From Candidatus Hadarchaeales archaeon (GTDB lineage: Archaea > Hadarchaeota > Hadarchaeia > Hadarchaeales > Hadarchaeaceae), in NCBI GenBank assembly GCA_038872135.1, contig JAVZGN010000004.1:1-28514 (forward strand): a stretch of 28,514 nt of DNA. Direction: 5' to 3'. Below the pieces are notes generated by a model. It saw only the letters and a list, made by a program, of their open reading frames with translations. It had not been told where the DNA came from and made no database searches. The position numbers were made by a program, and so were the translations under genes. Below, one piece after another: positions 1-28,514 of the stretch. Numbering within the stretch: the stretch's first letter is position 1; every line of letters begins with the position of its first letter.

Positions 1-1
1 T

Positions 2-1024
2 GATGTAGCCAAAGTTTATGAAGCTGGTTGCGATGCCTCCAGACATGCTTTGTTTGTATTTTCCCGCACTCTCCCCTTTTGAGTATACTACCAGGAGCCT
101 AGGGTCAAACCCTCTCTCATCCCCTGTCCCGTCGTCTTTTGAGACGAAAGATATCGCGTTGTTTAGAGTAGTCGTCTCATTCTCCCTTCCATCGGTTGGC
201 TCCCTCAAGAGGAGTGTTATCAGGACTTCTCTTGTCAGGGGAAGCTTCCACTCCCTCTTCACAAGCTGGGTCACATCAACCTCCATCCACCCAGTGCTCC
301 CGCTGAGGGTCACAGTTGGACCGGGGAAGTCACCGTCGCCCGGTCTAGTGTTCCAGGTTATGTTTTCCAGCCAATCATCGTTGTCAACCGCCCAGATCTG
401 GATTTTGTTTGGCATGGCGACCTGCATCGGGTCGTCGGTGGCTGCAGAGGTGCTGGTTATGTAGATCATCAGGATTGCTTTTTCAATCACTGCAAAGTTG
501 TCGAACAGCTCGTAATCATCGCTAAGGTCAAATCTCAGGTAGGTCCAGATTCTCCCCCCCCTTGTTGTCGAGACAATGAGGATGTTGTTGTCGTAGCCGG
601 GGCTGGTGATCGTGAAATTTGGCTCAGCCTCCTTAACATATGTCCCAACTCCCCGCCACCAGCCGAAGGGGTTCCTGTTGTCCTCCATCTCCTCGATGTT
701 TGCGATGAACCTCGCCGTGCTCACATCCAGCCTGCTGCTCGACTCTCCTGAGGCATAGGCTGTTGGGGAGGAGGCGCTCAAGTCGACGACCATTGCCACA
801 GTTTCCCCCGCCCCTAACCCCGCTACATTTCCCCTGAATTCAAGAAAATTCTGTTTCACCTGTCCGACCATGTTCTGCTCCTTTTCCTTCCATTCCCATG
901 GGACCTGAGTCGAGAGGTAGGTGGCGAGGGCTGCGTTCACGATTCCTATGACCAAGATGAAGCCCACGATCGCTGAAATGCCTTGATTTTCTTTCAAAAC
1001 CTCAGGGTGGGGAATAGCGCCCAT
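2..1024 (-). CDS. Pilin-like surface protein with class III signal peptide and DNRLRE-like domain (3' end runs off the window; absent from the ORF track)
   Basis: Hand translation from ATG 1024 gives MGAIPHPEVLKENQG/ISAIVGFILVIGIVNAALATYL (prepilin-like cleavage site plus hydrophobic helix). Later TYVKEAEPN...TYLRFDLS...IEKAILMIY...ITWNTRP...WMEVDVTQLV...FVSKD...PRLLVVY follows the DNRLRE pattern. GAGGTGA RBS upstream. Confidence 0.8.
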   Translation of the reverse strand, partial: MGAIPHPEVLKENQGISAIVGFILVIGIVNAALATYLSTQVPWEWKEKEQNMVGQVKQNFLEFRGNVAGLGAGETVAMVVDLSASSPTAYASGESSSRLDVSTARFIANIEEMEDNRNPFGWWRGVGTYVKEAEPNFTITSPGYDNNILIVSTTRGGRIWTYLRFDLSDDYELFDNFAVIEKAILMIYITSTSAATDDPMQVAMPNKIQIWAVDNDDWLENITWNTRPGDGDFPGPTVTLSGSTGWMEVDVTQLVKREWKLPLTREVLITLLLREPTDGRENETTTLNNAISFVSKDDGTGDERGFDPRLLVVYSKGESAGKYKQSMSGGIATSFINFGYI

Positions 1025-1034
1025 TCATTTCACC

Positions 1035-1517
1035 TCACGCATAGATGGAATTCTCCACAGTTATTTGGTCTCTGTAAAGAATCCTTTGGGCATAATAGTC
1101 GTAGATGGTTATAACCACTTTATCTCCAATTTTCAGCTTCGCGTCGTTGTGCCTGATGGTGGCAATGACATTTTCTCCTATCCCAAACCCTTTGCTAACA
1201 TCTGAGAAGATCAATCCATTCCACGGGGCCTTGTTTTCCCAGGAAATCCTTCCCGTGTATGTGGCAATGATTGAGAATTCACTTTCAGGTCCGGTTGGAA
1301 TCCCCAATGTGTCTCCCCCGAGATGGTAGAGGATGACGCGGATGTTGTCGGTGGGGGTGGGTCTCGCATTTTCAACCCAGACGAGAAAATCCACAGACCT
1401 GTAGGGGGAGACAGCGGTGCTGGAGACGTGGACGGCGATCATCGCCATGGCCGCCGCGATAATCCCTATCAGAAGGATTTCTCCAACTACTTCGGAGATC
1501 CCTCTTTCATCAATCAT
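1035..1517 (-). CDS. Archaeal type IV pilin-like protein
   Basis: N-terminus DERG/ISEVVGEILLIGIIAAAMAMIAV is a class III signal peptide; LYHLGGD motif typical of archaeal pilins; ATGA overlap with the upstream gene. Confidence 0.85.
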   Translation of the reverse strand: MIDERGISEVVGEILLIGIIAAAMAMIAVHVSSTAVSPYRSVDFLVWVENARPTPTDNIRVILYHLGGDTLGIPTGPESEFSIIATYTGRISWENKAPWNGLIFSDVSKGFGIGENVIATIRHNDAKLKIGDKVVITIYDYYAQRILYRDQITVENSIYA

Positions 1518-2659
1518 CTTTTCACCTTCCTTGAAAGGAGAGCTGTAAGCAGGGAGGAGAGGACCGCAGCAACTGTAAGAAGGATGAGCGGCTGCAGGGG
1601 AATGAGGCCCAGGGATGATGTTTGGGCAGAAGCTTCAGTCAGCGCCCCCACCTGCTGGCTGGCCCACCTCGCGGTGTCCATTCCCTCCCTGTAGAGGTTG
1701 TCGTTCAGGCTGTAGTAGGTTGTTGTGGTTGGCCACTCCCAGAAGAAGGGAGCATCAGGCTTGTTATTAGCCCACCTCCAGTTCCAAGCGTCCCTCAGAG
1801 CCCTGTAGACCCCGTTGTAGACGAGGCGGATGGTGTTGTCTGCATCCATTTTGGCGATGGAGGCATCCCTCGTCCTCACCCAGTAGAGCCAGCGGTTGTC
1901 TATCCTGTCGTCGACATCGGTTGGGCCTATCCTTGTGTATGGGTTTGATTGAATTATGTGCTGTTCGAGCACAGTGTCGCAGATGGTGTAGCTGGGATAG
2001 TCATTTTCAGGATATTGCCCGGGACCATCGCCGACATCGTAGAAGTAGCGGTTAAGGAACCAAGTGAGATCCCCATTGTCATCAGGACCGTAGTTCTCAG
2101 GTCTCGTCGGGTACCAGGCAGAGTCTGAGTCGGTGTAGGCCTCAACTTGTTGATTAGCATAATGAGAAGAGTCATAGTAATAATTTGCTGTGAAATACTT
2201 TCCAGATTCCTCGTGGAAGCCCCAGAGGGGATAGACGGAGCCGATTGGGGGAATATTGTTTATGTACCAGTCTCTTATCCCTTGGTTGTGTGGCATGTAC
2301 ATTACATCTCCAATGTAGTGGAGAACTATCCCGATTCTCCCGATGGCATTGTCGAAATCTCCATTTTTCCAAGCTTCATATATCCTCCGAAACTCATAGT
2401 ATGCATTTTCAGCCATGTTGTAGTGCCAGGTTCCCCAGGTCCCGGTGACGCCCCTCCAGTCATCTGGGGCGAGAGAAGTGGAGTAGATGAAGTCGGAATC
2501 GATGTTATCTCTGATGGCCTGGGGAACTGATGGGCTCTGCTTGAATGCTTTGCTGATGATGGTTGCTTGGTCGTGGTGGGTAGAGCTTCCCCAAGCTGCA
2601 ACCTGCTGCGCGCCTGCCAAGATGATGAAGATCGTCAACAGGGCTACGAGCCTAGACAC
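1514..2659 (-). CDS. Secreted, C-terminally membrane-anchored Zn-dependent phospholipase C / S1-P1 nuclease superfamily protein
   Basis: Signal peptide, then mature N-terminus W-G-S-S-T-H; APD, WHY and LHYIGDVMYMPH metal-ligand motifs; C-terminal hydrophobic helix ending in RKVKR. Confidence 0.7.
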   Translation of the reverse strand: MSRLVALLTIFIILAGAQQVAAWGSSTHHDQATIISKAFKQSPSVPQAIRDNIDSDFIYSTSLAPDDWRGVTGTWGTWHYNMAENAYYEFRRIYEAWKNGDFDNAIGRIGIVLHYIGDVMYMPHNQGIRDWYINNIPPIGSVYPLWGFHEESGKYFTANYYYDSSHYANQQVEAYTDSDSAWYPTRPENYGPDDNGDLTWFLNRYFYDVGDGPGQYPENDYPSYTICDTVLEQHIIQSNPYTRIGPTDVDDRIDNRWLYWVRTRDASIAKMDADNTIRLVYNGVYRALRDAWNWRWANNKPDAPFFWEWPTTTTYYSLNDNLYREGMDTARWASQQVGALTEASAQTSSLGLIPLQPLILLTVAAVLSSLLTALLSRKVKR

Positions 2660-4835
2660 CTATTGTCACCTCCACATCGTAGGTTCTGTCGTAGTAGTAG
2701 ATGTCCTTGACCGAGGGATCCTCCACCCTCCCCCAGATGTACAGTCTAACATCCTCAGGGTGGGCGTACATCTTGGCGATGAATTCAACAACATTGTTTG
2801 ACCAGATGCCAGTCCCTAGTCCCGTCTCATAATGGTCGGCCCACCATTGGAGGCCACCCTCGTTCATTGATGAGTTCCATTTATAGGTGAGGTCCCTAAG
2901 CCAGTATTTCCAGGGCCAGGCAAACTTTGTCCTGATGGTGACGACAACATTCTCCCTGTTTGGGTCGATCTTTCCATCCCCATCGGTGTCGGTCGGCTCT
3001 ATCCTGAAATCTGTGTTTTCAGTGATTTTTACCCTCAGCTTCACGGGGGATGATGTCTCGATTCTGTCTGAGTTAACTATCCTGAAGCGGTTGATGCTCA
3101 CAGTGATTGCTTGGTCATCCTTTGAGCCTTCCCCGACGATGAGCGCTGGATCTGAGATAAAGAGGGGGTTATAACCACCCCTTGTTTGCACCAGCGCCCC
3201 GGATTCAAGGGTGAATGAATGCTCCGGGAAGCTATAGTACACCGGGTCAAACTGGATGAAGCCTCCATCTATGTAGGCGCCCCAGTTGTCGTAGACGCTG
3301 GGTCCTGGTGCCGTCCCATTTTCATAAATCACCTCTAGATGGGGGCGGGTGAAATGAGGGTGCCCCGTGACCTTATCACCACGGTCATCCTGGTCGAACT
3401 CATTTTCATCTGCCGGCTTCCATCCTGAGCTTTCTCTTGAGGAGAAGTTTGCGTAGCGCTCAACCGTGGAGTCCTCATAGCGTGGCTTCAGACAGATGGA
3501 GACATTCTCCCCCGCCTTCATTCTCTCCTTTACCCATGAAGTGATGTCCCATCTGTACCAGGCTTCGTTATCCTTGATCACATGGCTGTAATCGTTTGGC
3601 CACCGGAGCTCCACGATGGGGTCTCCGACAGCGGGTCTGTTGTTCCAAGTGATCGTGGCCTCGTCCCAGTTACCTGAAACACCTCTAACCTCCACGTCAA
3701 TTGGAATCTGTGAGAGGTAGAACTCGTCGGTGTTGAGCAGCCATAACATATGAAAGGCGGGGGTTTTGGAGGTATCTGCGGTGGTTAACCTTATCCTGTA
3801 TTGGGCGTATCTGGCGCTTACCGTTAACCGATCTATAAGATTGTCATCGTTTGTGTCAAACCCTCTGGTCGCTCTGTAAATTTTCCACCACTGCGCACCG
3901 GCCATCGAGGGATCGTTGCTGAATCTCGCCCAGACATAGATGTTGGTCGGGTCCCCGCTCTTGTGATATTCCGCCTTATCCCACTCGGCTATTCCTTTAT
4001 TGTATCCCCACTGGACCTCCGCTCCGGCGTCGAAGATTGAAGAAATGAGCTCACCGCTTTGGAAATATGCATTCGGAGTCTGCCTCGCAAGCCTTATCTC
4101 TCCAGGGAAGTTTTCCCAGTCTATGTTTTCGCTCGTGTTGAACCTCCTCGGGTCTGACCAGTTCGTCTGCCCAGGACCACCGGACCAGTCGTCCTGGCTC
4201 CAGCTGCCAGATCTGCCGAGATCATAGTTGGTGGCGTCTCCCCATGGAATCACCCGGAACTGCGCGAGATTTTCACAGTAGAGCACGAGCCATGCTTCGA
4301 TTATCTGGTCTGCGCTGATCCCTCGAAGCTCCGTGAATGGGTCAAACTTCAGGAAGGTCCAGCTGTTTGCCTGAGTCCCTCCCGACTGTTTCCAAGACCT
4401 GACCATGAGTCTTCTCTCTCCGCCATAGTTTATTGTTGGGTGAGCCTGGTCAACGAATGCATCCTCAATCGGTTGAAATCTCTTTACCCATGGCGCTGGA
4501 GAAATCACGATCCTGCTCGAGAGAGGGGTAAAAGAGAAGATGGGGGCGGGGTCGGCAGACATCTTCAAATCTATTTCTCCATTTTTTCTGTTGAGAAGGA
4601 GGGTCTGGAGCTTGAGCAACGCTGATCTTGTGGCGAAAAAATGCTCGCTTTCATTTTTCCTGTTCCAAGCTGGAGTAATCTGCTGGACGTAGATGCTCAT
4701 GGCTACTGTAACCATAGAAATCACAAGAGCTGCGCCGACAACGGGGGAGATGCCTCGCTGGTCGAGGTTTCTGCTCACGGGGATCGAATAAAAATCCGCA
4801 TCGCTCCTTAAACCTTTATCTCGTTGAGGCATCAT
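2652..4835 (-). CDS. Large pilin-like adhesin with class III signal peptide and a split DNRLRE-like domain
   Basis: DQRG/ISPVVGAALVISMV signal; EDAFVDQAHPTINYG...TFLKFD...EAWLVLY and later WDEATITWNNRP...WDITSWV...FSSRES...PHLEVIY; DTDGDGKID Ca-binding-like loop. Confidence 0.8.
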   Translation of the reverse strand: MMPQRDKGLRSDADFYSIPVSRNLDQRGISPVVGAALVISMVTVAMSIYVQQITPAWNRKNESEHFFATRSALLKLQTLLLNRKNGEIDLKMSADPAPIFSFTPLSSRIVISPAPWVKRFQPIEDAFVDQAHPTINYGGERRLMVRSWKQSGGTQANSWTFLKFDPFTELRGISADQIIEAWLVLYCENLAQFRVIPWGDATNYDLGRSGSWSQDDWSGGPGQTNWSDPRRFNTSENIDWENFPGEIRLARQTPNAYFQSGELISSIFDAGAEVQWGYNKGIAEWDKAEYHKSGDPTNIYVWARFSNDPSMAGAQWWKIYRATRGFDTNDDNLIDRLTVSARYAQYRIRLTTADTSKTPAFHMLWLLNTDEFYLSQIPIDVEVRGVSGNWDEATITWNNRPAVGDPIVELRWPNDYSHVIKDNEAWYRWDITSWVKERMKAGENVSICLKPRYEDSTVERYANFSSRESSGWKPADENEFDQDDRGDKVTGHPHFTRPHLEVIYENGTAPGPSVYDNWGAYIDGGFIQFDPVYYSFPEHSFTLESGALVQTRGGYNPLFISDPALIVGEGSKDDQAITVSINRFRIVNSDRIETSSPVKLRVKITENTDFRIEPTDTDGDGKIDPNRENVVVTIRTKFAWPWKYWLRDLTYKWNSSMNEGGLQWWADHYETGLGTGIWSNNVVEFIAKMYAHPEDVRLYIWGRVEDPSVKDIYYYDRTYDVEVTIGV

Positions 4836-4870
4836 TAAGGAGATCTGTTTAAGGCTCCAGCCGGTGGTCG

Positions 4871-5659
4871 TTATAGAGAAAACCGTCGAAAATCAGCTGA
4901 TTTTTTAAGCTTCTCGAGCATTTTCGAGTGCCGTTCGCAGAGCTTTCCCCCAAGCTGTGCAGTAATGACCTCCTCCTGCCAGTGGGCGTTGTACAGTCTG
5001 CACGTGGGATGATTGCAGAAAGGCTCGCCAAAGAGATGATAGAAGACTGCCTGCATGCAGTAGCCCTTCATCACCTCCGTCAGCCGTTTATCATCATAGT
5101 CTATGAACCTCCCCCGGAATTTCTCCACCAGCTCATTCAGCGAGGTCCCGGCAGTAGCATATGCTTGCTTAAGCCGGTAGAAATCTTTGGGCTTTGCGGG
5201 AGCTTCCACCATCCCGGTGGTCGAAATCAGGGATGGCCACCCATAGACCGCCACCCTGATATGATATCTGCCGTCGTCCCCCCAAGTTGCCGGCAGTCTC
5301 CAGGTGAAAATGATGTGGGCGTGTTCTAGGCATAGCTCCTTCTCCGGTAGAAGCTTCCGGAAGATCTCCTGAAGCTTCAGCCCATCATAGGAGATTCCGA
5401 TCATTCGACGGGAGGGGTCTTTGAAAAGTTTCTTCTCGACATCGATCTCCAGGGGCAGGGGTTCAAACGCAGATTTTTTCAGCGGATCCTTTATCCTCGC
5501 CGATGCTGCTAGCCTCGCGACTTCTTCAAGCTGTTCTGGTTCTGGAAGGAGAGGCGCCCTAACATCTACTTCAATTCCAATGTTTTCTCCAAGATACTTT
5601 GCAATTTCTTCTGCATCCAAAGTTGGCGATGATGGGTCCTCGTAGATGTGGATCTGCAT
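4871..5659 (-). CDS. Conserved archaeal putative metallopeptidase (DUF6775-like)
   Basis: DGRYHIR, STTGMVEAPAKP, IDYDDKRLTEVMKGY and FCNHPTCRLYNAHWQEE..LCERH motifs. Start moved to ATG 5659; the ORF track uses an upstream TTG at 5680. Confidence 0.7.
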   Translation of the reverse strand: MQIHIYEDPSSPTLDAEEIAKYLGENIGIEVDVRAPLLPEPEQLEEVARLAASARIKDPLKKSAFEPLPLEIDVEKKLFKDPSRRMIGISYDGLKLQEIFRKLLPEKELCLEHAHIIFTWRLPATWGDDGRYHIRVAVYGWPSLISTTGMVEAPAKPKDFYRLKQAYATAGTSLNELVEKFRGRFIDYDDKRLTEVMKGYCMQAVFYHLFGEPFCNHPTCRLYNAHWQEEVITAQLGGKLCERHSKMLEKLKKSADFRRFSL

Positions 5660-5693
5660 CAAATCACATGTTACCCCCAAAAGGGTGAAAAGC

Positions 5694-6476
5694 TTACATC
5701 TCCTGGAGCTTCTGCCGAGCTATCTCCGCCGCTCTTTTTCCGCTGAGGAGCATCGCCCCAAATGTTGGTCCCATCCTGGGCAGTCCGAAAGCTGTGGAAA
5801 CTGCCATTCCGGAAACGAGAAGTCCTGGATAGACTTCCCCGGTGTGCTCGACCAGAAGATCCTCGGAGCGCTCGACCCACATCGCCCCATATCCAGGAAC
5901 CTTCAGCAATCCCCGCTTCTCAAGCATCCTGACAACGGCTGCGTCATGCCCCGTCGCGTCTATCACGAGCTTAGCCTCAAGCCCAACGGGGTCAACGCAA
6001 GTGAGCTCCCGCGGGAGGGCAGTGACGGGCGTCCAATTGACCACAACCCCCGCCACCCTCTTCTCCCTGATGACGATATCGTCAATCACAGTCATGTTCA
6101 GGATTTTTGCTCCGGCATCGCAGGCAGCGGCTATGAGCTTTGAGCAGGCGTGGGGACCTGAAGCCACATAGACGCCCCTCCCGTGCTCTTTGAAGGGGAC
6201 GCCCAGCTCTCTCAGAATTTCCTGGGCTGGGGCCCTCACGGTTATGGGGTTCATGAGATATCCCCCGATCCAGAAGCCTCCTCCAAGGTAGTTGTTTCTT
6301 TCGATCACCAAGACTTTCACGCCAGCTTTCGCCAGCTCCTTTGCGGCCATCAGCCCACTGGGCCCCCCTCCGACAACTATCACATCGCTTTCCGCATACC
6401 TCTGAAAATCTTGCATGAAGCTCTCAACTATCGCCCTAGTTATCTCCTTCTCTCCGGCAGCTTGAAATGTCGGCAT
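5694..6476 (-). CDS. thi4: Thiazole biosynthesis enzyme Thi4 (adenosine diphosphate thiazole synthase)
   Basis: [12 protein letters not shown] dinucleotide-binding motif, [34 protein letters not shown]. Start set at ATG 6476 ([16 protein letters not shown]) because the longer ORF overlaps nadA. Confidence 0.93.
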
Positions 6477-6531
6477 ATCATCCAGTATATCAGAACCCTT
6501 CTTTAAAAGCATGAAGAGGGATAGTCTTCTG

Positions 6532-7452
6532 ATGGACCTCATTGAGGAAATTCTGCGGCTCAAGGAGAGGAAAAATGCAGTAATTCTGGCGCACAACTAT
6601 CAGATACCCGAGATTCAAGACCTCGCGGACTTTGTTGGGGATTCCCTGGAACTTGCCATGCAATCAACAAAAGTTCAGGGGGACATGATAGTTTTCTGCG
6701 GGGTTGACTTCATGGCTGAGACTGCCGCCATCTTGAACCCAGAAACACCGGTTCTAATTCCCGAGCCTGAGGCCAGATGTCCTCTGGCGGCCCAGCTCCC
6801 CCCAGAAGTCCTTTTGAAGGCGAAGGAGGAGCATCCAGAAGCAGCGGTGGTTGTTTATGTGAACACATCTGCGCGGGTCAAGGCCCTTTCCGACGCCATC
6901 TGTACATCGGCCAACTCCCCGCAGGTGATAAATGCCCTTGAAGAAGATGAAGTTCTCTTCGGCCCAGACAGAAATCTTGCGTGGTTTGCTCAGCAGAGGT
7001 CAAAGAAGAGGATCATCCCGGTGCCAGCCGATGGGCACTGCTATGTTCATAGGATGTTTTCACCGGCGGATATCCTGTTTCTTAAGGAGGAATATCCAGA
7101 CGCAGAGGTCCTGGTCCATCCTGAGTGCGAGCCAGAGGTGCAGAAGCTCGCCGATCACATCTGCAGCACAAGCCAGATGATAAAGAGGGCGAGGGAGTCC
7201 CAGGCGAGGCGGTTTCTCATAGCCACGGAGATTGGGCTTCTTCACAGGCTGAGGAAGGAGAACCCGGGAAAGGAGTTCATTCCAGCTCATCGGGAGCCCA
7301 TTTGTATTCAAATGAAGAAAAACACTCTGGAGAAGGTCTATAGGTGTTTGGCCGAGGAGAGGACGGTTGTGAGGGTTGAGCCGGAAGTTGCAGAGAGGGC
7401 GAGGAAGGCAATCAACCGGATGTTTGAGCTAACATCCATTCACCGCGATTGA
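6532..7452 (+). CDS. nadA: Quinolinate synthase A
   Basis: [38 protein letters not shown], and three cluster cysteines (ARCPLA, GHCYVH, PICIQMK). Start is ATG 6532 or 6511. Confidence 0.95.
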
Positions 7453-7504
7453 GAAACAGCAGTTTCTAGATGAGAGAACTGAGCTCTGAGAAGAGTAGGA
7501 TTAG

Positions 7505-7524
7505 GCGGGCCCGTTGGCATGCAA
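7505..7524 (-). repeat. Degenerate direct repeat of the tRNA-Arg 3' end (att-like)
   Basis: GCGGGCCCGTTGGCATGCAA versus GCGGGCCCGTCGGGATTCGA at 8751-8770: 16/20 identical, first 10 exact. Confidence 0.55.
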
Positions 7525-7570
7525 TTGGAAAATTAAGCAATCTCGTGGTTTTTGAAGCGAGAATCCATGC

Positions 7571-8107
7571 TCACTTCACAAGTAATTTTTCCATTTCAAA
7601 CACAAAGCGCTTGACCCTTTCCAGCGACATGCTTGCCTTTTCTCGCTTCACCTCTTCAGTCATCTCATATTGGAATCTAGTCCTCTTCAATCGCTCGATG
7701 TCAAAACTCTCGATTATCTCATCCGCCTTGAGGCTGGCTATTTCTAATGCCTCGTCCCTCGCTTCTTCAAATTCCTCCAAAAGTGATTCCTTGAGCTTCT
7801 TCCTCACGAATGTTATCGGGGCATCAGAAGTTACCTTATGAGAGATCATATGCCCCACCTTATAACCAATGTTGTAAAGAACCGCGTTTGCCATGTAGTA
7901 CATCGCGTAATATGAGCAGACGATTGCCCACAGCATGGAGTAATTTCCCTTGAACAGCAGCTCTGCGGTTCTCAGGCTCTCCTCTGAGTTCTTCCGTAAA
8001 ACCCGGAGGGTATTTTCATCTGTTTTGCTTACTTGTTTCAGAAAACCCGCCTCTAGATAACGCTTGACATTTGCCTCTGCTTCCTTTATCCTTTTCTCAT
8101 CCAACAT
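7571..8107 (-). CDS. HEPN domain protein (toxin partner of MNT-HEPN pair)
   Basis: SLRTAELL...WAIVCSYYAMYYMANAVL...SHK...RTRFQY (R-x4-Y HEPN variant); overlaps the upstream MNT gene. Confidence 0.8.
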   Translation of the reverse strand: MLDEKRIKEAEANVKRYLEAGFLKQVSKTDENTLRVLRKNSEESLRTAELLFKGNYSMLWAIVCSYYAMYYMANAVLYNIGYKVGHMISHKVTSDAPITFVRKKLKESLLEEFEEARDEALEIASLKADEIIESFDIERLKRTRFQYEMTEEVKREKASMSLERVKRFVFEMEKLLVK

Positions 8108-8672
8108 GTTCTACCAGCCTGTAGTAGTCCTCAACGCCGACCAAAATGATGTTGTTCTTCATCGCCTCGGAAACTACACTAAATTCTTTGCTCCTTCCCA
8201 TTTTTATGAACTCCTCTGGCGTCACCACGGTGAGGTGAATTTTTAGTGGTAGTAACGAAATTGTTGATTCCACCTCTCTTGTCCGCTCCTTCTCGCACAC
8301 CACGAGTAGGTCTATGTCTGAGAGTCTTTTGGCACCACCCTTGACATAGGAGCCAAATATCAGGGCAACGAGTGGAAACGGCAGAGCATTGAGCTTGTCA
8401 TGCAGGACTTTAAAGTTTTTGTTTTTCAGCAACTCGTTTTTTCTCTCATACTCCGCTGCTAAAACCAGCGGGCTGAATTTGTTAGCGAAGTAGCAGTGGG
8501 TAGTATTGCCAAGTCTCTCCAGCAGCACGGCACCCTTTTCCTTTAGCTTCATTACAGCATTGTATGCGGTTTTGTAGTTTACCTTGCGCAGCTTGGAGAT
8601 CTTTCTGATGCTTAACTTTTCCCCATTCTTTTCGATGAGCAGCTTCAGAACCTTCAGAATTTCATTTGCCAT
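8097..8672 (-). CDS. HTH-fused minimal nucleotidyltransferase (MNT antitoxin-like)
   Basis: N-terminal wHTH-like LSIRKISKLRKVNYKTAYNAVMKL; FGSYVKGGAKRLSDIDLLV matches GS-x10-DxD. Confidence 0.85.
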   Translation of the reverse strand: MANEILKVLKLLIEKNGEKLSIRKISKLRKVNYKTAYNAVMKLKEKGAVLLERLGNTTHCYFANKFSPLVLAAEYERKNELLKNKNFKVLHDKLNALPFPLVALIFGSYVKGGAKRLSDIDLLVVCEKERTREVESTISLLPLKIHLTVVTPEEFIKMGRSKEFSVVSEAMKNNIILVGVEDYYRLVEHVG

Positions 8673-8710
8673 ATTTTGCCATAATATTATGGTTTTTTGC
8701 CATATATAAT
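8665..8710 (-). promoter_or_regulatory. Putative operator/promoter of the MNT-HEPN operon
   Basis: TTTGCCATA three times (8665, 8675, 8696), perfect 14-bp palindrome CCATAATATTATGG (8679-8692), and TATA-like TTATATA on the minus strand near 8703-8709. Confidence 0.6.
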
Positions 8711-8751
8711 GCTGATGTTCGTGGGCATCTAAAAGTCGACTCTCGGTAAAG

Positions 8752-8825
8752 CGGGCCCGTCGGGATTCGAACCCGAGTCACAGGCTCCGCAGGCCTGCGT
8801 CCTATCCAAGCTAGACTACGGGCCC
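8752..8825 (-). tRNA. tRNA-Arg(GCG)
   Basis: Reverse complement GGGCCCGTAGTCTAGCTTGGATAGGACGCAGGCCTGCGGAGCCTGTGACTCGGGTTCGAATCCCGACGGGCCCG folds as a cloverleaf; anticodon arm CAGGC-CTGCGGA-GCCTG; CCA not encoded. Confidence 0.96.
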
Positions 8826-8902
8826 AAATCCACTATGCGACGGGATTAATCACCCTTTTGCTGAGAGTCAGGTTTTTCTTCTGGGAAACCTCCATAAGCT
8901 TG

Positions 8903-9238
8903 ATGGCCGGGAGAAAATGTGGGATATGCGCCGGAGAGCTTTTGAGGAAAGAGGAGAGGCAGAGGAAGATTTGTACAACCTGCTGGAAGATGGGTTATCG
9001 GGTTCCCCTTTTGAACAGGAGAGTCTTCATTTTGTCGAGAAAAACTACAGGCGTCGTTCGCATGGTCGACAGGGAGAGAAAGGAGGCGAGGGTTGAGCTC
9101 CCAGGGGAAAGCAGGGCAACTGCCTATTGGAAAAAGGGTGGCTGGTTCTCCATCTTTGACCTCCGCATCTGGACGAGGAAAAGGGCGAGAAAGTTCAAGA
9201 AGGATGAGAAGCTCTGGAGGAAGGAGCCGCTCGGCTAG
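8903..9238 (+). CDS. Small basic hypothetical protein with Zn-ribbon (CGIC...CTTC)
   Basis: Two CxxC pairs after ATG 8903; fills the gap between tRNA-Arg and the convergent primase-polymerase gene. Confidence 0.6.
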   Translation: MAGRKCGICAGELLRKEERQRKICTTCWKMGYRVPLLNRRVFILSRKTTGVVRMVDRERKEARVELPGESRATAYWKKGGWFSIFDLRIWTRKRARKFKKDEKLWRKEPLG

Positions 9239-10314
9239 CTCCTGCACCACTTCACAACATCTTCAAAGAGCTTGGAGCCATCCCCCGCTACAATTTTGAA
9301 CTCATTCCCCTTCTTTCTGTATCTTTCCGCCACGATATCTGGGTCGGCTTCTTCAGGGGAGAAATCTTCAATTTCATCCAGGCCTACAGGGACAGAAATC
9401 CTTCCAGTTTTGTAGTGCATGGAGTAGGGGGCCCTGACATCCCCCATGGGTTTTATGATGGAAGCATCGAGAAGCACTTTATCTTTCCTCGCTTCTTTCT
9501 TTGCAGTTTCTGCAGTTGTCAATCCAGGTAGCTCTTTTGAAACTTTGCTTTCCACAAATCTCACAATATCAGCATAAAATGTGAAGAAGTTTCTTTCTCT
9601 TTTTTCGGTTTTCAGCTTTTTTGGCTGGTAATCTTTGGGCAGTTCGTGGGTCTTGAATTGCGCCCATAGCTGGAAGCCTCTGGAGCCGCTGAATTTCATC
9701 GCTGGCTTTATCCCATAGTCCTGAAGGATCTCCGAGGCAGCTTTAACAACTTTTTTAGTTTCGGAGAATCCAACCTCGCTCCCTGCATCAAAATCTATGA
9801 CCAGCCAATCGGGCCTGTCGCTCCCTATCCTGTGGATGTAGGGAATGAAATCTATGCCGTGGACATCCAGCCAGTACTGGACATCCCTCTCGCTTTTAAT
9901 GGTGATCCATCTTGGCCCGAGCTTTCTCTGCAGCCACCCTCTTCCCGTGAATAGCCTGAAAACTGAGACATATCTGTCCCTGCAGAACTCGAGGATGGTG
10001 TCCATCACCTTTGGATAGTAGACCTTTGCCCGGTAGACTTTGAGGTAATCCTGGTTTAGCTCTTTCGAAATCTCCCTCCACCTTTTTTCAAAATACTCAC
10101 GTCCGGCATCGGTGATGGCATAGGTTCCCTCCTTCTCTTCAAGCCAGCCTTTTTCGGTCAGCGAAGCAAGAAGCTTCTTTGCGTCTTCCTCTGTGAGGTT
10201 CCATCCAGCATCCCTACTCACCTTTTCCCTTATGTGCTCCAGCTCCACGAATTTCCCCTTTCTTTTTATCGCAAGGGACATGAGGGTATGGTCTTCAACA
10301 GTTGCCTTCGGCAT
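9235..10314 (-). CDS. Stand-alone LigD-type primase-polymerase (AEP superfamily) with N-terminal winged-helix-like domain
   Basis: DRPDWLVIDFDAG (DxD), KFSGSRGFQLW, KVLLD and VRAPYSMH...SVP motifs of the LigD Pol domain; N-terminal LTEKGWLE...YAITDAGREY wHTH-like segment. Confidence 0.85.
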   Translation of the reverse strand: MPKATVEDHTLMSLAIKRKGKFVELEHIREKVSRDAGWNLTEEDAKKLLASLTEKGWLEEKEGTYAITDAGREYFEKRWREISKELNQDYLKVYRAKVYYPKVMDTILEFCRDRYVSVFRLFTGRGWLQRKLGPRWITIKSERDVQYWLDVHGIDFIPYIHRIGSDRPDWLVIDFDAGSEVGFSETKKVVKAASEILQDYGIKPAMKFSGSRGFQLWAQFKTHELPKDYQPKKLKTEKRERNFFTFYADIVRFVESKVSKELPGLTTAETAKKEARKDKVLLDASIIKPMGDVRAPYSMHYKTGRISVPVGLDEIEDFSPEEADPDIVAERYRKKGNEFKIVAGDGSKLFEDVVKWCRS

Positions 10315-10581
10315 CTCATCACCAATGGGCAGTCATCGAGTGAATCATTTTTCTAGTAGCTCTCCAGCGGAGTTGGATCATTAAATCTTGAGCGATGTTG
10401 AGGATCCCTTCGGGCCTCATCCTTTTTACTTTCTTTTCATTTGTTTAAGAGTTTTGGAGATTTGGCCTAAGAATCTTCCCAAATTGCGCATCGGTTTACA
10501 ACTTTCGAGATTTTCTTTTGGAATTCACGCATATCCATTCATGTAGTTTGTGGGCAACGCTACAGGGCTTGGATCGAGAAA

Positions 10582-10755
10582 TTACTCTGGGGAAAGCTGT
10601 CCCAGTTTATCGCCGATGAGCCCTTCCGCGCACTTCCAGCACACAAACACAGCTTTTGGCTCTCCTGGCCTAACAATCTTTAGATAGCCGGTATCGTAGC
10701 TCATGATTTGAATTCCCTTTCCACAGAGCCTGCATTTTGGTCCTTTCTGAGGCAT
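10582..10755 (-). CDS. 57-aa Zn-finger microprotein (absent from the ORF track)
   Basis: Hand translation MPQKGPKCRLCGKGIQIMSYDTGYLKIVRPGEPKAVFVCWKCAEGLIGDKLGQLSPE*; two CxxC pairs; GGGGGTGA RBS just upstream. Confidence 0.65.
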   Translation of the reverse strand: MPQKGPKCRLCGKGIQIMSYDTGYLKIVRPGEPKAVFVCWKCAEGLIGDKLGQLSPE

Positions 10756-10820
10756 TTTTCACCCCCTCAACCTCATTTAGCCAAGATTAATAACTTCTGG
10801 TTCAGAGTCGCCATGAGAAA

Positions 10821-11486
10821 ATGCTGCCGATTTTGCTCCCGCCAAAGCTGGATGTGAAAAAGCTGGCGGAGATACAGGGGAAGATTTCCAAACTGGTGGT
10901 TATCAGGGATGGATTTGAGAGGATAAAGAGGGTGGCTGGCTGCGATATTTCATTCGCAAAAAGTGATAGAGCGTGGGGGGCATGTGTTGTGATGGATTAT
11001 GAAACGCTGGAAGTTCTAGATAAAAATCTCGTGAGAGTAAAGCTGAAGTTCCCATACATCCCGACTTTTCTGGCCTTCAGGGAGTTGGAGGGAATGCTCA
11101 AGGCGGTGGATGGGCTGGAGGCAGACGTCTACATGGTTGGGGCCCACGGTCTCGCCCACCCAAGAAGAGCGGGCCTTGCATGCCATCTCGGCGTAGCTTT
11201 GGACAAGCCGACATTTGGCGTTGCAAAATCTCTATTGGTCGGGGAGGCGGAGGAGCCGGCCGACGTTAGAGGCAGCCACACTCCACTGAGAGATGGGGAG
11301 GAGATAATAGGGGCTGCGGTGAGGACGAACGTTGGTTCAAAGCCCGTTTATGTTAGCGTCGGTCACAAGATCACCTTGGAGTCGGCAATAGCTATAACCC
11401 TCCACACGACAAGAGGGCATAGACTTCCCGAGCCCCTTCTTGCAGCTCATCGGCTAGCCACCGCTGAGATGAAGAGGGAGGGATGA
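10821..11486 (+). CDS. nfi: Endonuclease V family protein
   Basis: VAGCDISF, FPYIPTFLAFRE, HGLAHPRRAGLACHLG, GVAKS, PVYVSVGH, RLPEP. Confidence 0.92.
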   Translation: MLPILLPPKLDVKKLAEIQGKISKLVVIRDGFERIKRVAGCDISFAKSDRAWGACVVMDYETLEVLDKNLVRVKLKFPYIPTFLAFRELEGMLKAVDGLEADVYMVGAHGLAHPRRAGLACHLGVALDKPTFGVAKSLLVGEAEEPADVRGSHTPLRDGEEIIGAAVRTNVGSKPVYVSVGHKITLESAIAITLHTTRGHRLPEPLLAAHRLATAEMKREG

Positions 11487-11487
11487 G

Positions 11488-12333
11488 ATGAAAATTGGCC
11501 TATCAACTCTCCTTTTTGTCAGGAGCACCGTGGAAGATTCGATCAGACACATAGCTGAGCTTGGGGCGGAGTGTATTGAGCTGATATTTGACGTCCCACA
11601 CTTTTTCCCAGGGGACAACTCTGCTAGGTTGGATGTCATCCGCGAGATCTTGAGCTCATATGATCTCCCAGTGACTGTCCACGCAGTTTTCTGGGATCTC
11701 AATCCAGCCAGCCATTACCAGGAGATTTGTGATCTCGCCCTCCACCAGACTATGAAGAGCATAGAGGCCTGTGCTAGGCTTGGCGGGAGCCTCGTGACGC
11801 TCCACCCAGGGAAGGCTGCGGTTTCAGAGCCAGGGATGGAGTGGTTCACCCAAGCGGCTGAGAGAAGATGCCTCCAGTATTTTTCCGCATGCGTTGCTTT
11901 CGCGGAGGATGTAGGAGTGAGAGTGGCAGCTGAGAACATAGGCCTCCCCTTCTATGTTTGTTCAAGCCTTGAGGAGCTTGGAGAGATCGCCGATGAAATA
12001 GATGGCCTGGGGATCACCTTAGATATCGGTCACGCCTACAGGAGGGAGAAGAGCAACGGGGTTGACAAACCTGAGGAAAAGATTGCTGGCTTGGTAAAAA
12101 ATCTTGGGAAGAGGATAGTTCATGTTCATCTCCACGACAATCACGGTGAGAGGGATGAGCATCTGGTTCCTGGGGATGGGGAGATCAACTTCACTCCAAT
12201 AGTTTCTGCCCTTCAGCAGGGGGGCTATCGTGGAGCAGTTGTCGTTGAGCTCTTTGATTCGGGAGATCCAATAGCTATAGGGAAGAGGGGATTGGAAAAG
12301 GCCAGGGAGATGTTTGGAAAAGGAGTCATTTGA
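11488..12333 (+). CDS. Sugar phosphate isomerase/epimerase (xylose isomerase-like / AP endonuclease 2 TIM barrel)
   Basis: TVHA, TLHPG, AAEN, TLDIGHA, HVHLHDNHGERDEHLVPGDGEINF and VVE metal-binding motifs. Confidence 0.85.
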   Translation: MKIGLSTLLFVRSTVEDSIRHIAELGAECIELIFDVPHFFPGDNSARLDVIREILSSYDLPVTVHAVFWDLNPASHYQEICDLALHQTMKSIEACARLGGSLVTLHPGKAAVSEPGMEWFTQAAERRCLQYFSACVAFAEDVGVRVAAENIGLPFYVCSSLEELGEIADEIDGLGITLDIGHAYRREKSNGVDKPEEKIAGLVKNLGKRIVHVHLHDNHGERDEHLVPGDGEINFTPIVSALQQGGYRGAVVVELFDSGDPIAIGKRGLEKAREMFGKGVI

Positions 12334-13903
12334 ATTTTGCCAAAACTGTTGTGAAGACCGGCCCCCTGAGATCTATCTTCTTCCTCTTCCCCGTGATGTA
12401 TCTGGCCGCAACTTCATCAATTTCGATGTTGATGTCACTGGGTTGCTTGACATTTCTGACCCTCACAGTTATCTCCTCCTTTCCCTCTTCAGCAGCCTTC
12501 TCCACCCTGGCTGCAGCCAGCGCCGCAAATGCATCCATGAATGTGATTCCAGTTGAGATTCCCCCATTTCTCACAGCCTGTATGAATTCATCGCTTTCCC
12601 ATCCCTTCGGGGGCACTCCGATGATGTTTCCATCATAAACCATTATTTCATTGAATCCAGCCGGCCCGATGAGTTTTGTTTTCGGTTCAGGTTCAATGAG
12701 ACGCACCACTACCTCTCTCTCCCCAATCTTCCCCTCAAAAACTAGGAATTCACAGGGGCTTGGCGAGTCGGCATGCTGTTTCGCAACTTCAACTATTCTC
12801 CTGGCGATCTCTTCCCCCACAGGGGTTCTCGGTTTCTCCATTATCCCGATCATTTTTGCTATCCTGGTGTCAGAGAGTTCAAGAGGCGCATAGCGATGAG
12901 GGTATGCGAGCATCCTCACGTCTTCCACCCCGCTTTCAACCATGGCTAGCCTTTCAATCCCGATCCCAAGGTTGAAAACCGGGAACTGGATGTCGTAATT
13001 TGCGAGGGCAAGAGGGCTGTACATCCCCCCATCCCCCACCTCAACCGGAGTCCCATCTTTTGGGTGCTTGATGAAGACCTCGAATTCAGTTCCCGGGGCA
13101 TAGTACCTGGAGGTGATTTTTTTCTCAGCAATCTCTGCTTCGTGGCCTAGGGACGAAAAAATTTTTCGCGTTATCTCCTTTCCGTCCTCGAGGGTGATTT
13201 CTTCTGCCATCACCACCACAGAGGCCGTCCAGGATTCATAGAGATGGGTTTCATCCAGCCGCTGCTCCCTCCTGAATTTCTGCCCGATGGAGAAAAGCTG
13301 GAGAGGGAGGGGCTCGCGGCGCTTAAGCTCCCTGAGGACATCGAACCATCCAGCAGTTGTGTGGGATCTAAGCGTCAGGTCGGTTGGTATCGGTTTTAAA
13401 TCTCGCAGCTCCCTGAAGAGAGAGAGAATTTTTCCAGCGATTTCTTCACTGACCTCGAGCCCCTTGGCTATTTCCTCCGTGAGGTCATCTGCGGCCAGCT
13501 TTCCTTCCTTGTATGCCCTGAAAATTTTCTGCAACTTTTTAACGTCCTTGAACCCCGGGAGGATTTTCTTTATCTCAGCGATTTTCTTTTTCCCGATTCC
13601 AATGTCGGGTCGCTCAAGCCCTGCGAGGAAAAAAACTCTGTCGAGAATAACTGGTGCCTCACTCCCATACTGCGAGTAAACCTCGTTTTTGTGGATGATA
13701 ACCGGGACATTTGTTTCGACAAAACCGAGATCCAGCAGGACTTTTCTGATTCTGAGGATGAGTTCCCAGAGAAGATTTGGCCTCCCTTTTCCACCAATCT
13801 CAAACGCTCTTCCCTCCCTCTTCACCAGCTTTCCACCTTCAATCCAAGCGCTGTCAAAATCTTTCCTCGCCATTTCTCTGAGTTTTTTCACATCGAAGCT
13901 CAT
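12326..13903 (-). CDS. sepS: O-phosphoseryl-tRNA(Cys) synthetase
   Basis: KDFDSAW N-terminus, QYGSEAPVILDRVFFLAGLERPDIGI, TLRSHTTAGWF, FRREQRLDETHL, GMYSPLALANYDI..PVFNLGIGIERLAM, C-terminal KKIDLRGPVF. Confidence 0.93.
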   Translation of the reverse strand: MSFDVKKLREMARKDFDSAWIEGGKLVKREGRAFEIGGKGRPNLLWELILRIRKVLLDLGFVETNVPVIIHKNEVYSQYGSEAPVILDRVFFLAGLERPDIGIGKKKIAEIKKILPGFKDVKKLQKIFRAYKEGKLAADDLTEEIAKGLEVSEEIAGKILSLFRELRDLKPIPTDLTLRSHTTAGWFDVLRELKRREPLPLQLFSIGQKFRREQRLDETHLYESWTASVVVMAEEITLEDGKEITRKIFSSLGHEAEIAEKKITSRYYAPGTEFEVFIKHPKDGTPVEVGDGGMYSPLALANYDIQFPVFNLGIGIERLAMVESGVEDVRMLAYPHRYAPLELSDTRIAKMIGIMEKPRTPVGEEIARRIVEVAKQHADSPSPCEFLVFEGKIGEREVVVRLIEPEPKTKLIGPAGFNEIMVYDGNIIGVPPKGWESDEFIQAVRNGGISTGITFMDAFAALAAARVEKAAEEGKEEITVRVRNVKQPSDINIEIDEVAARYITGKRKKIDLRGPVFTTVLAKFK

Positions 13904-14505
13904 TTTCTCTCCCCCAAGATTTTTTCAAGCCTCTCCTGCCTGATGGCCACTGTGACATCTCCCCTGCTTTTTTCTAAAATTTGCCTGACGAAATCCTGCC
14001 TTTTCTTCATTCCAGGTATTACGGAGTCAGCGTAGTCAAATTCCATCATTATCTCGGCGATTTTCTCCATTGTCTCCAGCATTTTTTTCGCCACATCCAC
14101 TTGATTTCTCCTCAGCGAGTCGAGGATCACCCGCCTCAGCTCCCCGGCGACATCGGCCAGAGCTGCCAGATATGGGCCGTAGGCCACACCAATCTCTTCG
14201 GGCGGAAGAAGCTTCCCGCCGTCCAGGATTCCTGCGAGGAGGGCAGCCTCCGCAACTTCCTGCCTGGCCGAGAAGACAGATCCTGACGAAGAGATCTCTG
14301 GTTCTTTTTCAACGAGTTTCTCCAGATTTTTCAGATTTTTCTTGGCCAGTGAAAAAAATCTTTTGAAAGAATCTTTTTCCCCCCGGTGGAGGGCGGCGAT
14401 GGCTCTGGAAGAGTTCCTCACAACTTTCGCTGAGAGGAGGTGGAGCTTCTCCTTTACCTTCACCTGGCGGTCAAAATATTTCCGCATATCTTCGATAAAG
14501 CGCAA
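13900..14505 (-). CDS. Translin/TRAX (C3PO-like) family protein
   Basis: SSRAIAALHRG, RQEVAEA, YLAALADVAGELRR, GMKKRQD motifs; start uncertain (TTG 14505 or a slightly downstream ATG). Confidence 0.85.
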   Translation of the reverse strand: MRFIEDMRKYFDRQVKVKEKLHLLSAKVVRNSSRAIAALHRGEKDSFKRFFSLAKKNLKNLEKLVEKEPEISSSGSVFSARQEVAEAALLAGILDGGKLLPPEEIGVAYGPYLAALADVAGELRRVILDSLRRNQVDVAKKMLETMEKIAEIMMEFDYADSVIPGMKKRQDFVRQILEKSRGDVTVAIRQERLEKILGERK

Positions 14506-14518
14506 GCTGCCACTTCCA

Positions 14519-14998
14519 TCAGTCTACGGTTTTGTATCTCTCCTCAGCCTTTGGCTGCGGCACGAGGTATATCTCGGGCACTCTCGGGAGAAGGTATGGT
14601 GCAAGGACCTTTGAGGCCCGCCCGATGTCGCTGGATGTTACTATCCCGACTATCTCAGAGCCCTTGACAACAGGAATTCTTCTTATTGAGTGTTTGTCCA
14701 TCATTTCAATTGCCTCAAGCATTGGAGTGTCTGGGCTGACCGTTAAGAGAGGCCTAGACATTATCGTCCCAATCTTTTCCTTCTCGAGGTCGAGGCCTCC
14801 CACAACCCCTCTGAGCAGAATATCTCTGTCTGTCACTATTCCTACAGGTTTTCCTTTCTCCACAACGACTAGGCTCCCGACGCCTTTCTCAGCTAGAAGT
14901 TTTGCCGCCTCCAGAATCGTGTGGGATGCTTCAATGGTAACTACCTTCTTTGTCATGAAATCCTCAACTCTGACTACCATACCATCCTCCATTTTCAT
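14519..14998 (-). CDS. CBS-pair domain protein
   Basis: VEDFMTKKVVTI...GSLVVV...VGIVTDRDI and IMSRPLLTV...IRRIPVV...VGIVTSSDI. Confidence 0.92.
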   Translation of the reverse strand: MKMEDGMVVRVEDFMTKKVVTIEASHTILEAAKLLAEKGVGSLVVVEKGKPVGIVTDRDILLRGVVGGLDLEKEKIGTIMSRPLLTVSPDTPMLEAIEMMDKHSIRRIPVVKGSEIVGIVTSSDIGRASKVLAPYLLPRVPEIYLVPQPKAEERYKTVD

Positions 14999-15071
14999 CT
15001 ACCATGCTCTCCTTAAAACTCTGGCGGAGGATTTGGGCTTTCGGGGCGGGGAAGTTTTTGCTTTATAATAA

Positions 15072-15305
15072 TTGTCACGCAAAACTTCTGCGGGAGAAGT
15101 TGTATTAATAGTTTATGATGTGCGGAGGGCGGATGACCGGGTGAGGCTGAAGGTCAACAGGGAGCTGCATAGAGCGAGAGCAGTGATGTTGCAGCATTCT
15201 GTTTGGGAGTCTGGGGAGTTGAAAAAACTGCGGGGGCTGGCTGCGCTGATAAAATCTTCCGGTGGCCGGGCTATCGTTCTCAAGAAGATTGTTGTTTACA
15301 GGTGA
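15072..15305 (+). CDS. Orphan Cas2/VapD/PaaX-C-like ferredoxin-fold protein
   Basis: VLIVYDV...RVRLKVNRELHR...MLQHSVWE fits the Cas2-superfamily pattern hhhYDh...R.kv.k.L....hQ.SVw/fe, including the catalytic-position Asp; TTG start; no other cas gene in the window. Confidence 0.7.
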   Translation: MSRKTSAGEVVLIVYDVRRADDRVRLKVNRELHRARAVMLQHSVWESGELKKLRGLAALIKSSGGRAIVLKKIVVYR

Positions 15306-15478
15306 TACACGTGTTTCACCAAATCTTCCGATGATACACGTGTGTCACAGATTTTTGGTCAAATGATACACGTGCGTCATGGTGGCGAATTCATCGGTTG
15401 TGTGATACACGTGTTTCACCAAATCTTCCGATGATACACGTGTGTCACAGACTTTGGTCAAATGATACACGTGTGTCA
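15303..15478. repeat. Array 1: six 16-bp near-palindromes TGATACACGTGT(G/T)TCA
   Basis: Copies start at 15303, 15332, 15364, 15403, 15432, 15463; spacers 13, 16, 23, 13, 15 bp; copies 4-6 duplicate copies 1-3 at a 100-bp offset. Confidence 0.95.
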
Positions 15479-15563
15479 CCCTGTTTAAACAGCACCAATT
15501 TCTGATTTTCATTGAGGGACATGCAAGGTCTGATGCCTGCTATTCATAGCCGGGGAAAAGCTG

Positions 15564-16907
15564 CTACTTTAGCCTGCCAAGCTTTGCCCATGGCCCAGCC
15601 TTCGGCATCCTGCCCTTTGCAAACATCTTCACCAGCTTCTGCATCATCTCATACTGCCTCAGCAGCTCCCTCACATCCGCCTCGCTTGTCCCGGAGCCTT
15701 TAGCAATCCTCCTTATCCTGGAAGCGTTGATGATCTTCGGGTTATCAAGCTCCTCCTTCGTCATCGACTGCATTATCACCTTGAAGCGCTTCAGCTTCTC
15801 CTCCCCAATCTTCAGCTGATTCTCCGGGATTGAAACACCAACCCCGGGAATCATCTGCATGATCTTCTTCAGGGGGCCCATCTTCCCGACGGCCTCCAGC
15901 TGCTGATAGACATCCCTCAGAGTAATTTTCCCGGCGATGAGCTCCTTCCTCTCCGGGACCTTTATCTTCTCTTCCTCCACAACCTCCTGGATTTTCTCAA
16001 GGAGAGTTTCCAGGTCCCCCATCCCGAGGAGCCTAGCTAGGAACTTCGGGGGGTCATAGAGCTCAAGGTCATCTATGTGCTCCCCCACCCCTATGAATTT
16101 TATCGGCGCACCGGTTGCGGCAACGGCTGAAAGGGCCCCCCCACCTTTCGCCGTCCCATCAAGTTTTGTCACAAAAATCGACCCTATCTTTGTAGCCTCC
16201 TGAAAAGCCGCAGCCTGCTCCCTCGCCTGCTGCCCGATGGTGGCATCTATCACGAGCATCACCTCATCTGGTTTTATGGCGTCTGCTATCTGGCGCATCT
16301 CTTCCATCAGATCTCTCTCCCTCCTGTGCCTCCCCGAGGTGTCCACGATGATCAGGTCAACATTTTTTCTCCTGAAGTGCGCTACCCCCTCAGCAGCAAT
16401 TTTCACCGAATCACCTTCACCAGGCTTCCCAAAGACCTCCACCCCAACCTGCTCTCCCAGCTGGGCCAGCTGCTCGAAGGCTCCAGGCCTGAAGGTATCT
16501 GCGCAGACAACCCCAACCTTATATCCCTTTTTCTTGAAGTGGAAGGCGAGCTTGGCTACGGAGGTTGTCTTCCCGCTCCCCTGCAGCCCCACCATCAGCA
16601 GGACCTTTGGCCTTCCAGCGGGGATTGAGAACTCGGCAGGTTTCCCAAGAAAATCTGAGAGCTCCTCATAGACTATCTTGACCAAATGGGCCCTCCTGTC
16701 CAGCTCCGGTGGAATCTTTTCCTCAAGGGCCCTTTTTTCTATCTTCTTGGTCAGGTTCAGAACAAGCTCCACATTCACATCCCCCTGGAGCAGAGCCCTC
16801 TGGACGTCCCTCACCAGCTCCTTCACAGCCCTCTCGTCAACGGTTGGAGATCTCGCAAGCTTTCGCAGGGCCCCGCCTATCGCCCTTCCGAGGGCCTCCA
16901 GCACCAT
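15564..16907 (-). CDS. srp54: Signal recognition particle protein SRP54
   Basis: [38 protein letters not shown]-domain [11 protein letters not shown]. Confidence 0.97.
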
Positions 16908-16998
16908 TCTCTCAGGTAACTGTCGCCCCTCTCGCTTTTAGCACTTTCATTTTTTGAAAAGGTTATTAATTGTGGGTGAGAAGAGAATACAGAAGACA

Positions 16999-18009
16999 AT
17001 GAAGGTTCTCATCCTGGCAGGAGGTTTTGCAAAAAGGCTCGGGCCAATAGGGGAACAGCTTCCAAAACCCCTCCTTGTGACGGAGGGCGACACCCTCCTT
17101 GGCCACATCCTCAAAAAGGTCAGGGGAATGGAGGTTTACATTTCGACAAACAAGAAGTTTGCCCCATTTTTCTCCCCCTTCGGCCAGCTGATAGTTGAAG
17201 AAGCCGAAAGGGAGGAGGAGAAGCTTGGGGCGGTTTCAGCGATCAACAACGCCATCAAGGTTGCGGGGATAGACGATGACCTCCTCGTGATCTGTGCCGA
17301 CAACTATTTCTCCTCGGATCTCAGCGGCTTCATCTCAAATTTCACCGGGGAACCTCTCATCGGCTTTTACTATGCTGGAGCGAGCCCAGACATGAAGCCG
17401 GAGGAGATGGCAACAGTGAAATTTGATGGCTGCGAGGGATATCCTCCCCCCAGCGATGTTTTCTACATCAGAGACTTCAAGGAAAAGATTAAGCCACCGC
17501 TCAGCTGCTACGTGAGCACAGGGATCTACATCCTCCCCAAGAGGATTTTCCCGCTTCTCGAGGAGTTCTGCAGGGAGAAGAGAAGGGATGCCCCAGGATA
17601 TTTCATCCAGTACCTCCTTGAGAAAGGGGAGAGGCTCAAAGGCTACATCCTCAAGGGGGAATGGTACGACATTTCCCACAAGAGCTTTTACAACATCTTC
17701 GGGGACGGCCGTCTCGTCAAGAGCGATGAGAGGTATGTGGTTGTGGACAAGCAGCTCAGCGATAATTTTGTGGTTTCCATCACCATCCTCCACGCAGGGA
17801 AGCGCACAACCGGGCACTCCCACCCAGTCGCCGAGACATACTTTTTCATAGAGGGGGAGGGGGAGATAGAGCTGGATGGAGTGAGGAGGAGGGTTAGGAG
17901 CAAGGATGTTGTGCCGATAAAGCCAAACCAGTTCCACAGGGTCTACAACACCTCAAATGTTGATCTTGTGTTCGTCAGCGCCTTTGAGAGGTATGGGGAG
18001 AGAGGATAG
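16999..18009 (+). CDS. Sugar-phosphate nucleotidyltransferase fused to a C-terminal cupin
   Basis: MKVLILAGGFAKRL...PKPLL, ADN, FKEK, WYDI; cupin GHSHPVAETYFFIEGEG...PNQFHRVYN. Start moved to ATG 16999. Confidence 0.88.
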   Translation: MKVLILAGGFAKRLGPIGEQLPKPLLVTEGDTLLGHILKKVRGMEVYISTNKKFAPFFSPFGQLIVEEAEREEEKLGAVSAINNAIKVAGIDDDLLVICADNYFSSDLSGFISNFTGEPLIGFYYAGASPDMKPEEMATVKFDGCEGYPPPSDVFYIRDFKEKIKPPLSCYVSTGIYILPKRIFPLLEEFCREKRRDAPGYFIQYLLEKGERLKGYILKGEWYDISHKSFYNIFGDGRLVKSDERYVVVDKQLSDNFVVSITILHAGKRTTGHSHPVAETYFFIEGEGEIELDGVRRRVRSKDVVPIKPNQFHRVYNTSNVDLVFVSAFERYGERG

Positions 18010-18011
18010 CC

Positions 18012-19037
18012 TTGGAGTTCAGGAAGGAAATTCAGGAGGCAAGGTTCAGGAGCCCACTTAAGGGTTTCGAGGAGGTTGTCCAGCCGATAGAGGTGAGGTA
18101 CGACCCCCTCACGGGAAGGAGATGCAGGATAAACGTTGAGAGGGCCAAAAGACCAAAGCAGACCCCGAAGGAAGGGATTGAGATAAGCACCCTCGTGAAA
18201 TCTTCAGAGGAAAAATGCCAATTTTGTGCGGGGAGGCTGGAGTCGTCAACCCCAAAGTTCCCGAGCGGCTTTCCTGAAAGAATAAGAGTGGGGGAGGCAT
18301 GTGTTTTCCCCAACCTCTTTCCATTTGGGGGGCTGCATGCGGTTGGAATTTTTTCGAGCAGGCATTTCATGGTGCTGGGGGAAATTTCAGCAAAGCTCAT
18401 CGAGGACTGTTTTTCCGCGAGCCTCCAGTGTTTTGAGCTTTTTTACAGAAAAATGCCAGAGCTGAAGTTCTGGTGCATAAACTGGAACAACCTGCCCCCT
18501 GGAGCGGCAAGCATAGTCCACCCTCACGTTCAAATCTTTGCGGACAAAAGTCCAACATTTTTCCTTGAGGAGCTCATCAGGGAGAGCAGGGAGTACCGCT
18601 TGAGAACCGGGGTGAACTACTGGGAAGATCTTGTGAGAGAGGAGAGAAGGCTGGGGGAGAGATATCTTGGGAGGACTGGAAGGGTTCACTGGCTCACGAC
18701 CTTTGCCCCCCAGGGCAACCGGGAAGTCATGGGAGTTGTGGAGGGAATTTCTTCGCTCTCAAGGCTTCGGGGGATGCTTGGAGATTTTTCAGATGGACTC
18801 TCCCGCGTCCTCAAAGGGTACAATGAGCTTGGTGTGTGGAGCATTACCTTCACCACATATTCAGGCCCTGCCGATGAGCCAATGGAAGATTTCTACTGGC
18901 TGAACACGAGGATAATCTCCCGCCCCTACCCCTTCCCCTTCTATGTGAGCGATTGTGGGTTCATGGAGAAATTCCACGATGAGCCAGTGATTGAAACGCT
19001 TCCCGAAGACATCTCCTGTCTGAAAAAATATTTTTGA
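18012..19037 (+). CDS. galT: Galactose-1-phosphate uridylyltransferase (GalT-like, HIT superfamily)
   Basis: EVRYDPLTG, CQFC, FPNLFPF, GAASIVHPHVQ (HxHxQ). Confidence 0.8.
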   Translation: MEFRKEIQEARFRSPLKGFEEVVQPIEVRYDPLTGRRCRINVERAKRPKQTPKEGIEISTLVKSSEEKCQFCAGRLESSTPKFPSGFPERIRVGEACVFPNLFPFGGLHAVGIFSSRHFMVLGEISAKLIEDCFSASLQCFELFYRKMPELKFWCINWNNLPPGAASIVHPHVQIFADKSPTFFLEELIRESREYRLRTGVNYWEDLVREERRLGERYLGRTGRVHWLTTFAPQGNREVMGVVEGISSLSRLRGMLGDFSDGLSRVLKGYNELGVWSITFTTYSGPADEPMEDFYWLNTRIISRPYPFPFYVSDCGFMEKFHDEPVIETLPEDISCLKKYF

Positions 19038-19092
19038 AGGACGCTCGTGCCCTACATTTTTAAGCGCTGGCGCAGAGGATAGGTGAGGTCAA

Positions 19093-19290
19093 ATGGATCA
19101 GCAGACGATGGAGAAACTGAAGTTGATGATCGGAGTCCCGATAGAAAAGGTTGATGAAGAGGGTGGCACTTTAATTCTTCACATTCAGAAGGACAAGGTT
19201 GCGAAGGCGATAGGGTCAAGGGGCTCGGTTGTGAGGGCTGCGGAGATGGTCCTTGGGAAGAAAATAACGATAAAGGAGATTGAGAAATAG
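19093..19290 (+). CDS. Single KH-domain protein (NusA-like KH)
   Basis: KVAKAIGSRGSVVRAAEMVLGKKI contains the GxxG KH loop; AGGTGAGG RBS upstream. Confidence 0.75.
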   Translation: MDQQTMEKLKLMIGVPIEKVDEEGGTLILHIQKDKVAKAIGSRGSVVRAAEMVLGKKITIKEIEK

Positions 19291-19330
19291 GTTTTTTATT
19301 CTCGGATGTAGAGGAATGGGAGGTGAAGAG

Positions 19331-19564
19331 ATGGTTGAAGCATATGTTCTGATAACCGCGGCGATTGGGAAGGTGAAGGAGGTCGCGAGGAACCTCCAGA
19401 AGATCAAGGGAGTGAAGTCGGTGCATGTGGTCACTGGGCCATATGATATCATAGTTTTTGTGGAGGCGAAGGACCTGGCGACCATCAGCAGCACCGTGGT
19501 AGAGGAAATCCACAAGGTCAAAGGGGTTGTTGACACAAACACGGCGCTGGTTGTGAACATCTGA
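19331..19564 (+). CDS. Stand-alone Lrp/AsnC ligand-binding (RAM) domain protein
   Basis: MVEAYVLI...VHVVTGPYDIIVFVE...IHKVKGVVDTNT; GGAGGTGA RBS before ATG 19331. Confidence 0.9.
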   Translation: MVEAYVLITAAIGKVKEVARNLQKIKGVKSVHVVTGPYDIIVFVEAKDLATISSTVVEEIHKVKGVVDTNTALVVNI

Positions 19565-19606
19565 AAGCCTGCTCCTCAGACGCCCGCATCTTCCTGCATT
19601 TTTTAG

Positions 19607-19682
19607 TGGTAGCCCCGGGCGGATTCGAACCGCCGTCGGCAGGTCCAGAGCCTGCCATGCTTGGCCGCTACACCACGGGGCT
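19607..19682 (-). tRNA. tRNA-Gln(CTG)
   Basis: Reverse complement AGCCCCGTGGTGTAGCGGCCAAGCATGGCAGGCTCTGGACCTGCCGACGGCGGTTCGAATCCGCCCGGGGCTACCA; A1-U72 pair typical of archaeal tRNA-Gln; CCA encoded. Confidence 0.96.
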
Positions 19683-19794
19683 GTCGATGCCATCTCAACG
19701 GTTGAAGATATAATCTTTAGCCTGGGTGGATGGATTTTGCTCCCTCTGTGCGAAGTTCTTATAACCTAAAGAAAGAAGAAGGATGGGCGGGAAA

Positions 19795-20151
19795 ATGGTG
19801 AAAGTAACCGGTCCAACGAACCCAAACCTCAAAACCCTGATAAGAAGGCTGAGGAAAGCAGGGAAGAAAGCGAGGGTTTGGGCAGACGTCGCCGAGAGGC
19901 TTTCAGCGCCCAGGAGATCAAGAGCTGAGGTGAACCTGAGCAGGATAAACAGGATTGGGGGCAATGCAGTCATAGTTGTGCCAGGGAAAGTGCTTGGGGC
20001 GGGGAGCCTCAAGGGGGCTCCAGTTGTGGCTGCCTTCAAGTTCTCCGGAGCAGCAGCGCGAAAAATTGTAAAGGCAGGGGGCAAGGCGCTCACCATTGAA
20101 CAGCTTTTAGAGATGAACCCCGAGGGAAAGGGGGTAGTGATTGTGGAGTGA
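19795..20151 (+). CDS. rpl18e: 50S ribosomal protein L18e
   Basis: TNPNLKTLIRRL...WADVAERL..PRRSRAEVNLSRINR...VVPGKVLGAG; start ATG 19795 or 19783. Confidence 0.96.
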   Translation: MVKVTGPTNPNLKTLIRRLRKAGKKARVWADVAERLSAPRRSRAEVNLSRINRIGGNAVIVVPGKVLGAGSLKGAPVVAAFKFSGAAARKIVKAGGKALTIEQLLEMNPEGKGVVIVE

Positions 20152-20582
20152 GGAAGATGATTGTAGATGCAAAAGATGCTATTGTTGGAAGGCTCTCAAC
20201 ATTTGTTGCCAAAGAGCTTCTCAATGGAAATCAGGTCACGATTGTGAATGCAGAGAAAGCGATAATCACTGGAAGAAGGGAGTCGATTTTTGAGGAGTGG
20301 GATGCGTGGATGGAGACGAGAAATTTGGCGAACCCGAGAAAGGGCCCATTCCATCATCGCTATCCCGAAGATATCTTAAGGAGAGCAATTCGTGGGATGC
20401 TCCCATATCACAAAGCCAAGGGGAGGGCGGCTTACAGGCGGCTCAAGGTTTATCGAGGGGTCCCAGAGGAGGTAGCGGGAAAGGAAATGGTGAGGGTCAA
20501 GGAGGCAGATATCAGCCGTTTGAGGACCAGCCGGTATATAAGGCTGGAGGAGCTAAGCAGACATTTGGGGGCAAAACTTTGA
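20148..20582 (+). CDS. rpl13: 50S ribosomal protein L13
   Basis: IVDAKDAIVGRL, IVNAEKAIITG, GPFHHRYPEDILRRAIRGMLP. Confidence 0.96.
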   Translation: MRKMIVDAKDAIVGRLSTFVAKELLNGNQVTIVNAEKAIITGRRESIFEEWDAWMETRNLANPRKGPFHHRYPEDILRRAIRGMLPYHKAKGRAAYRRLKVYRGVPEEVAGKEMVRVKEADISRLRTSRYIRLEELSRHLGAKL

Positions 20583-20977
20583 CCGTGGCAATCGGTGTTG
20601 GAAGGAGAAAAGCGGCGATAGCGCGAGCTGTGGTGAGGGACGGCAGTGGAAAGGTGATGGTCAATGGAAAGGCCCTGGAAGTTCTCGAGCCGATGGTTGC
20701 CAGGCTGAAGATTTCCGAGCCATTGGCCCTTTTTCCAGAAGTCGCGAAGAAGGTGGACATAGAGGTAAAGGCTGAGGGAGGTGGAGTGATGGGGCAGGCC
20801 GACGCCATCAGAACTGCGATTGCCAGGGGGCTTCTGGCTTGGTCGGGGGATCCAAAGCTCAGGGAAGAAATGAAGAAGTATGACTGGACCCTTGTGAAAA
20901 GTGATGTGAGGTTCAAGGAAGTGAAGAAGCCGGGGGGGCCTGGGGCAAGGGCTAAATTCCAGAAGAGCTACAGGTGA
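20579..20977 (+). CDS. rps9: 30S ribosomal protein S9
   Basis: GRRKAAIARA, GGGVMGQADAIRTAIARGL, KKPGGPGARAKFQKSYR; TTG start overlapping the rpl13 stop (TTGA). Confidence 0.96.
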   Translation: MTVAIGVGRRKAAIARAVVRDGSGKVMVNGKALEVLEPMVARLKISEPLALFPEVAKKVDIEVKAEGGGVMGQADAIRTAIARGLLAWSGDPKLREEMKKYDWTLVKSDVRFKEVKKPGGPGARAKFQKSYR

Positions 20978-20981
20978 TTGC

Positions 20982-21173
20982 ATGAGACCCATAAGGTGTT
21001 TCACATGCGGGAAGCTGCTTGGCGACAAGTATGCGATTTTTGAGGAGAGGGTGAAGAAGGGGGAGGAGCCGAAGAAAGTTCTGGATGATCTTGGATTGAA
21101 GCGCTACTGCTGCAGAAGCACTGTTCTTACGAGCATCGACATGATGGATGAAATTGCGAAGTTCAAGCGGTGA
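20982..21173 (+). CDS. rpoN: DNA-directed RNA polymerase subunit N (Rpo10)
   Basis: PIRCFTCGK...LDDLGLKRYCCR. Confidence 0.97.
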   Translation: MRPIRCFTCGKLLGDKYAIFEERVKKGEEPKKVLDDLGLKRYCCRSTVLTSIDMMDEIAKFKR

Positions 21174-21293
21174 ATTTTCCATTGTTTTGTTTCAAATCTA
21201 TGTTTGGGCTTCAGAGCTTTGACCGACTAAATGTTTGAGTGGTTTGGCGAAGGATCATCAAGCGGATTGGCGGGGTTGGTGGCTCATTGGAAG

Positions 21294-21302
21294 TTTTTTT
21301 TT
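21294..21302 (+). terminator. Possible U-tract terminator of the ribosomal operon
   Basis: T9 run about 120 bp downstream of rpoN and upstream of array 2. Confidence 0.35.
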
Positions 21303-21357
21303 GGGAGCGGGAGATCAGATGTGTGTCGCCTCAGGTGCATGAGGTCGTTCTGCTAGA

Positions 21358-21709
21358 GTAGACACGTGTCCATTCATCCGTGTGCGTGAGTCGATAAATT
21401 TTGACATCTGTGGAGTGTGGGACGAAATGTAGACACGTGTCCACTTCCTTGTTCAACTTGGCTCCGCCCAGGTAGACACGTGTCCACGGCTCCTCCCCCA
21501 TTGGAAAACTTGATCAAACTCAGGTAGACACGTGTCCACAGCTCTTTTTTCGATCGGAAAATTTGGTCAAACTCAAGTAGACACGTGTCCACTCATCCGA
21601 GCCTTCCCAGAGGTGAAAAGCTTCCGTGTAGTTCGAAGCCGAGCCAACTGTAGACACGTGTTCACCTACCATCAAAAGTTCGATCATGCTCGAGAAGACA
21701 TGCGCCCAC
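21358..21709. repeat. Array 2: six (plus one degenerate) 16-bp near-palindromes GTAGACACGTGTCCAC
   Basis: Copies start at 21358, 21429, 21472, 21524, 21577, 21650, with a 12/16 copy at 21694; spacers 55, 27, 36, 37, 57, 28 bp; all in the same orientation. Confidence 0.95.
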
Positions 21710-21777
21710 TTCAAACTCATCCCGGCCCCATAGACAAGGTTTATTTCATGGGAGACAAAACTTTCTGAGGTGAAGAG

Positions 21778-22326
21778 TTGCGTGCAGCGGTCCTCATTGC
21801 CATCATGGCTATTGCAGCAATCATCCTGGCAGCGGTTGTTCTGAGGGCCCCAGGAACTGAGATGAAGATTTCAAGCCCAGTCTTCTCAGATGGAGGGCAA
21901 ATCCCAGCAAAGTATACAGCCGATGGAGACAACATCTCTCCACCACTAGTTTTTGAGAACATCCCGAAAGGCACAGTTTCTCTGGCAATTATCGCAGATG
22001 ACCCCGACGCCCCCGGAGGGACATTCACCCACTGGCTCATCTGGAACCTTCCCCCAACACTCACCAGCCTCCAAGAGCACATCCCCACCGTCGAGGAGGT
22101 GGAAAATCTTGGGATGGCGAGGCAGGGGAAAAATAGCTTTGGTAGGATCGGCTACAGTGGACCAAGTCCCCCGCCAGGCTCCCTTCACCACTACCGCTTC
22201 ACGCTTTTCGCTCTCGACACAACTCTCAACCTCCAGGCTGGGGCGGGAAGGGCAGAGCTGGAGTCTGCGATGAGTGGCCATGAACTCGCGAGGGCAACAC
22301 TAACAGGAATTTACCAGAGGTCATGA
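21778..22326 (+). CDS. YbhB/YbcL (PEBP/RKIP-like) protein with N-terminal signal/anchor
   Basis: SPPL, DDPDAPGGTFTHWLIWN, GYSGPSPPPG..HHYRFTLFALD; GAGGTGA RBS. Confidence 0.92.
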   Translation: MRAAVLIAIMAIAAIILAAVVLRAPGTEMKISSPVFSDGGQIPAKYTADGDNISPPLVFENIPKGTVSLAIIADDPDAPGGTFTHWLIWNLPPTLTSLQEHIPTVEEVENLGMARQGKNSFGRIGYSGPSPPPGSLHHYRFTLFALDTTLNLQAGAGRAELESAMSGHELARATLTGIYQRS

Positions 22327-23627
22327 AAATGCCAGAATGGTACCTCGATTTCGTTGACCTGAGCTACACCCCAAAGGAAGATGATCTCATCGCCCTCTTC
22401 AGAATCGAGCCCGCGGAGGGGGTGAAGATGGAAGAGGCTGCTGGAAGGGTGGCCTCTGAGAGCTCCATAGGAACCTGGACGACACTCACAACGTTGAAGC
22501 CCTCCATGCGAATGTTGATGGCCAAAGTCTACGAGATCCGGGAAAGCTGGGTGAAAATCGCATATCCCCTGGAGCTTTTTGAGGAAGGCTCAATCGCGGG
22601 GCTGATGAGCGCAGTTGCCGGAAACATCTTTGGAATGAAAGCCTTGGAAGCCCTGAAACTGATCGATCTCCATCTCCCTCGCGAGTACCTGAGGAAATTT
22701 AAAGGACCGACCTATGGAAAGACTGCAATCAAAAAGATCTTCCGGAAAAGCTCTGGGCCAATAACCGCTGTAGTCCCAAAGCCCAAGGTTGGGTTTACCG
22801 CCCAAGAGCATGCGGCAGAGGTTGGGTACACCCTCTGGAAAGGAGGAATCGACTGCATCAAGGACGATGAAAACCTCACTAGCCAGAAATTCAACAGGTT
22901 TGAGAAGAGGGTAGAGCTCCTCGCGAGATTCAGGGAGAAGGCTGAGGGGGAGACAGGGGAGGTGAAGGAGGCGTTTATCAATGTCACCGCCCCAAATCTC
23001 AAAGAGCTTGAGAGGAGAATTAAGCTGGTTCACGACAATGGCTTCACATACTTCATGATTGATGTTGTGGTAAGCGGTTTCACAGCCGTCCAAACTGCGG
23101 CGGAAATGGCTCATGACTTAAGGATGGCAATTCACGGGCACAGGGCAATGCATGCGGCAATGACGAGGAATCCCAGGCATGGGGTTTCAATGCTGCTGCT
23201 AGCAAAGCTCATGCGAACGATTGGAATAGATCAGCTCCACATCGGCACCGTGATAGGGAAGCTGGCTGGCGGGAAAGACGAGGTTACAGCGACAAAGGAG
23301 ATGATCATGAATCAAAGCGTGGCTGAAATCGAAGGGCTCAGAATGTCGCAGGACTGGGGAAGGATAAAGCCAATGCTTCCGGTGGCTTCCGGTGGTCTCC
23401 ATCCAGGGCTTCTCCCCGAGGTTTTCGACATCTATGGGACAACAGATATCGTGGTTCAGGTTGGTGGTGGAACCCTAGGCCATCCAGCGGGAGTAGAAGC
23501 TGGAGCGAGGGCAGTAGTTCAAGCAATTGAGGCCTACAAAAAAGGGATCGAGCTGGAAGAGTATGCGAGGACCCATGAGGAGCTAAGGATCGCCTTGGAG
23601 CACTGGGGCCACACCAAGCCGAGGTGA
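22323..23627 (+). CDS. rbcL: Form III ribulose-1,5-bisphosphate carboxylase large subunit
   Basis: ASESSIGTW, AGNIFGMK, PKPKVG, GGIDCIKDDENL, HGHRAMHAA, QLHIGTVIGKL, VASGGLHPG, QVGGG; the usual catalytic residues are present. Confidence 0.95.
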   Translation: MKMPEWYLDFVDLSYTPKEDDLIALFRIEPAEGVKMEEAAGRVASESSIGTWTTLTTLKPSMRMLMAKVYEIRESWVKIAYPLELFEEGSIAGLMSAVAGNIFGMKALEALKLIDLHLPREYLRKFKGPTYGKTAIKKIFRKSSGPITAVVPKPKVGFTAQEHAAEVGYTLWKGGIDCIKDDENLTSQKFNRFEKRVELLARFREKAEGETGEVKEAFINVTAPNLKELERRIKLVHDNGFTYFMIDVVVSGFTAVQTAAEMAHDLRMAIHGHRAMHAAMTRNPRHGVSMLLLAKLMRTIGIDQLHIGTVIGKLAGGKDEVTATKEMIMNQSVAEIEGLRMSQDWGRIKPMLPVASGGLHPGLLPEVFDIYGTTDIVVQVGGGTLGHPAGVEAGARAVVQAIEAYKKGIELEEYARTHEELRIALEHWGHTKPR

Positions 23628-23631
23628 GGAG

Positions 23632-24570
23632 ATGGCGAAATACAGGATCGAACTCATAACTCCCGGGGAGGCCTGGAGGCTCTTGAGGGAGTACTCCCCC
23701 CGCTTCCTCTATCGTGACAAAGCAAACATATACGGGTGCTGTATCAAGTTGCTCACGGATCTCGAGGAGGTGAAGGAGCGCTGGGAGGACAACTTCTTCT
23801 TCATGGACGACAATGTGCGCTCCCACGGGAGGCTCGCCGTGCTGAAAGAGGGAGGAGAACCTTTGGTGAGGTATGATCCCTACACGAACACCGCCTTTAT
23901 CACAGGGATGGACTACTACGGGTGGATAAAGAGCGTGGCTCTGGCAGTGGCCGGGGACATCCTAGAGGATGAGCACGAGATCTACCACATCCACGGGGCA
24001 GCGATAGATGTGGAGGGGTGTGGGGTTGCAATCATCGCTCCGCCGGGAACGGGGAAGACCACCCATTCCTTCGGGCTGCTGAGGCTAAAGGGGAGCAGGC
24101 TGGTGGCTGACGATTGGTTTTTCGTCAGGCTCACCGAGCGCGGAGCGCTGGGCTTCGGGTCGGAGAAGAACTCGTACGTGGAAGCAGACATCGGGAAGAT
24201 ATGGAAGGAGTACGAGGGGCTGGTAGAGAAGGCCCACCTAGACCAGCGGGGAAGGGCGATTGTAAACGTGAGGTGGATCGTCGGAGGAGGGGGGGTGATT
24301 CCGATGCTAACGCTGAGGAAGGTGATTCTGCTAAAGAGGGATCCCGCCGATCCAACTATTACGAGGGAGCTAGCGGTCTGGGAGGGGTTGGAGTACTTGC
24401 TCGTCAATGATTTCTGTAACCCTCACCAGCTCGTGAAGGATGAGAGGAAGTTGAATATGCGCAGGGAGTTCTTCAGGCGGCTATTCGAGCTCACGGAGGT
24501 CTACATCGTTAACACGGTTAAGCCGCCGCACGAGACTCACGCAGAGATAGTGAAGCTCTTGCGAGGTTAG
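23632..24570 (+). CDS. HPr kinase/PEPCK-like P-loop protein of unknown substrate
   Basis: HIHGAAIDVEGCGVAIIAPPGTGKTT and LVADDWFFV (His, Walker A, DD signature); 4 bp after the rbcL stop. Confidence 0.8.
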   Translation: MAKYRIELITPGEAWRLLREYSPRFLYRDKANIYGCCIKLLTDLEEVKERWEDNFFFMDDNVRSHGRLAVLKEGGEPLVRYDPYTNTAFITGMDYYGWIKSVALAVAGDILEDEHEIYHIHGAAIDVEGCGVAIIAPPGTGKTTHSFGLLRLKGSRLVADDWFFVRLTERGALGFGSEKNSYVEADIGKIWKEYEGLVEKAHLDQRGRAIVNVRWIVGGGGVIPMLTLRKVILLKRDPADPTITRELAVWEGLEYLLVNDFCNPHQLVKDERKLNMRREFFRRLFELTEVYIVNTVKPPHETHAEIVKLLRG

Positions 24571-24624
24571 CAGCATGAGACAACCGCCGCTTTATGGATA
24601 AATAGACCTGAATCGAATTCGTTT

Positions 24625-24702
24625 GGGGCCGTAGGGTAGCTTGGTCTATCCTACCAGCTTGGGGTGCTGGCGACCTGGGTTCAAATCCCAGCGGCCCCAC
24701 CA
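24625..24702 (+). tRNA. tRNA-Pro(GGG)
   Basis: GGGGCCG...CGGCCCC-A-CCA acceptor stem; anticodon arm CCAGC-TTGGGGT-GCTGG; GGTTCAAATCC T-arm. Confidence 0.96.
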
Positions 24703-24916
24703 GCCCTTCCCTAAATTCCCATTCATCAGAAGTTCAACGCTATTTCACAGCAAAATTAAACACCCTGCTGCCAATGAATGTCTTGCCCTACATTGCTGCC
24801 GCAATTATTGTAGCCGTGGTTATCGGTGCCACCCGGTTTACTTTGAGGATTATGGTCCTTCATGTAGAAGCTGCAAGGCAAAGGGTCAACTCCTTCGCCC
24901 GTCCTCATCAGCCGGT

Positions 24917-24960
24917 ATATATTTAAACTCACAGGTGTGAGTTACTCACAGGAGTGAGTA
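24917..24960 (+). promoter_or_regulatory. TATA box followed by tandem palindromic operator-like sites
   Basis: TATATTTAAA, then AACTCACA-GG-TGTGAGTT (24926-24943) and TACTCAC-AGGA-GTGAGTA (24943-24960), abutting ATG 24961. Confidence 0.7.
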
Positions 24961-26115
24961 ATGTATTTCGACGAAGCCCCAAAAACAAACCCAGCCGATT
25001 TCTACAATTTTGAGGAGCAGCGAAGCGAACTCATGCACGCTCTACGAGAGGGTGCTAGGCTCATCGTTATAAAGGGGGCACGGAGGACAGGAAAGACTTC
25101 CCTCCTCCTAACAGCCCTGAATGAGATCGGCTTCCCATACGTTGTGATTGACGCGAGGGTTTTTGGAAAAGTTCCCACAATTCCACATGCGGACTTCATA
25201 AGGGTCTTGGAGAAGGGGCTAAATGACTTTCTTTTTAGACAGAAAAAAGGCATCAGGCGCGTTCTAGATGTTTTAAAGGGGCTCCGGGGCGTGGAAGTTG
25301 AGTTTCCAGTCAGAGTTAGACTTTCTTGGGGTCCGCCAGAAAGAAGGGCAGATTTCCTAGACCTCCTCACCTGCTTGGGCGAACTGGCAAAAGAGGAGGG
25401 AAAAACTTTCGTGCTGGTTCTAGACGAAGGACAGGAACTTCGAAAGATTGCCGGCTACAATCTGACTCTTCCGCTGGCCCACATCTACGACTATGTCAAA
25501 AGCGTTCAGGTTATAGTTACGGGCTCACAAGTGGGGGTACTCACAGATTTTCTGAAGACAAGCGACCCAACATCAGCGCTTTTCGGGAGGGTTCGGGTTG
25601 AGATTGAAATGCCACGCCTTTCTGCAGATAAAGCGAAGGAGTTTTTGGTTCTCGGCTGCAGGCAGGCTGGGATAAAACCAAAATCTCAAGTTCTCGACGA
25701 TGCTGTTAAAAAGCTCGATGGAATCGTGGGCTGGCTCACCTACGCGGGAGCGCTCGCCAGAAGGTTGCGGAAGTTTGATGAAAGAGTTCTCGAGAACGCC
25801 TTCGAGGAAGGGGCAAAGCTAGCGGCGGAGGAGATGGAGAATTTCCTCGCTGTCCGTCCAGCTGCCCGCAAGAGATACCTTTCTTTGTTGATCCGGATAG
25901 CAAGGCTTGGAAGGGGAAGTTGGACAGAGATAAAGGAAGGTCTCCAGATAGCTGAGAGAAAGCGCATAGCAGATCAAGTTTTCAACAGGGCGCTTGAAAC
26001 TTTGAAGAAATGGGGTTTCATCTGTAAGAACGAGGACGGAACATATTCTGTGGCAGATCCCCTCCTCACCCACGCGCTCCTGACGGGGGTCGTGAAAGAG
26101 CACGCGACCAGATGA
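24961..26115 (+). CDS. Archaeal ATPase (ATPase_2 / STAND-like) with C-terminal winged helix
   Basis: YFDEAPK, GARRTGKTSLL Walker A, VLVLDEGQ Walker B, VTGS, LFGR, DGIVGWL, C-terminal LETLKKWGFI...YSVADPLL. Confidence 0.9.
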   Translation: MYFDEAPKTNPADFYNFEEQRSELMHALREGARLIVIKGARRTGKTSLLLTALNEIGFPYVVIDARVFGKVPTIPHADFIRVLEKGLNDFLFRQKKGIRRVLDVLKGLRGVEVEFPVRVRLSWGPPERRADFLDLLTCLGELAKEEGKTFVLVLDEGQELRKIAGYNLTLPLAHIYDYVKSVQVIVTGSQVGVLTDFLKTSDPTSALFGRVRVEIEMPRLSADKAKEFLVLGCRQAGIKPKSQVLDDAVKKLDGIVGWLTYAGALARRLRKFDERVLENAFEEGAKLAAEEMENFLAVRPAARKRYLSLLIRIARLGRGSWTEIKEGLQIAERKRIADQVFNRALETLKKWGFICKNEDGTYSVADPLLTHALLTGVVKEHATR

Positions 26116-26317
26116 GTGCTGGTCGTTTACAGAGTTTCAATGTCCCCATTCTCGGAGCTTGTAGATTGCTTTGGGCCTCGTGTCGATCAGAGCAGGATAT
26201 TGATGCCGGCTCCCCATTTCAGGAACTGGCAATTAATGGGGCGCTACCTTGAAAAAGGATATTCTTCGGGCTATCCCTTTTTCATGATTCATCCTTTTTG
26301 AATCCAGCTCTGAGGTT

Positions 26318-26334
26318 CCAGCGGCCCCCACAGC
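26318..26334 (+). repeat. Degenerate direct repeat of the tRNA-Pro 3' end (att-like)
   Basis: CCAGCGGCCCCCACAGC versus CCAGCGGCCCCACCAGC at 24688-24704: 15/17 identical, first 11 exact. Confidence 0.55.
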
Positions 26335-26389
26335 ATAGGAATCCCCCTTCCTCCTCGCCTTCGCTATAAACTTTTGGAAGTATACAAGG

Positions 26390-26962
26390 TTAAACGACTC
26401 CCGCAGCCTCCAGAGCAAAAGTTATCCCAAAGGCTAAGAAAAGTAAGGCCGTCACGCATCTCAAATATTTTTTTGTTACAATCTTCTTTAGCTTCGAGCC
26501 CAAAACCACCCCAAAACTCATCAGCAAGAGATAAGCCAACCCAGCACCGGCGAGAACGGCATAGGGCGAAGCTTGGTTCGCGACCAACGCTAGAATCGCC
26601 ATCTGAGTCTTATCCCCAACCTCCATCATCGCAACCAACCCAAAGCTGAGCGCGAGAGAAGATTTCCCATCCCCGATCCTTTCTTCATTCTCTTCACACA
26701 GAAAAGTGTACACCCCGTAGGCAAGAAAAATTGCCGCACCAAAAGCTGCCAGGAGCCATCTGGGGAGAATGCTACCGATAGCCACCCCCAGGAGAGCGCT
26801 CGCACCATCAACTAAAAGAATTGCAGCCATCGCCCCAAGAAAAACCTGCAGTGGCGGGTGTCTGGCTGAAAGGGCGATCACCGCAAGCTGGGTTTTATCC
26901 CCAAGCTCCGCCACGCCAACTATTCCAAAAGCTGCAATCAGTGAGCCGAGTTCCAAAATCAT
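26390..26962 (-). CDS. GDT1/TMEM165 (UPF0016) Mn/Ca transporter
   Basis: Two E-x-G-D-K-T-Q motifs (AELGDKTQ, MEVGDKTQ) and about six hydrophobic helices. Confidence 0.93.
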   Translation of the reverse strand: MILELGSLIAAFGIVGVAELGDKTQLAVIALSARHPPLQVFLGAMAAILLVDGASALLGVAIGSILPRWLLAAFGAAIFLAYGVYTFLCEENEERIGDGKSSLALSFGLVAMMEVGDKTQMAILALVANQASPYAVLAGAGLAYLLLMSFGVVLGSKLKKIVTKKYLRCVTALLFLAFGITFALEAAGVV

Positions 26963-27828
26963 TCCCTCTTCGATTCCCCATGTGGCTCTATATGAACGAC
27001 AACAGAAGCCAGCCCATCAATCTCCCTCTTCAGATGTTTTTCAACGGCTGTGGCTATCTCGTGAGACTTGCGCGTGCTCAGCTTTCCATCGACTGTGATG
27101 TGAATGTCCGCAAAAATCTTCGGCCCCACGACCCTCGCCCTGCAGCTGTGGGCAGAAATCACTCCTTCGATTTCCCTGCTCTTGCGCCTCAGGGTTTCCA
27201 TTATTTTTCGCTCCGGGCTCGCCACCATGAGAACATTCACGGCCATGCGACCTATGGAAAGTCCCCAGTAAAATATGAGGATGGAAATCCCCATGGCCAC
27301 AAGCCCGTCTGCCCAGAGATATCCCGCCCCAACTGCAATTATCCCGAAAAGGGTCGCAGCAGCAGCAATAGAATCTGAAAGAGTATGCCGGCCGTCAGCC
27401 ACGATGGCACTGTTATTTATCTTTCGCCCAACTCTTATCTTCAAGAGTCCGAGCGGGCAGAAGGTTAGAATGGCGATGAGTGGAATAAAAACCATTTCAG
27501 CTCTTGGAGATGAAATCAACGGGAAGTACATCCTTTCAACGGCTGAAAATGCTATTCTGATTCCCATAAGTCCTAGCAAAACCCCTAGAAAAAGCGAGGC
27601 AAATGTTTGTGCCTGCCAATGCCCATAAGGATGTCCCCTGTCAGCTCTGCGCCTTGAAATCACCAGGCTGGCCAAGACGCCAACCGATGTGAGGGTGTCG
27701 GTGAGAGCATCCACTCCAGCGGCGGCAAAGGCAACACTGCCAAAAACTCCCGAAGAAAAAATTAGGATGACACCAAGGGCTGTGGTTGTGGCTATTGAAA
27801 CAACCGTTATCTTTTCAGCCGTTTTCAT
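26959..27828 (-). CDS. Cation diffusion facilitator (FieF-like) transporter
   Basis: DALTD, ADRGHPYGH, IVADGRHTLSD, DIHITVD...SHEIA, VVHIEP. Start moved to ATG 27828. Confidence 0.92.
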   Translation of the reverse strand: MKTAEKITVVSIATTTALGVILIFSSGVFGSVAFAAAGVDALTDTLTSVGVLASLVISRRRADRGHPYGHWQAQTFASLFLGVLLGLMGIRIAFSAVERMYFPLISSPRAEMVFIPLIAILTFCPLGLLKIRVGRKINNSAIVADGRHTLSDSIAAAATLFGIIAVGAGYLWADGLVAMGISILIFYWGLSIGRMAVNVLMVASPERKIMETLRRKSREIEGVISAHSCRARVVGPKIFADIHITVDGKLSTRKSHEIATAVEKHLKREIDGLASVVVHIEPHGESKRE

Positions 27829-27992
27829 TGTGTCTTCCCTCGACAGAAGAAGATATAAGGATTTTGAGAAATCGCGGCTTTTTCTGTTCAGTTCCTTCGC
27901 GGTTGAGGAGCCGCTGAGCACGAGGGCAGAGTAAACCCTGCTCTCTTACTCTCTGATCCCAGCTCCCTCAACAGCTCCACAGCCCTTTCCAC
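27829..27992 (-). pseudogene. Remnant of a TrmB-family HTH regulator
   Basis: With one base added near 27958-27960 it reads MERAVELLRELGIRE*ESRVYSALVLSGSSTAKELNRKS, matching the TrmB N-terminal pattern L.elGl.eYEa.vY.aL...g..ta.el...s; TAA at 27946-27948 falls at the conserved Tyr; GAGGTGG RBS upstream. Confidence 0.65.
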
Positions 27993-28059
27993 GACCCCAC
28001 CTCTCCCACCGAGAATAGCTGGAGAAGGCTTAAATTTCATCACTGCAGGTGGTAAGTGA

Positions 28060-28514
28060 ATGAAAGAGATAGCGAAAACAGGATCTCTCTGCCCAGAGTG
28101 TTTGAAAATAATCCCCGCCACAATTTTCGAACAGGATGGCAAAGTCTTCATAAAGAAGAGATGCCAGGAGCACGGGGAATTCGAGGACGTCTATCTAGGA
28201 TCTTACGAGTGGTACCTAAGGGCCCAGCGCTTCGCCAGGGATGGGAGGGGGATTGAAAATCCTCAGGTGACAAAAGAAACCCCCGTCTGCCCAACCGACT
28301 GTGGGCTCTGCCGGCTTCACAAGAGTCAAACGGCGCTGGCAAATGTTGTTTTGACTAACCGCTGTGACCTGGCCTGCTGGTATTGCTTTTTCTATGCGGA
28401 ACGCCTAGGCTATGTCTATGAGCCAACACTGGATGAAATCTACGACATGTTGAAAATCCTAAAAGATGAGCGCCCCGTCCCCTGCAATGCAGTCCAGCTC
28501 ACTGGCGGGGAACC
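28060..28514 (+). CDS. tes: Radical SAM tetraether lipid synthase (Tes/GDGT-MAS family), 5' part (absent from the ORF track)
   Basis: Hand translation MKEIAKTGSLCPECLK...KRCQEHGEF...CPTDCGLCRLHKSQTALANVVLTNRCDLACWYCFFYA...YVYEPT...AVQLTGGE: rubredoxin-like site, auxiliary cluster motif and CxxxCxxC in the MJ0619/Tes arrangement. Confidence 0.85.
   Translation, partial: MKEIAKTGSLCPECLKIIPATIFEQDGKVFIKKRCQEHGEFEDVYLGSYEWYLRAQRFARDGRGIENPQVTKETPVCPTDCGLCRLHKSQTALANVVLTNRCDLACWYCFFYAERLGYVYEPTLDEIYDMLKILKDERPVPCNAVQLTGGE

What the first reader, a model, noticed from the sequence alone, without database searches (positions are those of the whole stretch)
15072..15478. Orphan Cas2-like gene whose stop codon is the first repeat of a palindromic, non-CRISPR array
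Seen: a 77-aa ORF with the Cas2-superfamily signature (LIVYDV...LQHSVWE) ends in TGA 15303-15305, the first three bases of the first of six TGATACACGTGT(G/T)TCA near-palindromes. No cas1, effector or transposase lies in the window. Known: CRISPR repeats are usually longer than 20 bp with unique spacers of about 30-40 bp, and Cas2-fold proteins also include VapD RNases and PaaX C-terminal domains. Here repeats are 16 bp and spacers are 13-23 bp and duplicated. Inference: a compact Cas2-fold protein plus palindrome-array module. The array could be a structured 3' RNA processed by or neutralising the nuclease (type III toxin-antitoxin-like), or a DNA binding/recombination platform.
Basis: partly seen in the sequence, partly recalled or inferred. 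Interest (0 to 1): 0.85.

Follow-up and report, generated by a model that had tools for sequence, protein, structure and literature searches.

The report
Mini-Cas2 gene with private palindrome sites
A tiny Cas2-like gene in a hot-spring archaeon lies beside six copies of a 16-letter palindrome, and its relatives in many small archaea are each flanked by their own version, which points to an undescribed family of self-regulating DNA-binding proteins built on a CRISPR protein fold.

Summary
A 77-aa ORF (15072-15305) ends in a TGA that is the first three bases of the first of six 16-bp near-palindromes (15303-15478). These six are the only copies in the 1.08-Mb genome. The protein belongs to the Cas2 superfamily by sequence (marginal) and by fold (clear).

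It is a member of a conserved family of about 68 aa in Hadarchaeota and low-GC archaea. No Cas1 was found in this genome, or in 16 of 24 carrier genomes.

The key result is that homologues carry their own TG-N12-CA palindromes. Two or more related sites lie around the gene in 19 of 29 Hadarchaeota loci and 12 of 22 metagenome loci, against 4 of 1998 control windows. Sites typically sit upstream of the TATA box, over the start codon and over the stop codon. Their inner bases change with the protein clade.

Sites upstream of the promoter, and the lack of a wobble bias, argue for DNA sites rather than RNA hairpins. The best reading is a dimeric, sequence-specific DNA-binding autoregulator in a self-contained, duplicating cassette.

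The window's copy looks decayed: its start codon is shifted and there is no upstream site. Its array is a tandem duplication of a three-site unit. It is not CRISPR, and a type III TA-like RNA is not supported. No binding has been shown.

The parts
15063..15094 (+). Promoter-like cassette: a TATA-like TTATAATAA followed by TTGTCACGCAAAACTTCTGCGGG. This is the window's version of a motif that precedes at least 12 genes in this genome.
   Evidence: Searches list the genome-wide copies, each followed 4-8 nt later by a start codon. One search gives the sequence. Promoter function is inferred.
15072..15305 (+). ORF as listed (77 aa, TTG start, TGA stop). Residues 10-77 correspond to the conserved mini-Cas2 of about 68 aa. 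The first 9 codons overlap the promoter cassette.
   Evidence: The profile match covers 15102-15299.
15100..15102 (+). TTG that is the start codon in a related strain (M-Y-L-I-V-Y-D). In the window it is out of frame, because one T is missing after 15104.
   Evidence: One search shows run X3 with a T put in behind 15104. P0002 begins MYLIVYDV. The position 5 nt after GCGGG matches other genes with the cassette.
15303..15318 (.). Palindrome site 1, TGATACACGTGTTTCA. It contains the stop codon.
15332..15347 (.). Palindrome site 2, TGATACACGTGTGTCA.
15364..15379 (.). Palindrome site 3, TGATACACGTGCGTCA (6 of 8 pairs).
15403..15418 (.). Palindrome site 4, a copy of site 1.
15432..15447 (.). Palindrome site 5, a copy of site 2.
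15463..15478 (.). Palindrome site 6, TGATACACGTGTGTCA.
15303..15402 (.). First unit of about 100 bp with three sites. The second unit is 15403-15478 and beyond. A related strain's contig holds only one unit.
   Evidence: family D2, 98% identity. One search shows the X3 contig joining 15353 to 15453. In X1 the repeat pieces have depth 7.4-11.1 against 3.9-4.4 in the flanks.

Best explanation
The ORF is a probably decaying member of an undescribed family of 'mini-Cas2' proteins of about 68 aa. These are Cas2-superfamily proteins that work apart from CRISPR. My reading is that the protein forms a symmetric dimer and binds its own 16-bp palindromes (TG-N12-CA) as double-stranded DNA. The two halves of a site are about one helical turn apart. 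In intact relatives, one site covers the transcription start and start codon, one or two lie upstream of the TATA box, and one covers or follows the stop codon. The protein would therefore shut off its own promoter, and perhaps bridge the two ends of its gene. In some loci it would also act on a neighbouring promoter. Gene plus sites behaves as a self-contained cassette that is duplicated, lost and rearranged. Site numbers grow and shrink by recombination between the palindromes. The six-site array in the window is a tandem duplication of a three-site unit beside a gene copy that has lost its upstream sites and its in-frame start.

Shown: the fold, the family, the gene-palindrome association, the privacy of the sites, the duplication, and a predicted dimer. 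Inferred: DNA binding, repression, and which residues read the bases.
For: Fold and family:
- The best Foldseek matches are Cas2 chains: 2ivy at E 7e-4, then 5g4d, 4es1, 8d3l_E. VIA gives Z 7.1 for Cas2 8ia4, 1zpw and 3exc.
- A library-wide profile search finds 71 representatives at E<=1e-3, mostly 66-75 aa.
- 20 of 51 members hit PF09827, 16 hit PaaX_M and 7 hit ChrB_N.

Association with palindromes:
- Two or more related TG..CA 16-mers lie within -300..+500 in 19 of 29 standalone Hadarchaeota loci and 12 of 22 de-duplicated metagenome loci. The control is 4 of 1998 random 1-kb windows of this genome.
- Near-palindromic 16-mers occur at 2.13 per kb near the gene and 0.49 per kb further away.
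- Layout: sites at -7..-26 over the start codon, at -55..-120 beyond the TATA box, and at -10..+16 around the stop.

Privacy of the sites:
- In this genome the window's palindrome occurs only here.
- Paralogues within one genome carry different palindromes, for example G006 L009 against L026 and G015 L010 against L025.

Co-variation:
- Protein distance against half-site distance gives Mantel r 0.64, with 0 of 5000 permutations as high, for 31 loci.
- The first turn of helix 1 tracks half-site bases 3-4: AC with T-R-L, TC with (G/A)-R-R, TT with L-Q-V.

DNA rather than RNA:
- Sites lie upstream of the TATA box.
- There is no wobble bias, 18 GT-type against 15 AC-type mismatches.

Dimer:
- The homodimer model scores ipSAE 0.55 against a best control of 0.00. 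That mark was reached by 20 of 30 proteins solved as pairs of one chain and by 1 of 23 solved as single chains.
- The runs agree in at least 94% of contacts, and the partner's pLDDT is at least 82. The interface uses strands 11-16, 40-44 and 68-77 and helix 2. Helix 1 stays free. Cas2 dimers are solved, so this pass may reflect that likeness.

Action on another promoter:
- In G062, three further perfect copies lie 1.2 kb away, just upstream of the next gene's TATA-like box.

Second family:
- An unrelated-in-sequence 89-aa Cas2-fold protein in the same genome (C10) has two TGTTATATTTATAACA sites at its promoter. 18 of 25 orthologous loci have such sites.
Against: - No binding experiment or protein-DNA model exists. 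The tools could not model DNA.
- The protein has no recognised DNA-binding motif. As recalled, Cas2 itself contacts DNA without sequence specificity.
- Gene and sites are physically linked, so the co-variation would also arise by common descent.
- 10 of 29 Hadarchaeota loci and 10 of 22 metagenome loci lack two or more sites. The paralogue on C13 has none.
- The window copy has no upstream site, so autorepression cannot be read from this locus itself.
- A regulator whose only sites are at its own gene has no obvious output.
- The nearly invariant Asp16, which is the Cas2 metal-binding position as recalled, hints at an enzymatic role that this model does not explain.
Confidence: 0.55

Rival explanations
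1. RNA-level module. The palindromes act as hairpins at the 5' and 3' ends of the mRNA or in a separate array transcript. The mini-Cas2 would bind or cut them, either controlling its own translation or stability or acting in a type III TA-like way.
For: Sites overlap the start and stop codons, so they would lie in the mRNA. Each can form a 6-bp stem with a 4-nt loop, as the sequence shows. As recalled, some Cas2 and VapD proteins are RNases. Asp16 is conserved.
Against: Many sites lie upstream of the TATA box: at -55..-120 in family A, and one of two in family B. There is no excess of G-U-compatible mismatches on the sense strand, 18 against 15. Centre mismatches such as C-C and A-A are the commonest, 30 of 77, which fits either reading. 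There is no Rfam match: the best hit scores 21 bits against a gathering score of 245. The units are not the direct 34-36-nt repeats of ToxI (recalled).
Confidence: 0.12
2. A minimal mobile or self-duplicating element. The palindromes are its ends, and the mini-Cas2 is a nuclease or recombination factor that cuts or pairs them.
For: Two copies in G005 are 99.1% identical over exactly 336 bp, from the outermost upstream palindrome to the first downstream palindrome, with unrelated flanks. The same unit is 80% identical in another genus. Distribution is patchy: 24 of 66 genomes carry the standalone form, and G002 and G003 of the same genus lack it. Genomic contexts differ. Three copies at about 93% identity share only about 270 bp in one metagenome. 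Broken copies are frequent. All sites begin TG and end CA, and Asp16 is conserved.
Against: No target-site duplication was seen at the G005 copies. There is no known transposase or recombinase chemistry in 68 aa. No copy was found in viral contigs, plasmids or phages. In the low-GC relatives the gene keeps the same downstream neighbour (TFB) across 71-86% DNA identity, so it is stable there. No empty site could be defined. The promoter cassette is host-specific, so the copies are long-term residents.
Confidence: 0.12
3. The palindromes are bound by some other host factor or serve another DNA-level role, such as a centromere-like, origin-like or boundary site. The small gene would merely be the regulated passenger.
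For: No direct evidence links the protein to the sites. Arrays of palindromes spaced about 30 bp apart recall partition or maintenance sites (recalled analogy). One subfamily-2 locus lies beside a LigD-type primase-polymerase and a MazE-like gene on a 6.6-kb contig.
Against: No other gene is conserved next to subfamily-1 loci. A single host factor would not explain why each paralogue and clade has its own inner sequence. No ParA, Orc/Cdc6 or Rep family lies beside the window locus. The sites sit at promoter positions.
Confidence: 0.1
4. A degenerate or miniature CRISPR locus: an orphan Cas2 with a remnant repeat-spacer array.
For: There is Cas2 homology, and regularly spaced palindromic repeats lie beside the gene.
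Against: The repeats are 16 bp and the spacers are 13-23 bp and duplicated. Sites lie on both sides of the gene in relatives. No Cas1 was found in this genome. Of 24 carrier genomes, 16 have no Cas1, 2 have fragments, and 6 have a full-length Cas1 that is always on another contig.
Confidence: 0.01

Closest known systems
Cas2 of CRISPR adaptation modules (Pfam PF09827, TIGR01573)
   Same: [quoted passage not shown] It shares the sequence motifs hydrophobic-Y/F-D at the end of strand 1 and Q-x-S-V-W/F in strand 2. Cas2 chains are the best structural matches. A symmetric dimer is predicted.
   Different: It is about 68 aa and lacks the C-terminal segment of Cas2. No Cas1 or CRISPR array is linked. 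Scores lie at or below the curated cut-offs. It is tied to private 16-bp palindromes at its own promoter and stop codon.
Cas2-like domains inside regulators: the PaaX central domain (PF20803) and the ChrB N-terminal domain (PF20229)
   Same: Weak profile matches occur in 16 and 7 of 51 members. PaaX 8a39 aligns at Z 5.9. Both are parts of DNA-binding regulators (recalled).
   Different: Those are domains of larger proteins. PaaX binds DNA through a winged helix (recalled). Here the domain stands alone. No paper linking these domains to palindrome recognition was found.
VapD / Cas2-type nuclease toxins
   Same: They share the fold superfamily, the small size and standalone chromosomal genes.
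   Different: Subfamily 1 has no antitoxin partner. No VapD profile match was seen. VapD is not known to have flanking palindrome sets (recalled).
Autoregulated archaeal or bacterial repressors with operators over the TATA box or start site, such as ribbon-helix-helix or TA antitoxin operators
   Same: Palindromic operators overlap the core promoter of the regulator's own gene.
   Different: The fold is different. There are additional sites over the stop codon and in downstream arrays. The sites are private to the locus, with no regulon found.
Papillomavirus E2 and EBNA1 DNA-binding domains with their palindrome arrays (analogy recalled, not tested)
   Same: They are dimers of ferredoxin-like half-barrels that read palindromes with a helix. 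EBNA1 sites occur in arrays spaced about 30 bp apart.
   Different: No sequence or structural match was listed. The predicted dimer is Cas2-like. The biology is unrelated.
ToxIN-type type III toxin-antitoxin systems
   Same: A short repeat array lies next to a small nuclease-fold gene.
   Different: ToxI repeats are direct, about 36 nt and upstream of the toxin (recalled). Here the units are palindromes on both sides of the gene and upstream of the promoter.

Membership tests
Cas2 (CRISPR adaptation) | Sequence match to the curated Cas2 profiles above their cut-offs | tested here: inconclusive
   PF09827 scores 25.0 bits against 23.8, over the N-terminal half only. TIGR01573 scores 22.2 against 24.5. 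20 of 51 family members match PF09827 at E<=0.01.
Cas2 (CRISPR adaptation) | Ferredoxin-like Cas2 fold with Asp at the end of strand 1 | tested here: met
   AF2 pLDDT is 92. Cas2 chains head the Foldseek and VIA lists. Asp16 is at least 90% conserved.
Cas2 (CRISPR adaptation) | Encoded with cas1 and next to a CRISPR array | tested here: not met
   No Cas1 was found in G000, which is 91% complete. 16 of 24 carrier genomes have no Cas1. In the 6 with a full-length Cas1 it is on another contig.
CRISPR array | Direct repeats of about 23-50 bp separated by unique spacers of similar length (recalled definition) | tested here: not met
   The repeats are 16 bp. The spacers are 13-23 bp and duplicated as part of a 100-bp tandem unit.
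Type III toxin-antitoxin (ToxIN-like) | A tandem direct RNA repeat array transcribed upstream of, and with, the toxin gene | tested here: not met
   Sites are palindromes on both sides of the gene, including upstream of the TATA box. There is no wobble bias and no Rfam family. RNA itself could not be examined.
PaaX_M / ChrB_N Cas2-like domains | Profile match above the cut-off, as a domain of a multidomain regulator | tested here: not met
   The window protein scores 15.4 and 13.4 bits against cut-offs of 24 and 23. The protein is standalone. A fused form with DUF2117 exists in another Hadarchaeota family.
Insertion sequence / MITE-like mobile element | Defined ends, multiple near-identical copies in different contexts, target-site duplication, a transposase | tested here: inconclusive
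   Two copies at 99.1% identity are bounded by palindromes. No duplication of flanking bases was seen and there is no transposase family. No empty site could be defined.
Plasmid or chromosome partition site with its binding protein | An adjacent ParA/SegA-type ATPase or plasmid context | tested here: not met
   The neighbours are CBS, translin-like, SepRS and SRP54 genes. No match was found in plasmid, phage or viral collections.
Sequence-specific DNA-binding autoregulator (functional class) | The protein binds its own operator | not testable with these tools
   Support is indirect only: site positions at promoters, privacy of sites, co-variation and a predicted dimer.

The most novel reading that the evidence does not exclude
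Mini-Cas2 plus its palindromes may be an autonomous DNA element of about 340 bp. The Cas2-fold dimer would recognise, and with its conserved Asp cut or synapse, the TG...CA palindromes that bound its own gene. That would make it the smallest self-duplicating cassette known. It would also be a living model of how a Cas2-type protein could have come to work on palindromic repeats before CRISPR adaptation modules arose.
Probability: 0.08. Interest if true: 0.95.

Novelty: new variant of a known kind. Interest (0 to 1): 0.72.

Why it matters
Cas2 is one of the two universal CRISPR proteins, yet its activities outside the Cas1-Cas2 integrase remain unclear. This work finds a widespread, CRISPR-independent miniature Cas2 family, and a second Cas2-fold family, each locked to its own private palindromic sites at its own promoter. 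If the proteins read these sites, three things follow.

- The Cas2 fold joins the short list of DNA-recognition folds.
- Small-genome archaea (Hadarchaeota and DPANN-like lineages) gain a new class of regulators.
- The many natural pairs of protein and 16-bp site would form a ready-made set of orthogonal repressor-operator pairs.

It also gives a concrete way to test whether Cas2-type proteins had a sequence-specific relationship with palindromic repeats before CRISPR. If the proteins do not bind, the association still needs an explanation. It is strong: 31 of 51 loci against 4 of 1998 control windows.

Tried and rejected
- **Word-based homologue search.** It found only the protein itself and one 96%-identical relative. 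The exhaustive profile search was needed.
- **The search for related loci with the 51-row and 10-row alignments.** Smaller alignments worked.
- **Empty-site comparison.** In G001-G003 the SRP54 and CBS genes lie on different contigs and carry no module. The flanks of L010 and L011 in sister genomes are also split or rearranged. No insertion boundary could be defined.
- **Mobile-element collections.** No relative was found in viral contigs with two query alignments, in plasmids or in phages.
- **Rfam.** Only a far sub-threshold miRNA-precursor hit was returned.
- **Expression.** No RNA holder was listed among the sequencing runs, so expression could not be examined.
- **Subfamily-2 partner ORF (about 107 aa).** It has no Pfam family. 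The atlas look-alikes score below 0.8. It has no copy in this genome. The window ORF 8849-9250 is unrelated to it.
- **Conserved sequence between the TATA box and the start.** I first took it for a module-specific element. It turned out to be a genome-wide promoter cassette shared with at least 12 other genes.
- **C10 protein against the family profile.** No significant similarity was found (hhalign probability 1%). It is treated as a separate family.
- **Literature.** No paper was found with 'Cas2-like' plus Hadarchaeota, ChrB plus Cas2 (one unrelated paper), or PaaX plus crystal structure plus Cas2. 18 papers hold 'Cas2-like'; the titles and abstract openings of the 16 listed show none on this family. 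The other listings also showed nothing relevant. Only search listings were seen, and no paper was read.
Full report
**1. What is in the window**

The stop codon TGA is the first triplet of the first palindrome. The core ATACACGTG occurs six times against 0.02 expected, and 0 of 100 shuffles reach six. In the whole genome (1,081,149 bases, 34 contigs, 91% complete) the 10-mer GATACACGTG occurs only in this array. A scan allowing three mismatches to the idealised palindrome also finds only these six.

The array is two tandem copies of a unit of about 100 bp with three sites each, which explains the 'duplicated spacers'. The neighbours are ordinary genes: a CBS-domain gene, a translin-like gene and SepRS upstream, and SRP54 convergent downstream. 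Titles of related records place the organism in Hadarchaeota. The runs that hold the sequence are hot-spring metagenomes.

**2. The protein**

Pfam places residues 11-52 in Cas2 just above the cut-off (25.0 against 23.8 bits). NCBIfam's Cas2 model falls just below its cut-off (22.2 against 24.5).

An exhaustive profile search of 1.84 billion representatives finds 71 proteins at E<=1e-3 and 21 at E<=1e-10, mostly 66-75 aa. Three long repetitive proteins in that list I regard as spurious. In an alignment of 51 members, Asp16, Arg30, Ser43, Trp45 and a few others are at least 90% conserved. The motifs Y/F-D at the end of strand 1 and Q-x-S-V-W align to the same motifs in solved Cas2 proteins.

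Of the 51 members, 20 hit Cas2, 16 hit the PaaX central Cas2-like domain and 7 hit ChrB_N at E<=0.01. [quoted passage not shown] Cas2 chains head both the Foldseek list (2ivy at E 7e-4) and the Foldseek-independent search. In the latter the top score is Z 7.1, tied with other ferredoxin-like folds.

A homodimer model passes its controls: ipSAE 0.55 against a best control of 0.00. That mark was reached by 20 of 30 proteins solved as homodimers and by 1 of 23 solved as monomers. The runs agree in at least 94% of contacts, and the partner's pLDDT is at least 82. The interface uses the sheet, strand 4 and helix 2, and leaves helix 1 free. Cas2 dimers are solved, so the pass may only reflect that likeness.

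**3. The window's copy looks damaged**

Homologues begin M-x-Y-L-I-V-Y-D. In the window no ATG, GTG or TTG stands in frame at that point. The TTG at 15100-15102 is out of frame.

A related strain (run X3, about 95-97% identical) has an extra T after 15104. That puts this TTG in frame and gives MYLIVYDV, as in protein P0002. The listed start, TTG 15072, lies inside a promoter-like cassette: TTATAATAA-TTGTCACGCAAAACTTCTGCGGG at 15063-15094. Versions of this cassette precede at least 12 other genes in this genome, each with its start codon 4-8 nt after GGCGGG. I infer that TTG 15072 is probably not transcribed.

The X3 strain in turn lacks one base at 15251, the frameshift seen in P0002. A contig of run X1 lacks one base at 15259. 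Depths are only 4-8, so single errors are possible. Taken together, every variant seen carries a lesion.

The second copy in this genome (C13:9849-10043, 54% identical) has no canonical in-frame start and no palindromes. Broken copies occur elsewhere too: internal stops in G007:C32, G013:C9 and G058:C123.

**4. The decisive result: homologues carry their own palindromes**

In 41 related genomes, 15 had a match to the protein. In all 66 Hadarchaeota genomes held, 28 matched the family profile. Of these, 24 carry the standalone form and 4 carry a form fused to DUF2117.

Around the standalone genes I found 16-bp palindromes of the form TG-N12-CA. Examples are:
- TGACACACGTATGTCA
- TGACATAGCTATGTCA
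- TGTCACACCTGTGACA
- TGACAAACCTTTGTCA
- TGTCAAACGTTTGACA
- TGTCTCATATGAGACA
- TGTCCTAAATAGGACA

A metagenome scan with low-GC members returned 28 loci. After I dropped 6 near-identical duplicates, 22 remained. They show the same pattern with TGTTAGACGTCTAACA, TGTAAGACGTCTTACA, TGTGATAGCTATCACA and TGACATACCTATGTCA. The protein atlas suggests that the look-alike clusters are mostly Aenigmatarchaeota (a lead only).

Counting two or more related sites (at least 6 of 8 pairs, at most 3 mismatches to each other) within -300..+500 gives these figures:

| Set | With two or more related sites |
|---|---|
| Hadarchaeota standalone loci | 19 of 29 |
| Metagenome loci (de-duplicated) | 12 of 22 |
| Random 1-kb windows of this genome | 4 of 1998 |

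The usual layout is one site over the start codon (in the TGAC class the ATG-TCA of 'M-S' is part of the palindrome), one or two sites upstream of the TATA box, and one site over or just after the stop codon. Downstream arrays are occasional: eight sites in L013 and six in the window.

**5. DNA sites or RNA hairpins?**

Sites upstream of the TATA box would not be part of the gene's transcript. Among 95 sites, mismatched pairs are 18 GT-type against 15 AC-type on the sense strand. There is therefore no sign of selection for G-U pairing. Rfam finds nothing. No RNA data exist for this organism. I therefore favour double-stranded DNA sites read by a dimer. The 5-6 bp halves are centred about one helical turn apart.

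**6. Private, orthogonal, co-varying**

The window's palindrome is confined to its locus. Only two clusters of TG..CA palindromes exist in the whole genome.

Paralogues within one genome have different palindromes. G006 has TGATACACGTGTGTCA and TGTCCTAAATAGGACA. G015 has TGACATAGCTATGTCA and TGTCAAACGTTTGACA.

Across 31 loci, protein distance and half-site distance correlate (Mantel r 0.64, 0 of 5000 permutations as high). I dropped two near-duplicates, L023 and L077, before this test. Gene and sites are linked, so common descent alone could give this correlation. It is consistent with direct recognition but does not prove it.

The most variable protein segment is the loop before helix 1 and its first turn. 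It tracks half-site bases 3-4: AC with T-R-L, TC with (G/A)-R-R, TT with L-Q-V.

In G062, three further perfect copies lie 1.2 kb away, in front of the next gene's TATA-like box. The protein may therefore also act on a neighbour.

**7. Cassette behaviour**

- G005 has two copies that are 99.1% identical over exactly 336 bp. The identity starts at the outermost upstream palindrome and ends at the first downstream palindrome, and the flanks are unrelated. The same unit is 80% identical in another genus.
- Site number varies by blocks. L093 has 110 bp with two sites that L092 lacks. A contig of strain X3 joins 15353 to 15453 and so holds one 100-bp unit. In X1 the repeat pieces have 2-3 times the flank depth. 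Assembly collapse in X3 cannot be excluded.
- Contexts differ between genomes and are housekeeping genes. In the low-GC lineage, however, the gene keeps TFB as its downstream neighbour over 71-86% DNA identity.
- No target-site duplication was seen and no empty site could be defined. No copy was found on viral contigs, plasmids or phages.
- A second subfamily has a conserved upstream ORF of about 107 aa with no known family. That ORF is absent from this genome.

**8. Not CRISPR**

No Cas1 was found in this genome. Of the 24 genomes with the standalone form, 16 have no Cas1 match, 2 have fragments, and 6 have a full-length Cas1 that is always on a different contig. These are incomplete assemblies, so 'not found' is not the same as 'absent'. 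Repeat length, spacer length and spacer duplication also fail the CRISPR definition.

**9. A second Cas2-fold family with the same habit**

The only other palindrome cluster in the genome is two copies of TGTTATATTTATAACA at C10:18514 and 18547. It lies directly upstream of an 89-aa ORF (C10:18503-18237, minus strand) with no Pfam family.

The AlphaFold model of this ORF (pLDDT 94) again finds Cas2 chains first (E 0.012-0.05, TM 0.52-0.58). Its sequence is not detectably related to the first family. The protein is found in 27 of 41 relatives. In 18 of 25 loci there is at least one TGTTATAWATATAACA-type site upstream. Typically two sites flank a TATA-like box at about -61 and -26, and in four loci another follows the stop codon. 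This is independent support for a link between small Cas2-fold proteins and private promoter palindromes.

**10. Mechanism and rivals**

- **Most likely (0.55).** A dimeric, sequence-specific DNA-binding protein represses its own promoter through sites over the start and around the TATA box. Further sites at the 3' end allow bridging or insulation. Arrays arise by recombination between sites. The window array would be a duplicated relic beside a decaying gene.
- **RNA hairpins (0.12).** An RNA-hairpin regulator or RNase.
- **Mobile element (0.12).** A minimal mobile element whose ends are the palindromes.
- **Another factor (0.10).** Sites bound by another host factor, or a centromere- or origin-like role.
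- **CRISPR remnant (0.01).**

The main weaknesses of the preferred model are these:
- There is no binding evidence.
- About 40% of loci lack clear paired sites.
- A self-only regulator has no evident output.
- The conserved Asp16 hints at catalysis.

**11. Comparison with what is known, and novelty**

By sequence and fold this is a Cas2-superfamily protein. By context it is not a Cas2 of CRISPR-Cas. By behaviour it resembles an autoregulated repressor-operator pair. By analogy only (recalled) it resembles E2/EBNA1-type dimers on palindrome arrays.

I found no description of this family or of palindrome-linked Cas2-fold proteins in the searchable literature. Only search listings were seen. I rate it a new variant of a known kind. 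It would be of high interest if binding is confirmed, and higher still if the cassette proves able to move itself.

Noticed in passing
G000:C10:18237-18562 (outside the window): A second Cas2-fold protein family (89 aa, no Pfam family) has two TGTTATATTTATAACA palindromes at its promoter. It is conserved in 27 of 41 related genomes, and 18 of 25 loci have such sites.
   Followed up: yes
window 15063-15094, and at least 12 other places in G000 (e.g. C1:18662, C5:37319, C11:26137, C23:11250): A conserved promoter-like cassette, TTATAAATAA-CCTCCTCGCAAAACTTTGGCGGG, is followed 4-8 nt later by a start codon. It precedes a varied set of genes, including a multi-copy family beginning MVLMDILQAFGAITLPIIV. 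Relatives carry a different, genome-specific version (CCTCCACCCAAAGCCTCGGCGGG). This could be a regulon operator or a special core-promoter type.
   Followed up: partly
G000:C13:9849-10043 (locus L008): A paralogue of the window protein (54% identity) has a C-terminal extension, no canonical in-frame start codon and no palindromes. It lies between a rhomboid-like membrane protein gene and an aldehyde:ferredoxin-oxidoreductase-like gene.
   Followed up: partly
loci L068-L071 (G037, G032, G029, G025): In another Hadarchaeota family the mini-Cas2-like domain forms the N-terminus of proteins of about 450 aa whose remainder is DUF2117. No palindromes were seen there.
   Followed up: partly
loci L019-L022, L025, L026, L054, L057 (subfamily 2): The mini-Cas2 gene, here with a C-terminal extension, is preceded by a conserved ORF of about 107-125 aa of no known family. 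A palindrome lies between the two genes. In G011 the pair lies beside a LigD-type primase-polymerase, a winged-helix protein and a MazE-like gene on a 6.6-kb contig.
   Followed up: partly
window 9238-10314 (-) and 8100-8672 (-): A LigD-type primase-polymerase gene and a Pol-beta-type nucleotidyltransferase gene lie about 5 kb from the finding. They may mark an integrated element.
   Followed up: no
window 12326-13903 (-) and 22323-23624 (+): An O-phosphoseryl-tRNA synthetase (SepRS) and a RuBisCO large-subunit homologue lie in a genome of about 1.1 Mb.
   Followed up: no
locus L135 (G062:C7:7000-12000), positions 379-1966: Six perfect or near-perfect copies of TGTCCTAAATAGGACA bracket a stretch of four genes: the partner ORF, the mini-Cas2, a small channel-like protein and a TatD-like hydrolase. 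The last three copies lie just upstream of the next gene's promoter.
   Followed up: partly
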